Part shown: positions 1 to 64,000 of the stretch, piece by piece
Layout: the number at the start of each line of letters is the position of its first letter
Position numbering within the stretch: position 1 is the stretch's first letter
DNA from: Armatimonadota bacterium
GTDB taxonomy: Bacteria; Armatimonadota; UBA5829
DNA length: 64,000 nt
Assembly: GCA_050948905.1 (NCBI GenBank)
Contig: JBMNES010000001.1
Location: 2,272,083 to 2,336,082 of the forward strand
Direction: 5' to 3'
Translations under genes and position numbers: made by a program
The notes under the pieces: generated by a model
What the model was told of the DNA's origin: nothing
Seen by the model: the letters and a program-made list of their open reading frames with translations, nothing else
Databases searched by the model: none

Positions 1-722
1 CGCGCCTTAAGTTTGGCCAGCGCTTGCTGCACCATCTCCCGCGGCCTCAAATCGTTACCTCCACTATCGTTTCCGCCATAATAAGCATAGCCATAATCCA
101 GGGTAACCGGCTCGACTACGACAGACTCAACTGTCAGCGAGTTGTAAGAGACCTCGTGGTAGAAGTCTTTCACTGAACCGACCGCACCGTCGTAGGTATA
201 GCCGATTTTATTGAACAGGTCGTCGTATTGTTGCCGGGAATACGGAATTGCAAGGTCGGAAAAATTGACCAGCACCACCAGGTTCTTCATGGTGCCGGTT
301 GTTATGACCTGCGCGGATAGATCTTTGGCGGACATCGGATCCTTGTATTCCTTATCGATTATTTTTAACCGCAAGTGCTCGTTTTTGGAAAGCCCCAGCA
401 TAGCCGGGTTGATCGCCCCCACCACATACGGGGTCGGATGTATCAGCCCATTATCGACCACCGCGTAAACCCACGCGTTCGTCTCCTCTGATTTCGTGAT
501 GAGATATCCCGCATCGTCTTCGTTCCAGTGAAGTCTCTCATCTCCCTTGAGGTAAACCGTAATGATATCTCCATTGGGCTGAGTTACTTTTGCAGGCATC
601 GGACACGCCGGTATACAATGACCGGCTTGAGAAAACATCCCTGCTGCTATCAGCGCTATAAACACTGCAAGATATAATGAGCGATTTAAAAAACAGGTGC
701 GAACCCGTGTGATATTCAACAA
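1..722 (-). CDS. Secreted M6-family (immune-inhibitor-A-like) metalloprotease, N-terminal part; the ORF runs off the left edge
   Basis: My own minus-strand translation of bases 1-722 is open to the window edge. It begins with TTG at about 722 preceded by GGAGG, has a signal-peptide-like N-terminus (..RVRTCFLNRSLYLAVFIALIAAG..), and contains a MKNLVVLVNFSDL motif typical of M6 peptidases. It is absent from the ORF track because it is truncated. Confidence 0.5.
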   Translation of the reverse strand, partial: MLNITRVRTCFLNRSLYLAVFIALIAAGMFSQAGHCIPACPMPAKVTQPNGDIITVYLKGDERLHWNEDDAGYLITKSEETNAWVYAVVDNGLIHPTPYVVGAINPAMLGLSKNEHLRLKIIDKEYKDPMSAKDLSAQVITTGTMKNLVVLVNFSDLAIPYSRQQYDDLFNKIGYTYDGAVGSVKDFYHEVSYNSLTVESVVVEPVTLDYGYAYYGGNDSGGNDLRPREMVQQALAKLKA

Positions 723-913
723 GTCGTGCCTCCAAGTCCGTGCTACCCAGATATAACCACTGCACGTTTATGCTGCTAACCTGCATTATGCCATGCTCGA
801 TTGCTTATGTCGAGGCCAACTCACAAAAGCAGCCCTGCGCGTGGTCTGGATATTCTGGGTAATCTAATTTTGTATTAGGTCAATTTACGCAAAAGCGTAG
901 TGGAGGCTGGAAG

Positions 914-1204
914 ATGGGCGAGCTTGATGTGGAGGCTCGCGCCTTTCTGGAGAAGTTCCAGGATCAGCCCGAAGAGATCAGGCAGGTCTTCGTATATGTG
1001 GTGTGCCAGACGATGGTTCAGACGGGGTTACTGAGGTTTATGGGCGCTTTTGACAATCCCGGCCTTGGTATCACGCTGATATACAAAAATCCTGACACTG
1101 GGGAGGCATTTGAGATAATCAAACCAGAAATGACTTCCGACGAAGAACAAGCCCTGCAGACGCACATCACGGAATTGCTTCAAGGGAACGCGCGAGCGGC
1201 TTAG
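914..1204 (+). CDS. Hypothetical small protein (96 aa)
   Basis: ORF with GGAGG 6 nt upstream of the ATG. No recognisable family. Confidence 0.35.
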   Translation: MGELDVEARAFLEKFQDQPEEIRQVFVYVVCQTMVQTGLLRFMGAFDNPGLGITLIYKNPDTGEAFEIIKPEMTSDEEQALQTHITELLQGNARAA

Positions 1205-1316
1205 ATATATGACTGGCCCGGACAGCTTATATGCCCGGGCCATTATAACTTCCATATCCACCCATCTGCTATAATAGACTGCGATATATCCCCAACAGAC
1301 CACAGGAGGCCGGAGT

Positions 1317-2567
1317 TTGGCCAAACCCAGAATAATCATAATAGGAGCAGGTCCTGCAGGCATGATGGCGGCTGGAAGAGCTGCAGAATGCGGGGCATAC
1401 GCAGTTCTTCTTGAGAAAGGCCCAGTGCCCGGCAGAAAACTGCGAATATCCGGCAAGGGCAGGGGAAATATCACAAACTCAGCGGATATGCAGAGATTCA
1501 TCGACGCATTCTCCCCGAACGGCAAATTTCTCTACGGCGCATTCTCACGGTTTTTCAGGGATGAGCTGCTCGAACTGTTGTCAGATTATGGAGTTGAGAC
1601 CAAAACAGAGCGCGGGGGCCGCATCTTTCCTGTCTCAGACAAAGCCTCCGACGTGGTAGCGGCGCTGCAGAATTGGATGACCGCCGCCGGGGTACAGCTC
1701 AAAACAGGCTTCACGGCAAAGTCTGTTTCAGTCGAAAATGGCAGAGTAAACGGCGTAGTTGTGCACGGCGGCACGATGAGCGCGGATGCTGTGATTATAG
1801 CAACCGGCGGCGCGTCGTATCCAAAGACAGGTTCCACCGGAGATGGGTACGCTATGGCAAGGGAGGTCGGCCACACCATAGTCACCCCGGAATCCGCGCT
1901 CTCGGCGATGATGACTGAAGAGGACTGGGTCAAAAACCTCCAGGGGGTGTCGCTGCGCAACGTAAAAGCGTCGCTTTACACTGATCAATCAGCCAAAAAA
2001 CCAATCGCCTCTCAGTTCGGAGAAATGCTATTTACCCACAACGGGGTTTCAGGGCCGATCATTCTCACCCTCAGCCGCAACGCGCGCACGCTTCTTCGAT
2101 CAGGCAAAGTATCTATATCAATCGACCTAAAACCGGCGCTTTCAGAAGAGCAACTGCACACCAGACTGTTGCGCGATTTTACCCAGACCAGGCATCTCGG
2201 AAATTATATGACAGGCCTGCTGCCCCGAACTCTCAGCGAGACGTTCGTCTACCTCACAGGCATCGACCCCGCTAAACCTGTGAATACCATAACCGCCGAG
2301 CAGCGAGCAAGAATAATAGCCCTGCTGAAAGACTTCAGGGTGACTGCGACCAGGCTGGCCCCATTAGAGGAAGCGATCGTGACCGCTGGCGGCGTGCCGA
2401 CGCATGAAATCGACCCTAGAACGATGCAGTCCAAAATTGTCGATGGGTTGTATTTTGCCGGCGAGGTGATCAATATCGACGCTGAAACCGGGGGGTTCAA
2501 TTTACAGGCGGCCTTTTCAACCGGCAGAGTCGCCGGAGAAGCAGCCGCCTGTTCGAAGTTAATCTAG
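1317..2567 (+). CDS. NAD(P)/FAD-dependent oxidoreductase, HI0933/YhiN (BaiN-like) family
   Basis: N-terminal IIIIGAGPAGMMAAGRAA Rossmann motif. Size about 410 aa. TTG start with AGGAGG upstream. Confidence 0.8.
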   Translation: MAKPRIIIIGAGPAGMMAAGRAAECGAYAVLLEKGPVPGRKLRISGKGRGNITNSADMQRFIDAFSPNGKFLYGAFSRFFRDELLELLSDYGVETKTERGGRIFPVSDKASDVVAALQNWMTAAGVQLKTGFTAKSVSVENGRVNGVVVHGGTMSADAVIIATGGASYPKTGSTGDGYAMAREVGHTIVTPESALSAMMTEEDWVKNLQGVSLRNVKASLYTDQSAKKPIASQFGEMLFTHNGVSGPIILTLSRNARTLLRSGKVSISIDLKPALSEEQLHTRLLRDFTQTRHLGNYMTGLLPRTLSETFVYLTGIDPAKPVNTITAEQRARIIALLKDFRVTATRLAPLEEAIVTAGGVPTHEIDPRTMQSKIVDGLYFAGEVINIDAETGGFNLQAAFSTGRVAGEAAACSKLI

Positions 2568-3176
2568 TCCGACTTTGGCAGCGGCGCTGCTGGCCGCCTC
2601 CCAACTGCCGAACCGCTCCATAACCTGCTTATATAATCGCGGGTATCGTGAGCTTGCTTCGCCCGCGGTCAATATGTTTGCGCCTCTCGACATCACTCGC
2701 AGCCGGGTGATGAGCGTCCTTTTGCTGCGAGTATTGCGGCCGGAAGTCGACGCAGTCCTGTTTTTCTGCAGCATCGCGTCATAGTCCACGCCCTGTTCGG
2801 TGAGAGTCTTTCTCCAACTTCCATAATATCGTGGACTGACGGCGGCGCTGAACAGCGCAGGGTGCTTCGACCTAACCGTCGCAGCGGCCAGGCATTCACC
2901 TGAATTGATAAGCTTTTTGACTTCCTTGTCGATTCGCTCCAACGACCAGCGCGTAACTTTAGCGGCACGGTCTAGCTGAGATTCTCTTCGAATAAGCGCA
3001 TAGTCGATCCCTGCTGCCGTAACGGCGCTGGCCCAACTGCCGAAATACCTGACAGCCGCGCTCACTAATCTTTGATGGTTGATCGCTACTTCACTGTGTC
3101 TGAGGGGTTGTCCCTCGTCCTTTAGACGTTTGATCTCCTGGGTAATAACCTCCCTGGACCAACGTTGCACTACCAT
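2559..3176 (-). CDS. Protein with three tandem repeats resembling the homing-endonuclease-associated repeat (RYFGSW..A..AAG)
   Basis: Three internal repeats end in RYFGSWASAVTAAGIDY, RYYGSWRKTLTEQGVDY and ERFGSWEAASSAAAKVGLD. Start chosen at the ATG with AGGAG upstream (MVVQRW); the ORF track's longer TTG start at 3212 is the alternative. Confidence 0.55.
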   Translation of the reverse strand: MVVQRWSREVITQEIKRLKDEGQPLRHSEVAINHQRLVSAAVRYFGSWASAVTAAGIDYALIRRESQLDRAAKVTRWSLERIDKEVKKLINSGECLAAATVRSKHPALFSAAVSPRYYGSWRKTLTEQGVDYDAMLQKNRTASTSGRNTRSKRTLITRLRVMSRGANILTAGEASSRYPRLYKQVMERFGSWEAASSAAAKVGLD

Positions 3177-3401
3177 TTTGCACTCCTGACAATATTTCTC
3201 GAAAACCAGCAAACACTCACATCCAACGAGACAGATCGCGACTGGTTTTCAAAGCCGGATAACTTGGTGTTACTGACATTTTCTGTCACTCATCCGGCAA
3301 ACGGCTAGGCTACTACACTTACACAAGACCCCTCTAGCCACGAAGCCCTGCTGCCGAGGATGACTAATTACTCACCCTCACGTAGACTGCCCAGTCTATG
3401 C

Positions 3402-5198
3402 TTAACGAATCCTCACAACCTCCATCCCGCAGCGCTTACAATCAAAACGCAGTTCGAGGTGGTGGCCTTCTTCATCGACCAGAACAAGCGGATTATCATC
3501 TCCACACATATCCAACTGATGCCGCAGGCAATATCTGGTCGTCATTACTCTCTGGCCGATCAAGTCTACACCTGTTTCGGCCGCCGGGTCAATTTCACTG
3601 ACCCCATGTCTTTTGTAGAACGTTGCGGCAAGCTCATTCAGAACGTTGCCTTCGAATGTCAGTTTATCAACAGGGTAGGGGAGATCGTTCTTTTTGCTGC
3701 CCCCTGTTAATATAGGTCGTTTGGCTGATCGAACATTAGCCAAATTTTCCAATGTTCCGCGTCGCAGTGAATTGAGCACGGACATCGGCACAAACAACGG
3801 CTCGGAAAGATTTATATCAATATCGCTGCACACGAACTGCGTGCCGCCAGTTTTTGTCAACTGTTTGCGGATATTCTCTGTGGCCTGTTCGGGCTTTTCA
3901 GCGACGATCTTCTCGTATTCAATCGCAAACTCCGCCTCGCAATTATCCTCATCCAATGCCTTAAGAACGAGGCCGTCATCAGTCTGCGAAAGGGTCATGC
4001 GCACGTCTATTAGACGTTGCCCACTGGCCTTTTTGATCCGTGATAAAAACTCGTGATCGTGATTTCTATACAGCGCCATCCCCGCCTCAATGCCCTTTGG
4101 CTTATCCGGCGCTATGGCGTCGTCGTGAACTTCGTTTACTATGCTCCCTCGCATCCCGCCGTTACGGTCAAAGAAGCATATTCCGTCCCCAGGATGAATC
4201 TCGGCTTCTGGCTGAATACGGACATATTTCCTGCCCGCGCTCAAAACGTCCCCAATCCGTTCTCCCACCATCTTAGGAGTCTCCGGCCTTCCGACCTTCT
4301 CTTTGGCTCCGTGCAGGAAATGGCTGGTGTAGCTGCGGTTAAAGGTCTTATTTACATCCGGCGTAAACCCCGGCTCGCAGGTCCCCGAGGAGCTTTTTCG
4401 CACGCCAAGCTCGTCCAGTTTCGCTCTATAATATGCAGTGACGTTTGCGACGTAGGCTCTGTCTTTGAGCCTTCCCTCTATTTTGAACGAGCTGATCCCT
4501 GCGTCGATCAATTCCTGAATATGCTCAGAGAGATTGAGATCCTTCAGAGAAAGCCAGTGGCTCTTTTGTGCAATTGTCTCACCCTGAGCATTAAGCAACG
4601 AATACGCCTTACGGCACGGCTGTGCGCACTGGCCCCTGTTTCCGCTTCTACCGCCCAGCGCATAGCTCAAATAACACTGACCACTATATCCCACGCACAA
4701 AGAGCCGTGTATAAAACACTCCAGCTCCAGCGTAGTCTGCTTCCGAATATCTTTAATCTGCTCGATATCGAGTTCCCTGGCCAATATAGCCCGCGAAAAC
4801 CCGACATTCTCCAGAAACGCCACTCGCTCAGCCGTGTTATTGTGCATCTGTGTGCTTGCGATAAGGGGAATCGGCGGCAGATCGAGTTCGAGCAGCCCGG
4901 TATCCTGAATAATAAGACCGTCGATCTTAGCGGAGTGCAGTTCGCCAATCAGGCGCTCAGCCTCTTCCAGCTCGCTGTCGCGCAAAAGGGTGTTAACGGT
5001 TACATATACCTTCGCCCAGTATTTGTGAGCATATTCCGCCAGCGATGCGATATCTGCAACGTCGTTGCCGGCGTTTTCTCTGGCCCCGAATCTCGGCGCT
5101 CCGATATAGACAGCATCTGCGCCAAAGTCGATTGCGGCGACTCCGCATTCGAGGTCTCTGGCAGGGGAGAGTAATTCTACTGTATTTCCTGATATCAA
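3402..5198 (-). CDS. Peptidase U32 family protein (long form, YhbU/YegQ-like)
   Basis: 598 aa with U32 hallmarks (ELLSPA..L..A...GADAVY.G, conserved Cys-rich E..FIHG..C..YSGQC segment). C-terminal extension as in long U32 proteins. Confidence 0.85.
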   Translation of the reverse strand: MISGNTVELLSPARDLECGVAAIDFGADAVYIGAPRFGARENAGNDVADIASLAEYAHKYWAKVYVTVNTLLRDSELEEAERLIGELHSAKIDGLIIQDTGLLELDLPPIPLIASTQMHNNTAERVAFLENVGFSRAILARELDIEQIKDIRKQTTLELECFIHGSLCVGYSGQCYLSYALGGRSGNRGQCAQPCRKAYSLLNAQGETIAQKSHWLSLKDLNLSEHIQELIDAGISSFKIEGRLKDRAYVANVTAYYRAKLDELGVRKSSSGTCEPGFTPDVNKTFNRSYTSHFLHGAKEKVGRPETPKMVGERIGDVLSAGRKYVRIQPEAEIHPGDGICFFDRNGGMRGSIVNEVHDDAIAPDKPKGIEAGMALYRNHDHEFLSRIKKASGQRLIDVRMTLSQTDDGLVLKALDEDNCEAEFAIEYEKIVAEKPEQATENIRKQLTKTGGTQFVCSDIDINLSEPLFVPMSVLNSLRRGTLENLANVRSAKRPILTGGSKKNDLPYPVDKLTFEGNVLNELAATFYKRHGVSEIDPAAETGVDLIGQRVMTTRYCLRHQLDMCGDDNPLVLVDEEGHHLELRFDCKRCGMEVVRIR

Positions 5199-5351
5199 TT
5201 AAAAAGCTTTCATCCGTCGCCGCTACAAGCTATTTAAGTATACAATCGAGTTTTAACTTATTTCGGCGCTGAGTGCTTCGACTACTATATTATTTATTCC
5301 ACTTCTTCATTATATCACGTTTATACTAACTTGGTTGAAAGAAAACAGCAA

Positions 5352-6176
5352 TTATCTAATAAGGCCGTGCTTACGTAAGCGCTCTCTCCGGCGATGGCAC
5401 GGCTCACAGGCTATAGACTCGCAAAACAGCCACCCAGGATTCTCACGCAACTGCTCCGCAATAGCATCCACAATCGACCTGGCATCCATCAACATACAAT
5501 CGGCGCGGCAAACCCTGCCGCGCTTCAGGAGACCCTTCCGCTCCAGCACCTTGTCCACCACGCGAAAATTCACACTGCAGCCCGGATAATCCACCACCGG
5601 AACCTCCACTACAGCCCCATCTCGCTCCGCAAGCGCCGTCTTTCCCCAAAACTCTCTATACGGCACGTCATTATAAGGCAATCCGGATGCAGCTTCTGCA
5701 TAATGTATCATAGAATTGCGATCGTTTCCTACCCCGATCAGCAATATCTTAGCTCCAAGCTGATACGCCGTTTCATACGACGACCCCGGCCCAAGCCCGC
5801 ATGCGTTCTCTCTGTTCTCAGTTAACAATTTCGCGTCTTTGCCCAGTGCCGCCACAGAATAGGTCGGGCTTCCGCTGCGCAGCGAACCGTCATAATAACG
5901 CAGAGAATCCGCGATAATTCCCATAAACAGCGGAGGTGTCGAATCGGGATCATACGGAGTCACGTTCCAAATGCCCGAATAGCAATAGGTGAATGTCGGC
6001 ATCATAATCGTGCCGTCGGTCCCCACCACGTCCGCCAGCGTGCAGATGACGTCCATAGGCGTCCGATACGCCAGCCCCAATGAGCGAAACGAACTGTGTA
6101 CAATCAGCAGATCCCCTGCGCGCACACCAAGTCGCAACAGGTCCCGCCGCATAGATGGGATTATCTCACCGGTCAC
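5352..6176 (-). CDS. Aminoglycoside N3-acetyltransferase (AAC(3)) family protein
   Basis: LLIVHSSFRSLG, ILLIGVGNDRNSMIHYAE and C-terminal CEPC motifs align with the AAC(3) family (e.g. AAC(3)-IV has LLLVHSSFRSV, LLLGVGHDANTTLHLAE, CEEC). Confidence 0.75.
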   Translation of the reverse strand: MTGEIIPSMRRDLLRLGVRAGDLLIVHSSFRSLGLAYRTPMDVICTLADVVGTDGTIMMPTFTYCYSGIWNVTPYDPDSTPPLFMGIIADSLRYYDGSLRSGSPTYSVAALGKDAKLLTENRENACGLGPGSSYETAYQLGAKILLIGVGNDRNSMIHYAEAASGLPYNDVPYREFWGKTALAERDGAVVEVPVVDYPGCSVNFRVVDKVLERKGLLKRGRVCRADCMLMDARSIVDAIAEQLRENPGWLFCESIACEPCHRRRERLRKHGLIR

Positions 6177-7186
6177 TTTGCTTCGGCCTTCGCTGTGGCT
6201 GTCAAATTGAACTCCGCCCGGTAACGTCCCTGTCCAACCGACACAGACGCCGCCAACGGCACGCTATCCAAAGCAGCCTCATCTTTAGACGCAGAAACTA
6301 ACTCGAAGGTTACCTTATGAGTCTTACCAGCGGTCAAATCTTTGAATGAGAGGTCTTTTACGTCGTGCTTCCAACCATCGGGCAGCGATATCGATATGTT
6401 ACCGGAGATCGGCAGATCACACTCGTTTAGCAGATTCGCTTCCACAACCGGCTTGCCGTCTCGCATTTTCAAGGTGGCTGTGAAATCCACAGGAGTAAGA
6501 GCAACCACCGCGTCGTTGCGCAGGATAGGATTTTTTATGACGCGGAACATTCGATCCCTGGCCTGCTGGAAAAGATCACAGGCTTTGTCGACATTTTCGA
6601 CCACCTTAGCCTCTTCGGTTTGCGCAGGCAGAGTCATACGCTTCAAAATTTTACCAGTCGGCGCCAGGATAACCGTAACCGCGCGTCGCCTCTGCTCCCT
6701 GTTTGTGGCAGTCGATGCCCAGCCGCTCGCCTGGCTCAAAGTGTAGGCAATTCTCTTCGCTTCCGGATCATTGGCCTTCACCATACGGCTGTTTGCCTTA
6801 GTAGTCTTCGGCAGCGCAGCTTCGAGGCAGCGGATCTTTGCCGGATCCGCCGTCCGCCCGACTATGGACAGCTCTATTCCTTCACTCAGCTCTTTTGCGG
6901 TTTTTTTGAACTTGAACTCCTGGTCGATGTAGACGTCATAGTCCTGGTCGGCCAATCCGGTGGTCTTTAAGGTAAATGTCTGCGGGGTGAAAATCAGGCT
7001 TCTCACATACAACCCAACCTGATCGCCCAACACTTTCAGGCCTTTGGCATCAAGCGATGTTACGCTGCTGACAGCACTTTTTGCAGCCGCGTCCACCGTG
7101 ACCACCCCGTTGTCGCAATACACCTGCGAAGAGAATAAAATAACAAGGGCTATAAGACCCAAAATTACAGTCCGCGAAAGTCTCAT
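6173..7186 (-). CDS. Secreted hypothetical protein; overlaps the AAC(3) gene start by 4 nt
   Basis: Start set at the ATG with AGGAGG 9 nt upstream (MRLSRTVILGLIALVILFSS signal peptide). No family recognised. Confidence 0.6.
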   Translation of the reverse strand: MRLSRTVILGLIALVILFSSQVYCDNGVVTVDAAAKSAVSSVTSLDAKGLKVLGDQVGLYVRSLIFTPQTFTLKTTGLADQDYDVYIDQEFKFKKTAKELSEGIELSIVGRTADPAKIRCLEAALPKTTKANSRMVKANDPEAKRIAYTLSQASGWASTATNREQRRRAVTVILAPTGKILKRMTLPAQTEEAKVVENVDKACDLFQQARDRMFRVIKNPILRNDAVVALTPVDFTATLKMRDGKPVVEANLLNECDLPISGNISISLPDGWKHDVKDLSFKDLTAGKTHKVTFELVSASKDEAALDSVPLAASVSVGQGRYRAEFNLTATAKAEAK

Positions 7187-7330
7187 AGGTGTGGTCCTCC
7201 TGTGATATATCGTGCCACGACCGAGCAATAATCTCATTATAACAACTGCTTTCTAAGACGACAATTGTTGCTGTGTACTGCATAAAACGCATTTAAGCGT
7301 AAACTGAGCATAAAATATTCTGCATTAACC

Positions 7331-7360
7331 TTGCCAATGGCCGCTGGGTTGATATATAAT
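7331..7360 (+). promoter_or_regulatory. Sigma-70-like promoter (TTGCCA, 16-18 nt spacer, TATATAAT)
   Basis: Pattern ttgccaatggccgctgggttgatatataat read directly upstream of the small ORF and the sigH-like gene. Confidence 0.3.
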
Positions 7361-7377
7361 CCCTACCGGTGACGACT

Positions 7378-7659
7378 ATGGAAAACGGTCTGGATGTCTC
7401 GTTACAACCAAGCTGCGATGAGCAGGTGCTGATTAAGGCTGCAGAAAAGCTCTCAACAGCCCTGGATGTGGCTATTGAGATACTCGGAGAGATGCAAAAA
7501 CTCGTCTCCTCCGGGCGTCCCAAGTCGCTTAAGGTCAAACTCGGAGATCGAACGCTGACGGAGTTTCCTGTCGCGCTGTCTGCGAGTGCGGCTTTTGCAG
7601 CGGGATTGGCCGCTGTGCTGCTAACTAAGCTGGCTGTTGAGATGGACCACGAAGATTAA
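7378..7659 (+). CDS. Hypothetical small protein with a hydrophobic C-terminus, immediately upstream of the sigma factor gene
   Basis: ORF ends 3 nt before the sigma-factor gene. The start is uncertain (GTG at 7369 or ATG at 7378). Confidence 0.35.
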   Translation: MENGLDVSLQPSCDEQVLIKAAEKLSTALDVAIEILGEMQKLVSSGRPKSLKVKLGDRTLTEFPVALSASAAFAAGLAAVLLTKLAVEMDHED

Positions 7660-7662
7660 GAG

Positions 7663-8340
7663 GTGACCGGCGTGCGGGACCAAGTTCAGGAAGAGCGTAG
7701 TCTCTTGCAGTCGCATTACATCGCGTTGGCGGATCAGGATGTAGTCCGGATAGCCCAGGCAGGCGACGAACAGGCCTCTGAATATCTGCTGTATAAGTAT
7801 CGCAGCCTGGTGAGAACGAAGATCCGGTCTTACTTTTTGATGGGCGCCGAAAAGGAGGACCTGCTGCAGGTCGGTATGATCGGGTTGTGGCAGGCTATCG
7901 TAGACTATCGCCCCGAAAAGGAGATATCCTTTATCTCCTTTGCCAGAATCTGTATCGAGCGCCACGTCATTACTGCGATCAAAACAGCCACCCGACAGAA
8001 ACAATCGCCGCTCAATATGTCGGTCTCGCTGGAATATCCTTCCGACGACAACGACTCAGAGTGGAACCTCGCTGAGATACTTGTCTCCGACGACACAGTC
8101 GATCCAGAAGAACTCGTGCTGCAAAAAGAAGACAGCACGCGCCTTCAGGATATGCTGCGAAGAATGCTCAGCGACTTCGAGTGGCGGGTGCTGTCCGGAT
8201 ATCAAATCGGTAAATCCTACCGTGAGATCGCCTGCGAACTGGAGTGCAAGACAAAATCCGTCGATAATGCTCTCGCGCGGATCAAACGGAAAATATCCTG
8301 CTCCCCGTTCGGCTGGCCCGGTATCACAGACGGCAAATAA
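7663..8340 (+). CDS. sigH: Sigma-70 family RNA polymerase sigma factor, SigH-like (stationary-phase/sporulation sigma-H type)
   Basis: Strong similarity to Bacillus SigH as I recall it: YKYRSLVRTKIRSYFLMGAEKEDLLQVGMIGLWQAI, ITAIKTATRQKQSPLN, SYREIACELECKTKSVDNALARIKRKI. GTG start, so the exact start is uncertain. Confidence 0.85.
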   Translation: MTGVRDQVQEERSLLQSHYIALADQDVVRIAQAGDEQASEYLLYKYRSLVRTKIRSYFLMGAEKEDLLQVGMIGLWQAIVDYRPEKEISFISFARICIERHVITAIKTATRQKQSPLNMSVSLEYPSDDNDSEWNLAEILVSDDTVDPEELVLQKEDSTRLQDMLRRMLSDFEWRVLSGYQIGKSYREIACELECKTKSVDNALARIKRKISCSPFGWPGITDGK

Positions 8341-8342
8341 GT

Positions 8343-9512
8343 TTATTTACCCTTGGGGTTAATCGTAAAGACCAGCTCTCCCACACCGACCTGGGACTTC
8401 CATATCTCCGCACCGCCTGGAGAGTTGGACGTGGTGGCGGCATAAATCGCCCGATAGGTGTTATCCCCGATTCGCTCCAAAGCCCCGGTGCCGTCGATGG
8501 TCGATATCCCCAAAAAATAGCAGTTCTTATTAAAAGCATCGTCGTGGCTGCCATCCAACAACGCAGGTCCATTGTCCCCGATCTGCCATTTGAGACCGTC
8601 TCTGGAAAACTGCAATGTTGGCACCGTGCGACCGGTGTCGTTGCCGGTAAACGTTATGCGAACAAACAACGGCCCGCCTGGTGCTTCAGCCGCATAAGCG
8701 ATCTGATTTCCCAACTGCGCCAGATTGACTCCCTTTTCGCGGTCATTCCAATCGAATGTCTTTGGGTCAGCGCTTCGGATTCGCGAGTAACCCTCAAACC
8801 CCTTCTTCGTATTTACTGCGACATACATCCAAAACGGCTTCTTGTCTTTATCCCACGGCACATAAACCATTTCCTGATGGTGCAGCGCCGTCGTCTCCGG
8901 CGAGTCTACGTTCACCACCACTCCGCGTTCCTCAAAGCGAGTCCAGTCATAGCCATTTCGGCTGGTAAACAGCAAAATACGGTCAGCCCCAACCTTGGCT
9001 TTTACCCCAGGTATATCTAACGGAGTGCCCGGGTCGATCTGCACTTGTGTATACATATAATATACGCCGTTGACCTTCAACACTTCCGGTTCGAGGCAAT
9101 TGTTGGAGAACCACTGGCCCGGCTTGCCGCTCTCACATCCGATGAAAAACTCCGGCCGGTTATAGGGCATCTTCCAGGTGTTGGGTTTGCCTGTTGCGGA
9201 GATATACTGCATCACGTGGTCGCCATCGGCGCATTTGATCCCCGGCCGTCTCCATCGCCCACCGGCATACATGCGATAACGTTCGCCATCCTTAATGATA
9301 TGCACGCTGTAATTATAAGCCGGCTCGCCGCCGGTTATGGGTCGGTCCACCGCCGAGTTGTGACCGTAGAAGATGCTCTTTAAAGTTATCGAATCGATCT
9401 CTGGATAGTCGTTGAACTTCAGCATATTAATCTTATAATCAGCAGCCGGGCATGCTCCGCAAAGTAAGCCAGTCAAAATCGCCGCCGCGATCAGCATATT
9501 TCTAAAAATCAT
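8343..9512 (-). CDS. Secreted beta-propeller protein, likely a glycoside-hydrolase-like (GH43/GH32-type fold) enzyme
   Basis: N-terminal signal peptide. Composition (W/Y/G-rich, repeated blades) suggests a propeller-fold glycosidase. The family assignment is tentative. Confidence 0.55.
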   Translation of the reverse strand: MIFRNMLIAAAILTGLLCGACPAADYKINMLKFNDYPEIDSITLKSIFYGHNSAVDRPITGGEPAYNYSVHIIKDGERYRMYAGGRWRRPGIKCADGDHVMQYISATGKPNTWKMPYNRPEFFIGCESGKPGQWFSNNCLEPEVLKVNGVYYMYTQVQIDPGTPLDIPGVKAKVGADRILLFTSRNGYDWTRFEERGVVVNVDSPETTALHHQEMVYVPWDKDKKPFWMYVAVNTKKGFEGYSRIRSADPKTFDWNDREKGVNLAQLGNQIAYAAEAPGGPLFVRITFTGNDTGRTVPTLQFSRDGLKWQIGDNGPALLDGSHDDAFNKNCYFLGISTIDGTGALERIGDNTYRAIYAATTSNSPGGAEIWKSQVGVGELVFTINPKGK

Positions 9513-9675
9513 CCGTGTAAATCTCCAACAATTCGTTCATGGAGAACTTAGACAGTATCGAGACATAATCCTTGCCTCAGCGTAAATTATAAAAACACAT
9601 GCAGATTCTACTGCCGAAAACGCGTTTGTTGATGGAACAATTTCTATGAGCGGCGAGCAGGGAAAGGAGAGCTAT

Positions 9676-9936
9676 ATGGCGGCTGCCGGCCTTCCGGAAA
9701 TCCAACCCGATCGCTCGGTGCGGCTAACAAAGCGTGAGCTGGAAGTATTATTCCTGGTAGTGGAAGGCAGATCCAGCCAGGAAGTGGCCGATGCTTTGTA
9801 TGTCTGCAAGCGAACAGTGGATTTCCATTTAGCCAACATATACGACAAGCTCCAGGTGTCCAATCGCGTTCAGGCTTTCCGACGTGCGACTCGACTGGGA
9901 CTTATCCCATTTGAAGCCACGATGAGAGAAAACTGA
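9676..9936 (+). CDS. LuxR/GerE-family helix-turn-helix transcriptional regulator (small, single-domain)
   Basis: LTKRELEVLFLVVEGRSSQEVADALYVCKRTVDFHLANIYDKL is a classic LuxR-type HTH. Start chosen at the ATG with AAGGAG upstream. Confidence 0.7.
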   Translation: MAAAGLPEIQPDRSVRLTKRELEVLFLVVEGRSSQEVADALYVCKRTVDFHLANIYDKLQVSNRVQAFRRATRLGLIPFEATMREN

Positions 9937-10001
9937 CGGACACCCAGCCCAGTCTCGTTGATACGGCGGTCGCATAGGGTGTGCGACCGCCGTATCGCTA
10001 T

Positions 10002-11279
10002 TTACTGGATGTCTAAATGATAGATGCGGCCGTTTTGACACTCTACCATCGCCTGGCAGCTATCCGGCGATCTTGTAAACCTGGATATAGGGGAGGTCAA
10101 TTCGCATACCTGTTTAAAAGCCCCATCCGGCCCGACGGCGAAAATAGTCTTCTCCCCGTCGCTTATCAACACAAACCCTGTATTAAGAACCAGAATCGGG
10201 GTCGCCTGCAGCAGCATCGAGCCTTTATCCCAAAACTTCCGACCGGCATAATCATACAATACCGTGTGTTTTTCAGGCATAGTCTTTCCAGAGTGTTGAA
10301 TCAGTTTACGATAGCCCACGCACACGAAAAGCCCATTAGGGGAGGGAATTACTCTTGTTGCCTCTTCAACGCTTACTGTGTAGCGGCTAAGACTTTTGCC
10401 GTCTGGCTCTCGCAGGGTTGTCTCGCTGTCAGCTCCGAATCGATTTGGTACTGAGTTAAGTAGCATCCTTGCGGAGCCAGCCAACGGTTCCACATATTGC
10501 AGCATACTTGAATCTGCGCCGACCTCCCACCTCGTCCGGCCGTCGAGGTGCGTCGCTCTTAGCGTCGATGGCTGCCATGTGCCATAGAGTATGGTATCTG
10601 CGGCACTGTCAAGCGCAACTGAGCAGACTACCCCCGGAGTGCGGAATCTGCGATAACGTTTAGTTTTTTTATTCACAGAGACCATATAGATCCGGCTCTC
10701 TCCCGCGCCTACTGCAAACTCGGCGACGCCGTTGGAGCTGTCGGCGTCCGCCGACCACACCGCACTGGGCATGTTCATAGTCCAACATATTTTCCCCGCC
10801 GAGTCGAGGAAAGTCAGTTTGGTATTGGCTGGGTTACGATGCGCGTAAGCTAGAGTGCACTCTCCATCCGGCGTAGTGACAGCTCTGTCGGCCCCGTCCA
10901 CCAGTGTCGAAAACACTACGTCGCCGCCTCGATCATAACAGGTTATTTGTCCAGTCTCGGATATAGTGCAGATATGCCTGCTGGAGCCCGAAAATGATAT
11001 TCTGTCGACTTCTGCCGCGGAGATATCCCAGTCTATATTGACGACAGGGGGGTTGCCTCCCGTAACAATCGGAGGTTTAAGTTTGGCGCGCAGGATCGTT
11101 ATGCCAATCAGGCAGACAATCAGCAATGAGATCAGGACGCCGATGCTGCGAAGTGTAGGGTTCAATCTCAACACTTTAAGCTGTGTCCCTGTAATAAAAT
11201 GAGGTACGATAAGTAACGTGGAAAGGATAGCACCGTCTACAACACATGTCAACGTGATTCGCCTTTGTTGCTTTCGCAA
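10002..11279 (-). CDS. Membrane-anchored hypothetical protein with a beta-propeller-like extracytoplasmic domain
   Basis: Basic N-terminus plus one TM helix (IGVLISLLIVCLIGITIL), then a repeat-rich domain. No family recognised. Confidence 0.55.
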   Translation of the reverse strand: MRKQQRRITLTCVVDGAILSTLLIVPHFITGTQLKVLRLNPTLRSIGVLISLLIVCLIGITILRAKLKPPIVTGGNPPVVNIDWDISAAEVDRISFSGSSRHICTISETGQITCYDRGGDVVFSTLVDGADRAVTTPDGECTLAYAHRNPANTKLTFLDSAGKICWTMNMPSAVWSADADSSNGVAEFAVGAGESRIYMVSVNKKTKRYRRFRTPGVVCSVALDSAADTILYGTWQPSTLRATHLDGRTRWEVGADSSMLQYVEPLAGSARMLLNSVPNRFGADSETTLREPDGKSLSRYTVSVEEATRVIPSPNGLFVCVGYRKLIQHSGKTMPEKHTVLYDYAGRKFWDKGSMLLQATPILVLNTGFVLISDGEKTIFAVGPDGAFKQVCELTSPISRFTRSPDSCQAMVECQNGRIYHLDIQ

Positions 11280-11413
11280 GAGCAGTCGCAGAATCTTTGC
11301 GGGATGTTGACAAATGAAAAGAGGTTATGGCTATTCGAAAGTCGAATAGATTGACCTAAGGATAAAGCGGGCATGCTAAAAAGGCAATTTCTGATTAGGA
11401 AAGGATAGTAGCT

Positions 11414-11929
11414 ATGATTAAAAAACTCTTTATAGCGTTAGTTGTCGTCGCCGTGGTGGCTTCGATTTCTGCGGTTGCTTATGCGAATTTGAAAGTCGGC
11501 ACCAAAGCGCCGGACTTTTCTCTGAAGGATCTCGACGGCAAGACATTTACGCTGGCCGACAACTTCAAGGCGCCGGGCAAAGTGGTGCTCTTGGATATAT
11601 GGGCGACGTGGTGTCCGCCCTGTCGGGCCGAAATACCGCACCTGATCAAGCTGCAGACCAAATATAAGGACAAGCCGGTAGTGATCGTTGGTGTAGCTGT
11701 TGATGAGCGCAAGACCGACGTTGAGTCATTTGCAAAGAAGAACAAAATAAACTACGTCGTTTGTCCAGACGAGCGCGGCAAAGCCATCGGCGATAAGTAT
11801 AGCGTAAGGGGAATTCCTGCCACATACATCATCGACAAAAAAGGTGTAATCCGCTACGTGCACTCTGGATTTGGCGGTGCAGACGACGCTGCCAAGATGG
11901 ATAAAGAGATAGCATCTCTTTTGAAATAA
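11414..11929 (+). CDS. TlpA/ResA-family thiol-disulfide oxidoreductase (thioredoxin fold, membrane-anchored)
   Basis: WATWCPPCRAEIP active-site motif. N-terminal signal anchor. 171 aa. Confidence 0.85.
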   Translation: MIKKLFIALVVVAVVASISAVAYANLKVGTKAPDFSLKDLDGKTFTLADNFKAPGKVVLLDIWATWCPPCRAEIPHLIKLQTKYKDKPVVIVGVAVDERKTDVESFAKKNKINYVVCPDERGKAIGDKYSVRGIPATYIIDKKGVIRYVHSGFGGADDAAKMDKEIASLLK

Positions 11930-11959
11930 CTATTTCAGCTTGAAGCCTCGAATGTTCAA

Positions 11960-11990
11960 AGACCAGTGCCTGGCGCTGGTCTTTGTTGTG
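11960..11990 (+). terminator. Rho-independent terminator after the tlpA-like gene
   Basis: agaccag-tgcctggcg-ctggtct hairpin followed by tttgttgtg. Confidence 0.5.
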
Positions 11991-12231
11991 TATACTGTTT
12001 ATGTAGAATTATAACAACATAATAACAACACAATTAGCACGGCAATGATACACAACGTGAAGAAGCAGGATTCAATACCCCGTACAATTACTGGAATTTC
12101 TCCACAAAGTTGACAAACACTCTTGTGCATGATAATCTTCAGTAGGGTATGCTTGGCTGCCCGTACTATCGTTGGCGCGGGCCACCACCCCGGATACCTG
12201 CTCAACAACACTTTATAAGGAGGGAATTGAA

Positions 12232-12969
12232 ATGAGGAAGTTTGTATTGCTGCTTGTGCTGTGTCTTGCGTTTGCAGGCACCCAGGCGTTGGCAGCCGTC
12301 GTTTTCACAGAAGATTGGGAAAGTGGCGGAGCCGCTTGGACAGACTATGGTGCAGGTGGCAGCATAGTCAATGACTCTGTTGCTCAACTGTTGGGCGCCA
12401 ACAATCACGCCTTTAAGACCAACGCATCACCATCAAGCGCTGCGGGCGCGAAAACTGCCGTTTTGGCCAGTGAGACTGATAAAAACTGGACTGTCACCTG
12501 GGACTTCTATCAGGCATTGCACAGCAACACTCGCGAGTATTTGCAGCTTGGTAATGATGTGGGTGGGAGCTTGCAGCAGTTGATTGCACTTGGCACTTAC
12601 AACGCTACTTCTGGGACGATTTATCAGTTCAGAGTTGTGTCTGGAAGCGTTGGCTGGGCTGATACCACCATCAACCGCATTGGTGACGCTTGGGTTCACA
12701 TGAAAGTCGAGCAGATTTACACTGCTGGAGCTCCGTCAGCTACTCTGAACTTCTATGTCAACGATGTGCTTGGCGCTTCTGTCACGACCACAAAGGTGGT
12801 CGGCCTCAGCTATCTCAGGGCAGGATCGGGCCTTAGCAATGCGGATACTTCCGCTTATTTTGACAACATCGTTGTCAAGTCGGGCGCTGTTCCGGAGCCG
12901 GGCAGCATGCTTGCTTTGGGTACTGGCCTGGTTGGCCTCATCGGCATCATTCGCCGCAAGAGAGCCTAA
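12232..12969 (+). CDS. PEP-CTERM sorting-domain protein (predicted exosortase substrate)
   Basis: Signal peptide (MRKFVLLLVLCLAFAGTQALA). C-terminus VPEPGSMLALGTGLVGLIGIIRRKRA has the PEP motif, a TM helix and a basic tail. AGGAGG before the ATG. Confidence 0.8.
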   Translation: MRKFVLLLVLCLAFAGTQALAAVVFTEDWESGGAAWTDYGAGGSIVNDSVAQLLGANNHAFKTNASPSSAAGAKTAVLASETDKNWTVTWDFYQALHSNTREYLQLGNDVGGSLQQLIALGTYNATSGTIYQFRVVSGSVGWADTTINRIGDAWVHMKVEQIYTAGAPSATLNFYVNDVLGASVTTTKVVGLSYLRAGSGLSNADTSAYFDNIVVKSGAVPEPGSMLALGTGLVGLIGIIRRKRA

Positions 12970-12996
12970 ATGAATTAGTCGTTTTTATTTCAGAAT

Positions 12997-13028
12997 TGCC
13001 GCCGGTAACACAACCGGCGGCTTTTTTT
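12997..13028 (+). terminator. Rho-independent terminator of the PEP-CTERM gene
   Basis: gccgccggt-aacaca-accggcggc perfect 9-bp stem followed by ttttttt. Confidence 0.7.
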
Positions 13029-13032
13029 CGAT

Positions 13033-14050
13033 GTCCGCGATCCGAAGTTCGCTGTCCGATCATCCCGTCATTTCGAGCACCCACCCCCGTCATTTCGAGC
13101 GAAGCGAGAAATCCGCTTTTTCGATGTCCGAGGTCGGAGGTTAGAAGTCCGACCAAGTCTGGTCAGGCTTCCCACATTAGGCTACCATCCCATTATTTCT
13201 GGCTTTCGCCCCTTTCGCACTTTCGCGTTTATCCCTTCCCCGTTATCCTGCGCGCCAACTTTAATCGATGTGTGCGCCTACTTTAGTCATCCTGCGCCCC
13301 AAAACCTGTCATCCTGCGCGAAGTCGCAGGATCACGCCCTATTTAACTTACAACCTACCGAAAAAATCGTAGTGGCGGATCTCCGTCTCGGCCAATCCCT
13401 TCACAAAAGCCAATCGGTTGACGGTTATCGGCCGTCGGTTGTCAGTTCGCTCGTAACCCACCACCTATCAACAAAATCGTAGTGGCCGATCTCCGTCTCG
13501 GCCAATCCCTTCACAAAAGTCAATCGGTTGACGGTTATCGGTCGTCGGTTGTCGGTTCGCTCATAACACACCACCTATCAACAAAATCGTAGTGGCCGAT
13601 CTCCGTCTCGGCCAATCCCTTCACAAAAGTCAATCGGTTGACGGTTATCGGTCGTCGGTTGTCGGTTCGCTCATAACACACCACCTATCAACAAAATCGT
13701 AGTGGCCGACCTCCGTCTCGGCCAATCCCTTCGTCTATGCTGATTCCGGCCGGGATATAAACCTGCCCTACATTAAATAACCAGGGCGGCTTTTACCTCG
13801 AAGCCTGCCCTTGTAATTTCGAGCACCCATCCCGTCATTTCGAGCACCCACCCCCGTCATTTCGAGCGAAGCGAGAAATCCCCTTTTTCGATGTTCGAGG
13901 TCAGAGGTTAGAGGTCCGATCAAGTCTGGTCAGGCTTCCCACATTAGGCTACCATCCCATTATTTCTGGCTTTCGCCCCTTTCGCCCTTTCGCGTTTATC
14001 CCTTCTCTGCCACCCGTCGCGCAATCGCAGGATCATTCTAATAAAATATG
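13033..14050. repeat. Composite mosaic repeat locus: two 150-bp direct copies of 'module B' (13087-13236 and 13854-14004) flank tcatcctgcgc repeats and a 110-bp tandem array
   Basis: Direct reading. Module B is cgtcatttcgagcgaagcgagaaatccgctttttcgatgtccgaggtc...ctggctttcgcccctttcgc..gtttatccctt, preceded by one to three copies of cccgtcatttcgagcaccca. Confidence 0.8.
13361..13735. repeat. Tandem array of a 110-bp unit, about 3.4 copies; copies 2 and 3 are identical
   Basis: The unit is caaaatcgtagtggccgatctccgtctcggccaatcccttcacaaaagtcaatcggttgacggttatcggtcgtcggttgtcggttcgctcataacacaccacctatcaa. It contains the hairpin ggccga-tctccgtc-tcggcc and GTCGGTT-like heptamers. Confidence 0.85.
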
Positions 14051-14138
14051 GAATTTCGCGAACCTTCGTCTCTATTGATAGGTAATATTCCCTGATGTAT
14101 AATTAAACGTTCCTAGAGCTATGCGCAAGGAGGTTTGT

Positions 14139-14432
14139 ATGCCGCAGCTAACCCGAAATGAAATTGAAGGGGTTGCGAGCCTCAGTCGGATAAAATTATC
14201 CGAACCAGAAATAGATAAGCTCACCATCCAAATCAACGAAACGCTTGATAGCGTTCAAGAGTTGATCTCCCTGGACACTGATGGCGTAGAGCCGACCGTC
14301 CAGATCACTTCCGCAGTTAACGTATTCCGCAAAGACGAAATCACACCTTCTCTATCGGTCGACGACGCCACAGCCAATGGCCCACAGGTGGCGGAGAATT
14401 GTTTCGTGGTGCCCAGGGTGGTAGACACCTGA
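14139..14432 (+). CDS. gatC: Aspartyl/glutamyl-tRNA amidotransferase subunit C
   Basis: About 97 aa, MPQLTRNEIEGVASLSRIKLSEPEIDKL. AAGGAGG before the ATG. Followed by gatA and gatB. Confidence 0.85.
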   Translation: MPQLTRNEIEGVASLSRIKLSEPEIDKLTIQINETLDSVQELISLDTDGVEPTVQITSAVNVFRKDEITPSLSVDDATANGPQVAENCFVVPRVVDT

Positions 14433-14468
14433 TAAATTGCTGAACTTTTCTTACTTTACAGTCGAGGA

Positions 14469-15941
14469 ATGACGATGAAAGACAAATTGTATCAACTAAC
14501 GGCTCACGAAATAGCGGTTCTTATAAGAAGCAGGCAGGTCAGCGCCAGGGAGGTTGCCGAGAGTTTTATAGACCGTATCGACGCAGTCGACAAACAGGTT
14601 AATGCGTATGTCACCAAAACTCCGGAGCAGGCTTTCAAACAGGCGGATGCTGTGGATGAAGCGATAGGGCGCGGCGAGGAAGTTGGTATTCTTGCTGGCG
14701 TGCCGGGTGCGATCAAGGATAACGTCTGTACTAAAGGGGTTCTGACTACCTGTTCAAGCAAATCGTTGGCCAACTACATACCGGTATATGATGCGACAGT
14801 AATCGAACGACTCCACGCGGCAGGGTTCGCCCTTGTGGGAAAAACTAATCTCGACGAGTTCGCTATGGGCTCTTCGACGGAGACTTCTGCTTACTCTGTT
14901 TCACACAATCCGTGGGATCTAGAGTGCGTACCGGGAGGTTCCAGTGGAGGCTCTGCTGCGGCAGTGGCTGCAGACGAATGTGCGTTTGCGTTAGGTTCGG
15001 ATACGGCTGGATCTGCGCGTCAGCCGGCCTCGTTTTGCGGCGTTGTGGGACTGTTGCCGACCAACGGCAGGGTTTCGCGCTCTGGTGTTGTTCCTTTGGC
15101 TTCGTCGATGGATCAGGTCGGACCGATTACGAAGAACGTCACAGACAGCGCCCTCGTGCTTAGCGCCATTGCTGGCAAAGACCATCTGGATTCGCTCTCA
15201 ATTGATGCCGCAACTCTGGACTTTATGTCGGCTCTGGTCAACGACGTCAAAGGTCTGAAAATCGGCGTGGTTAAAGAATACTTTGAGATGGGAGTCGAGG
15301 CCGACGTAGAAAAAGCCGTGCGTGCCGCGATTGACGTATTAACTGGCTTGGGAGCAGAATGTCGCGAGGTATCGCTGCCCCATGCCCTCCACGGAATGGC
15401 TGCCTACACAATCATCTCGGCGGCTGAGAGCAGTTCGAATATGGCCAAAATCGACGGCGTAAGGTTCGGGTGTCGCAACAGACAGGCGGGAGACTGGGCG
15501 ACGATGTTCGATGAGACGCGCGGTGATGGCTTCGGAATCGAGGTCAAGCAGCGCATTATACTCGGCACTTACCTATTGTCGGCTGTTGCTTACGAGAAAT
15601 ATTTCGTAAAAGCCCAAAAGGTGCGTACGCTGGTAAGACGAGACATACAAAAGGCGTTTGAGGAGTTTGACGTGCTGGTTGGTCCTACCTCGCCGACTGC
15701 GGCATTCAAGATCGGCCGTCGCGCAGACGATGTGGTTGCGATGAAATACTCGGATGCTTGTACGGCGGGTGCAAACCTCGCTGGCGTGCCGTCTATTTCA
15801 GTCCCGTGCGGGTTTGTGAATGGCCTGCCGGTAGGTTTGCAGATCGTGGGCAAGGCACTTGATGAAGAAACGCTGCTGAGAGTCGCTTATACGTATGAGC
15901 AAAACACCGAATGGCATAAAAAGAAACCAGTTATCGGCTAA
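14469..15941 (+). CDS. gatA: Glutamyl-tRNA(Gln) amidotransferase subunit A (amidase family)
   Basis: Amidase signature region (GGSSGGSAAAVA) and conserved GatA N-terminus. The start may be at 14475. Confidence 0.9.
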   Translation: MTMKDKLYQLTAHEIAVLIRSRQVSAREVAESFIDRIDAVDKQVNAYVTKTPEQAFKQADAVDEAIGRGEEVGILAGVPGAIKDNVCTKGVLTTCSSKSLANYIPVYDATVIERLHAAGFALVGKTNLDEFAMGSSTETSAYSVSHNPWDLECVPGGSSGGSAAAVAADECAFALGSDTAGSARQPASFCGVVGLLPTNGRVSRSGVVPLASSMDQVGPITKNVTDSALVLSAIAGKDHLDSLSIDAATLDFMSALVNDVKGLKIGVVKEYFEMGVEADVEKAVRAAIDVLTGLGAECREVSLPHALHGMAAYTIISAAESSSNMAKIDGVRFGCRNRQAGDWATMFDETRGDGFGIEVKQRIILGTYLLSAVAYEKYFVKAQKVRTLVRRDIQKAFEEFDVLVGPTSPTAAFKIGRRADDVVAMKYSDACTAGANLAGVPSISVPCGFVNGLPVGLQIVGKALDEETLLRVAYTYEQNTEWHKKKPVIG

Positions 15942-15970
15942 ATGTGAAGTCCTTTAGGAGCCAGGCGAAG

Positions 15971-17422
15971 ATGATAGAATACGAACCAACAATAGGTATG
16001 GAAGTTCATGTGGAGTTGCAGACGAACACGAAGATGTTCTGCGGCTGTGAGGTCGCCTTTGGCGGCAATCCCAACACGAGATGTTGTCCGGTGTGTATGG
16101 GTCTGCTGGGGTCGCTGCCGGTGGTAAACGAGCGTGCTGTTGAGTTTATGACCAGAGCGGCTCTTGCATTGAATTGCACCATATCCCCGCATACCATCTT
16201 CTATCGCAAAAACTATTTCTATCCGGACCTGGCAAAAAACTACCAGGTGTCGCAGGGAGATGACCCGCTCGGTATGAACGGCTACGTCGAGATATTTGCC
16301 GGCGGCAAGAACAAGAAGATCGCCATTCGACGGGTCCACATGGAAGAGGATACGGGCAGACTGTTTCATGTGGAGGGCAACCGCAGCCTGGTGGACTTCA
16401 ACCGCAGCAGCATGGCTTTGATGGAGATTGTCACTATGAACCCACCGCCGCCAGGGCTGGATCAGATAGAATCAGCCGAGGAGGCCCGCGAATACCTCCA
16501 GCGACTCAGGCAGATTCTGCTCTACCTTGGGGTATCGGACTGTAAGATGGAGGAGGGGAGTATGCGATGCGAACCCAATATCTCCATCAAGCCAAAGGGC
16601 GCTGAGAAGCTGGGCACTAAGACTGAAATCAAGAACCTCAACAGCTTCAGAGCGGTATATATGGGCGTCGATTATGAGCTAAAGCGGCAGGAGAAGGTTT
16701 TGAGCGAGGGCGGCAAGGTGGTGCAGGAGACTCGCAGATGGGATGATGACCGCGGCGTTACATCGTCGATGAGATCAAAGGAGCACGCCGAGGAGTATCG
16801 CTACTTCCCTGATCCTGATCTGGTTCCGGTGGAGTTGAGCGAGGAGTATATAAACAAACTCAGAGCCGAACTCCCCGAACTGCCGATCTACCGGATCCGC
16901 AGGTTTGTCTCTGACTATGGCATATCAGAACAGGACGCGGAAGTATTGACCGACTCACGGGCGATTGCCGAGTTGTTTGACGAGTGTGCGAAACTGACCA
17001 CGGACCCGAAGGTCGTCGCGAACTGGCTGACAGGGGAGTTTTTAAGGCTGGTCAACGCCACCAACATTCCAATTGAGCAGGCGAAGATTACTCCAAAGAG
17101 CCTTGCTGAGCTGCTTGAGTTGATCGACAAGGGCACGATCAACCGCAACACAGGCAAGGCAGTCTTTGAGGAGATGTTCAACACGGGTAAAAGCGCGGCT
17201 GATATCGTTAAAGCGAAAGGCTTGGAGCAAGTCTCCGACACCGGGGCTATTGAATCCGCGATTGATGCAGTGTTGGCGGCCAACCCGCAGGAGGTCGAGC
17301 GATTCAAAGGCGGTGAAGAGAAACTGGCAGGCTGGTTCGTCGGCCAGGTAATGCGCGAGACAAAAGGCAAGGCCAACCCTGGAATAATAAATAGAATATT
17401 GAGCAAGAAGCTGAAGGGCTAA
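15971..17422 (+). CDS. gatB: Aspartyl/glutamyl-tRNA amidotransferase subunit B
   Basis: MIEYEPTIGMEVHVEL N-terminus typical of GatB. Start chosen at the internal ATG with AGGAG upstream; the ORF track extends 9 codons further. Confidence 0.9.
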   Translation: MIEYEPTIGMEVHVELQTNTKMFCGCEVAFGGNPNTRCCPVCMGLLGSLPVVNERAVEFMTRAALALNCTISPHTIFYRKNYFYPDLAKNYQVSQGDDPLGMNGYVEIFAGGKNKKIAIRRVHMEEDTGRLFHVEGNRSLVDFNRSSMALMEIVTMNPPPPGLDQIESAEEAREYLQRLRQILLYLGVSDCKMEEGSMRCEPNISIKPKGAEKLGTKTEIKNLNSFRAVYMGVDYELKRQEKVLSEGGKVVQETRRWDDDRGVTSSMRSKEHAEEYRYFPDPDLVPVELSEEYINKLRAELPELPIYRIRRFVSDYGISEQDAEVLTDSRAIAELFDECAKLTTDPKVVANWLTGEFLRLVNATNIPIEQAKITPKSLAELLELIDKGTINRNTGKAVFEEMFNTGKSAADIVKAKGLEQVSDTGAIESAIDAVLAANPQEVERFKGGEEKLAGWFVGQVMRETKGKANPGIINRILSKKLKG

Positions 17423-17435
17423 GCGACACCGACAA

Positions 17436-17709
17436 GCGTCATTCCAGACGGATATTTGTCGTTTTGAACAGCTATCTCGTCTTGTCGAACGCCTATCCCG
17501 TCATTTCGAGCGCAGCGAGAAATCTGCTTTTTTCGATGTCCGACATCCGTTGTCCGGCGTTCGAGTGGGCAGTGTAAGATATGCGAATTGCGTTGGGTAC
17601 GACAGGCGGCGATCTCCGAATCGCATCGAAGTACGACAGGCGGCGATCTCCGAATCGCGTCATAGTACGATAGGTGGCGATCTCCGAATCGCCACCTGAT
17701 CACCCATAG
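17436..17709. repeat. Mosaic repeat locus: module-B core with hairpin and T-run (17497-17535), plus three tandem units of about 35 bp each carrying a gcgatctccgaatcgc hairpin
   Basis: cccgtcatttcgagcgcagcgagaaatctgcttttttcgatgtccga. Then (agtacgacaggcggcgatctccgaatcgc)x3; the last copy has the full stem gtggcga/tcgccac. Confidence 0.8.
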
Positions 17710-17744
17710 AGAAGCCTGTTTCTCACAAACAAAGGAACATTAAA

Positions 17745-18995
17745 ATGAAGCAATACACTTGCGACGTACTGGTAAGCGGCGGCGGCCCGGGCGGTATATG
17801 CGCGGCGGTAAGCGCAGCTCGCAATGGCGCCGACACCATGCTCGTGGAGCGTTACGGCTACCTCGGCGGAATGGCCACCGCGGGCCTGGTTTTCCCGTTT
17901 ATGACTCGATACGCAGGCGGTGTGCAGATCATCGATGGGATATTTCAGGAGTTAATCGAGCGTCTGGACGCAAAGGGTGGCTACGGCGGGCCGGAGCGTT
18001 CGGCTATGTTCGACGCCGAGGCGTTCAAGTTGGTCGCCGACGAAATATGCCTGGAAAGCGGCGTAAAGTTGCTTCTTCACACGATGGTCGACGGCGTTGA
18101 GGTCGACAGTTCACTCATCAAGAAAGCCATAATCCACAACAAGTCCGGCGAAGGATCAATCTCCGCAAACATCTTCATAGATGGCACAGGGGACGCGGAT
18201 TTGGCGTATTTAGCCGGCGCTCCGTGCGAAAAGGGCCGTGCAAGCGATGGGCTGTCGCAGCCGATGACTCTAAATTTCCGTATGAGCGGGGTAGACAAGT
18301 CACGGATGCCTGATCGTGAGAAGATCACCGAACTCTACTTAAAGGCCCGGGAAGCCGGCCGAATCGACTGCCCTAGAAACGATGTTTTGTGGTTCCACAC
18401 TATGCGCGATGACGAGATTCACTTCAACACTACTCGTATCATCTGCCGTGATGCCACAAACGCCGAGGACCTTACCCAGGCCGAAATCGAGTCACGCAGG
18501 CAGGCTGCTCAATACGCTGATTGGCTTATCAGCGACATTCCCGGCTTCGAAAACGCGCACCTGCAGATGACCGCTGCTCAGATCGGGATTCGGGAGAGCA
18601 GGAGGGTGGTTGGCGAGTATATGTTAACTGCAGACGACCTTCTATCGACTCGAAACTTCGATGACTGCATAGCGCGCGGGTCATATCCTGTAGACATCCA
18701 CGACCCTGACGGCGGCGGCACAGTTCTGAAGCACCTCGCGCCTGGTGAGAGCTATCAGATTCCGTACAGGTCGCTGGTTCCTAAAAAAATCGACAACCTG
18801 TTGATAGCCGGCAGGCCGATATCCTCCACCCACGAGGCGCATTCCGCGATAAGGGTGATGCCGATAGCGGCGGCAATAGGCGAAGCAGCGGGGGCGGCTG
18901 CGGCGTTGTGTGTAAAAGATGGCGTGAGTCCGCGTCAGTTGAATACAAACAAACTGCGAGCCACACTCCTCGCCCAGGGCGCGAATTTGCCTTAG
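17745..18995 (+). CDS. FAD-dependent oxidoreductase (FAD_oxidored/GIDA-like family)
   Basis: VLVSGGGPGGICAAVSAARNGADTMLVERYGYLGGMATAGLV dinucleotide-binding motif. 416 aa. Confidence 0.75.
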   Translation: MKQYTCDVLVSGGGPGGICAAVSAARNGADTMLVERYGYLGGMATAGLVFPFMTRYAGGVQIIDGIFQELIERLDAKGGYGGPERSAMFDAEAFKLVADEICLESGVKLLLHTMVDGVEVDSSLIKKAIIHNKSGEGSISANIFIDGTGDADLAYLAGAPCEKGRASDGLSQPMTLNFRMSGVDKSRMPDREKITELYLKAREAGRIDCPRNDVLWFHTMRDDEIHFNTTRIICRDATNAEDLTQAEIESRRQAAQYADWLISDIPGFENAHLQMTAAQIGIRESRRVVGEYMLTADDLLSTRNFDDCIARGSYPVDIHDPDGGGTVLKHLAPGESYQIPYRSLVPKKIDNLLIAGRPISSTHEAHSAIRVMPIAAAIGEAAGAAAALCVKDGVSPRQLNTNKLRATLLAQGANLP

Positions 18996-19418
18996 CGGTT
19001 GACGGTTAGCGGTTGACGCTTGTCGGTTATCAGTTGTCGGTTGTCAGTTGTCAGTTCGCTCAGGACCTACCACCTATCAACAAAACCGTAGTGGCCGATC
19101 TCCGTCTCGGCCAATCCCTTCAAAGGTCAATCGGTTATCGGTTGTCGGTTGCCGGTTCGCTCAGGACCTACCACCTATGATGGGTGGCGATCTCCGAATC
19201 GCCACCCCACAACCCTTCCCCGTCATTTCGAACGTCACAATCCCCGTCATTTCGAACGTCACAATCCCCGTCATTTCGAGCGCAGCGAGAAATCTGCTTT
19301 TTCCGATGTCCGAGGTCTGCCATTCGAGGTTCGATACGATGTGCTTTTTCTGGCTTTCGCGTTCTTCGCTTCCAGACGAGGTGGCAATCCCTGGTCGAAT
19401 TGCCACCCCACAACCAAA
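18996..19418. repeat. Mosaic repeat locus: GTTGTCG heptamer microsatellite, 1.5 copies of the 110-bp unit with conserved-loop hairpins, two copies of ccccgtcatttcgaacgtcacaat, and a module-B core
   Basis: Direct reading. Hairpins are ggccgatctccgtctcggcc, ggtggcgatctccgaatcgccacc and gtggcaat..attgccac. The motif gccaccccacaacc occurs twice. Confidence 0.8.
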
Positions 19419-19421
19419 AAC

Positions 19422-21428
19422 CTACTTCAAATATTCCTCCACCTTCGCCGCCACGGCCTCTGGAGTCAGGCCGAATTTCTCGGCTAAAACGCTGGCAGGA
19501 GCCGATGCGCCAAATCGCTCCAGGCCAATAACCAGCCCTTCATCGCCGGTGTATTTGCACCAGCCAAACGGAACCGCTGCCTCCACTACAACACGCTTTT
19601 TAACATCTGGCGGGATGATGCTGTTTCTATACTCCACATCCTGTTCGTCGAACAGTTCCGTGCACGGCATTGAGACAACTCGAACCCCGATTCCCTTGCT
19701 ATTGAGCAGGTCATACGCCCCGATAGCCGTGCTCACCTCCGAACCCGTGGCTATTATCACCACATCCACTTTTTCGGAATCCCGGACGATATAGGCGCCT
19801 TTGCGCAGCCCCTTGGCCGTCTGCGGATCGTTGCTGCAGGCAGGCAGATTTTGCCTCGTCAGAGCCAGAATAGTCGGCCCCGTCTTGTTTTCAAGCGCTA
19901 CAGCCCATGCAACAACCGTCTCAGCGGCATCAGCCGGCCTGATTACCTTAACGTTCGGGATCGCTCTCAACGCGGCCAGGTGCTCGATAGGCTGATGAGT
20001 CGGGCCATCTTCACCGAGGAAAACGCTATCGTGAGTATATACCTGCACCAATTGCAGGTTCATTAGCCCCGCCAGACGAATCGACGGTCTCGCGTAATCC
20101 GAGAAGATCAAAAACGTCGATCCATACGGTATGAACCCGCCATACAGCGCCATTCCATTCACGGCCGACATCATCCCGTGTTCACGTACGCCGAAGTGGA
20201 GATTCCAGCCCAATCTGTCCTGTGCAGAAAAACTACCGGCATTTTTGATATTTGTCTTCGTGCTCGGGGCCAAATCAGCGGAGCCACCCCACAGCGAGGG
20301 CACCAGTTTGGCAATAACCGGAATCACCTCTCCAGACGCCGACCGCGTCGCCACCGGCTTCTCACAATTCACCAACGGTATAATCTCGTCCTCAATATTC
20401 TCCGGGACGTATTTGCTCATCATCTTGTCCCACAGCTCTGCCTGCTCCGGGAAATCCTTGCGATACTTCGCAAACATCTCATGCCATGCGTCATAGTCTG
20501 CCTTCAACTGCTCCGCTCGCCTGGCAAAAAGATCATAGACCTCCTGCGGCACATAAAATGCGGGTTCAAGCGGCCACCCGGCCAATTCCTTGGCGCCCTT
20601 GATCTCCTGTTCTCCCAGAGGCTCGCCGTGTGATGCCGACGTGTCCTGCTTGGTGGGAGCGCCCTTTGCGATGTGGGTGCGGGCTATGATTATGCTCGGC
20701 TTGTCCTTAACTGCCTTGGCTGCGGTCAATGCAAGATCAGCGGCTTTTCGGTCGTGACCATCAATATGCTGCACGTGCCAGCCGTAGGCCTCAAACCGCA
20801 TCGCCACATTATCCGAATACGCGAGATCGGTATCCCCTTCGATTGAGATATGATTATCGTCGTAAATCACGATCAGGCTGCCCAGCCCAAGGTGACCGGC
20901 AAGGCCGCACGATTCGTGGCTGACGCCCTCCTGCAGATCGCCATCGCTGGCTATCACAAATATATGGTTATCTACAACATCGAACCCCGGCTTATTAAAC
21001 AGTGCTGCCAGTCGGGTCTGAGCCATCGCCATTCCCACAGCGTTGGTGATTCCCTGTCCGAGCGGGCCTGTAGTCGTCTCGATGCCATACTCGATATCCT
21101 TCTCCGGATGGCCGGGGGTCTTGCTACACCATTGCCTGAAGTTCTTAATGTCGTCAAGAGACAGATCGTATCCCGCCAGGTGCAGCAGCGAATACAGCAG
21201 CATCGACCCGTGTCCTGCAGACAATATAAACCGATCCCTGTTGGGCCACTGGGTATCCTTCGGGTTATAGCGCAAATGTTTTGCCCACAGAGCGTAAGCA
21301 AAGTCCGCCGCGCCCATCGGCATGCCGGGATGTCCAGAGTTCGCCTTCTGAACAGCATCCACGGAAAGGAACTTGATGGTGTTGACTGCAAGATCATCCA
21401 ATCGAGAGTCAATAATAGGTTCTGACAT
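19422..21428 (-). CDS. tkt: Transketolase
   Basis: About 668 aa. N-terminal ..[33 protein letters not shown].. thiamine-diphosphate-binding motif. Start at the ATG with GGAGG upstream (MSEPIID). Confidence 0.9.
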
Positions 21429-21617
21429 AATTTCCTCTACCTCCACATTTTGTTATTCTAACGGGAGATCGCCAAATCTCCGTATCTTCATACAAACCTA
21501 TGCTTCATAATGATACACATACAATAGCATATTGTAACCTTTATAGCCCTGCAATTGCTATGCTTGCCCAAATTCGGGTATTATCCAAGCGAGCCTGAAT
21601 AAAAGGGAGATGATTCT

Positions 21618-22514
21618 ATGGACGTTGGCATTGTCGGATTAGGTCGAATGGGAATGGGGATGGGCGCTCGTCTCGCAAGAGCCGGCCATAAGGTCGCTGG
21701 TTACGATACGAACCCAGAAAAACGATCTGACGCTATGGGGCAGGGAATCCACTGGGTCGATTCCCTCTCGATGTTGCCCAATGTGCTCGCCCAGCCGAGG
21801 GTTACCATTGTTATGGTTCCGGCGGGTCACGCAGTAGATGCGGCCCTGGATGGCCTCGTGCCGGTGCTTTCCGAGGGCGACATCGTCATCGACGGTGGTA
21901 ATTCTTTCTATAAAGACTCTATCGCGCGTGGCAAACGACTCGCCGAGGCGGGGTTGAACTTCCTGGACACGGGAATCAGCGGCGGGATATGGGGAGATGC
22001 CGAAGGTTACTGTCTTATGACGGGCGGGCAAAAGAACGCATTCGACATCGCAGAGCCAGTTTTCCGCGATTTGGCGGCTGAGGGCGGATATTCTTACGTG
22101 GGCAAATCCGGAGCAGGGCACTATTCCAAGATGGTCCATAACGGAATAGAATATGCTATGCTGCAGGCATACGGTGAGGGCTTCGAGATTCTGAAAAATT
22201 CGCAGTTCGATTATGACCTGCACGAGCTTTCTCGGCTGTGGAACTACGGCAGCGTGATCAGATCGTGGCTGTTGGAACTTGCCGAAATGGCATTTAAGGA
22301 ATCTCCTGATTTAGCTGAGATTAAAGATTGGGTAAATGATTCAGGAGAAGGCAGGTGGACTGTGCTGGAATCCATCGACCAGAGCACTCCTGCGCCGGTT
22401 ATTGCTCTTTCGCTTATGATGCGCTTCAGATCAAGACAGGATGAGTCTTTCAGCGCAAAAGTGATAGCAGCATTGCGCAACAAATTCGGAGGCCATGAGG
22501 TGAAACACGAATGA
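21618..22514 (+). CDS. gnd: 6-phosphogluconate dehydrogenase (decarboxylating), short-chain (about 300 aa) type
   Basis: MDVGIVGLGRMGMGMGARLARAGHKVAGYD Rossmann N-terminus. Size and sequence match the short Gnd/YqeC-like 6PGDH. It directly precedes zwf. Confidence 0.8.
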   Translation: MDVGIVGLGRMGMGMGARLARAGHKVAGYDTNPEKRSDAMGQGIHWVDSLSMLPNVLAQPRVTIVMVPAGHAVDAALDGLVPVLSEGDIVIDGGNSFYKDSIARGKRLAEAGLNFLDTGISGGIWGDAEGYCLMTGGQKNAFDIAEPVFRDLAAEGGYSYVGKSGAGHYSKMVHNGIEYAMLQAYGEGFEILKNSQFDYDLHELSRLWNYGSVIRSWLLELAEMAFKESPDLAEIKDWVNDSGEGRWTVLESIDQSTPAPVIALSLMMRFRSRQDESFSAKVIAALRNKFGGHEVKHE

Positions 22515-24052
22515 GTCTGCAGCTTGATGTCAATCCGCTTCGTGAAGGTCTGACCAGGGAACGGGCGGTGGATCCGTGCATTTTCGTGATCTTCGGAGGC
22601 ACGGGTGATCTCGCCCACAAAAAACTCCTGCCCGCGCTGTATCACCTTCATCGCGCCGATCTGTTGCCGCGTGGGTTTGGCATAATCTCCTACGCAAGCG
22701 AAAATCTTACTGATGAACAATATCGGGAAACGGTGCGCAAAGCGGTCGGTGCTGCGGATCAATATTTACCGACTACGGGCAAATCGTGGGACGATTTCGC
22801 CGCGAACATATATTATGTCAGCCGCACGGCCGATGACGGTACGGGTTTGCAGCACCTCAAAACCCGCTTGGATGACCTCGACCCCAGGATCGGAACCGAA
22901 GGCAACTATTTGTTCTACCTCGCAATCCCGCCGGCCGCGTTTGCACAGACTGCCGAAGACCTCGGGGAGGTGGGTCTGGCAAAAGAAGAGCCCGGCGGCG
23001 GTTGGCGTCGTTTGGTGATCGAAAAACCCTTCGGCACAGACCTGGCTTCCGCGCGAGAACTTAACAGAGTATTGTTAAAATCGTTCTCTGAAGACCAGAT
23101 TTATCGCATTGACCATTACCTCGGCAAAGAGACCGTGCAAAATATTCTCGTGTTTCGGTTCGCAAACGAATTTATCGAGCCGCTGCTCAATGCCCGGTAT
23201 GTTGATTCGGTGCAGATCACGGTCGCAGAATCAATCGGCATCGAGACCAGGGGCGCGTTTTACGATCGCACGGGGGCGTTGCGCGACATCGTCCAAAATC
23301 ACGTCCTGCAGATTTTATCGCTGGTGTGTATGGAGCCTCCGGTCTCGCTGGACGCTAATGCGGTTCGCGATGAGAAAATGAAGGTGTTTTCAGCCATCCG
23401 CCGAATGGAACCTCGCCAGGTCGATGACTTTACCGTGCGCGGTCAATATTCGGGGGGCATGCTTTTAGGGGAAAAGGTGCCGGGATATCGAGAAGAGCAC
23501 GACGTCGACCCCAATTCTACGATGGAGACGTTCGTGGCTGCGAAGTTCTTTGTGGACAACTGGCGATGGGCGGGGGTTCCGTTCTATGTCAGGACAGGAA
23601 AGCGACTGGCTAAGCGAGTTACTGAGATCGGAATACACCTGAAAGGCGTGCCGCGGGTATTGTTCGGCGAATCGCATCGAGAGGAGATAATCCCGAACGT
23701 AATAGCTCTGAATATCCAGCCAAACGAAGGCATATCAACGATCTTTCAGGCAAAGGTTCCAGGCCTGGATTATCGCATCCAGCCTGTTCGAATGGACTTT
23801 CTATACGGTGAGGCGTTCGGTGAGACCGCCCCGGACGCATACGAAAGACTATTGATGGACGCGATGCTGGGCGATGCTGGCCTGTTCAGCAGAGCGGACT
23901 CGCTGGAGGCCACATGGGAAGTTGTTCAGCCTATTTTGGACGGCTGGAAGATGAAACAGACCCCCGCTAACCCGTATCTTCCCGGAAGCTGGGGGCCGGC
24001 TGAATCTGCTGAATTAATTCAACGAGACGGCAGGAGGTGGCGCAGATTATGA
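22511..24052 (+). CDS. zwf: Glucose-6-phosphate 1-dehydrogenase
   Basis: FVIFGGTGDLAHKKLLPALYHL NADP-binding motif, RIDHYLGKE active-site motif. Overlaps the gnd stop. Confidence 0.9.
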   Translation: MSLQLDVNPLREGLTRERAVDPCIFVIFGGTGDLAHKKLLPALYHLHRADLLPRGFGIISYASENLTDEQYRETVRKAVGAADQYLPTTGKSWDDFAANIYYVSRTADDGTGLQHLKTRLDDLDPRIGTEGNYLFYLAIPPAAFAQTAEDLGEVGLAKEEPGGGWRRLVIEKPFGTDLASARELNRVLLKSFSEDQIYRIDHYLGKETVQNILVFRFANEFIEPLLNARYVDSVQITVAESIGIETRGAFYDRTGALRDIVQNHVLQILSLVCMEPPVSLDANAVRDEKMKVFSAIRRMEPRQVDDFTVRGQYSGGMLLGEKVPGYREEHDVDPNSTMETFVAAKFFVDNWRWAGVPFYVRTGKRLAKRVTEIGIHLKGVPRVLFGESHREEIIPNVIALNIQPNEGISTIFQAKVPGLDYRIQPVRMDFLYGEAFGETAPDAYERLLMDAMLGDAGLFSRADSLEATWEVVQPILDGWKMKQTPANPYLPGSWGPAESAELIQRDGRRWRRL

Positions 24053-25221
24053 GCAAACAGGAGACGATAGTAGATAAAACACGAGAAACCGCTATCAGCA
24101 GGCCAGTGCAGAACCTCGCTAAGCTCGACTCCGACATAGCCGAGCTCTACACGCAGGCCATCGAACAAGAAGGGGCGGTGCCTACCTCAAGGGCGGTTCT
24201 GCTTAATTTAATTATCTACGCCACCGATGCTCAGCTCTCCGATCGCGCGTTCCAAAAGGCATCACAGCTTCTGGCTAAGGTCGCCTGCCGCACCATCCTG
24301 GTAGATTTGACCACGCAAAGCGACGATCACGGCTCCGTTTCGCTCATCTGTGGCATTAGCGAGAGAGGCGACAAGCGGCTCTGTGGCGAGGTGATTAGAC
24401 TATATGCAGCGGGAGGGCCGGTAGCGGGGATGGTGCTTCCGCTGCTAATTCCAGATGTGCCGGTATATTTGTGGGTCTACGGCGATATACCACCGGAGCG
24501 GCAGGATTTCGCGGATTTGTTGAGGGTCTCAGACCACGTAGTTGCCGACTCCCGAACCGCCAGCCACACAGCCGCCAATTTGCGTGCTCTCGAACGCCTC
24601 AGCAAGATCGAAGGTGGCAAAAGAATAGTGCGAGACCTCGGTTGGATGTCTATTCAGGCGTGGAGAGAGGCGACCGCGCAGCATTTCGACGCGCCCTCTC
24701 TGAGACATTTCTTGGAGCAGCTTACCGAGGTGACGATAAAATACTCCGGCCCGACCGATTCCACTGTGCCTGAGAGCGCGCCCCTGCTGTTTGCGGCCTG
24801 GCTTATGGACAGGTTGCAGATAGTTTCCTCAAAGGTCTTTCGCTCAAAGGATGAAGGATTCCGGATTACGGCCTCTCAGTTTAGCAGACCCGTCACGCTG
24901 CGGCTCATCCCGCAGGACTCAAACTCCGAGGTCGGCAGGCTGATTTCCGTGTCTATGAGCTGCGGTGAGGGGGACAAGGCCGGTACGTTCACTACAGAGG
25001 CTGTATCAGACACCCAGCTTTCTCTCAAAGAGAGCTGTCCGGAACTTTGCCTGCCGCAAAAACTGATCGAAACCCCGGACCCCGGCGAGGCCGCTCTGGC
25101 TGCTATTGCGTTAAGCACCCATCGAAAAGATCAGGTATTTAGAAGAACGCTTGAACTCGCTCTGCAGATTATAAGCCAGGCAGAACTTGCCGATGAACGC
25201 TCTGCCAGATTCAGGTTATGA
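24049..25221 (+). CDS. opcA: Putative OpcA (glucose-6-phosphate dehydrogenase assembly/effector protein)
   Basis: Position immediately after zwf with an ATGA overlap. The size and the zwf-opcA-pgl order are known from Actinobacteria and Cyanobacteria. The sequence-level call is tentative. Confidence 0.55.
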   Translation: MSKQETIVDKTRETAISRPVQNLAKLDSDIAELYTQAIEQEGAVPTSRAVLLNLIIYATDAQLSDRAFQKASQLLAKVACRTILVDLTTQSDDHGSVSLICGISERGDKRLCGEVIRLYAAGGPVAGMVLPLLIPDVPVYLWVYGDIPPERQDFADLLRVSDHVVADSRTASHTAANLRALERLSKIEGGKRIVRDLGWMSIQAWREATAQHFDAPSLRHFLEQLTEVTIKYSGPTDSTVPESAPLLFAAWLMDRLQIVSSKVFRSKDEGFRITASQFSRPVTLRLIPQDSNSEVGRLISVSMSCGEGDKAGTFTTEAVSDTQLSLKESCPELCLPQKLIETPDPGEAALAAIALSTHRKDQVFRRTLELALQIISQAELADERSARFRL

Positions 25222-25957
25222 TATGACTATGAACCGAAAGCACGCCAATATTCTGATATGCCAGGACGAGGCCACCGCTGTAAATGAGGCCGCTGACAGA
25301 TTCGCCTGCGCCGCTGTACGAAGCGTGGCCGAACACGGCAGATTTTGTGTCGCGGTATCCGGCGGCAACACGCCGAAGGGCATGTACGAGTCCCTGGCTG
25401 AGCATCACGCATCCCTTGTTCCATGGTATCAAACAGAGCTGTTTTTTGCCGACGAACGCTGTGTTCCGCCGGAATCCCCGGAGAGCAATTATCGCATGGT
25501 CCATGACCTGCTGATATCCACGGTCCCCATCCCGGAGGTCAACGTTCATCGGTTCGAAGGCGAACTCTCCCCGGAGATTGCTGCTGAGTGTTATGAGCAG
25601 GAATTGCATAAAGTAATGGGCCACGACCCTCACTTCGACTTGATCGTGCTGGGAATGGGAAGCGACTCGCATACCGCATCGTTGTTTCCATACACCCCTG
25701 CGCTGCACGTCACCGGCAGGCACGCGGTATCAAATTATGTCCACAAACTCGGAGTACACCGGCTGACTCTCACTTTTACGCCTATTAACCGTGCGCATAG
25801 CATAATAATCCTGGTGACCGGAGCAGGCAAGGCGGACGCCTTAGCCGCTGTCATGAGCGGGGATGAGGATGTGGATATGCACCCCGTGCAGAACGTCAAT
25901 CCGACTCACGGCAGGCTGCTCTGGATAGTCGACTGCGAGGCCGCCTCAAAGCTCTAG
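25220..25957 (+). CDS. pgl: 6-phosphogluconolactonase
   Basis: FCVAVSGGNTPKGMY..LFFADERCVP..LIVLGMGSDSHTASLFP motifs of the Pgl/DevB family. Confidence 0.85.
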   Translation, partial: DMTMNRKHANILICQDEATAVNEAADRFACAAVRSVAEHGRFCVAVSGGNTPKGMYESLAEHHASLVPWYQTELFFADERCVPPESPESNYRMVHDLLISTVPIPEVNVHRFEGELSPEIAAECYEQELHKVMGHDPHFDLIVLGMGSDSHTASLFPYTPALHVTGRHAVSNYVHKLGVHRLTLTFTPINRAHSIIILVTGAGKADALAAVMSGDEDVDMHPVQNVNPTHGRLLWIVDCEAASKL

Positions 25958-26032
25958 CTTGCGATCTTAGAGTGCCATCGCTCGCTTTACAATGCCACCC
26001 GCCCGGTCTATAATTATGTGCGGAGGGCGAGT

Positions 26033-26521
26033 ATGAGCGATGCTGATAAATTGAGACTTAAAATAGCCATTGGTTCCGATCACGCAGGCTACCAGCTTAA
26101 GGAGGAACTCGCTGGCTCTCTTCGCGATGACGGCTACGATATTGCCGATTTCGGCGTTCATTCGATCGAATCTATGGACTATCCCGACATCGCCGCGACT
26201 GTCGCCAGAGCTGTCGCGTCAGGCGAGTTCGACAGAGGTATTTTAATCTGCGGCACGGGGGTTGGGGTAACGATCACAGCTAATAAGATCAAGGGAATCC
26301 GAGCGGTGGTGACCTCTGATACATACTCCGCTGCTATGTCCAGAAAGCACAATAACGCAAATGTGCTGGGTATGGGTGCACGGGTTGTTGGCGCAGGGTT
26401 GGCCTACGATATCGCGAAAACATTCTTAACTACGGACTTCGAATCCGGATCACGCCACGAAAGGCGTGTTGATAAAATCAACGCACTTGATCAGTGCGGG
26501 GAGGCAAACGTTGGGGAATAG
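26033..26521 (+). CDS. rpiB: Ribose-5-phosphate isomerase B
   Basis: [37 protein letters not shown] motifs. Start at the ATG after GGAGGG. Confidence 0.85.
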
Positions 26522-26534
26522 CGAAAGCAAACTG

Positions 26535-27797
26535 ATGAGCGAACTGAATCTGCCGCTGGAGCAGGTGGATCCCGAGATAGCAGAGGCGATTCGTCTGGAT
26601 ACACAGCGACAGAACAACAAGATACTTCTCATCGCTTCGGAAAACTACGCCAGCAAGGCAGTGATGCAGGCCACCGGTTCGGTGTTGACCAATAAGTATG
26701 CTGAGGGCTATCCCGGCAAACGCTACTACGGCGGCTGCGAAAACGCGGATATCGTCGAGCGAATCGCCATTGAACGCGCAAAAGAGCTTTTCGGAGCTGA
26801 GCACGCCAATGCACAGCCTCACGCAGGCTCGCAGGCCAATATGGCGGCCTATTTCGCGTTCCTCAAACCGGGTGACACTATTCTTGCTATGGAGCTGGCC
26901 CACGGCGGACACTTGACTCACGGCAGCCCGGTCAACTTCTCCGGTACACTATACAAATCATGCGCCTACGGCGTAGACCCTGAGACGGAGCTTCTCGACT
27001 ACGACGAGATACAGCGCCTGGCCAACGAGTGCCAGCCCAAAGCGATTATGACCGGCGCGACTGTATATCCTCGATACATCGACTTCGCCCAGTTCCGCAA
27101 AATCGCGGACTCAGTGGGCGCGGTCCTGATCGCCGACATAGCGCACACGGCCGGGTTGGTGGCGGCGGGCGAGCATCCCTCCCCTGTGCCATATTGCGAC
27201 GCAGTCACGTTCACAACCCATAAAACCTTGCGTGGGCCGCGGTCGGGTATGATCTTATGCAAGGAAGCTCATGCCAAGGCCATCGACCGCGCTGTGTTCC
27301 CTGGGCTGCAGGGTGGGCCGCTGGTTCACGTGGTGGCGGCCAAGGCTGTATGTTTGAAAGAAGCGATGCAGCCGTCGTTTAAAGATTATCAGAAGCAGGT
27401 CAAGTCGAACGCACGGGCGCTGGCTGATGAGCTTGGAAAGCGCGGTTTGAGACTGGTCAGCGGCGGCACGGATACGCATCTTATGCTGGCGGACCTTACT
27501 CCGCTGAACATCACCGGCAAGGCTGCTCAGGAAGCGCTCGACGCGGTAGGAATCGTCGCAAACAAGAATATGATTCCGTTCGACAAGCAAAAGCCGATGG
27601 TCACCAGCGGCATCCGAATAGGCACCCCTTGCGTGACCACTCGCGGTATGAAAGAGCCAGAGATGGCGAAGATTGCGGATTTGATTATCCGCTGCATAAC
27701 CAATCTCGGCGATTCCGGAGCAGAGATCGCTGCCAGGGAGAGCGTTGCCCGCGAGGTCGAAACTCTGGCCGGCGAGTTTCCGGTATACAATTCATAG
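26535..27797 (+). CDS. glyA: Serine hydroxymethyltransferase
   Basis: [34 protein letters not shown] and the [13 protein letters not shown]-lysine region. Start set at MSELNL. Confidence 0.9.
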
Positions 27798-27859
27798 TTG
27801 ACCCATATTGGCGAGCCTAGTGACGGCGAGTTTGGCTCAAGGATGACCAGGCGGACTTT

Positions 27860-28816
27860 ATGATCATTAATGTGATTACTGCGGCCATCGCCGGGTTGGT
27901 GACATTCGTACTGACCCCGATAGTCTGGCGCTTTGCGCGCAGCAAGGGTATTGTTGCCAACCCGGGCGGCAGGCGCGTACATGCGATGCCGACCCCTCTT
28001 ATGGGCGGATTGGCGATGTATGCGGGTTTCATCGTCGCCATAGCCGTGGCGGTCATAGCCAGTAACAAAGTCAACGTCAGCCCACAGGCGGCTGGTATTT
28101 TGATCGGCGGCACGATCGTCGCGTTAGTCGGTGTTTTGGATGACAAATACGAGCTACCTGGTTGGGTGCAGGCAGGGGCGATTTTATTCGCAGCGCTGAT
28201 TTTGAGCCTGTTTAAGGTCCGTATTTTGGGGATAGTCAGCCCCATTCGTATCGAATTCGGCCTCTGGAGCATCCCAGTTACTATGATCTGGGTTTTGATG
28301 GTCACCAAGGCTGTGGACTGTATGGATGGGCTTGATGGCCTTGCGGCTGGGATATCGGCGATTGCCGCGGCGACGCTGGTTCTTATGGCGGCGCATTTTC
28401 CGGGCAGGGCGATGTCGGCGGCGATGGCAGCCGCGCTTTTCGGGGCTGCGTTAGGCTTTCTTCGATTCAACTACCCCCCTGCAAAGGTCTTTATGGGCAC
28501 AATTGGCGCGCAATTCCTCGGTTTTACGCTGGCGAGCATATCAATTCTCGGAACTCTAAAAATTACCGCACTTTTAGCAGTTGCTGTGCCGATATTAATA
28601 TTGGCGGTCCCGCTTTTCGATACGACGTTTGTCGTTCTCAAGCGGGCGGCCTCTGGCAAGGGTATCGGAGAGGCGGACACCACCCATTTGCATCATAGGC
28701 TGGTCAAGAAGGGGCTATCTCATCGGCAGGTAATATGGTGCATCTACGGCTTAACGGCGGTGTGCTGCTCCATCGCGTACTGGTTGTTCTGCACCCTTGG
28801 GGTGGCGGGAAAGTAG
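27860..28816 (+). CDS. Undecaprenyl-phosphate N-acetylhexosamine-1-phosphate transferase (MraY/WecA/TagO glycosyltransferase family 4)
   Basis: Polytopic membrane protein. NAVD.MDGLDGLAAG motif typical of the MraY/WecA family. Confidence 0.8.
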   Translation: MIINVITAAIAGLVTFVLTPIVWRFARSKGIVANPGGRRVHAMPTPLMGGLAMYAGFIVAIAVAVIASNKVNVSPQAAGILIGGTIVALVGVLDDKYELPGWVQAGAILFAALILSLFKVRILGIVSPIRIEFGLWSIPVTMIWVLMVTKAVDCMDGLDGLAAGISAIAAATLVLMAAHFPGRAMSAAMAAALFGAALGFLRFNYPPAKVFMGTIGAQFLGFTLASISILGTLKITALLAVAVPILILAVPLFDTTFVVLKRAASGKGIGEADTTHLHHRLVKKGLSHRQVIWCIYGLTAVCCSIAYWLFCTLGVAGK

Positions 28817-28820
28817 GAAT

Positions 28821-29960
28821 ATGGGCGAACAAGACAAGTTCAGAGTGCTGGCGGTCTGCGGCACGAGGCCGGACACGGTGAAGATGGCGCCGGTGGTCAA
28901 CGAGTTCAAGCGGCATGCCGACGAAGTCGATCTGATTTTGGCCGTTACAGGGCAGCACAGGGAGATGCTTGTTCAGGTGCTGGAGGCGTTCGACCTGCAT
29001 CCGGATTTCGATCTTAATATTATGTCAGCGAGGCAGACTCTCGCCCAGATTGCAACACGAGCGCTCGAGGGACTAGACGATGTTATAAAAAAGTCACGGC
29101 CGAACTTTGTCCTCGCTCAGGGAGATACCAGCACCACGTTTATCGCCTCACTGGCTGCGTTTTACAATCAGCTCCCGTTCGGCCACGTCGAAGCTGGTCT
29201 GCGAACAGACAACAAATACGACCCGTTCCCTGAGGAGATGAACCGCCGGCTGACCGCGATGATGACCGATCTACACTTCGCTCCGACCCAGCTTGCCAGG
29301 CAGAACCTGCTTGGTGAGGGCATCGACGAGAAAACAATTTTTGTTACTGGCAATACCGTCATCGACGCCCTCTTAGGCATCGCTGCACAGGACTATACTT
29401 TTGAGAACGCCAGAATCGCCCGTGCCGCACAATCCGGAAGAATGCTGTTGCTTACTGCCCATCGCCGCGAGAACTGGGGCCAGCCGTTGAAAAATATCTG
29501 CGCGGCGATCAAACAGATTATCGAAGCACATCCGGATGTGACGGTGGTCTTTCCGATGCATAAGAACCCGATCGTGCGCGAAGTAGTGGTGCCGGAACTA
29601 GACGCCCTGGACAGGGTGATATTAACTGAGCCGCCGGACTACGTCCCGTTCGTGCATCTTATGAAGGCATCCTATCTTATCCTTACCGATTCCGGCGGGG
29701 TTCAGGAAGAAGCGCCATCCCTCGGCAAACCGGTCCTGGTGCTTCGTAAGACCACGGAAAGACCTGAAGGCGTACAAACCGGAAACGCCAAACTTGTAGG
29801 CACAGAGACCGCTGCGATCGTAGATCAAGCTAATAAGCTGCTGGTCGATCAGGCTGCATACGACACAATGGCGCGAGCCAAAAGCCCCTATGGAGATGGC
29901 CAGGCAGCACAGAGGATCTGGGAGATCGTTCGGTCCAGATATATAACGGATGGAAAATAG
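28821..29960 (+). CDS. wecB: UDP-N-acetylglucosamine 2-epimerase (non-hydrolysing)
   Basis: KFRVLAVCGTRPDTVKMAPVV..LILAVTGQHREML..DLNIM N-terminus. HVEAGLRT motif. Confidence 0.85.
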   Translation: MGEQDKFRVLAVCGTRPDTVKMAPVVNEFKRHADEVDLILAVTGQHREMLVQVLEAFDLHPDFDLNIMSARQTLAQIATRALEGLDDVIKKSRPNFVLAQGDTSTTFIASLAAFYNQLPFGHVEAGLRTDNKYDPFPEEMNRRLTAMMTDLHFAPTQLARQNLLGEGIDEKTIFVTGNTVIDALLGIAAQDYTFENARIARAAQSGRMLLLTAHRRENWGQPLKNICAAIKQIIEAHPDVTVVFPMHKNPIVREVVVPELDALDRVILTEPPDYVPFVHLMKASYLILTDSGGVQEEAPSLGKPVLVLRKTTERPEGVQTGNAKLVGTETAAIVDQANKLLVDQAAYDTMARAKSPYGDGQAAQRIWEIVRSRYITDGK

Positions 29961-31074
29961 ACCCCATAGCACTGTCGAAGATACCTGGGAGATCATCAGG
30001 CGCCTCGCAAGATGGACGCTCATCCTGGCGCTGGTCGTATTCGCCTGTTACATCGTCTACAGGATACGAGAGGTCGTCATCTCGGTATTAGCGGCGGTGC
30101 TTCTTTCCTATGTTCTTCTTCCGGGAGTCGAGTGGCTGTGCAAAAGACCTAATCCCAGGCTAACCAACAAGGCTCAACGCCTGTTCGCCACTATTTTGGT
30201 GTTCATTGTGGCGCTCTCTGTAGTTGCGGCCGCCGTCAGCCTCTTCGTCTCGCCGTTCACCATCGAACTTACAGATTTTATCGCCAGTTTTGGCGACTAC
30301 CAAAAAACCGTCGTAGGATTCTTGCACAAAGTCTGGGAGGCGCTGCCGGACGAGGGACGCGATATACTGAAGGGCTTTGATTACAGCAAGGTATCCGGTT
30401 GGCTCAAAGGCTACCTCGAGGGCTTGCTGTCATTGGCCACTTCCTCTATCAGGGTCATACTCGAGCTTGTCCTGATCCCTGTTATCGCGTTTTATTTCGT
30501 CTATGACTTCCGGGCTATAACCTCGGAGTTTTATGCGCTGATCCCGTCAAGACGCCGCAAGGAGGCTATGCGACTGGGCAGGATGGCAGGGGAGATGCTG
30601 CAGAGCTACATCTTCGGCCAACTGATTTTGTGCGTGATTGCTGGAGTGCTAACGGGGATCGTTCTAAGCTTGCTGGGTGTAAAATACGTTGTTGTGCTGG
30701 CGCTGTTTGCCGGTATCACACGCGCAATTCCGATCATAGGCCCTATAGTCAGTGGTATCCCAATAGTTCTGGTTGGGGCCCTCAGCACGCCTGGCAGTCT
30801 CGAGCTTCCGTTATATCTGACCATATTTATGATCGCGATGCATTTCGGTGAGAGCAAGTTCATAATGCCGCAGCTGATCGGCAGGCGGCTTCGTTTGCAT
30901 CCGGCTGTAGTCATCGTAGTATTATTGATCGGTGCGGAGTTCTTCGGTCTCGCCGGGATGTTCCTTGCGGCCCCTGTGGCGGCCATTATTCGGCAGTTGG
31001 TCAAACAATACTACATCATTCCAAGAGACGCCCGCGACCGCGCAATAGAAGAACTCAGCAAGCCAGCAGGCTAG
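29950..31074 (+). CDS. AI-2E family transporter (PerM/UPF0118)
   Basis: About 370 aa polytopic membrane protein with the characteristic AI-2E topology and sequence. Confidence 0.7.
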   Translation: MENRPHSTVEDTWEIIRRLARWTLILALVVFACYIVYRIREVVISVLAAVLLSYVLLPGVEWLCKRPNPRLTNKAQRLFATILVFIVALSVVAAAVSLFVSPFTIELTDFIASFGDYQKTVVGFLHKVWEALPDEGRDILKGFDYSKVSGWLKGYLEGLLSLATSSIRVILELVLIPVIAFYFVYDFRAITSEFYALIPSRRRKEAMRLGRMAGEMLQSYIFGQLILCVIAGVLTGIVLSLLGVKYVVVLALFAGITRAIPIIGPIVSGIPIVLVGALSTPGSLELPLYLTIFMIAMHFGESKFIMPQLIGRRLRLHPAVVIVVLLIGAEFFGLAGMFLAAPVAAIIRQLVKQYYIIPRDARDRAIEELSKPAG

Positions 31075-31109
31075 CATCTTGTCGAAGGATCTGAAATGAG
31101 GTCATCGCT

Positions 31110-31946
31110 TTGGAAATCATCCAGTCTATAATTCTCGGCATAGTTCAGGGACTCACCGAGTTCATACCCGTCAGCAGCTCCGCTCACCTGCTTTTGCTGC
31201 AAAAGCTCTTCGGCTGGGACACATCTTCTGTCACATTCGATGTGGCTTTGCATATGGGCACGTTGGTCGCTTTAATCGGCTTCTTTTGGAAGGATTGGAT
31301 GTCCATATTCGCCTCTTTTTACAGGCGGCTCCTCTCTCGCGCGCCGTATCCTGCCGACGATGAAGCCAAATCCAGCGGCAAGCTCTTAATTCCTATCGTT
31401 ATCGCCACAATTCCGGCAGCTATTGTCGGGGTGTTGTTTGACTCACAAATTGAGGGTATGCGCGACCGAGTCTGGATGGTGCCGGCGATTGCGGCAGCGC
31501 TGGCTGTGGTCGCGATCATAATGGTAATAGCAGAAAAGATCAGTAGCCAAAAGCGTGGGGTGGGGCAGATGAACTACGTCGACTACATCGTCATTGGCCT
31601 CGCGCAGGCTCTCGCGCTGTTTCCCGGCGTTTCTCGTTCCGGAATTACAATCATCGCAGGTCTAGGCCGCGGTTTGAAGAGAGAATCGGCCGCTCGATTC
31701 AGTTTCTTGCTTTCCACGCCAGTAATATTCGGCGCAGGAGTGAAGCAGGCGTTAGACGTGCTAAAGACCGGGCTCGCGCCGAATCAGGGGCTTGTTCTGC
31801 TGGTCGGATTCCTGGCTGCAACCATATCCGGCTATCTTGCCATCCGATTCCTGATGAATTATCTCCAGCGCCGAAGCCTCAACGCATTTGCGATATACCG
31901 AGTGGCGCTTGGGCTGGGGATTCTATCAACCCTGTTGATTAGATAA
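31110..31946 (+). CDS. uppP: Undecaprenyl-diphosphate phosphatase
   Basis: ILGIVQGLTEFIPVSSSAHLLL and GLAQALALFPGVSRSGITI BacA/UppP motifs. Confidence 0.9.
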   Translation: MEIIQSIILGIVQGLTEFIPVSSSAHLLLLQKLFGWDTSSVTFDVALHMGTLVALIGFFWKDWMSIFASFYRRLLSRAPYPADDEAKSSGKLLIPIVIATIPAAIVGVLFDSQIEGMRDRVWMVPAIAAALAVVAIIMVIAEKISSQKRGVGQMNYVDYIVIGLAQALALFPGVSRSGITIIAGLGRGLKRESAARFSFLLSTPVIFGAGVKQALDVLKTGLAPNQGLVLLVGFLAATISGYLAIRFLMNYLQRRSLNAFAIYRVALGLGILSTLLIR

Positions 31947-33891
31947 ATATTCTATAGGCCTGCTGGTCGATTAGCGGGCCAATAATAGCCCACACGGAGC
32001 CAATGAAGAAGTCTCCCAACACCAGGCCCAAAAAGAACGGCACAAAGGTGTTGTGCAGCTTCATCCCTCCATATCGCACAATAATCAGTTTGATAAGCCA
32101 GGCCACAAAGAACGTAAACCAGAAATAGTCCATAGCGAAACTGATCGCCAGGGCGTAACCTGCCGGGTGAAATGGCCAGGCCACAAACGCTCCTCTTATC
32201 AGATTCAATGCTATGACTATGACAGCCCCTAGCGCGACATGGATCAACCAGACCATATCAGTCCCGGGTTTATTTCTTATGAGCTGTCCGAGTTTATCAA
32301 ACGACTCGGTCCCTACCCACCATTTAAACCCCAGCGATTTTCCAGTCCCGCCGGCAGCGTAGGTGACATGCAGGTTAGCCCAATATGACGTCAGCAGTCC
32401 CGCCAAGGCTGACAACATTAAGACAAAGATAAGAGGGCGGATTTTAATCGCGCTTCCCTCAGACATCTTCATAGCCTCAAGCTGATTAGGCATCGGATGA
32501 CTTCGATAACACCTGTTAAACCAATACATCGATTGCAGCACGGTCATATTCGCTATGCCGATAGCGTTAAAACCCAGCAACCCAACCATAATCTGTTGCG
32601 GGTTAACGAAGTATATTTCGTGCGGCGTACCGAGTTCTGCACGAACGCGGGTGATTCCGATCGAGATCAAAAAATAAAGCACGAAAAAGATAATCGCGTA
32701 ATGCACCTGCAGACCCATCCATCTGCCCAGTACAAGCAGCGTCAGAAATCCCAGCCCTAGCACGTAAATGGCCTTGCGATACAGGTCACCCTCCGACCTC
32801 TGTTCCGGGCTACCTTCCCCGGAAAACGCCTGTTTCCAGACAGATCGCAGATGCGGCATCGCTGCAATCACGATCACTATGCTCAGCGCCAGCCACGCAC
32901 CAGACGATTGAGCATCCCAATACGGAAATCCCGAAGTCCCAGCGCTGTCCCATCCCATAGCTGCGCCGATAACCTGCCACGCCTTGCGCGCTACATAAAA
33001 GAACCAGCACGAAAAAGACAAATCCAGCGGGATAAAATACGCCAAACCGATCATGAATGGATACATCGAGATGTTAAAATCTCTCAGTCGATTGACCGCG
33101 TTCCAGGGTCGCGCTGTGAAGAATTGCCCGATATTATATTGCTTAACCCCAGTCAATTCCGGCATAGATGGATACAGCGCGTGCAGTCCATTGATCAATC
33201 CAATCGCCAACGCCACTGCAAAACCCGCCCACATCAGCTTATTTGTATAAAATTTCCGACCGGCATCTTCCGAGGTCATCGCAATGGGAAGCTGAACTAG
33301 CGGGAACACCAGTTTCTCGTTTTCTGTCCATTGTTTTCTGATGAGGATATTGATGCACAGCATCATAGCTATCATCACCATCACCAGCAAACCCCACAGC
33401 GCCAGCGGAACTACCCAGAACTTGAGTATCTTCCACACAAACGGATTATCTACCCCGCCAGCATAGAAACCTTTTAGAGCGGACTTCTCGGATAAAAACC
33501 ATTGACCAGGCAGGTAACGCCCGAACAGGCTATCATACTGATTAGATTCATTGGCCATATAACTGGGGTGACCAATGGTGCCGAAGAGGTTTTGAATCAT
33601 ATCGTGCGAGGCCAGCGCTGCTCCCATTACTACCATAATATATATGGTCAGCAGTTCACCCCGCCGCAGGCCTTTCGACGGCCATGCCTTGCGCACAGCA
33701 AGGTTGACCATGCACGTCATAAAGAGAATAAATACAGGGGTTATAAACAGCGGCAGGCAGGTTCCGTCGAGAGCATACCACCTCACCTCTATGATCGTGA
33801 TCCAGAGGTTATTTATAAATATCAGCAGAAGCCCGATCAAAACCGCAATTGGAGTGACGCCGACGTCTTTGATCTTCTCTGCAGCCTTCAA
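31939..33891 (-). CDS. Large polytopic membrane protein of unknown function (650 aa, 12 or more predicted TM helices)
   Basis: Long ORF with many hydrophobic helices. Convergent with uppP and overlapping it by 8 nt. No family recognised. Confidence 0.6.
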   Translation of the reverse strand: MKAAEKIKDVGVTPIAVLIGLLLIFINNLWITIIEVRWYALDGTCLPLFITPVFILFMTCMVNLAVRKAWPSKGLRRGELLTIYIMVVMGAALASHDMIQNLFGTIGHPSYMANESNQYDSLFGRYLPGQWFLSEKSALKGFYAGGVDNPFVWKILKFWVVPLALWGLLVMVMIAMMLCINILIRKQWTENEKLVFPLVQLPIAMTSEDAGRKFYTNKLMWAGFAVALAIGLINGLHALYPSMPELTGVKQYNIGQFFTARPWNAVNRLRDFNISMYPFMIGLAYFIPLDLSFSCWFFYVARKAWQVIGAAMGWDSAGTSGFPYWDAQSSGAWLALSIVIVIAAMPHLRSVWKQAFSGEGSPEQRSEGDLYRKAIYVLGLGFLTLLVLGRWMGLQVHYAIIFFVLYFLISIGITRVRAELGTPHEIYFVNPQQIMVGLLGFNAIGIANMTVLQSMYWFNRCYRSHPMPNQLEAMKMSEGSAIKIRPLIFVLMLSALAGLLTSYWANLHVTYAAGGTGKSLGFKWWVGTESFDKLGQLIRNKPGTDMVWLIHVALGAVIVIALNLIRGAFVAWPFHPAGYALAISFAMDYFWFTFFVAWLIKLIIVRYGGMKLHNTFVPFFLGLVLGDFFIGSVWAIIGPLIDQQAYRIFI

Positions 33892-34020
33892 AACCTGTAA
33901 ACCTCGTATTTCTGGAAAAGTTACCTCATCATTTTAACAGGACACGCCGCGACAAACAACCTGTGAGGCGAAGTTCCGAGTTAGTTATCGACCATAAATG
34001 CGCGACAATCCCGAAACTCC

Positions 34021-34400
34021 TCTATTAACCCACCCACCTTCATTCAAATCTCCGAACCATCATTCCAACCCCGCACCGCCATTCCTCTCCTCACCATCAC
34101 TTCTCTCCCACCGCCATTCCCCTCTCCACCGGTCACTTCTCTTCCCACCTTCATTTCTCTCCCCCCACCGTCATTTCGAACGCAGTGAGAAATCCGCTTT
34201 TCCCTTCCCTCCCACCGCCCTTCTTCTCCTCCGTCCACTTCTCTTCTCAGCGTCGTTCCTCTCCTCCGGCCACTTCTCTTCCCACCGCCATTTCTCTCCC
34301 CCCTACCGTCATTTCGAACGAAGTGAGAAATCCGCTTTTTCCCTTCTCTACCTCAACAACCCATTTCCATCCGGTTTTCGTGTTCATCGTTTCCCTTCCC
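34021..34400. repeat. CT-rich degenerate tandem array of CACCG(T/C)CATTTC(TCTCC)-type units; it ends in two module-B cores, cgtcatttcgaacg(c/a)agtgagaaatccgcttttt
   Basis: Direct reading: ccaccttcattc.., ccatcattcc.., caccgccattcc.., caccatcacttctctcc.. and so on. The two hairpin-T cores are at about 34170-34203 and 34308-34342. Confidence 0.75.
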
Positions 34401-34474
34401 CGCAGGAGACTCGAACACCTCAATAGAAGTATAAACTGCGGCGTCAGCCCTAATAATCATAAAAGAGGACATCT

Positions 34475-35389
34475 ATGAAAGATCCTTTGGATATATCTCA
34501 TGAAATATCATGTGCCTTAAACAGGGGCCAGGCGGTAGTAGCTTTAGAGTCATCGGTGCTGGCTCATGGTCTGCCTTCCCCAGTCAACATCGAAACCGCG
34601 CTTGCTATGGAACAGAATGTGCAAGAAGCTGGTGCGGTGCCTGCCACTATTGGCGTTATTGACGGCAAGATTCGTGTCGGGTTATCTCATGAGGAAATTG
34701 AAATCCTCGGCAAGGGTGGCACGGCGAAGCTGGCAGCAAGAGATCTGCCGGACGCCTGTGCCACGGAAATCAACGGGGGCACAACCGTATCCGCCACCGC
34801 TCGCATCGCAGCAGCGGTAGGGATCAACGTAATGGCGACAGGAGGAATCGGCGGAGTCCATCGCGGAAACGCAAATGATATATCTGCCGACCTTTGGGAG
34901 ATGACGCGAACGCCAATCGCCATCGTATGCTCTGGGCCTAAAGCTGTGTTGGACGTGCCGGCAACAGCAGAGTGGCTCGAATCTCACAGCGTTCCGGTTT
35001 ATGGCTTCAAAACCACCATACTGCCGGCTTTTTATGCGGCTCAAACGGACATAACTATCCCCGGCTACGACACTATCGACAAACTGGCCGACACGATCAA
35101 ACTCGGCTTTGGCGCGATGGGTGTTCGTTCTTCAATAATGGTCGCTGTGCCGGGGCCAGAGGCTTTTGATGTGTCCAGAGAAGTAGAAGAGGCGATCAAA
35201 CAAGCGGAGCAAAATCAGATAAGAGGCAAACAACTAACACCGTGGCTCTTAGATAAAATCGCCGAGTTGACGAATGGCAGGTCGATTGAGTCCAACGTCG
35301 CACTCCTCAAAAACAACGCACAAATCGCAGCAGAGCTAGCCTGCGCATTGGTTAATGAGGAGCGTCGACGAATGGGGTTCTACGCTTAG
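34475..35389 (+). CDS. psuG: Pseudouridine-5'-phosphate glycosidase
   Basis: About 300 aa. The ALESSVLAHGLP..N and GGIGGVHRG motifs match the PsuG (indigoidine synthase A-like) family. Confidence 0.85.
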   Translation: MKDPLDISHEISCALNRGQAVVALESSVLAHGLPSPVNIETALAMEQNVQEAGAVPATIGVIDGKIRVGLSHEEIEILGKGGTAKLAARDLPDACATEINGGTTVSATARIAAAVGINVMATGGIGGVHRGNANDISADLWEMTRTPIAIVCSGPKAVLDVPATAEWLESHSVPVYGFKTTILPAFYAAQTDITIPGYDTIDKLADTIKLGFGAMGVRSSIMVAVPGPEAFDVSREVEEAIKQAEQNQIRGKQLTPWLLDKIAELTNGRSIESNVALLKNNAQIAAELACALVNEERRRMGFYA

Positions 35390-35395
35390 CGAGAA

Positions 35396-35581
35396 CTACT
35401 CGGCAAAATCGAGGGTTTCCGTTACCTCGATAACCGCATCCTCATCTATTTCCATAGCCAGTTGCTCGACTATCTCGTGAAGGTCGCCTTCGGTAAGTCG
35501 GGCACCTGACTCTGGTGACCATTCTACTGAAACGATGAATCTCTGTTGGAGTTCGGGGTTGGTGCTCATTTGTATCTCCAT
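35396..35581 (-). CDS. Small acidic hypothetical protein (61 aa)
   Basis: ORF only. Possibly spurious. Confidence 0.25.
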   Translation of the reverse strand: MEIQMSTNPELQQRFIVSVEWSPESGARLTEGDLHEIVEQLAMEIDEDAVIEVTETLDFAE

Positions 35582-35671
35582 CTCACATCGGATATGTCTT
35601 TATATCCTACTCTGCGAGCCTTGCACCTACCTTCTATATTTTAACAAGATTTTACCAGGATTCTTTGTAGC

Positions 35672-36334
35672 TTACTGAGTCCGCCTGTCCGACTCTATTT
35701 GCAACACTCTATCCAGCAGCTTTACGTCATTGTCGGTCAACGGCCGTATTGTGGCGGTTTTGATCATATCCCCGGTCTGAATCTTCATCGCCACATCCAT
35801 TCCCTTTATCACGCGGCCAAAAACGGTATATTCAAAATCGAGGTGAAAGGCCGGCTCCAGGGTGATATAAAAGACGCTGGTGTTGCTGTTAACGTCGGCA
35901 GATCGAGCCATTCCCACGGTTCCTTTAGCGTGAATGAGGCCATCGGCGGTCTCTATTCCCATAGGCTCCACCTCTTTTTTTGCGCTTTCGGTCTGGATCA
36001 CCCAGTCCTCGACTCGCGGAAAGTGAACTCCGTTATAAAAGCCGCCCTCCACCAACTCGGCTATGCGTGCGGTAGTCTTCGGACAATCCTGCTCAAAAAG
36101 GACAAACTCTATCACGCCGCGTGTGGTATTTAGCACAACCACGCGTCCTGGCTTCTTTGTCGCTTTCTTTTCGGGTTTCGGCGTCTGCTCGTCGTCAGTT
36201 AATTTCTTCATTGCATCAGAAGCCAGATCCACCCTTTGCGGCTTTTTCGATTCCTGGTAATTAGACAGCCACACCGAGCTGCCTGCAAGTCCTGCCAACA
36301 GCAGGGCCACAACCCCCAAAAGTTTATAATTCAT
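35672..36334 (-). CDS. Peptidyl-prolyl cis-trans isomerase, cyclophilin type, exported or membrane-anchored
   Basis: N-terminal signal/TM. GGFYNGVHFPRV..DW and FGRVIKGMDV cyclophilin motifs. Confidence 0.85.
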   Translation of the reverse strand: MNYKLLGVVALLLAGLAGSSVWLSNYQESKKPQRVDLASDAMKKLTDDEQTPKPEKKATKKPGRVVVLNTTRGVIEFVLFEQDCPKTTARIAELVEGGFYNGVHFPRVEDWVIQTESAKKEVEPMGIETADGLIHAKGTVGMARSADVNSNTSVFYITLEPAFHLDFEYTVFGRVIKGMDVAMKIQTGDMIKTATIRPLTDNDVKLLDRVLQIESDRRTQ

Positions 36335-36531
36335 CTCTATTCACCCGTCCCAACACTGTCATCCATATCACATTTGTTATCTACGCCCACAGGCAGACTA
36401 CTGTTCCAACAGCCTCTACAGAATACCGCACCAACCTCGTTAGTGCAAATCCTGGTACAAAATACAGGTTCGGTGGTAGGCTATATAAGGAACGAAACCA
36501 TGTCACACAAAGGTTGCAGGAGGCAATCACT

Positions 36532-37038
36532 ATGCGTTGGATTGCAGTTATATGTGTTCTGATAACCTGTCTATGCGCCGGCCTGGCGCTACAGGCAGAA
36601 AACCAACAGGAAGCGCTGGCAAAAGCCGAGGCGTCGGCGGCGCCATCACAGCCCGGCAAACCCTACACATCGCTTATAGTTGACGCTACGGGTCTGGAAC
36701 TCGATAGAAGCGTCACCCCCAAAATAGTCCGTTTCGACAACAAGGCGGTATGGGGAGAGAGCCAGGTGATCTCCGATTTCGCAATTGAGCACGGCGTAGT
36801 GGCCTATGTTCATACTCTTGATGAGGCTAAGCAAAACAACCGCGCCGGCCAGAATCCGCTTGTGATCAAAGCCAGGGCGAGCAGCGGTGGTTTGATAGTA
36901 TCTGATCTGGTGCTTAGCGATGCAGATGCCGATCTGCTGGTCGCAGAGGATAAAATCGGCCAGTTCTTAGACAAATTCAACGTAATTTTCATCCAGGACA
37001 AGAGCCTGATTAAAACCTCTTCTTCCGGGTCCGACTAA
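36532..37038 (+). CDS. Secreted hypothetical protein
   Basis: Signal peptide MRWIAVICVLITCLCAGLALQAE. GGAGG before the ATG. Confidence 0.55.
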   Translation: MRWIAVICVLITCLCAGLALQAENQQEALAKAEASAAPSQPGKPYTSLIVDATGLELDRSVTPKIVRFDNKAVWGESQVISDFAIEHGVVAYVHTLDEAKQNNRAGQNPLVIKARASSGGLIVSDLVLSDADADLLVAEDKIGQFLDKFNVIFIQDKSLIKTSSSGSD

Positions 37039-37039
37039 A

Positions 37040-37270
37040 TGAAACCGTTCACGTTCGGGCAGGGTCAAATAAAACTGGTTGTGCCCGAATAACAGAATAT
37101 CACGATTACGCCCGGACATGACCAAATACTGCTGGTTATGTCCGGAGCTGACCAATTGCTGCACCTTCTCATAACCCGACGGCTATCTACAATAACGTAG
37201 TGTCCGATCTCCGTCTCGGACTTTCCCTTCTCCATCATCTTGCTCACGCCGGCAAACCACCCCACAACCC
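37040..37270. repeat. Repeat locus: two long hairpins with related loops (about 37060-37175), a conserved-loop hairpin gtccga-tctccgtc-tcggac (37201-37220), and a ccaccccacaacc tail
   Basis: ccggacatgacca-aatactgc-tggttatgtccgg forms a 13-bp stem with one G.U pair. cgggca...tgcccg is a second hairpin. Confidence 0.7.
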
Positions 37271-37323
37271 CCAAATTGTGCTAATATAAAAGCAGCAATC
37301 TCCAATTCTTTTAAAAGGGCAAC

Positions 37324-38001
37324 ATGAAAAAAGCAGTCGTCTTACTGTCCGGCGGCCTCGACAGCGCCACCACTGCGGCTATAGCGCGCTCGGAAGGCTA
37401 CGATCTATATGCAATCTCCTTCGACTACGGCCAGCGTCATTCGCGCGAACTGCAGAGCGCGAGGTCGGTGGCGGAGAGCCTGCAGGTCAAAGACCATCTG
37501 CTGATCAGTTTCGATCTTCGAAGCATGGGAGGCAGTGCGCTCACAGATGACATCAGCGTCCCACTTGACCGTGACACTGATAATATGGCCGAATCTATCC
37601 CTATCACCTACGTCCCCGCTCGCAATACGATATTTCTATCATTCGCTTTAGGTTACGCCGAAACTATCGGCGCTTACGACATCTTTATCGGCGTCAGCGA
37701 GGTGGATTACAGCGGCTATCCTGACTGCCGAAGGGAATATATAGAAGCGTTCGAGCACACGGCCAACCTCGCCACAAAAGCAGGCGTCGAGGGCACCGGC
37801 AGGTTTCGCATTCACGCGCCTCTAATCGACCTCACTAAAGCCGAGGCAGTGCGACGTGGGCTTGAACTAGGCCTCGACTATTCCCTGACCTGGAGCTGCT
37901 ACGTCGGCGGCGAGAAGCCGTGCGGTAAATGTGATAGCTGCAAGCTCAGATTAGCAGCTTTCGAGCAAGCAGGGACAGTCGACCCACTTAATTATTCATA
38001 A
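37324..38001 (+). CDS. queC: 7-cyano-7-deazaguanine synthase
   Basis: [21 protein letters not shown]-loop. C-terminal [10 protein letters not shown] zinc motif. Confidence 0.9.
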
Positions 38002-38004
38002 GGC

Positions 38005-38883
38005 TCATTCAGGGGTAACCAGTCTCAACGCCCTGGACAAAACAGCGATCTCTGTCCCGCTCTCTCCGCGCACATCTCCATCAAGCTGCATTTTAACCGC
38101 TGGTTCGGCTTCTACCCGCAGTCGTCTCACCCGATAATGAGCCGCCGAATCGACAGTCCAACTCGTGAATAACGACGCCGATAACCAGCCCACAAACCGC
38201 ATCTTCATAATCGGTTTATGCTCAAGTATAATCACGTCCAGCAGCCCATCATCGGCCTTCGCATCGGCTGCAAGCTGGAAATTAGGGGCATACGTCGCGC
38301 AATTGCAGACTATGACGTTATACGCAGTCGAGTGGATTTCCCCTTCATCCGATATCAGCCGAAACCTCGACGGTTGATATCGAATCGACTCAAGGACTAG
38401 GGTGGGGGCATAAGCAAGTCGGCCAAATAACCCCTTGGCATAGGCAGGCACCGAGCGCACTACCGCCGCATCAAACCCAAAACCCGCCATCAACAGAAAT
38501 CTCCGCCCGCCAGCCACACCGACGTCAAAAGCCCGTTCGACCCCATTTGTGGCAATATGCAGAGACCTGTCTACATCATCGCTGATCAGCCCCAGCTCAT
38601 TACCGAGCACGTTTCCGGTCCCCAGGGGCACTATTCCAACTGATAGGTCACTGTCCGCCAGACCATTTATCACCTCGTTAAAAGTGCCGTCGCCTGCCAC
38701 CACAATAAGGCGCCGGTAACCACATTCGCAGGCTGTTGAGGCGATATCTGCGGCTTGTCCCGGCCTGGTCAATACGATTGCATCCGCATCGCGCAGGGTG
38801 GCTACATAATCCAGCACCCTTCGCTTCAGTGCAGCCGTGCCATCACGGCCGGATGTTGGGTTAATCAGGAAAAGAGTTTTCAC
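38005..38883 (-). CDS. Diacylglycerol kinase-family lipid kinase (YegS/DagK-like)
   Basis: FLINPTSG..G and VVAGDGTFNEVINGL motifs. Confidence 0.8.
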   Translation of the reverse strand: MKTLFLINPTSGRDGTAALKRRVLDYVATLRDADAIVLTRPGQAADIASTACECGYRRLIVVAGDGTFNEVINGLADSDLSVGIVPLGTGNVLGNELGLISDDVDRSLHIATNGVERAFDVGVAGGRRFLLMAGFGFDAAVVRSVPAYAKGLFGRLAYAPTLVLESIRYQPSRFRLISDEGEIHSTAYNVIVCNCATYAPNFQLAADAKADDGLLDVIILEHKPIMKMRFVGWLSASLFTSWTVDSAAHYRVRRLRVEAEPAVKMQLDGDVRGESGTEIAVLSRALRLVTPE

Positions 38884-38910
38884 GACACCGCACCGTCGTA
38901 TGTCGCAAGT

Positions 38911-39543
38911 CTACTGCTGCGGTAGGATTAATACCTTTCTATCTGCTACCCGCAGTCGGCCCTGCGCAAACAACGCGATGGCGTCCGTGTATGTGGCGTG
39001 TTCGGCAACGAGGACTTTGCCGGCTATGGAATCCGAGGTGTCTTCTGGTTCCACCGCCACCACGCTCTGGGCGATAATCGGCCCGGTGTCATAATCTTCA
39101 TCTACAAAATGCACCGTCGCGCCCGTATACTTTACTCCGCGCGCGATAACCGCTTCGTGGACGTGGTGTCCATACATCCCCTTGCCACAAAACGCCGGTA
39201 TCAAAGCCGGGTGCACGTTCATAATGCGGTCACGATAAGCCTCAATGATCCCGCCGCCCAGCACCTGCATATAACCGGCCAGGCAAATTAAGTCGATCTC
39301 ATATTTCTGCAATTCGTTCAGAACCGCGGCGTCATATCCCTCTTCGGATTCAAAATCACGCCTTCGAATCGTTACGGCAGCAGCCCCAGCCGCCCGCGCA
39401 CGATCCATAGCAGGAGCATCGTCTTTAACTCCGATCACCAACGCTACTTCACCGTCGATTTTCCCGGTTTTGCACGCGTCAATAATAGCCTGCAGGTTCG
39501 ACCCCCGACCTTGTCCGGAGACCAAAACGGCGATCCGGATCAT
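38911..39543 (-). CDS. purN: Phosphoribosylglycinamide formyltransferase
   Basis: IAVLVSGQGRGSNLQAIID and the HPALIPAF motif region. Confidence 0.9.
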   Translation of the reverse strand: MIRIAVLVSGQGRGSNLQAIIDACKTGKIDGEVALVIGVKDDAPAMDRARAAGAAAVTIRRRDFESEEGYDAAVLNELQKYEIDLICLAGYMQVLGGGIIEAYRDRIMNVHPALIPAFCGKGMYGHHVHEAVIARGVKYTGATVHFVDEDYDTGPIIAQSVVAVEPEDTSDSIAGKVLVAEHATYTDAIALFAQGRLRVADRKVLILPQQ

Positions 39544-40565
39544 ATCACGTTTACCTCGCGGCCGCCCTTATGGACTCCGCCGATAATCGAGGCCGCCTCG
39601 CCAAGTTCCTCCAGCCTGCTCACGATCTCAGGGCCGTTATGATTCGGCACTATCAGCACCATTCCGATGCCCATATTAAACGTCCTGTGCATCTCCGCCG
39701 GGTCTATGTTGGCCTTCTCCTGCAGCAGCGTGAAAATCGGCGGCACGCCCCAATATCGTCTCTCCACCGTTACCTGGCAATCCAAGGGCAGGATTCGCGG
39801 AATATTATTATAAAAACCGCCGCCGGTGAGATGAGCAATCCCCCGCACGTCGAACTCCTCCAAAATCGCCATCACAGGCTTCAGATAGCACCGGTGCGTC
39901 GCCAACAGCACATCTCCCAGCGTGGTCCCCAATTCCGGCACATACTGGTCTACTTTATAATCGTTGTCCTCAAACAGAATTTTGCGCACAAGCGAATATC
40001 CGTTAGTGTGAAGCCCGGAAGACGCCAGCCCGATAACCGCATCACCCGGCTGAATCCGCGACCCGTCAATAACCTTCGCCCGATCCACTACCCCGACAAT
40101 ACTGCCCGCCAGATCCATCTCCCCATCGAGATAAACCCCCGGCATCTCCGCAGTCTCACCGCCGATAAGAGCACATCCGGCATCCAGACAGGCCTCCGCC
40201 ATACCCTTCACCACCTGCTCCACAACCTCCGGAATCAACTTGCTCGATGCATAATAATCGAGAAAAAAAAGCGGCCTGGCCCCCTGCACGAGGATATCGT
40301 TAACGCAATGATTGACCAAATCAGCCCCGATAGTGTCGTATTTCTGCATCATCGCCGCTATCTTCACCTTAGTTCCGACACCGTCGATGCTCGACACTAA
40401 CACCGGGTTCTCCATCTCCGGGAAACTGGCTGCGAACATGCCACCAAACGCCCCAATGTCCGTCAACACGCGATCGTTAAAAGTAGCATGCACATGCTGT
40501 TTCATACGAAAAACAGCTTCGTCCCCCGCTTCAATGTCGACACCCGCCGATTTATAGTCAGTCAT
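39540..40565 (-). CDS. purM: Phosphoribosylformylglycinamidine cyclo-ligase
   Basis: MTDYKSAGVDIEAGDE N-terminus. Start at the ATG with GAGGG upstream; the ORF track extends 12 codons further. Confidence 0.9.
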   Translation of the reverse strand: MTDYKSAGVDIEAGDEAVFRMKQHVHATFNDRVLTDIGAFGGMFAASFPEMENPVLVSSIDGVGTKVKIAAMMQKYDTIGADLVNHCVNDILVQGARPLFFLDYYASSKLIPEVVEQVVKGMAEACLDAGCALIGGETAEMPGVYLDGEMDLAGSIVGVVDRAKVIDGSRIQPGDAVIGLASSGLHTNGYSLVRKILFEDNDYKVDQYVPELGTTLGDVLLATHRCYLKPVMAILEEFDVRGIAHLTGGGFYNNIPRILPLDCQVTVERRYWGVPPIFTLLQEKANIDPAEMHRTFNMGIGMVLIVPNHNGPEIVSRLEELGEAASIIGGVHKGGREVNVI

Positions 40566-40630
40566 CCGTTTTAACCCTCGTATATGATCTGCCGACCCCA
40601 CAGGTGAGGCCAGGCCCAGTTCGTATTATT

Positions 40631-42061
40631 TTATAGCGTCGCTGGCTGCTCGAAGACGAACTTTCTCAGTTTAGCCTTCTCCGATACCTCAATCGGATAC
40701 TTGCCATCCAGACAAGCACAGCATAGTTTGTCCTTCTTGACGCCAATAGCGCGTATCAATCCCGCCAGGCTCAAAAAGCCCAGGCTATCCGCCCCGATAT
40801 ACTGACGGATCTGCTCCACGTTCAGCTTCGATGCGATAAGCTCGTCCTGATTAGCAGTATCGATTCCATAAAAACACGGGTGTTTGACAGGCGGTGCAGC
40901 TACTCTCACATGCACCTCCACCGCACCCGCGTCCCGGATCATTTTAATCGTAGGCCCGATAGTAGTCCCGCGCACCACGCTGTCGTCCACCATAACAACC
41001 CGCCTGCCCGCCAGACTTTCCTTCAGCGGGCTCAGCTTCATCTTAACGCCCAATTCGCGCATTCGCTGGTTGGGTTGAATGAACGTGCGGTGGATATAGT
41101 GGTTTTTAATCACAGCCTCCGCATACGGTATCCGCGAAGCCTCCGCCAAGCCGATAGCTGCCGGAATGCCCGTATTAGGCAGCGGGAATACTATATGCGC
41201 CCCCGGCGCCGGATGCTCCTTCGCCAGTTCATGACCCATGCGCCTTCGCACTTCATGCATACTGCGGTTATACATCCGGCTATCCGGCCGAGCGAAGTAG
41301 ACATACTCGAACACACAAAGCGCCCGACCCTCAAGAGGCACGCCCTGTCGTTCGGTCATTCCAGTTTCATCGAGAGTAATTATCTCCCCCGGCTCGACCT
41401 CTCGCACAAAATCTGCGCCAATCGTATTGAACGCGCACGTCTCCGATGCAATCACATACATCGAATCGTTAAGGTGTCCAATCGAAAGAGGCCGAATCCC
41501 AAACGGATCGCGAAAAGCGATCAATTTCTCCGGAGTCAATACTACTACGGAATAAGCCCCGCGAACCTTCTTCATAGTCGCTGCGACAGCGTCCTCAATC
41601 ACACATTCGCCAGAATGCGCGATCATCTTGGTCAAAATCTCGCTGTCGCTGGTGGTTTCCAGTTCCACACCGGAAGCCACCAATTCATCACGCAGCGCCT
41701 CCGCGTTTATTAAGTCCCCGTTAAGCGCCAGGGCTATAGGCCCAAAGTCGCACTCACACATAGTCGGCTGGACATTGCGCAGAACGCTCGAACCGGTGGT
41801 CGAATATCGCGTGTGCCCGATTGCCGCGTGCCCCTTTAGCTTCGCAAGGGCTTCTTCATGAAATATCTGAGTGACAAGCCCCATATCGCGATGCATTCGG
41901 ACCTGTGTGCCATCACTGGCAGCGATACCTGCGCTTTCCTGTCCGCGATGTTGAAGTGAAAACAATCCGAAAAAGGCGATTCTGGATACATCCTCGCCGC
42001 TTCCGAATATCCCAAATACGCCGCACTCTTCAGCCATTTCCGGCCGGTCAACGTCTAGCAT
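40631..42061 (-). CDS. purF: Amidophosphoribosyltransferase (with short N-terminal propeptide before the catalytic Cys)
   Basis: MLDVDRPEMAEE-CGVFGIFG. Start ATG shares one base with the purL stop (TGATG). Confidence 0.9.
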   Translation of the reverse strand: MLDVDRPEMAEECGVFGIFGSGEDVSRIAFFGLFSLQHRGQESAGIAASDGTQVRMHRDMGLVTQIFHEEALAKLKGHAAIGHTRYSTTGSSVLRNVQPTMCECDFGPIALALNGDLINAEALRDELVASGVELETTSDSEILTKMIAHSGECVIEDAVAATMKKVRGAYSVVVLTPEKLIAFRDPFGIRPLSIGHLNDSMYVIASETCAFNTIGADFVREVEPGEIITLDETGMTERQGVPLEGRALCVFEYVYFARPDSRMYNRSMHEVRRRMGHELAKEHPAPGAHIVFPLPNTGIPAAIGLAEASRIPYAEAVIKNHYIHRTFIQPNQRMRELGVKMKLSPLKESLAGRRVVMVDDSVVRGTTIGPTIKMIRDAGAVEVHVRVAAPPVKHPCFYGIDTANQDELIASKLNVEQIRQYIGADSLGFLSLAGLIRAIGVKKDKLCCACLDGKYPIEVSEKAKLRKFVFEQPATL

Positions 42062-44331
42062 CAGTCTCCCGTTTCTGCCATTATGCTTGGTATTGCATTG
42101 CGCCAGCACGAATCCAACTCGCTCACGCTGGCATTAATCAATTCTACATCATTAACGGTAATTCTCATTACCTCGCCGCCGGTCGTCCCCAAAATGGTAG
42201 ACTCCACACGGCAATCATCTACGATCTCGCGCAGCAGCCCGAGATTCTCAGCCGCCACAGTCACGACAACTCTCGATTGAGTCTCCGCGAATAGTGCCGC
42301 TGCAGGCCCGCAATTCGCCGAAATCCCGATCTCAGCGCCGATTCCGCCTGAAATGCAGCACTCAGCCAATGTTACCGCAAGGCCGCCATCGGAGCAATCA
42401 TGCGCCGATTTGATTATGCCTTGGCCAATCCCCTTTATCAGGACATCATGAACTCGCTTCTCGCGGTCAAGGTCCAGCACGGGCGGCTTCCCTGCAACGA
42501 CACCGTGAATAGTCTTCAGGTACTCGCTTCCACCCAGCGATTCGCGGTCGCAAACCGGCAAACTCTCGCCTTCGTCAAACCGCACGCCAGATAACAGCAC
42601 GACAATATCCCCAGCCGCCTTGAACTCTGCGCTGCAGGTCTTCTCTACGTCATCTACCACTCCCAGCATTCCAATGGTCGGGGTGGGGTAGATCGCCATT
42701 TCAGGGGTTTCGTTATACAAGCTCACGTTGCCGCTGACTACAGGCGCATCAAAGAAGTCACACGCCTCTGCCAACCCTTCAACTGCGCGCTTAAACTGCC
42801 AAAACGCCTCAGGTTTCTCAGGATTGCCGAAGTTCAGGCAGTCCGTAGTACCAACCGCCCTTGCTCCAGTGCATGCAAGGTTACGCGCAGCCTCGGCCAC
42901 CGCTATTTGAGCGCCCACAAACGGATCAAGATAACAATATCTTCCGTTGCAGTCCGTCACCACAGCGATGCCCTTCTTCATCCCTCTGATTCGCAGCACC
43001 CCGGCATCTGATCCCGGCAGCACCACAGTGTTGGCCAATCCCATATGGTCGAATTGCTCATAAACCCACTGCTTGCTGGCCACAGATGGGGTGGAGAGTA
43101 TCTTCATCAGCGCATCGTTATAATCATCCGGCTCCGTAAGCCCGGAGAAGTCGAAGTTGTGAAGCTCTGCCAGATAGCCGGGCTCCTGTGTTTCCAGATA
43201 ATAAGTCGGAGCTTCGTCGGCCAACGACTTGGCTGGAACCTGAGCTACGAGTTCATCTCCCTCATATACATGCACCAGCCCGTCGCCGGTCACTTCGCCT
43301 ATCACCGCCACCGGCACTTCCCACTTCTCGAAGATCCTGATGACCTCGTCCTCTTTGCCCTTCTGCACAATAGCCAGCATCCTCTCCTGGCTTTCGGAGA
43401 GCATAATCTCATACGGGGTCATGCCGGTCTCGCGGGTAGGCACTTTTTTGACGTCGATCCGCATACCGGTGCCAGCCTTCGCCGAGGTCTCGCAAGTCGA
43501 GCAGGTGATTCCAGCAGCGCCCATATCCTGGATGCCCACCACGTAACCCGACGCCAGCGCCTCCAAAGTCGCCTCTATAAGCACGTTCTCAGCAAACGGA
43601 TCACCCATCTGCACGTTGGATTTCTTACTTTCCGACTTTTCAGACAACTCCACAGAGGCGAAGGTCGCGCCGTGGATTCCATCCCGGCCTGTGTGCGATC
43701 CGATTATCAGAACAAGGTTCCCAGGGCCGTCGGCTCTCGCGTAAGCTATCGAGTCGTGCCGAATCAACCCCAGCGCCATCGCGTTCACCAGGCAGTTACC
43801 GGAGTAGCAATCCTCAAAATATACTTCTCCGGCCACAGTCGGCACTCCGACTACGTTTCCATAAAACCCGATACCGGCAACGGCCTGTTCAAAGAGATAA
43901 CGATTCCTCGCATCCTCAAGCGGGCCGAATCGAAGGCTGTTCAGGCAGGCAATGGGCCTTGCTCCCATCGTGAAAATGTCCCGCAGCATCCCTCCGACCC
44001 CGGTCGCCGAGCTTTGGAACGGCTCGACTGCGGACGGGTGGTTGTGGCTTTCGATCTTCATAGCGACACCGAGTCCGTCCCCGATGTCAATAATTCCCGC
44101 GTTCTCAAGTCCGGCGCCGTCGATGGCTTCTCTATACTTCTTGAAAAGCCGCAGTATGGGCCGGGAGTATTTATAACCGCAGTGCTCGCTCCACATAACA
44201 GAATACATACCAACCTCCGTATAGGTCGGGTGTCTGCCGAGCGCACTTACGATTGCGTTATATTCAGCTTCGTTTAGCCCCATGTCTTCATAGACTTTAG
44301 GCTCTATGGGCTTGGTATCAGTTATCGACAT
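42061..44331 (-). CDS. purL: Phosphoribosylformylglycinamidine synthase subunit PurL
   Basis: 756 aa. AIR-synthase-related duplicated domains. Lies in the pur operon between purQ and purF. Confidence 0.9.
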   Translation of the reverse strand: MSITDTKPIEPKVYEDMGLNEAEYNAIVSALGRHPTYTEVGMYSVMWSEHCGYKYSRPILRLFKKYREAIDGAGLENAGIIDIGDGLGVAMKIESHNHPSAVEPFQSSATGVGGMLRDIFTMGARPIACLNSLRFGPLEDARNRYLFEQAVAGIGFYGNVVGVPTVAGEVYFEDCYSGNCLVNAMALGLIRHDSIAYARADGPGNLVLIIGSHTGRDGIHGATFASVELSEKSESKKSNVQMGDPFAENVLIEATLEALASGYVVGIQDMGAAGITCSTCETSAKAGTGMRIDVKKVPTRETGMTPYEIMLSESQERMLAIVQKGKEDEVIRIFEKWEVPVAVIGEVTGDGLVHVYEGDELVAQVPAKSLADEAPTYYLETQEPGYLAELHNFDFSGLTEPDDYNDALMKILSTPSVASKQWVYEQFDHMGLANTVVLPGSDAGVLRIRGMKKGIAVVTDCNGRYCYLDPFVGAQIAVAEAARNLACTGARAVGTTDCLNFGNPEKPEAFWQFKRAVEGLAEACDFFDAPVVSGNVSLYNETPEMAIYPTPTIGMLGVVDDVEKTCSAEFKAAGDIVVLLSGVRFDEGESLPVCDRESLGGSEYLKTIHGVVAGKPPVLDLDREKRVHDVLIKGIGQGIIKSAHDCSDGGLAVTLAECCISGGIGAEIGISANCGPAAALFAETQSRVVVTVAAENLGLLREIVDDCRVESTILGTTGGEVMRITVNDVELINASVSELDSCWRNAIPSIMAETGD

Positions 44332-44424
44332 GCTGTCCTCATCATAGTCTCTTCTGACTCAAAATCCAACCTGAAGGGGATTCTTTGCCTCCCCAGGTTC
44401 GATATTAAAACAACTCACCTGGGC

Positions 44425-45114
44425 TTAGCCCAATCTATCAACAATCGACTGCAAAATGTGTATCCCATCGGTGCTGCCCAAAATCTTCTCAACAGCTCTC
44501 TCAGGGTGGGGCATCATTCCCGCGACATTGCCGCTATCGTTCAAAATCCCGGCGATATTTTTCGCCGAGCCGTTTGGATTGGCGTCTTCGGTGACATTTC
44601 CCGATTTATCGCAATATCGCAGCAGCACTCTGTTGGCGTCTTCCATCGCCCTCAAGGCTCCCGGCTCGCACCAGTATCGACCGTGAGCGTGGGCAATTGG
44701 AACAGACAGCACCTGTCCAACAGAGCAATTGCAAGTATAATCGCTGGCGTTGTTCTCCACGCGCACGTTTATATACTTGCACATAAACCGAGCGGTGTCG
44801 TTTAGCAGCAGCGCACCCGGCAGCAAACCGGCCTCACAGAGAATCTGAAATCCATTGCCAAACCCGACCACTCGACCACCGTCCTCAGCAAACTTCTTAA
44901 CAGCGTCGATAATCGGGCTGAAATGGGCCACCATCCCAGGTCGCACATAATCACCATAAGCCGCCCCGCCGGGCAGTATAAGGCAATCGATTCCCTTGAT
45001 CTCCGTCGTTTGGTGCCAGATATAATCCACGGGCTGCTTCAGAATATCGCGCACCGCATAAAACGCTTCCACATCGCCATTAGAACCGGGAAATTGAACT
45101 ACTCCGAATTTCAT
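44425..45114 (-). CDS. purQ: Phosphoribosylformylglycinamidine synthase subunit PurQ (glutaminase)
   Basis: MKFGVVQFPGSNGD.. class-I glutamine amidotransferase fold with catalytic Cys. Confidence 0.9.
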   Translation of the reverse strand: MKFGVVQFPGSNGDVEAFYAVRDILKQPVDYIWHQTTEIKGIDCLILPGGAAYGDYVRPGMVAHFSPIIDAVKKFAEDGGRVVGFGNGFQILCEAGLLPGALLLNDTARFMCKYINVRVENNASDYTCNCSVGQVLSVPIAHAHGRYWCEPGALRAMEDANRVLLRYCDKSGNVTEDANPNGSAKNIAGILNDSGNVAGMMPHPERAVEKILGSTDGIHILQSIVDRLG

Positions 45115-45195
45115 AAGTCAGTCCTCTGGGTTTTAGAGTATCAAGTGCCGGGCATACGAATATGTGTTCGGCAACTGACATCTTTTCCCAATCAC

Positions 45196-45438
45196 CTATC
45201 CCTTCTCGATCTCGAAACGATAGTTCTCGGTGTTCGGGTTCACGAGCAGTTTGCGGCACATCTCGTCAACGTCTTTTTCTACGTCCCCGCCGTCCGCAAC
45301 CTCGATCTCGATGAACTTGCCGACTCTGACGTTGCCAACGCTGCCGTATCCCAGGTTCTCCAGCGCCCCCAGCGTCACCTTGCCCTGAGCATCCAAAAGC
45401 TCAGGCTTGAGAGTCACATACACATTTGCTTTTGCCAT
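45196..45438 (-). CDS. purS: Phosphoribosylformylglycinamidine synthase subunit PurS
   Basis: 80 aa. MAKANVYVTLKPELLDAQGK.. matches PurS. Confidence 0.85.
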   Translation of the reverse strand: MAKANVYVTLKPELLDAQGKVTLGALENLGYGSVGNVRVGKFIEIEVADGGDVEKDVDEMCRKLLVNPNTENYRFEIEKG

Positions 45439-45580
45439 TGTCCATCCTCTGGTTTTTTAGATTGAGCTATCCGTCAACTCGCCCGTCTAAAAGATAGCCA
45501 TCCCAAGCATCTATTATATCACCGCATCAAAACGATGCTTTTCTACAGCGCAAAAAAACAGAATTTTTTGTCGAACCCCT

Positions 45581-45810
45581 TCTCCGTCATTACGAACCCA
45601 TCCCCTTCATTCCGAGCACCCATTTACGCCTCATCCTCTGTCATTCCGAGCACCCTTTCTCGTCATTTCGAGCGAAGCGAGAAATCTGCTTTTTCGACGT
45701 TCGAAGTCAGATGTTCGAAGTCCGATCAAGCCTTCTTAGGCTCCCTAAATTACGGTACAATAACGTTATTTCTGGCTTTCGCTTCTTTCGCGCTTTCGCG
45801 TTTATCCCTT
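45581..45810. repeat. Mosaic repeat copy (cgtcattacgaaccca-type units plus module B) inserted between purS and purB within the pur gene cluster
   Basis: ..cgtcatttcgagcgaagcgagaaatctgctttttcgacgttcgaagtc...ctggctttcgcttctttcgcgctttcgcgtttatccctt. Ends adjacent to the purB stop at 45812. Confidence 0.8.
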
Positions 45811-45811
45811 C

Positions 45812-47110
45812 TCACTCAAGCCCCAATCTCTCAAACACCCTGTCCACATTCCTCAAATGGTGCGCCAGATCGAAGCAATCGTCCAATTCTTCCTTATTCA
45901 GCAGCCTCTGTACGTCTGCGTCGCCCTCCAGCGCCTGCCGGAACGAGACATCCTCATCCCAGCACCTGGCCGCATTTCTCTGACAAACCTTATAGCCTTC
46001 CTCGCGAGTCATCCCCTTCTGGATCAGCGCCAGCAGCACGTGCTCGCTAAAGACCAACTGGCCCATCATCTCCAGATTGCGCTTCATATTGTCCTGATTA
46101 ACCTCCAGCCTATCCAGCAGTTTCGCCAGAGACTGAAGCATAAAATCCACCGCAAAGAAGCTATCGGCGATTATGATCCTCTCAGCCGCCGAGTTGACCA
46201 GATCCCGCTCATGCCAGCTTACGATATTGTCCAAAGCGGGGTGTGCATTTGCCCGCACCACCCTGGCCAATCCGCATATAGTCTCAAATCTCCACGGGTT
46301 TCGCTTATGCGGCATAGCCGAGGAACCACGCTGTCCCGGCAGGAACATCTCCTGCACCTCGAGTATCTCCGTGCGCTGCAGGTTCCTCATTTCAGTCGCG
46401 ATGTTGTCGCAGGTCGAGGCCAGTATCGCCAGCCTGGCTATCACCGCAGCGTGCCTGTCGCGCTGGATAATCTGAGTCGAGATCGGAGCTGCCTGAAGCC
46501 CCAGCTTCTCGCAGACCATCTCTTCCTGATCCGGCCCGATATTGCCGAATACTCCCACCGCGCCGGATATTTTGCCGACGCTGATCTGCTCGCGGGCGTC
46601 TTTAATTCGTGCCAGATCCCGTTGAAGCTGAGAGTAATGCACAGCCATCTTAAAACCGAATGTGATCGGTTCTGCCTGCACGCCGTGGGTCCGGCCAATC
46701 ATCGGGGTCATTTTATGCGCTTTCGCCAGTCTCGCCACCACATCCAGCAGGTTTTCAATATCTTTGATAATAATATCGCAGGCCTGCCTCATTCGCAGCG
46801 CGGTCGCCGTGTCTTCGATGTCGTAGCTGGTAACGCCGTAGTGGACATATTTGCCCTCGTCGCCAAGGTTTTCCGTGACGCATTTGACGAAGGCTATCAG
46901 GTCGTGGTGGGTCTCTTTTTCAATTTCATCTATGCGCTCAACAGAGAACGTCGCCGACTTACGAATCTTCTCCGTCACTCCAGGCGGTATATTGCCGAAC
47001 TTCTCCTGTGCCTCACAAACCGCCAGCTCGACATCAAGCCAGCTCTGAAACTTGTTCTGCTCACTCCAAACGGCCTTCATCTCAGGCAGCGAATATCTCT
47101 CTATCATCAA
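45812..47110 (-). CDS. purB: Adenylosuccinate lyase
   Basis: 432 aa fumarate-lyase superfamily protein with a PurB-type C-terminal domain. TTG start. Confidence 0.9.
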   Translation of the reverse strand: MMIERYSLPEMKAVWSEQNKFQSWLDVELAVCEAQEKFGNIPPGVTEKIRKSATFSVERIDEIEKETHHDLIAFVKCVTENLGDEGKYVHYGVTSYDIEDTATALRMRQACDIIIKDIENLLDVVARLAKAHKMTPMIGRTHGVQAEPITFGFKMAVHYSQLQRDLARIKDAREQISVGKISGAVGVFGNIGPDQEEMVCEKLGLQAAPISTQIIQRDRHAAVIARLAILASTCDNIATEMRNLQRTEILEVQEMFLPGQRGSSAMPHKRNPWRFETICGLARVVRANAHPALDNIVSWHERDLVNSAAERIIIADSFFAVDFMLQSLAKLLDRLEVNQDNMKRNLEMMGQLVFSEHVLLALIQKGMTREEGYKVCQRNAARCWDEDVSFRQALEGDADVQRLLNKEELDDCFDLAHHLRNVDRVFERLGLE

Positions 47111-47126
47111 ATACCTCTCTACAGCG

Positions 47127-47582
47127 CTATTGTCTCAGGGATTCTTTAAACTCTTTTATTGCAGTCCGTAACTCCGGGTGTTTTACGCTCAATATCTGCG
47201 CAGCGAGTATACCCGCATTTTTCGCCCCATCTATCGCAACCGTAGCCACCGGAACCCCTCCCGGCATCTGCACAATAGACAGCAGCGAATCCATCCCGGA
47301 CAGAGCAGCAGACCTCGTCGGCACACCGATTACCGGTAGGCAGGTCAGCCCCGCGATCACCCCCGGCAGGTGCGCGGCCATACCCGCCCCGGCGATAATC
47401 ACCTCAAAGCCCCTGTCCTCCGCATTGGTCGCAAACTCCACCACCTTTTGCGGGTTTCTATGAGCCGACATAACAAAAGTCTCGTTTTCAACGCCGAATT
47501 TGGTCAACATCTCCGATGCCGCGCTCATTATCTCAGCATCCGACTTGCTGCCCATCACAATCGCAACCTTACCGGCCATCAA
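47127..47582 (-). CDS. purE: N5-carboxyaminoimidazole ribonucleotide mutase (PurE)
   Basis: VAIVMGSKSD..IIAGAGMAAHLPGVIA motifs. Confidence 0.9.
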   Translation of the reverse strand: MMAGKVAIVMGSKSDAEIMSAASEMLTKFGVENETFVMSAHRNPQKVVEFATNAEDRGFEVIIAGAGMAAHLPGVIAGLTCLPVIGVPTRSAALSGMDSLLSIVQMPGGVPVATVAIDGAKNAGILAAQILSVKHPELRTAIKEFKESLRQ

Positions 47583-47610
47583 TTAATCTCCTGATACGAA
47601 CACGACGAGT

Positions 47611-48885
47611 TTATAGCAGCCTCGCGCCAATATCCCGCCTGAAATAAGCGCCGTCGAAGCCGATCTTGCCGACCCCTTCATAAGCTTTGTCGATACACTG
47701 TCTAAAGCTATCGGCCACCGCAGTCACAGCCAAAACGCGACCACCGGAGGTGACGACCCTGTCGCCATCCCTTTCAGTGCCCGCGTGAAATACTATGGTT
47801 CCAGTTTTTTCCGCCTCGTCGATACCTTCGATCACCTTGCCCTTCTCGTAATCGCCGGGGTATCCCGCAGAGGCCATAATCACACACAGCGCTTTTTTAT
47901 TGTACCAGCTCACCGCCTGGCTGTCGAGATTTCCAGTGGCTGCAGCATAACAAATTTCAGCCAAATCCGACTGTAGCAGCGGCAGCACAACCTGCGTCTC
48001 AGGGTCCCCAAACCTCGCGTTAAACTCGATTACTTTCGGCCCTGCGCTGGTCAGAGCCAACCCGCAATACATCACACCCTTAAAACAAATTCCCTTGGCT
48101 TTCAACGCTTTAAGTGTGGGTTTGGTAATGGTCTCAATAACCACGGACTGCAATTCGTCTGTCAACGCGGGAACAGGGGAATAGCTTCCCATTCCACCTG
48201 TATTCAGCCCCAAATCTCCATCACCCGCCCGCTTATAGTCCTGAGCAGCAGACATCGGCACGCAAGTCTCACCGTCCACAAAAAACATAAACGTGGCTTC
48301 CGGCCCGTCGAGATACTCTTCTATGACGACCCTATCCCCAGCAGCGCCGAATGCCCTTTTGCGCATAATCAAATCGACGGCCTGCAGAGCTTCCTCTTTA
48401 TTATTAGCTATAATCGCCCCTTTGCCCGCCGCCTCTCCATCAGCCTTTACAGGAATCGGGTTGCTGGTTTTGCCTGCAATCGACTCGATATAGGCATCCG
48501 CCTTATCGGGGTCGCTGAAGGCTTCAAAAGTGCCAGTCGGGATGCCGTAGTCGATCATCAGCTTCTTGGAAAAGACCTTGCTGACCTCCAGTTGAACGGC
48601 CTCTTTGGTAGGTCCAAAAATGGTCAAAGAGCGTTTCTCAAACTCATCGGCCACCCCAGCGCCCAACGACGCCTCCGGCCCTACTACAGTCAGATCAACG
48701 CCCTGCTTCTCGGCAAAATCAGCGAGAGCTTTAACATCCGTGACCTTTATATCGACCCGCTCCGCAATCTCACCAATTCCCGCGTTGCCGGGCGCCGCGA
48801 ATATCTTCGACACTTTATCACTCTGAGCGATCTTCCACGTCAACGCGTGCTCACGCCCACCGCTTCCAATAACAAGGACTCTCAA
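47611..48885 (-). CDS. purD: Phosphoribosylamine--glycine ligase
   Basis: MRVLVIGSGGREHAL N-terminus, ATP-grasp domain. Confidence 0.9.
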   Translation of the reverse strand: MRVLVIGSGGREHALTWKIAQSDKVSKIFAAPGNAGIGEIAERVDIKVTDVKALADFAEKQGVDLTVVGPEASLGAGVADEFEKRSLTIFGPTKEAVQLEVSKVFSKKLMIDYGIPTGTFEAFSDPDKADAYIESIAGKTSNPIPVKADGEAAGKGAIIANNKEEALQAVDLIMRKRAFGAAGDRVVIEEYLDGPEATFMFFVDGETCVPMSAAQDYKRAGDGDLGLNTGGMGSYSPVPALTDELQSVVIETITKPTLKALKAKGICFKGVMYCGLALTSAGPKVIEFNARFGDPETQVVLPLLQSDLAEICYAAATGNLDSQAVSWYNKKALCVIMASAGYPGDYEKGKVIEGIDEAEKTGTIVFHAGTERDGDRVVTSGGRVLAVTAVADSFRQCIDKAYEGVGKIGFDGAYFRRDIGARLL

Positions 48886-48910
48886 ATTACCTTAACCTCA
48901 AGAATTGATT

Positions 48911-56849: not shown

Positions 56850-57602
56850 TTGCTCAAAGTAGATGGGCTTGTAAAATACTACAGAAACAACCTGGCTGTC
56901 GACGGAGTCTCGTTTTCGGTGGCAGAGGGTGAGATCGTCGGCCTTGTCGGACCGAATGGCGCCGGCAAAACCACAATCCTGCGCTGCATCACCGGGATAG
57001 TGCAGTCCACCGAGGGCTGCATAGAAGTAGATGGCCTCGAACTCGCCACAAACGAGGAAGCGGTCAAAAAATCCCTCGCGTTCGTCCCGGAGGTGCCGAC
57101 TCCTTATGAAATGCTCACAGTCTGGGAGCACCTGCGATTTATCGCTATGGCCTACCAGACCCTGGATCGTTTCGACGAACGCGCTGAAGAGCTTATGAGG
57201 CGCTTCGACCTCTACGAAAGGCGCAACGACTTTGTGCTTAGCCTCTCTAAAGGTATGAAACAGAAACTCGCCATCGCATGCGCATTTGTCCACGACGCAA
57301 AAGTCGTCCTGCTCGACGAACCATTGATCGGCATAGACCCCAAGGGCGCAAAAGAGCTTAAGGATATGCTACTGGACCTGAAACAGCGGCAGGGTTCGAT
57401 ACTTATCAGCACACATATGCTCGACACCGCTGAGCATCTCTGTGATCGCATAATAATCATACAACGAGGCGTAATCATCGCAGAAGGCACTCTGTCGGAA
57501 CTGCACGAGCGGGCAAAAATAGGAAACGATGCCTCCCTTGAAGACGTGTTCTTGAGTTTGACCGAGGAGAGCAAGGCGGTTGAAGCCCCTACTATATCTT
57601 GA
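56850..57602 (+). CDS. ABC transporter ATP-binding protein
   Basis: Walker A GPNGAGKTT, signature LSKGMKQKLA, Walker B VVLLDEP. TTG start after GGAGG. Confidence 0.85.
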   Translation: MLKVDGLVKYYRNNLAVDGVSFSVAEGEIVGLVGPNGAGKTTILRCITGIVQSTEGCIEVDGLELATNEEAVKKSLAFVPEVPTPYEMLTVWEHLRFIAMAYQTLDRFDERAEELMRRFDLYERRNDFVLSLSKGMKQKLAIACAFVHDAKVVLLDEPLIGIDPKGAKELKDMLLDLKQRQGSILISTHMLDTAEHLCDRIIIIQRGVIIAEGTLSELHERAKIGNDASLEDVFLSLTEESKAVEAPTIS

Positions 57603-59247
57603 ATATCGATTATTTGTTAACTCGATAAAAAATACACTGCGAAGCCCGGTAAGGCTGATTCCGGCGCTGTTGGTGGCGGCGTTTGTGATCGCGTGGATTA
57701 TGCAAACAGCGATCTTACTGGCAAGCGCGCCGAGACCTAATATGCTCGTATGGAAGACTCTTGGCCCAGCTCTCCACCTCGAAGGCCTGGTCCAATCAGC
57801 GACGTTTCTGCTCCTGAGCTTTGGGACGGTTGTTATATTATTTCACGCGTTTTCCACCGGCTCGCTGATCTTTTCTCTTGCTCACATCGACTTTCTATTT
57901 CCCACCCCCATACCTCGTCGCTCGGTTCTATTGCTGAAATTGTTCAGAGACTATCTTAGGTACACTCTTTGGATTGTTCTTTTTGTGGTCTTTACAGGGG
58001 CGCCAGCTATGCAGGCTCTCGGAGGCAGTCTGTATCCTTATGGTTTTGTCAGTGTAGCCGCGTTGGCTGCTTACTTATTATTTGTGCTCAACGTTACCCA
58101 TACGGTCAACATAGTCTTCACCTTCGGTTTTGAACGGTTCAAGCAGCTTAGTGTTATCGTCAAGTCGCTTCTTATTTTAGTAGCGGCCTCTGCAGTGATT
58201 GTCGGAATATGGCATTTCGCGTGGACCGGAAGCGCCGACTTTAGTTTGCGCGACGCCGCGGCCTCACCTATTATTAGAACAGTCTTCGCTCCGGCGCATT
58301 GGTGCTCGTCGCTGATTCTATCCCCGTTCACCGCGATGAATGCAGAAAAGGTGCGTTTCGATCAGCTCATATTATTGTGGCTGCTGGCTGCAGGCAGTTT
58401 CTTTATGTTGATATCCCGAAAAGAGAACATATACGAGCCATCTCTTGGGGTCAGCGTAAAAGCGGCCAGGATGAAGCAGGCGATGATATCCGGGGATTCC
58501 ACGGCTATTCGCGTGCAAAATCTTCAGGAAAAAGGCACCACCCGGTCCAAACTCCTGTTAATACGACCGTTCGGAAAGGGTGCAACGGCTCTGCTCTGGA
58601 AGAACCTGCTTATGCGTTATCGCATGTCGTGGGGGCAGTTGCTGTTGCTCGTTGTTCTGCCAATCGGGGTGATATTCGCCGTCTCCCGGGTAGACGCGGT
58701 CGAAATACTGCAAAATCTGCCGTTTATCCTGATCTATCTCTCCTTTCTGATGTCGATCACCGTCCAACCCCAGATACGCGCAGAGCTGAAGCATGCAAAT
58801 ATCCTCAAAGCGATGCCGATATCTGCTTACAAAGTGATGTTGATGCAAATTTTGACCGGAACCATATATTTGGCATCTGGCACTCTGGCTTTTGCGATCT
58901 CGATGTGGGCGCTTGTGCCGGCTGCGCGAACGGATCTATTGCCCGCCTGCACAATAGCCTCCATTTTCCTCGGATTCCCATGCGTGGCGGCAACGTCTAT
59001 TCCTGCTCTGCTGTATCCGGATTCGCGCGACCAGGCTCAGAATTTCTTCTGTAATATAATAGGAATGGCGTTGATTGCAGTCGCTTTGGCCCCGACAGTC
59101 GTGCTGGGAGTCGTCCTTGGGGTTTTGCTTGAGATGTCTGCTTACACTGTCATAGCGCCTATCTGTGTGGTGAACTTCATCGTCGGAATGGCGGCTGTGG
59201 CTGTAGCGGGGGCGATATTTCAAAAGTATAATCCCGGCAGCGAGTAG
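57580..59247 (+). CDS. Polytopic membrane protein, putative ABC exporter permease (ABC_export-like), coupled to the upstream ATPase
   Basis: 555 aa with many TM helices. Overlaps the ATPase gene end. The family call is tentative. Confidence 0.6.
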   Translation: MKPLLYLEYRLFVNSIKNTLRSPVRLIPALLVAAFVIAWIMQTAILLASAPRPNMLVWKTLGPALHLEGLVQSATFLLLSFGTVVILFHAFSTGSLIFSLAHIDFLFPTPIPRRSVLLLKLFRDYLRYTLWIVLFVVFTGAPAMQALGGSLYPYGFVSVAALAAYLLFVLNVTHTVNIVFTFGFERFKQLSVIVKSLLILVAASAVIVGIWHFAWTGSADFSLRDAAASPIIRTVFAPAHWCSSLILSPFTAMNAEKVRFDQLILLWLLAAGSFFMLISRKENIYEPSLGVSVKAARMKQAMISGDSTAIRVQNLQEKGTTRSKLLLIRPFGKGATALLWKNLLMRYRMSWGQLLLLVVLPIGVIFAVSRVDAVEILQNLPFILIYLSFLMSITVQPQIRAELKHANILKAMPISAYKVMLMQILTGTIYLASGTLAFAISMWALVPAARTDLLPACTIASIFLGFPCVAATSIPALLYPDSRDQAQNFFCNIIGMALIAVALAPTVVLGVVLGVLLEMSAYTVIAPICVVNFIVGMAAVAVAGAIFQKYNPGSE

Positions 59248-59275
59248 TCCTCTCTTGTTCTCCATTTAGCTCGTA

Positions 59276-59331
59276 CAAAAAAGGCTCCCCAGTCCTGGCG
59301 GACTGGGGAGGAGAAAAGAGGGTGGGAAGGT
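59276..59331 (-). ncRNA. Candidate small RNA 1 (C/U-rich, ends in a canonical intrinsic terminator), minus strand
   Basis: Minus-strand sequence ..gcaaaccuucccacccucuuuucuccuccccaguccgccaggacuggggagccuuuuuu. An 11-bp perfect stem plus U6. A tatatat -10-like box lies just upstream. No minus-strand CDS exists for it to terminate. Confidence 0.35.
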
Positions 59332-59430
59332 TTGCTACTATATATACGACACAACGTTTGGGAATGTTCCACTTTCTTGAAAAAAAGATACTAATGAATC
59401 AGAAAAGTGCATAACGAACAACAAAGACAC

Positions 59431-59486
59431 AAAAAAGCTCCCCAGCCCTGGCGGACTGGGGAGGAGAAAAGAGGGTGGGAAGGTTT
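59431..59486 (-). ncRNA. Candidate small RNA 2, paralogous tandem copy of sRNA 1 (one stem mismatch)
   Basis: Second copy of the same ~75-bp element about 155 bp downstream: aaaaaagctccccagccctggcggactggggaggagaaaagagggtgggaaggtttgctattatatatacgac. Confidence 0.3.
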
Positions 59487-59652
59487 GCTATTATATATAC
59501 GACGCAGCTAATTGGTTCGTTCCACCCATTTTCAGAAAATAATTTGCCGATGATTTATCCACGTGGTAGAATTGAGAGTAGCCGAGAGGCAGTCCACTTG
59601 CATTGAAGTGGATATCAATCGAACAGACACCACACGTCAAAGGACTTATATA

Positions 59653-60762
59653 ATGCCGCTTGTTGTTGGCGTTTCCTTCAGAAAAGTAGGCAAGGTCTAC
59701 TACTTCGATCCAGTCGAACTCGAGCTTCACGAAGGCGATTTCATAATCGCCGAAACAGCACGGGGGATGGAGTTCGGAGAAGTAGTGCTGGAACCCAGGG
59801 AGGTCAGTGAAGAAGACCTCGTGGCTCCTCTCAAACCAATTGTCAGGCTCGCTACCGGGGATGACCTCCAGCGCGAAGCAGCGAATCGGGAACGAGAGGC
59901 CCACGCATTCCAGGTCTGTCAAAGCAAGATCGCGAAGCACAACCTGCCCATGAAATTGCTGGAGGCCGAATACGCATTCGACGGCTCGCAGGTTACGTTT
60001 TCATTCTCGGCAGACGGCAGGGTAGACTTCCGGGAACTCGTCAAAGACGTCGCCGGAACCCTCAGGACCAAAGTCCAACTGCATCAGATAGGCGTCAGAG
60101 ACGAAGCCAAGTTGATCGGCGGATTTGGTACCTGCGGTCGGCCGCTGTGCTGCGCCACCTTCTTAAGCTCATTTGACCCCATATCAATGAAGATGGCGAA
60201 GGATCAGAGCCTGTTTTTGAACCCGGCTAAGTTTTCGGGTTGCTGTGGGAAACTGATGTGCTGCTTGCGATACGAGCACGATTTCTATAAACAGGCACAG
60301 CGATCTCTGCCCTCGGTAGGGGCTGTTCTGCCGCTGGAAAAGGGTGAGGGCAGAGTAATCGACATCAATTATATCAGCGGCGAGATCACCGTACAGACGG
60401 AAGAGGGAGTACAGGTACACATACCCGCATCCAGCTTAGATATGCAGGGTATGTGCCGTCGTCACGGTGTTGGGTGCGACCTGTCCGAGCCGCATTGCCA
60501 ACCTATCTGTGTCGATCCTCACGACTGCGAGTGCATCAGCCAGGATATCGACGATTCCGATGACGACATTGTCGACGAAGACGCGCCTGTGGACTACGAA
60601 GGAGTATTGCAGGTTCCGAAGCACGCTGATGACGCAAATAATGGCAAGTCACATAAGCACAGGCCCAAAAACCATAACTCCAACGGTGGCAAACGCGGAA
60701 TGCGGCTGCGGCGCAAGAAGTCTAATCACGACAATGGACAATCTGAAGAAGGAAACCACTGA
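59653..60762 (+). CDS. PSP1 domain protein (YaaT/RicT-like) with Cys-rich C-terminal extension
   Basis: MPLVVGVSFRKVGKVYYFDPVELELHEGDFIIAETARGMEFGEVV matches the YaaT/PSP1 N-terminus. Conserved CC..C pairs present. Start at the internal ATG; the ORF track extends 30 codons further. Confidence 0.8.
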   Translation: MPLVVGVSFRKVGKVYYFDPVELELHEGDFIIAETARGMEFGEVVLEPREVSEEDLVAPLKPIVRLATGDDLQREAANREREAHAFQVCQSKIAKHNLPMKLLEAEYAFDGSQVTFSFSADGRVDFRELVKDVAGTLRTKVQLHQIGVRDEAKLIGGFGTCGRPLCCATFLSSFDPISMKMAKDQSLFLNPAKFSGCCGKLMCCLRYEHDFYKQAQRSLPSVGAVLPLEKGEGRVIDINYISGEITVQTEEGVQVHIPASSLDMQGMCRRHGVGCDLSEPHCQPICVDPHDCECISQDIDDSDDDIVDEDAPVDYEGVLQVPKHADDANNGKSHKHRPKNHNSNGGKRGMRLRRKKSNHDNGQSEEGNH

Positions 60763-60989
60763 TGCCGATATACGAGTTTCATTGCCAGTCGTGTGATCGC
60801 AACTTCGAACTGCTGATAGGAATAAGCCGAATCCACGAAGCAACGTGCCCAAACTGCGGATCAGGTGACCTGAAACGGGCGGTTTCTACATTTTCCTCGC
60901 GCACTGCAGGGGATGACTGCTATAATCATTCGGGCAGTTCCTGCGATGGCTGCTCTTCGGGCCAATGTGCGACCTGCGGTATGCATTAG
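60762..60989 (+). CDS. FmdB-family zinc-ribbon protein
   Basis: MPIYEFHCQSCDRNFE...CPNCGS: two CxxC pairs typical of the FmdB putative regulatory zinc ribbon. TGATG coupling to the PSP1 gene. Confidence 0.7.
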   Translation: MPIYEFHCQSCDRNFELLIGISRIHEATCPNCGSGDLKRAVSTFSSRTAGDDCYNHSGSSCDGCSSGQCATCGMH

Positions 60990-61098
60990 CTGCGCAATGC
61001 CGCGTTCTACGAAGGAACCGACGCGTGCTGTGCAGAACTTGCGTTTAGCAGCGTGATTTAGCGCATGCCTGCCACATTCCAATCGCTGAGAGATACTT

Positions 61099-63045
61099 AT
61101 GACCAACAAAGCATACTATATAACGACGCCAATCTATTATGTAAACGATGTCCCGCATATCGGCAACGCATACACGACAATTATGGCCGATATTGTCTCC
61201 CGCTATCACAGGCTCAAAGCTGAGCGAACGTTCTTTTTGACGGGTACCGACGAGAACGCAATCAAAGTAGCATCTGCGGCAGCCGATAGAGGAATCCCGG
61301 TGGCTGAATACGTCGATCAGCTTGCCGAGGATTTTAAGAAAGTGTGGAAGAGCCTTGATATAGAATACGACGACTTCATCAGGACCACAGAGCCTCGGCA
61401 CACGCAGGTTGTAAAGTCGATATTTAAACGACTTCTCGACCAGGGTGATATCTACGAGGGCAGTTACGAAGGCTGGTATTGTGTGCCGTGCGAGACTTTT
61501 CTGTCTGATTCTGAGCTTGTAAACGGCAAGTGCCCTTCTTGTGATCGAGATGTCGAGTGGGTGGAGGAGACCAATTACTACTTCAAACTCTCCGCATACT
61601 CCGATAGATTGCTGGCTCACATAGACGCCAATCCAGATTTCCTGCAGCCGGAGTTCCGCAAAAACGAGGTAGTCAGCTTCATCAAACAGGGCCTGCGCGA
61701 TATCTCCATAACTCGCGACAACAGAGGGTGGGGGATACCTGTTCCGGGCGACGATAGCAAAGTGATCTACGTCTGGTTTGATGCGCTTATTAACTATATC
61801 AGCGCCACGGGTTATCTCACCGACGAGGAGCGCTTTAAAAGCATCTGGCCTGCGGACCTGCAGCTTATGGGCAAGGACATCTTTGTGAGATTCCATTGCA
61901 CGTTCTGGCCGGCTATGTTAATGGCGCTTGATCTTGAGCTACCTAAGGTGTTGTTCGGTCACGGGTTTTGGACTATCGACGGCGAGAAGATTTCCAAATC
62001 TAAAGGAAACGCCATCTCCCCGGCCGCGCTTGCAGAGGAGCTTGCTTCGGAATCCGGCGCTTCAAGGGACGTATGCCTCGATGCGGTGAGATATTTCTTA
62101 TCCCGCGAGGTCACGCTCGGATTGGACGGGGACTTCTCCATCAAATCGTTCAGAAACCGGTTCAATTCTGATCTGGCCAACGACCTCGGCAATCTGCTCA
62201 ATCGCACTCTTAGCATGCTCGGCAAATACTTTGATGGAGCTGTGCCGGACCCGAAGAGTTTCGGAGGCGGGATGCGAAGCGAGATATCGGAGACAGCGCA
62301 GGCGGCTCTCGGCTTTTGCGATAAATTTGAATTTACCCGGGCCCTTGAAGCCATCTGGCAGTTAATAGGCTCCGGAAACAAATATATAAACGACACCGAG
62401 CCTTGGAAGTTGGCCAAACAGGACAACACCGACGAACTTGCCGGGGTGCTGTACTCAGCGCTCGAAGTCGCGAGGGCGGCGGCTATTATGATATCCCCGT
62501 TTATGCCCGCGACGGCTGCCGAAATAGCTCGCCAGTTGGGTATGGCGGACACGTTTGCCTCGCTAAAATGGGCCGACATCACCTCAGATAAGTCAATTCA
62601 GGTCGGGACCAAAATCCAGGGGCCGGATCCAATATTTCCAAGGCTAGGCAGCAAACGCAAGGAGGAAGCGAAGGTGACCGAAGAAGCCAAGGCCGCTGCA
62701 ACGGAAGAAAAAACACAGGATCGCATAAACTACGACTACTTCAGCAAACTCGATATTCGCATCGCTGAGGTATTGACAGCAGAGCGTATCGAAGGCGCGA
62801 ATAAGCTCCTGAAGCTGACGGTTAATCTGGGTGATGAGCAAAGGCAGATTGTGGCTGGGGTTGCTGCTAACTACGAACCCGACATGCTTGTTGGTCGAAA
62901 GATCGTGCTGTTGACAAATCTGGAACCCGCGAAAATCCGTGGGGTTGTGTCAAACGGAATGCTGCTTGCAGCGACCGACGCCGACGGCGGGGCTGTGCTC
63001 TTGCAGCCGGATAAGGATGTGGCGCCCGGCTCGAATGTAAAATAG
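61099..63045 (+). CDS. metG: Methionine--tRNA ligase (with C-terminal tRNA-binding domain)
   Basis: YYITTPIYYVNDVPHIGNAYTT (HIGH). Zinc knuckle CVPCETF..CPSCD. KISKS (KMSKS). C-terminal EMAPII-like domain (DIRIAEVL..). Confidence 0.9.
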   Translation: MTNKAYYITTPIYYVNDVPHIGNAYTTIMADIVSRYHRLKAERTFFLTGTDENAIKVASAAADRGIPVAEYVDQLAEDFKKVWKSLDIEYDDFIRTTEPRHTQVVKSIFKRLLDQGDIYEGSYEGWYCVPCETFLSDSELVNGKCPSCDRDVEWVEETNYYFKLSAYSDRLLAHIDANPDFLQPEFRKNEVVSFIKQGLRDISITRDNRGWGIPVPGDDSKVIYVWFDALINYISATGYLTDEERFKSIWPADLQLMGKDIFVRFHCTFWPAMLMALDLELPKVLFGHGFWTIDGEKISKSKGNAISPAALAEELASESGASRDVCLDAVRYFLSREVTLGLDGDFSIKSFRNRFNSDLANDLGNLLNRTLSMLGKYFDGAVPDPKSFGGGMRSEISETAQAALGFCDKFEFTRALEAIWQLIGSGNKYINDTEPWKLAKQDNTDELAGVLYSALEVARAAAIMISPFMPATAAEIARQLGMADTFASLKWADITSDKSIQVGTKIQGPDPIFPRLGSKRKEEAKVTEEAKAAATEEKTQDRINYDYFSKLDIRIAEVLTAERIEGANKLLKLTVNLGDEQRQIVAGVAANYEPDMLVGRKIVLLTNLEPAKIRGVVSNGMLLAATDADGGAVLLQPDKDVAPGSNVK

Positions 63046-63118
63046 CGGCTGCGAATTGCCGATTGACGCCGCCCGGCTGGGATTGTATCATTGGAACAAC
63101 TCGACATTAGGACGGGAA

Positions 63119-63601
63119 ATGGAACGACAAATACTATCCATACTTGAACGGGACGCCCGCACTCCGGCTTCCAAAATTGCGGTGATGCTTGGAATCTCGG
63201 AAAAAGAGGTAACTGATGCAATTGAGGACCTCACCAACAGAGGGGTCATCAGATGCTATAAAACCGTTATAGACTGGGATAAAGCCGGCAAGGAGCGGGT
63301 ATTTGCATTTATCGACGTTCGTGTGACCCCCAGCAGAGGAGCTGGGTACGATCAAATAGCGCGCCGTATTTATAAATATGACGAGGTGCACTCGGTATAC
63401 TTAGTATCCGGTGACTATGACCTGCGAGTCGTTCTTGAAGGCAGGACGATGCAGGAAGTGGCCTTCTTTGTGGCGGATAGGCTGGCCACACTTGACGGTG
63501 TGCTTTCGACAAGAACCAATTTTCTGCTAAAAAAATATAAGGACAGCGGAGATATATTTGAGGACTCTGGCGAGGATTTTCGACTTGCCGTTTCGGCCTG
63601 A
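63119..63601 (+). CDS. Lrp/AsnC-family transcriptional regulator
   Basis: MERQILSILERDARTPASKIAVMLGISEKEVTDAIEDLTNRGVI HTH, followed by a RAM domain. Confidence 0.8.
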   Translation: MERQILSILERDARTPASKIAVMLGISEKEVTDAIEDLTNRGVIRCYKTVIDWDKAGKERVFAFIDVRVTPSRGAGYDQIARRIYKYDEVHSVYLVSGDYDLRVVLEGRTMQEVAFFVADRLATLDGVLSTRTNFLLKKYKDSGDIFEDSGEDFRLAVSA

Positions 63602-63667
63602 TTTGAACAGTCGGGTCGCTGGTGAGTCGCGATTGCGCAGGCTCTGATAGCTCGCCGTGGAAACATA

Positions 63668-64000
63668 GATGAAACCTATCTCTCGAATGGTAACTTCCAC
63701 GCCTGCGTCGGGTATACGCAGGTTTTTTGATGTGGCTGCAAAAATGCCCGATGCGATCTCGCTGGGCGTCGGGGAGCCGGACTTCGCCACGCCCTGGCGC
63801 GTGCGCGAAGCGTGCATATATTCGCTGGAACGAGGTCGCACCAGCTATACATCCAACTACGGAATGTTGGAACTGCGCGCTGCCATCAATGAATATCTAA
63901 TCAAGCACGAACAAGTTGAATATAATCCGGAGACGGAGATATTAATCACGGTCGGGGTAAGCGAGGCTATGGACCTCGTTATGAGGGCGCTGCTGGACCC
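63668..64000 (+). CDS. Aminotransferase class I/II (aspartate-aminotransferase-like), 5' part; runs off the right edge
   Basis: My own translation gives MKPISRMVTSTPASGIRRFFDVAAKMPDAISLGVGEPDFATPWRVREA..NYG.LELR.AI, a typical class-I aminotransferase N-terminus. Confidence 0.65.

Follow-up and report, generated by a model that had tools for sequence, protein, structure and literature searches.

The CGTC-tagged class of REPs, which includes the Neisseria dRS3/NTS repeats, was named Ssn-related motifs (SRM) in 2025 (PMC3733652, PMC11893778). Its members carry a CGTC tag (variants TGTC and CCTC), an 8-9 bp stem that almost always opens with A-T and T-A, a 4-5 nt loop and, as an unpaired tail, 3 nt of consensus CCA; they occur mostly as inverted dimers and have no dedicated transposase (PMC3733652). 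The nuclease SsnA of N. meningitidis (CDD family cd10448) cuts only single-stranded DNA (ssDNA), on one strand only and upstream of the hairpin. Cutting requires the three upstream nucleotides, whereas binding depends on the C that follows the palindrome (PMC11893778).

We analyzed a composite repeat locus in a stretch of DNA of 64,000 nt, hereafter the window. The locus is a patchwork of two known kinds of short DNA-hairpin repeat, here called H1 and H2, and not a new kind of element. H1 resembles the SRM in its tag and stem opening and differs from the published ones in having a tandem G.A/A.G mismatch that is nearly invariant and, on its 5' side, polar arrays of truncated half-hairpins; in the window its copies are single, co-oriented and on the + strand.

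Layout of the repeat mosaic

A preliminary description of this DNA had reported a composite, non-coding repeat locus of about 1 kb between a PEP-CTERM gene and gatC. The locus is present, with nearly all of the described elements found far above chance, and it occupies 13024-14022. Its placement was also correct: the upstream PEP-CTERM gene (12172-12969, PF07589 match) is followed by its intrinsic-terminator hairpin at 12998-13021 on the + strand (9 pairs then a T-run, called by a terminator scan), which forms the left edge of the locus, and gatC starts near 14139. All module copies in the window lie on the + strand irrespective of the strand of the neighbouring genes, a point on which the preliminary description was silent.

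The mosaic begins with the first copy of a 39-nt module, D8 (TTTTTCGATGTCCG..., 13024-13062), which is also found 3' of each H1 hairpin and has six copies, at 13024, 13117, 13884, 17529, 19299 and 45690. Two copies of a larger module, module B, bracket the locus as reported, with a length of 195 nt instead of 150 bp (13061-13255 and 13828-14022, 93% identical). A third copy with 77% identity is located at 45634-45828. Copy 1 is composed of a half-unit (13064-13087), a full H1 hairpin (13088-13115), a D8 module and a CTTTCGC-rich tail, and the H1 hairpin of copy 2 is at 13855-13882. Module B had been said to be preceded by one to three tandem units; we found the one truncated unit at 13064-13087 before the H1 of copy 1 and two before that of copy 2 (13809-13854). 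The latter are half-units made of the tag, the 5' arm and an ACCCAYCC filler with a period of 21-22 nt, and TRF detected them as 2.4 copies of period 22 (13816-13867).

A second hairpin family of the CGTC/TGTC type is located at 13243-13335, where truncated 5' units at 13243 and 13287 are followed by a full hairpin at 13307-13332, TGTC-ATCCTGCG-CGAAGT-CGCAGGAT-C, which also occurs in L003 and L025. Its 8-bp stem and loop, already recognized in the preliminary description, span 13310-13331, with a predicted DNA fold of -8.0 kcal/mol (z = -2.9). The three reported copies of tcatcctgcgc comprise two exact ones (13287 and 13309) and a divergent third, TTATCCTGCGC, at 13243.

The 110-bp tandem array was recovered at 13363-13732 (3.4 copies, 97% matches, TRF score 691). 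Each unit contains a GTAG-tagged hairpin, a CGGTTGT heptamer tract and CACCACCTATCAAC. The hairpins lie at 13369 (imperfect), 13479-13504, 13589-13614 and 13699-13724, and their DNA fold has a z-score of -4.4. The copy number of whole units changes in this array: in a second assembly (L001), the locus was 99.7-99.97% identical and had exactly one 110-bp unit fewer.

The modules were also present at each of the five other intergenic sites named in the preliminary description, and the genes that flank the repeat sites are housekeeping genes. Site 2 (17466-17567) is flanked by gatB and a gene for an FAD oxidoreductase and contains degenerate half-units, an H1 hairpin (17499-17526) and a D8 module; close to it, a 34-bp tandem array of 2.8 copies (17597-17692) carries an H2-variant hairpin in each unit, with GATCTCCGAATC as its conserved loop (D11). 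Site 3, between convergent genes (18996-19418), contains heptamer tracts, a GTAG hairpin (19088-19113), a GGTGGCGA-TCTCCGAA-TCGCCACC hairpin (19182-19207), two half-units of 24 nt that are 100% identical (19217-19264), H1 (19269-19296), and D8 and D9 modules. DNA folding of this site gave -11.9 kcal/mol (z -5.5). Site 4, between divergent genes (34049-34343), consists of long runs of degenerate pyrimidine-rich units of 17-18/35 nt (D5, D10), with an H1 hairpin of the A-T covariant type at the end of each run, at 34169-34196 and at 34307-34334. Upstream of queC, site 5 (37168-37230) is a partial homologue of the 110-bp unit (D4) and includes GTAG-TGTCCGA-TCTCCGTC-TCGGACT, in which a stem pair has changed from G-C to T-A in a compensatory manner (DNA fold z -2.5). 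Site 6 lies between purB and purQ, both on the - strand (45585-45828), and is antisense to local transcription; it contains half-units at 45585 and 45639, H1 at 45661-45688, and the third copy of module B. The six sites thus mix H1, H2, D8, D9, heptamer tracts and half-units in varying order.

The two families of tagged hairpins

The window contains eight CGTC/TGTC-tagged and six GTAG-tagged hairpins, all of them intergenic. H1 has the form CGTC-ATTTCGAGC-GNA-GCGAGAAAT-C and occurs in seven copies, plus the one TGTC-ATCCTGCG variant. In the copy at 13088-13115, the CGTC tag is followed by ATTTCGAGC, GAA, GCGAGAAAT and a CCG tail, with a tandem G.A/A.G mismatch in the stem and a C-GNA-G apex. 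The core 25-mer matched the window seven times, against 0.00 matches expected from 100 shuffles. The repeats are not confined to the window: the exact H1 25-mer was found across more than 15 phyla, in no fewer than 119 genome stretches, and H2 in 87 metagenome stretches.

Comparison of H1-type hairpins across loci revealed covariation in the stem. The three free stem positions were fully paired in 236 of the 243 relaxed-anchor candidates, through at least six compensatory variants, and the next stem pair also covaried (G-C 134, A-T 86, C-G 10). The tandem GA/GA was present in 234/236 hairpins and the C-GNA-G apex in 240/256, the latter figure being partly biased by the pattern with which the loci were fetched. 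The base before GTC is C in seven and T in one of the eight window hairpins, and across all loci it was T in 185/236 and C in 44/236. The GTC triplet 5' of the palindrome and the C directly 3' of it are found in 8/8 window hairpins.

DNA folding with standard parameters failed to recover the H1 hairpin (z -0.9 and +0.7); the energy model takes no account of sheared G.A and GNA features, and so gives H1 no thermodynamic support. The case for the H1 hairpin is the covariation, together with what is known about GNA minihairpins and sheared G.A pairs. Tandem G.A pairs combined with a GNA triloop that a C-G pair closes are typical of DNA minihairpins.

Judged from its sequence, H1 is assignable to the CGTC-tagged REPs of the SRM class. 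The A-T, T-A stem opening is present in both ATTTCGAGC/GCGAGAAAT and ATCCTGCG/CGCAGGAT, and two positions of the H1 stem are non-Watson-Crick G.A pairs. The H1 loop, GNA, measures 3 nt, or 5 nt when the closing C-G is included. Window copies have the tails CCG, CTG and CCC, and copies elsewhere CTC, CTT and CTG. Inverted partners with tags outward within 150 nt were found for 0/8 hairpins in the window, 38/88 in the lineage and 104/248 in other genomes.

The published SRM string, HGTCWYN(0-2)YYVSBRHN(0-5)WNVSBRGN(0-2)RNCYNB, matched an NTS control and had 0 matches in the window; it misses H1 because of the mismatch at the G.A positions. It also matched none of the hairpins beside the GIY-YIG genes examined below, and gave just 20 matches in 1.7 Mb of DNA that holds more than 330 GA/GA hairpins. 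The 2013 survey would also have dropped H1 stems since repeats with more than one mismatch were discarded, and the sequence variant is absent from the supplements of that paper (PMC3733652). A literature search with sequence strings returned irrelevant primer matches only. An Rfam search, as proposed in the preliminary description, detected no repeat family in the window at gathering score (two tRNAs only) and none at E<=1 in 12900-19500.

H2 has the form GTAG-TGGCCGA-TCTCCGTC-TCGGCCA, and four of its six window copies lie inside the 110-bp array. Its general form, GTAG-TG(G/T)CCGA-TCTCCGTC-TCGG(C/A)CA, combines a conserved 8-nt loop with compensatory stems, whose variants include TGGCTGG/CCAGCCA and TGGCGGC/GCCGCCA. 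GTAG is the tag of 52 copies whose stem is 7 bp long; in 38 more, with only 6 bp paired, the same tag reads TAGT. DNA folding z-scores from -2.5 to -5.5 also point to constraint on the H2 hairpin. By these features H2 is identified as a GTAG-tagged REP, probably of the kind mobilised by RAYT tyrosine transposases. The window copies are all direct, four of them head-to-tail in the 110-bp array, and form no REPIN-like inverted doublets. No RAYT gene turned up when the window and about 0.7 Mb of lineage DNA were searched by tblastn with an E. coli YafM sequence. The one weak RAYT match, in L202, was rejected, being a degenerate ORF flanked by unrelated palindromes of its own.

The preliminary description had left the repeat family unnamed; H1 belongs with the CGTC-tagged REP/Ssn-related motifs, and H2 with the GTAG-tagged REPs (PMC3733652, PMC11893778).

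GIY-YIG nucleases and the proposed nature of the mosaic

In other genomes, H1, the identical 25-mer included, brackets genes predicted to encode single-domain GIY-YIG nucleases of about 98 aa. Small GIY-YIG genes were flanked by H1-type hairpins in 12/12 cases examined, reached from either the hairpin or the protein side. In the H1-centred loci, 4/4 GIY-YIG genes lay between inverted H1-type hairpins. The search from the protein side found 4446 PF01541 homologues. When the best 120 of them were inspected for translated hairpins, the hairpin was found in a C-terminal extension in forward (46) or reverse (22) orientation and in an N-terminal extension in 7. In all eight protein-side contexts that were fetched, GA/GA hairpins stood on both sides of the gene, 28-49 nt ahead of the start codon and, at the other end, at the stop codon or beyond it; in one of them, L218 (Nitrospira), the hairpin is the exact 25-mer of the window.

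The H1-flanked proteins match PF01541 only, and with NCBIfam they gave a sub-threshold GIY-YIG match and no specific model. Their Y-Y-E spacing of 11 and 58 equals that of Y6/Y17/E64 in SsnA. No solved structure of any relative was found in the PDB. When all ORFs of 119 and then 88 loci were clustered, the recurrent neighbours were sensor kinases, ABC ATPases and orthologous housekeeping genes, with no transposase. Neither the window nor about 0.7 Mb of DNA from the related lineage contained a GIY-YIG (ssn-type) gene.

We propose, with a probability of roughly 0.7, that the locus is a mosaic of the REP/BIME-like type whose nearest counterparts are the Neisseria intergenic mosaic elements (NIME). 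It would be composed of two strand-specific classes of DNA-hairpin repeat, lineage-specific filler modules and local tandem duplications. This upholds the BIME/REP-type reading of the preliminary description, as short tagged hairpins with compensatory stem changes are interleaved with conserved motifs in intergenic DNA between housekeeping genes. By analogy with Neisseria SsnA/NTS, H1 would fold once the + strand becomes single-stranded. A cognate Ssn-type nuclease, assumed to be encoded elsewhere in the genome, would then bind H1 and nick a few nt 5' of the tag, with recognition through the upstream GTC triplet and the C directly after the palindrome. The window copies would be non-autonomous sites, and H1 would affect ssDNA transactions (integration of incoming DNA, local recombination, repeat spread) and not the flanking gene products. 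The window copies, which have no inverted partners (0/8 vs about 42% elsewhere), may be decayed, inactive remnants.

In the stacks that precede H1, truncated units of tag plus 5' arm are always 5' of the full hairpin and co-oriented with it, with a period of 21-24 nt. Such stacks were seen in many phyla and directly beside GIY-YIG genes. As a pattern they show polar growth of the locus, in addition to the change in number of whole 110-bp units. One speculative reading, to which we give a low probability, is that they are footprints of the spread of nuclease sites, in which strand-specific nick-and-copy on ssDNA would start from the Ssn cut site and abort at the hairpin apex. The GIY-YIG/hairpin pair would then be a self-propagating 'REPtron', with the one-stranded, unpaired window copies as its products, and it would propagate itself by a nuclease chemistry not known to drive transposition. 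GC skew was uninformative on the direction of replication because it follows the coding strand.

An alternative to the DNA-hairpin mosaic is a role at the RNA level, in which H1 and a downstream T-run would act as a terminator or 3'-end stabiliser, a function suggested for E. coli REPs, and the mosaic would amount to stacked 3'-UTR elements. Most REPs are located 3' of genes, with proposed functions in termination and mRNA stability (PMC3733652). All seven window copies of H1 are followed by 4-6 T residues that start 4-5 nt downstream, and the predicted minimum-energy fold is a small alternative hairpin, AAGCG-N7-CGCTT, followed by the T-run. The repeats of sites 1-3 are in sense orientation, immediately 3' of + strand genes. 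Elsewhere, however, the orientation of the repeats departs from that of transcription: site 6 is antisense, the genes on either side of site 4 are divergent, and in site 1 the second H1 copy is upstream of gatC. The terminator scan called the true PEP-CTERM terminator only. In relatives, the T-run is half of the inner palindrome of inverted dimers (TGCTTTT...AAAAGCA), and therefore it is inherited, not selected for termination. The lack of any Rfam match even at E<=1 and the minihairpin features of H1, which are those of DNA, also argue against this role, and SsnA does not bind RNA (PMC11893778). We consider it unlikely.

Still less probable is that the locus is inert debris, that is, decayed hairpin relics and slippage-prone low-complexity DNA with no present activity, tolerated in the spacer. 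The degenerate half-units at sites 2 and 4, the absence of inverted partners in the window, the lack of an enzyme gene in view and the variation of array copy number between assemblies would fit this. Against it, the cores of all seven window copies of H1 have no mismatch to the pattern and keep the tag, both G.A pairs and the post-stem C, and the stem changes are compensatory. The identity of the 24-nt half-units at site 3 (100%) and of the 110-bp units (94-100%) points to recent events.

A MITE, the other reading offered in the preliminary description, or an IS remnant, moved by a DDE-type transposase through terminal inverted repeats, is very improbable: about 42% of H1-type hairpins elsewhere stand in inverted pairs 10-150 nt apart and several short contigs terminate in the hairpin, but the window copies are all direct, without terminal inverted repeats, inverted partners or target-site duplications, their flanking genes are housekeeping genes, no transposase or IS end is associated with the modules, across 119 + 80 loci no transposase turned up repeatedly beside the repeats, and the only recurrent neighbour is the GIY-YIG nuclease.

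With the DNA-hairpin reading, a name can now be given to a repeat that is scattered through the intergenic DNA, and through spurious small ORFs, of very many uncultured bacteria. The Ssn nuclease/hairpin pairing of 2025 appears to extend to a structurally distinct subtype of hairpin, marked by the tandem G.A and the GNA apex and invisible to the published string; therefore, published counts of sites, and of nuclease genes 'without' sites, are probably underestimates. For ssDNA tools, the subtype is a source of new candidate nuclease/site pairs, and it explains assembly breaks and copy-number errors at such loci, while the polar half-hairpin arrays and the one-strand orientation are testable clues to how sites multiply.

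Comparison with known systems

IS200/IS605 elements also have subterminal DNA hairpins that are recognised on one strand as ssDNA, and strand-biased, replication-linked insertion would be expected of both. Their enzyme is an HUH/Y1 transposase, whereas the enzyme associated with H1 is a GIY-YIG nuclease and the window copies carry no gene.

With the REP, BIME and REPIN repeats of E. coli and Pseudomonas and their RAYT, H2 shares the GTAG tag, a short G+C-rich compensatory stem and a conserved loop. As in those systems, REP units are placed in composite intergenic arrays with other motifs and are amplified in tandem. REPs in BIMEs and REPINs alternate in orientation, at regular spacing in the E. 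coli BIME, or form inverted doublets, whereas the window copies are all direct and a search among the modules detected no inverted repeats. The interleaving of the GTAG and CGTC tag classes in one locus is a further difference from these systems.

The closest likeness is to Neisseria NTS/dRS3 and SsnA. Both systems have an HGTC tag 5' of the hairpin and a strand-specific element (PMC11893778; PMC3733652). In both, the stem opens with A-T then T-A and closes with ...AT, the next base being C, small single-domain GIY-YIG genes are bracketed by the hairpins (for H1, in other genomes), and many intergenic copies are clustered in mosaics with other repeat families. NTS has a fully paired ATTCCCGC stem and a 4-nt loop, whereas H1 has the tandem G.A/A.G mismatch and the 3-nt GNA apex. 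Unlike NTS/dRS3, H1 is preceded by polar half-hairpin arrays and missed by the SRM string; its host here is probably a member of Armatimonadota, and its hairpin is spread over many phyla, Gram-positive ones included.

Repeat mosaic between the PEP-CTERM gene and gatC

The PEP-CTERM gene (12172-12969, PF07589) is followed by a terminator located by terminator scan at 12998-13021, and gatC starts near 14139. The spacer between the two genes was found to consist of about 1.1 kb of repeats without a credible ORF, in agreement with the non-coding mosaic of the preliminary description. Tandem Repeats Finder recovered the 110-bp array reported there (13363-13732; 3.4 copies, 97% matches, score 691) and a 22-bp array (13816-13867). 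Module B, the repeat unit containing one CGTC-tagged hairpin (H1), does bracket the locus in two copies, but they are 195 nt long and not 150 bp (13061-13255 and 13828-14022, 93% identity by repeat finder); a third copy lies at 45634-45828. Two of three claimed copies of tcatcctgcgc were exact, and the third was only a near copy. The repeat finder connected all six sites named earlier by shared families, so the claimed recurrence within the window held. The 25-nt H1 core, GTCATTTCGARCGNAGYGAGAAATC, occurred seven times in the window with zero mismatches, against 0.00 expected.

An independent assembly of the locus (L001), 99.7-99.97% identical, has exactly one 110-bp unit fewer (L001 3177-3455 versus window 13454-13732), which reflects either a real population polymorphism or array collapse in assembly. 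Between the repeats and gatC lies a strong sigma-70-like promoter match (14075-14103, TTGATA-17-TATAAT, 11/12); because of this match, gatCAB transcription is probably separate from that of the PEP-CTERM gene.

Every module lies on the + strand, and an inverted-repeat search found no inverted copies within the window. Since the strands of the genes neighboring the six sites are mixed (in order, +/+, +/+, +/-, -/+, +/+, -/-), repeat orientation does not track transcription direction. All neighbors are housekeeping genes: gatCAB, FAD oxidoreductase, transketolase, a DUF6785 protein, an indigoidine synthase A-like protein, queC, purQ, and purB. The host genome is probably that of an Armatimonadota bacterium; the closest named relatives of its GatB are from Armatimonadota MAGs (71-75% identity).

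Hairpin types and their constraint

The + strand carries seven copies of H1, CGTC-ATTTCGAGC-GNA-GCGAGAAAT-C, one full copy of a second hairpin type, TGTC-ATCCTGCG-CGAAGT-CGCAGGAT-C, and six copies of the GTAG-tagged hairpin H2, GTAG-TGGCCGA-TCTCCGTC-TCGGCCA, four of them within the 110-bp units. It also carries a variant related to H2 by its loop, GGTGGCGA-TCTCCGAA-TCGCCACC. Truncated half-units, made of a tag, the 5' arm, and 6-10 nt of locus-specific filler, are stacked 5' of full hairpins, and a 39-nt filler module beginning with TTTTTCGATGTCCG stands 3' of each H1. The other fillers are CTTTCGC repeats and CGGTTGT heptamer tracts.

H1 candidates were collected with a relaxed anchor for stem statistics. 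Three unconstrained stem positions were fully paired in 236 of 243 candidates, in the combinations TTC/GAA, TCT/AGA, TCC/GGA, CCT/AGG, CTC/GAG, and CCC/GGG, and the adjoining pair covaried (G-C 134, A-T 86, C-G 10). An internal 5'-GA/3'-AG mismatch pair (GA/GA) was present in 234/236, and the base 5' of GTC was T or C in 229/236. The seven-nucleotide apex, itself unconstrained, was C-GNA-G in 240/256, a figure partly biased by the fetch pattern. In H2, the loop and the GTAG tag were conserved and stem changes were compensatory.

The d(C-GNA-G) motif is well known as a DNA minihairpin of unusual stability, and sheared G.A pairs in tandem likewise form stably in DNA. These features of H1 point to a hairpin of DNA, not RNA. 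Nearest-neighbor DNA folding, which ignores G.A and GNA features, failed to recover the H1 hairpin (z -0.9 and +0.7) but recovered H2 and the remaining hairpins (z -2.5 to -5.5). The main rival explanation, that H1 hairpins are RNA transcription terminators, draws some support from the T-runs 3' of every H1 in the window and from three sites lying downstream of genes in sense orientation. However, the orientation at sites 4 and 6 (near 34049 and 45585) contradicts this role, the T-runs originate as half of a dimer palindrome, and the apex is of DNA type.

Other small repeats were also observed. Two hairpins of about 36 nt with similar loops, TTCGGGCA...TGCCCGAA and CCGGACAT...ATGTCCGG, lie at 37040-37160 directly upstream of the H2 of site 5 and are absent from the other sites. 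Tandem units of about 95 nt (59278-59372 and 59431-59525, 87% identity) each contain a hairpin, CTCCCCAG-N10-CTGGGGAG, adjoining an A/T run, and on the - strand each resembles a short promoter-to-terminator unit. They may be tandem small-RNA genes; the Rfam matches were all to NsiR1 and stayed below the gathering score of 39 (21.7 and 18.2 bits).

Distribution and linkage to GIY-YIG genes

The modules had been expected to occur beyond the window, and they do. The exact H1 25-mer was found in at least 119 stretches of a one-genome-per-species collection, from Bacteroidota, Chloroflexota, Clostridia, several proteobacterial classes, Planctomycetota, Armatimonadota, Hydrogenedentota, Acidobacteriota, Nitrospirota, Omnitrophica, Actinomycetota, and others. 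Most genomes with H1 carried an imperfect inverted copy 10-150 nt downstream of the hairpin. The 25-mer was also present in 10 IMG/VR viral contigs (L121-L130), once as an inverted pair (L130), and viral contigs are a possible route of spread between phyla. The extra modules of the window were shared only with one MAG, CAZBSI01 (L003, L016, L025, L116), and partly with Armatimonadota MAGs. H2 occurred in 87 metagenome stretches from a few sample series. The mosaics there recur and combine it with single or dimeric H1 and with a paralogous hairpin, GTAG-TGACTGG-CCTCTGTC-CCAGTCA; some are tandem arrays (periods 59, 77, and 85 nt). Numerous short contigs start or stop exactly inside an H1 or H2 hairpin (L017, L029, L054, L131, L146, L148, and others); assemblies evidently break there, and repeat counts in MAGs will be too low.

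Among H1-centered loci, three of four GIY-YIG genes adjoined an H1, as was noticed independently of PMC3733652, and on inspection all four sat between inverted H1-type hairpins. A protein-side search gave 4446 PF01541 homologs. Many called GIY-YIG proteins have extensions that are translated hairpins, e.g., CHSDQREES, VIPNEVRNL, VISTEGRNP, and DFSLRSK*; among the best 120 of the 4446, the hairpin lay forward at the C-terminal side in 46, reverse in 22, and at the N-terminal side in 7. For three homologs, the GIY-YIG gene was bracketed by GA/GA hairpins in 8/8 genomic contexts: 28-49 nt ahead of its start codon on one side, and at its stop codon or beyond it on the other. In a Nitrospira stretch (L218), the hairpin flanking the GIY-YIG gene is the exact 25-mer of the window.

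In L218 (2557-5126) and L220-L223 (87-5543), hsdR and hsdS of a type I restriction-modification operon enclose the hairpin-flanked gene, and toxin-antitoxin genes lie next to it, in Nitrospira and Sulfuricella-like genomes alike. In L098 (380-410), the nuclease gene itself contains an inserted SRM-like hairpin (Ssn-related motif; GTTTATTTCGAGCGACGCGAGAAAAC), an extra stretch of about 13 codons that separates conserved blocks.

Relation to the Ssn system and tagged REPs

The association of such hairpins with GIY-YIG genes is already published: Chenal et al. 2025 (PMC11893778) described hairpin repeats on both sides of genes for small GIY-YIG proteins of the Ssn family (cd10448). The general name of these repeats is SRM, and those of Neisseria are called NTS. 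Hairpin binding by SsnA requires the C that follows the palindrome; cutting is confined to ssDNA and to one strand, takes place a few nucleotides 5' of the hairpin, and requires the three nucleotides on that side. With the system present, transforming DNA that carries NTS is integrated about 5-fold less (PMC11893778). GTC and the trailing C were present in 8/8 window hairpins, and H1-flanked proteins have the Y-Y-E spacing (11 and 58) of SsnA Y6/Y17/E64.

The folded + strand would be recognized by a cognate Ssn-type nuclease whose gene lies elsewhere in the genome, and would be nicked by it 5' of the tag; H2 would be served by a RAYT. By analogy with IS200/IS605, where this is known, the one-strand orientation would arise from ssDNA, replication-linked targeting. 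Neither the window nor 0.7 Mb of related DNA yielded an ssn or RAYT gene, which is uninformative because one copy is expected per genome. A degenerate Y1/RAYT-like ORF on a G+C-rich contig (L202 3975-4442) lies between its own palindromes (TTCGGGGC...GCCCCGAA) and is a separate REPtron-like unit, not related to H2.

The published SRM search string matched the NTS control but none of the window hairpins, nor any hairpin adjoining the examined GIY-YIG genes. Because it gave 20 matches in 1.7 Mb, versus more than 330 GA/GA hairpins there, the published operational definition leaves out a large class, the GA/GA subtype. Both subtypes coexist within one genome: L218 carries a canonical NTS-like hairpin matching the string (CGTCATTCCCGTGAAAGCGGGAATCCAG, 1937-1964) 1 kb upstream of a GIY-YIG gene whose own flanks are GA/GA-type hairpins. 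Within 80 nt of 274 full hairpins, half-units numbered 27 upstream versus 2 downstream (17 loci, many phyla). Stacks also follow nuclease genes, as in homolog P0002, which reads CHSDPCSV-CHSDPCSL-CHSDQREES. Tandem or half sites are unmentioned in the Ssn paper (PMC11893778), and no later paper was found in the searched literature.

Tagged REPs comprise two superfamilies, GTAG and CGTC (Di Nocera et al., PMC3733652). CGTC REPs have a CGTC/TGTC tag, an 8-9 bp stem opening with A-T then T-A, short loops, and a 3-nt tail, and form mostly inverted dimers without a dedicated transposase; they include Neisseria dRS3, clustered within mosaic intergenic regions (PMC3733652). H1 can be placed in the CGTC class and H2 in the GTAG class. 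The BIME/REP-type reading of the preliminary description holds, with the two classes interleaved. The locus pairs a GTAG REP with an unrecognized GA/GA subtype of Ssn-related CGTC hairpins; the kind of element is known, and its variant features are new within the literature searched. Unlike the published SRMs, the window hairpins are single and all on one strand, with an inverted partner in 0/8 versus about 42% elsewhere. The locus is a genuine REP/BIME-like mosaic, closest to the dRS3/NTS mosaics of Neisseria.

Follow-up and report, generated by a model that had tools for sequence, protein, structure and literature searches.

By the window we mean the whole stretch of DNA analyzed, 64 kb of an Armatimonadota MAG. 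A cluster of short hairpins lies in it at 13 kb, between the terminator (12998-13021) of the upstream gene (12172-12969) and a promoter-like site of gatC (14075-14103). The hairpin reported there in the original prediction is real. Its stem and loop read at 13483-13504 of the + strand as TGGCCGA (13483-13489), tctccgtc (13490-13497) and TCGGCCA (13498-13504), and with the preceding GTAG the element spans 13479..13504, with a 7-bp stem and an 8-nt loop. It belongs to a 110-bp tandem array of 3.4 copies (13363..13732, + strand; repeat score 691, 97% matches), each unit of which is ordered as the hairpin, aatcccttcacaaaag, a heptamer run (TCGGTTG)n, tcgctcataacacaccacctatcaacaaaatc and then GTAG; the modules of this unit recur as repeat families D1, D3 and D4. 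Three more copies stand in the array on the + strand: a degenerate one in unit 1 (13369..13394; GTAG + TGGCGGA-tctccgtc-TCGGCCA), one identical to the reported hairpin (13589..13614), and one with the variant loop cctccgtc (13699..13724).

The motif CGATCTCCGWMTCG has 8 exact matches in the 64-kb window, at 13487, 13597, 17610, 17644, 17678, 19096, 19188 and 37205, all on the + strand (8/8). None is expected by chance, as 100 dinucleotide-preserving shuffles gave zero matches. The motif thus recurs, as first proposed, but two of the instances then listed (13483 and 13593) belong to neighboring units of a single 110-bp tandem repeat and are not independent. The loop had been described as invariant and the stems as preserving their pairing; the loop is not strictly invariant, as the copy at 13703-13724 has CCTCCGTC, and the degenerate copy at 13373-13394 carries a G.G mismatch in its stem.

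Beyond the first cluster, all copies are again on the + strand. A 34-bp tandem array (17597..17697) holds three hairpins of a second type, B, with loops at 17613, 17647 and 17681; the full 9-bp stem AGGTGGCGA/TCGCCACCT is found in the last copy only, and the other two retain the inner GCGA/TCGC stem alone. A hairpin of the first type, A, lies 3' of a FAD oxidoreductase gene (19088..19113) and is also present in the close relative L050. It is followed by a type B hairpin, GGGTGGCGA-tctccgaa-TCGCCACCC (19182-19207), inside an 86-nt block (19135..19220) made up of a heptamer run, tcgctcaggacctaccacctat, GAT, the hairpin and a tail. A B-like hairpin with a 12-nt loop, GGTGGCAA-tccctggtcgaa-TTGCCACC (19380..19407), stands directly past the transketolase stop codon and is kept in L050. 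Lastly, a solitary type A copy with a compensated stem, GTAG-T + GTCCGA-tctccgtc-TCGGAC, lies upstream of queC (37198..37221). Degenerate copies included, the window contains 6 type A and 4 type B hairpins plus one variant, and every one of them (10 + the variant) is intergenic.

The two types share their closing GA/TC pairs, the loop start TCTCCG and a loop length of 8 nt. The window consensus of type A is GTAG-TGKCCGA-tctccgtc-TCGGMCA, with a stem of 6-7 bp and GTAG directly 5' of the TGKCCGA stem in every copy. That of type B is GAT-NGGYGGCGA-tctccgaa-TCGCCRCCN, with a 9-bp stem, and for the lineage reads GAT-NGGYGGYGA-tctccgaa-TCRCCRCCN. Type B is without GTAG; GAT precedes the stem in 88/94 copies, and in an alignment anchored at the loop the T and G of its head (AT-N-G) fall where they do in GTAG. 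As DNA, the hairpins fold at -5.0 to -11.9 kcal/mol, with z-scores of -3.9 to -5.0 for full copies (-7.4 kcal/mol and z -3.9 for 13479..13504). The 6-bp GTCCGA copy at 37198-37221 reaches -5.0 kcal/mol with a z of only -1.95, and 12/200 shuffles fold as well.

Within the window, the covariation claimed in the original prediction consists of three stem alleles only (GGCCGA, GTCCGA and GTGGCGA). Two wider scans brought together about 220 related hairpins, in which stem covariation is strong and the loop is fixed. Because the loop was a fixed part of the pattern searched in both DNA scans, its constancy was judged only from incidental hairpins and from loci anchored on a protein. Stem pairing was assessed in hairpins of unique context, 94 of type B and 59 of type C, the latter being the second hairpin of other lineages; membership of these sets was defined without the tested pairs. 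In type B, Watson-Crick pairing holds for the outer pair in 91/94 (A-T 38, G-C 46, C-G 7; shuffle mean 40, maximum 55) and for the two inner variable pairs in 88/94 and 84/94 (shuffle maxima 83 and 78), each of the three variable pairs showing 3 pair types, while the closing pair of type C is Watson-Crick in 59/59 (A-T 37, G-C 22; shuffle mean 31), although such counts of paired copies overstate independent events, as compensated alleles may spread by copying. In type A, the G-C and T-A stem alleles are always paired in copies from relatives' loci. The proposed covariation is thereby confirmed, and these results support selection acting on a hairpin whose loop is fixed.

The hairpins are embedded in mosaic, partly tandem repeat arrays, with units of 110 bp and 34 bp in the window and of 34, 85, 110, 175 or 229 bp in its clade, where neighboring hairpins lie on the same strand in 23/23 cases. 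At relatives' orthologous sites, these arrays are absent or shorter. In one relative, with 92% identity in the FAD oxidoreductase, the spacers measure 280 + 114 bp, compared to 1150 + 323 bp in the window, and the TCTCCG hairpin is absent from both; it was likewise not found at the orthologous site in relatives at 87% identity. L050, with a transketolase protein 98% identical, is without the 86-nt block that holds the type B hairpin, a presence/absence block that has no tandem partner. Of the 34-bp units, another assembly of the window's species carries 2, versus 3 in the window. Relative to close relatives, the repeats inflate intergenic regions about four-fold. They also break short-read assemblies, in which the FAD oxidoreductase gene makes up contigs of its own, about 1.44 kb in length; one of these recurs in at least 20 samples.

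In a scan of a genome collection that does not include the window's own genome, palindromic matches were confined to two Armatimonadota MAGs, and every locus fetched from these two related MAGs holds further hairpin copies. Elsewhere there were 34 matches, one per locus and mostly non-palindromic; a few of these pair at 5/6 positions of the stem or have inner stems of 5 bp, as is possible by chance.

In related contigs, near-identical hairpins surround a gene for a REP-associated tyrosine transposase (RAYT), REP standing for repetitive extragenic palindrome. This gene, of 179-180 aa, is flanked on both sides, in inverted orientation, by a type B hairpin and a second hairpin with the same loop 10 nt downstream. 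Against NCBIfam NF047646 REP_Tyr_transpos, the ORFs at L066 and L070 score 98.1 bits (E 4e-28), above the cut-off of 80, and Pfam Y1_Tnp scores 21 bits, just under its cut-off. Across 9 homologues, an HUH motif and a Tyr-x-H-x-NP motif are invariant; the sole PDB match is 4ER8, E. coli TnpArep (E 2e-10), and the homologues include an Armatimonadota protein that NCBI names a REP-associated tyrosine transposase. We read ten distinct loci (L061, L066, L070, L165, L182, L164, L167, L171, L180 and L181), 7/10 of which were found via the protein and not via the DNA pattern. All ten (10/10) carry the inverted doublet of type B plus second hairpin on every flank that the contig reaches, both flanks being reached in 8/10 and a single flank in L061 and L181, where contig ends cut the locus. 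The flanks in L070 and L165 carry GATGGGTGGCGATCTCCGAATCGCCACCC, identical to 19179-19207 of the window. A RAYT recognition site was the first-named candidate of the original prediction, and the loci support it: at 10/10, a RAYT is flanked by type B hairpins with the same loop or its TTTCCGAA variant.

The loop sequence tracks the RAYT subgroup, with TCTCCGAA in one and TTTCCGAA in the other. The five enzymes with TCTCCGAA are 74-98% identical to that of L070, counting the L061 ORF, which is cut by the contig end and 81% identical over 111 aa; the five with TTTCCGAA are 55-61% identical to it. A role for Dam sites, suggested by GATC at the stem-loop junction, was rejected, as the TTTCCGAA lineage has no GATC. 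In other lineages, B-C doublets also occur as convergent inverted pairs (12 convergent, 0 divergent), typically 42-43 nt apart, for example at L094.

The window's clade differs in its inventory. Type A occurs only there, where type C is missing, and among the ten RAYT loci read type A was never seen flanking the gene; the flanking hairpins are of types B and C only. A tblastn search of the 64-kb window and of about 130 kb of its clade's loci turned up no RAYT, and none of the 120 RAYT homologues listed lies on the 3.05-Mb contig of the window genome. A RAYT between inverted hairpins was looked for in the clade's loci L014, L031 and L051 and not found; their genes are HTH/IrrE/GyrB, IMP dehydrogenase, PEP-CTERM, Mu-type portal, terminase and creatininase only. 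REP-bearing strains without a RAYT are known (PMC3733652).

These intergenic repeats, polymorphic in presence and absence and with stems that covary around a fixed loop, are a new family of REPs, a well-known kind of bacterial repeat, of which near-identical copies flank a RAYT gene in relatives. We consider it likely that they are the two-type REPs of an Armatimonadota lineage and part of a REP/RAYT system. By analogy with E. coli TnpArep, the palindrome would extrude as a hairpin on single-stranded DNA, and the RAYT, an HUH/Y1 enzyme, would bind the hairpin and cleave and rejoin DNA beside it, so that copies spread or are rearranged. The enzyme would read the loop and closing pairs, which may be fixed for that reason, while the stem may drift through compensatory changes because the rest of it need only pair. 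We infer that the loop is the recognition determinant, that type A is also a substrate, and that the copies in the window are, or once were, targets of a RAYT. In the window's clade, the elements are set in mosaics with other short repeats and multiplied further by tandem duplication of whole units; much of the copy number stems from such duplication, a process with no need of a transposase.

A bolder version of the REP/RAYT reading is possible, though we hold it only tentatively. This RAYT clade might recognize mainly the 8-nt loop and closing pairs, displayed by two or three hairpins whose stems are unrelated (B + C, or B + A), with loop and enzyme co-evolving (TCTCCGAA / TTTCCGAA). In the window's clade, the GTAG-tagged hairpin would have replaced the second hairpin, and the elements would now spread as same-strand tandem mosaics with heptamer runs, the enzyme possibly having been lost. 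If true, this would be a REP life cycle unlike the inverted-doublet REPIN model.

Alternatively, the repeats could owe nothing to a transposase, having arisen by slippage and unequal recombination, with stems kept paired by template-switch correction of quasi-palindromes, no selection or recognition by an enzyme being involved, and the likeness to RAYT-flanking hairpins reflecting shared ancestry only. The range of tandem unit sizes fits this account, as do the array copy number that varies between assemblies of the same species, the uniform orientation of neighboring copies in the window's clade and the failure to find a RAYT for that clade, in tblastn of the loci or among the homologues listed. 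Yet solitary copies, such as the one upstream of queC and another between prophage genes in L051, stand at unrelated loci and need dispersal, not slippage, and the 86-nt block, present in one genome and absent in the other, has no tandem partner. Moreover, palindrome correction acts on the arms and fails to explain a fixed 8-nt loop on the unrelated A, B and C stems, nor would it make the loop follow the RAYT subgroup. We therefore regard an origin independent of transposase as unlikely.

Slightly less likely still is that the hairpins act mainly as RNA, as 3' UTR hairpins that stabilize or process mRNA, as small-RNA ends or as terminators, with the covariation reflecting selection on RNA folding. 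All window copies (10/10) share the strand of their upstream gene; the commonest non-Watson-Crick state in the stems is G.T (12/19 cells), which would be a G.U wobble in RNA; and REPs elsewhere are reportedly transcribed and affect mRNA stability (PMC3733652). However, across co-directional intergenic regions of all loci, about 8 hairpins are antisense and 4 sense by rough gene calls, and a G.T excess is equally expected from transition mutations. The terminator and promoter scan calls none of the hairpins, whose tails read AATCCCTTC or CCCACAACC; no T-run follows any of them, and the upstream gene has its own terminator. With Rfam 15, gathering thresholds returned two tRNAs only over the whole window, and E<1 returned nothing relevant in the repeat regions, with one chance 5.8S match. 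We also rejected a larger structured RNA with alternative long-range pairings in the 110-nt unit, whose folding on the two strands is no better than that of shuffled sequences (z only -1.6 and -1.4), and a conserved cis-regulatory element, as the orthologous spacers of relatives are without the hairpin. The small RNA or processing site that the original prediction also offered thus finds no Rfam match, no terminator-like tail, no consistent orientation and no conservation in place.

We give almost no credence to the loop being the binding site of another factor, whether a CsrA-type protein or ribosome reading GGAG(A) on the opposite strand (TTCGGAGA) or a nucleoid protein, with arrays serving as sponges or architectural sites: the loop complement does present GGA/GGAG in a hairpin loop and several hairpins are arrayed at 34-nt spacing, but copies lie scattered in both orientations with little conservation of position, supporting gene context was not found, and the association with the RAYT gene accounts directly for the same features.

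A REP/RAYT assignment leaves current understanding of REPs unchanged and extends these systems to Armatimonadota, a poorly studied, mostly uncultured phylum that the main text of PMC3733652 does not mention. The enzyme subgroups and their loop variants (TCTCCGAA, TTTCCGAA) form a clean natural pair for testing how RAYTs choose hairpins. There is also a practical side for genome annotation and assembly, as the hairpin repeats break short-read assemblies.

The closest known elements are the GTAG-tagged REPs, such as SMAG of Stenotrophomonas and the enterobacterial REPs, described with complementary stem changes, clusters, dimers and REP-flanked RAYT genes, or REPtrons (Di Nocera et al., 2013; PMC3733652). 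Like them, type A is an extragenic palindrome of 20-26 nt whose 6-7-bp stem is directly preceded by an unpaired GTAG; complementary changes distinguish the stem alleles, copies are single and clustered, and related hairpins flank RAYT genes. In contrast, the conserved loop here is 8 nt, versus 2-4 nt in most described families, type B has GAT(N) in place of GTAG, and the elements sit in mosaics with heptamer runs and other modules. The likeness extends to REPtrons and to the E. coli TnpArep-REP complex (PDB 4ER8; PMC3479197) in the single 179-180 aa HUH/Tyr enzyme with inverted REPs on both sides, which are also dispersed in intergenic DNA. Here, however, each flank consists of two hairpins, set 10 nt apart, that have an 8-nt loop in common but unrelated stems; the loop sequence and not the GTAG tag alone tracks the enzyme subgroup, and the unit is seen in related contigs but not in the window genome.

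Inverted doublets, or REPINs, are thought to be the mobile unit of REPs (Bertels and Rainey, 2011; PMC3116915), and the 12 convergent B-C doublets of other lineages resemble them. The window's clade differs in having no such doublets, all its neighboring pairs being same-strand. Furthermore, the four hairpins of a doublet pair differ in stem, so each half folds on itself and no single long hairpin forms.

The BIMEs of E. coli and the BOX elements of pneumococci combine hairpin modules and conserved linkers, variable in number and order, in intergenic regions. Their sequences are unrelated to the hairpins described here, and successive REPs alternate in orientation in BIMEs whereas ours are direct. 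What all of them share is a modular mosaic of short hairpins and linker modules between genes.

The hairpin at 13483-13504 (TGGCCGA, loop tctccgtc, TCGGCCA) contains the core CGATCTCCGWMTCG, which occurs eight times in the window, always on the + strand, and not once across 100 dinucleotide-preserving shuffles of it. Looser pattern searches of the window added degenerate copies. Type A hairpins (GTAG-TG(G/T)CCGA-tctccgtc-TCGG(C/A)CA) number six on the + strand, with loops starting at 13380, 13490, 13600, 13710, 19099 and 37208; one has a stem mismatch and one the loop cctccgtc. Type B hairpins (GAT-NGGTGGCGA-tctccgaa-TCGCCACCN) number four, also on the + strand (loop starts 17613, 17647, 17681 and 19191), and in two the stem is reduced to its inner 4 bp. 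A B-like hairpin with a 12-nt loop lies at 19380-19407. Every copy in the window is intergenic. One site separates gatC from a PEP-CTERM protein gene; two more are the spacers on either side of an FAD oxidoreductase gene, one shared with gatB and the other with a convergent transketolase gene; the fourth is upstream of queC. The instances listed in the original prediction are real hairpins, but several are tandem duplicates rather than independent events, because they belong to a 110-bp tandem repeat (13363-13732), which holds the first four type A copies, and a 34-bp tandem repeat (17597-17692), which holds three type B copies.

The hairpins are embedded in mosaics whose other components include a 195-nt repeat, a CCCGTCATTTCGAGCGMAGCGAGAAATC module and heptamer runs of (TCGGTTG)n, and their local copy number is due in good part to tandem duplication of composite units. 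Heptamer runs stand directly 5' of type A hairpins, as (TCGGTTG)n in the window (13524-13557, 13634-13667, 18996-19056, 19131-19157) and as (CCAACTT)n in CAZBSI01, a close relative (for example 6125-6160 of its locus L034), and are reminiscent of cyanobacterial heptameric STRR repeats. The 195-nt repeat has three copies of 77-93% identity (13061-13255, 13828-14022, 45634-45828), built of the modules GTCATTTCGAGCG and TTTTTCGATGTCCGAGGTC plus a CTGGCTTTCGC tail, a module order that recurs in L034. A dispersed repeat, CCCGTCATTTCGAGCG(A/C)AGCGAGAAATC, is imperfectly palindromic (ATTTC-GA-GC...GC-GA-GAAAT, GA facing GA) and has seven copies in the window (13080-13123, 13847-13890, 17491-17534, 19261-19304, 34161-34204, 34299-34342, 45653-45696); its nearest-neighbour folding was not significant (z -0.5 and +0.8). 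It is often in short tandems and occurs in L034, at 5366-5390 of locus L003, and in relatives without the TCTCCG hairpin. C/T-rich 35-nt tandem repeats (TCCCACCGCCATTCCTCTCC...) at 34049-34299, in the spacer preceding the gene at 34475, adjoin two GTCATTTCGAACG module copies. Two 87% identical copies of a 95-nt repeat (59278-59372, 59431-59525) open with a hairpin of high stability, GGCTCCCCAGTCC-TGGC-GGACTGGGGAG (-23.7 kcal/mol, z -4.3), with an A-run 5' of it, which resembles an intrinsic terminator when read on the minus strand. The sole Rfam matches in the window are two adjacent tRNA genes (54139-54289), where local G+C falls to 46%.

Hairpins were collected more widely with two scans. 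The first, of species-representative genomes, left four stem positions free per arm and yielded 48 stretches. Its 34 matches outside Armatimonadota came one per locus and were mostly non-palindromic, a few having 5/6 stem positions paired or 5-bp inner stems, as at chance level. All 14 matches in Armatimonadota were perfect palindromes, in the MAGs CAZBSI01 and JAAYKE01, with stems GGCCGA/TCGGCC or GTCCGA/TCGGAC; loci of these MAGs also carried type B hairpins with fully compensated stems (AGGTGGCGA, GGGTGGCGA, CGGTGGCGA, CGGCGGCGA, AGGCGGCGA, GGTGGTGA). The second scan, of metagenome contigs, required the type B 5' arm to keep its G pairs, placed no constraint on the 3' arm and yielded 112 loci. 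As the loop was fixed in both scans, its constancy was judged from incidental hairpins and protein-anchored loci.

Type B membership was set by the loop and four fixed G-C positions only, and the three free pairs were tested in 94 hairpins of unique context. Counted, here as for type C, as sequences rather than events (compensated alleles spread by copying too), the outer pair was Watson-Crick in 91 (A-T 38, G-C 46, C-G 7; mean 40 and maximum 55 over 2000 shuffles), the middle pair in 88 (T-A 81, C-G 5, A-T 2; shuffle mean 75.7, maximum 83) and the inner pair in 84, plus 7 T.G (C-G 78, T-A 3, G-C 3; shuffle mean 72.9, maximum 78). A third type, C, combines the type B loop tctccgaa with a 5-bp stem (CGGGA/TCCCG, CCGGA/TCCGG or CGGGG/CCCCG). 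A type B hairpin preceded it in 64 of 101 cases, with a 10-nt linker in 47 of 59 unique contexts, and the type C closing pair was Watson-Crick in 59/59 (A-T 37, G-C 22; shuffle mean 31). Because the pairs of types B and C exceed shuffles, the predicted pattern of a fixed loop on covarying stems was correct.

Motif search of six-frame translations revealed a 179-aa ORF in loci L066 and L070, in each of which a pair of inverted type B matches brackets it exactly. It scored 98.1 bits (cut-off 80) against NCBIfam NF047646, the REP-associated tyrosine transposase (RAYT), and matched Pfam Y1_Tnp weakly. In a profile of nine homologues the HUH (MPTHxHA) and Tyr (YxHxNPxRK) motifs were invariant, and the only PDB match was 4ER8, E. 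coli TnpArep bound to REP. Homologues include an NCBI-named REP-associated tyrosine transposase of an Armatimonadota bacterium and another in Armatimonadetes bacterium RBG_16_58_9. In L070, GAT-GGGTGGCGA-tctccgaa-TCGCCACCC is followed by a 10-nt linker, by CCGGGA-tctccgaa-TCCCG(a), whose outermost C.A mismatch leaves a 5-bp stem, by the RAYT gene and by a mirror-image doublet. We examined RAYT flanks at ten distinct loci, seven reached via protein alone, and found an inverted doublet on every flank covered by the contig: two-sided at eight, one-sided at L061 and L181, where the contig ends. Thus the hairpins are the REPs of a REP-RAYT system, in support of the candidate that the original prediction named first. 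In one lineage (L167-L170) the RAYT is followed by adjacent ParB-like, D12-class methyltransferase and PRTase-CE genes, possibly a neighbourhood linked to defence or mobile elements.

The loop reads TCTCCGAA in five RAYT loci with enzymes 74-98% identical to that of L070 (the L061 ORF, cut by the contig end, is 81% identical over 111 aa), and TTTCCGAA in five with enzymes 55-61% identical, each with a one-residue insertion; the loop tracks enzyme subgroup. By analogy with the E. coli system (PMC3479197), and given this correspondence, the RAYT would likely recognise the extruded single-stranded hairpin via its loop and closing pairs, and would then cleave and rejoin beside it.

Some points fit the REP-RAYT reading imperfectly. 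Neither the window nor loci of its clade yielded a RAYT, and among the homologues listed none is on the longest (3.05-Mb) contig of the window's MAG. Type A is confined to this clade (window, CAZBSI01, JAAYKE01, LSQX01), where it occupies the place held by type C in 50 loci of other lineages, and none was seen adjoining a RAYT. Neighbouring hairpins of the clade share a strand in 23/23 cases.

An Armatimonadota MAG encodes a protein with 100% identity to the window's FAD oxidoreductase. Around a 92% identical orthologue in a relative the spacers measure 280 and 114 bp, versus 1150 and 323 bp in the window, and contain no TCTCCG hairpin; it is likewise absent in relatives at 87% identity. Locus L050 of CAZBSI01, whose transketolase protein is 98% identical to the window's, has the 19.1-kb type A copy without the 86-nt block (window 19135-19220) bearing a type B hairpin, and a further assembly of the window's species carries two copies of the 34-bp unit versus three. 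As judged from these differences in spacers, block and units, the elements are gained, lost and amplified over short evolutionary time rather than being conserved regulatory sites. In L051 of CAZBSI01, type A hairpins (1138, 2696) lie in an apparent prophage, where portal (Mu-type) and large terminase genes flank them, and therefore the repeats colonise phage-derived DNA too. In short-read assemblies of the window's organism, which occurs in sewage samples, the FAD oxidoreductase gene stands alone on at least seven contigs of ~1.44 kb ending in the flanking repeats (L173-L179), one of them recurring across at least 20 samples.

Slippage alone, with palindrome correction and without a transposase, accounts for the tandem arrays, but leaves unexplained the solitary dispersed copies, the presence or absence of the 86-nt block and the common loop on unrelated stems. 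An RNA function as the primary role is not supported: orientation to flanking genes is mixed (where the genes are co-directional, ~4 sense and ~8 antisense by rough gene calls), the hairpins lack a T-run, the upstream gene's own terminator precedes the array, no Rfam family matches the hairpin regions and folding of the 110-nt unit is not significant. Secondary effects on transcripts are possible, since every window copy is sense to its upstream gene.

Collectively, our data describe a previously undescribed REP family plus its RAYT in Armatimonadota; we found no paper linking REP-RAYT and this phylum. Twelve convergent hairpin pairs in other lineages resemble REPINs, two inverted REPs with a short spacer. 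Di Nocera and colleagues described in 2013 a class of GTAG-tagged palindromes with complementary stem changes, in clusters and dimers, which flank RAYT genes and which some strains keep after losing the RAYT (PMC3733652). Type A shares the GTAG architecture of that class, whereas type B differs from it in having GAT(N) in place of GTAG.
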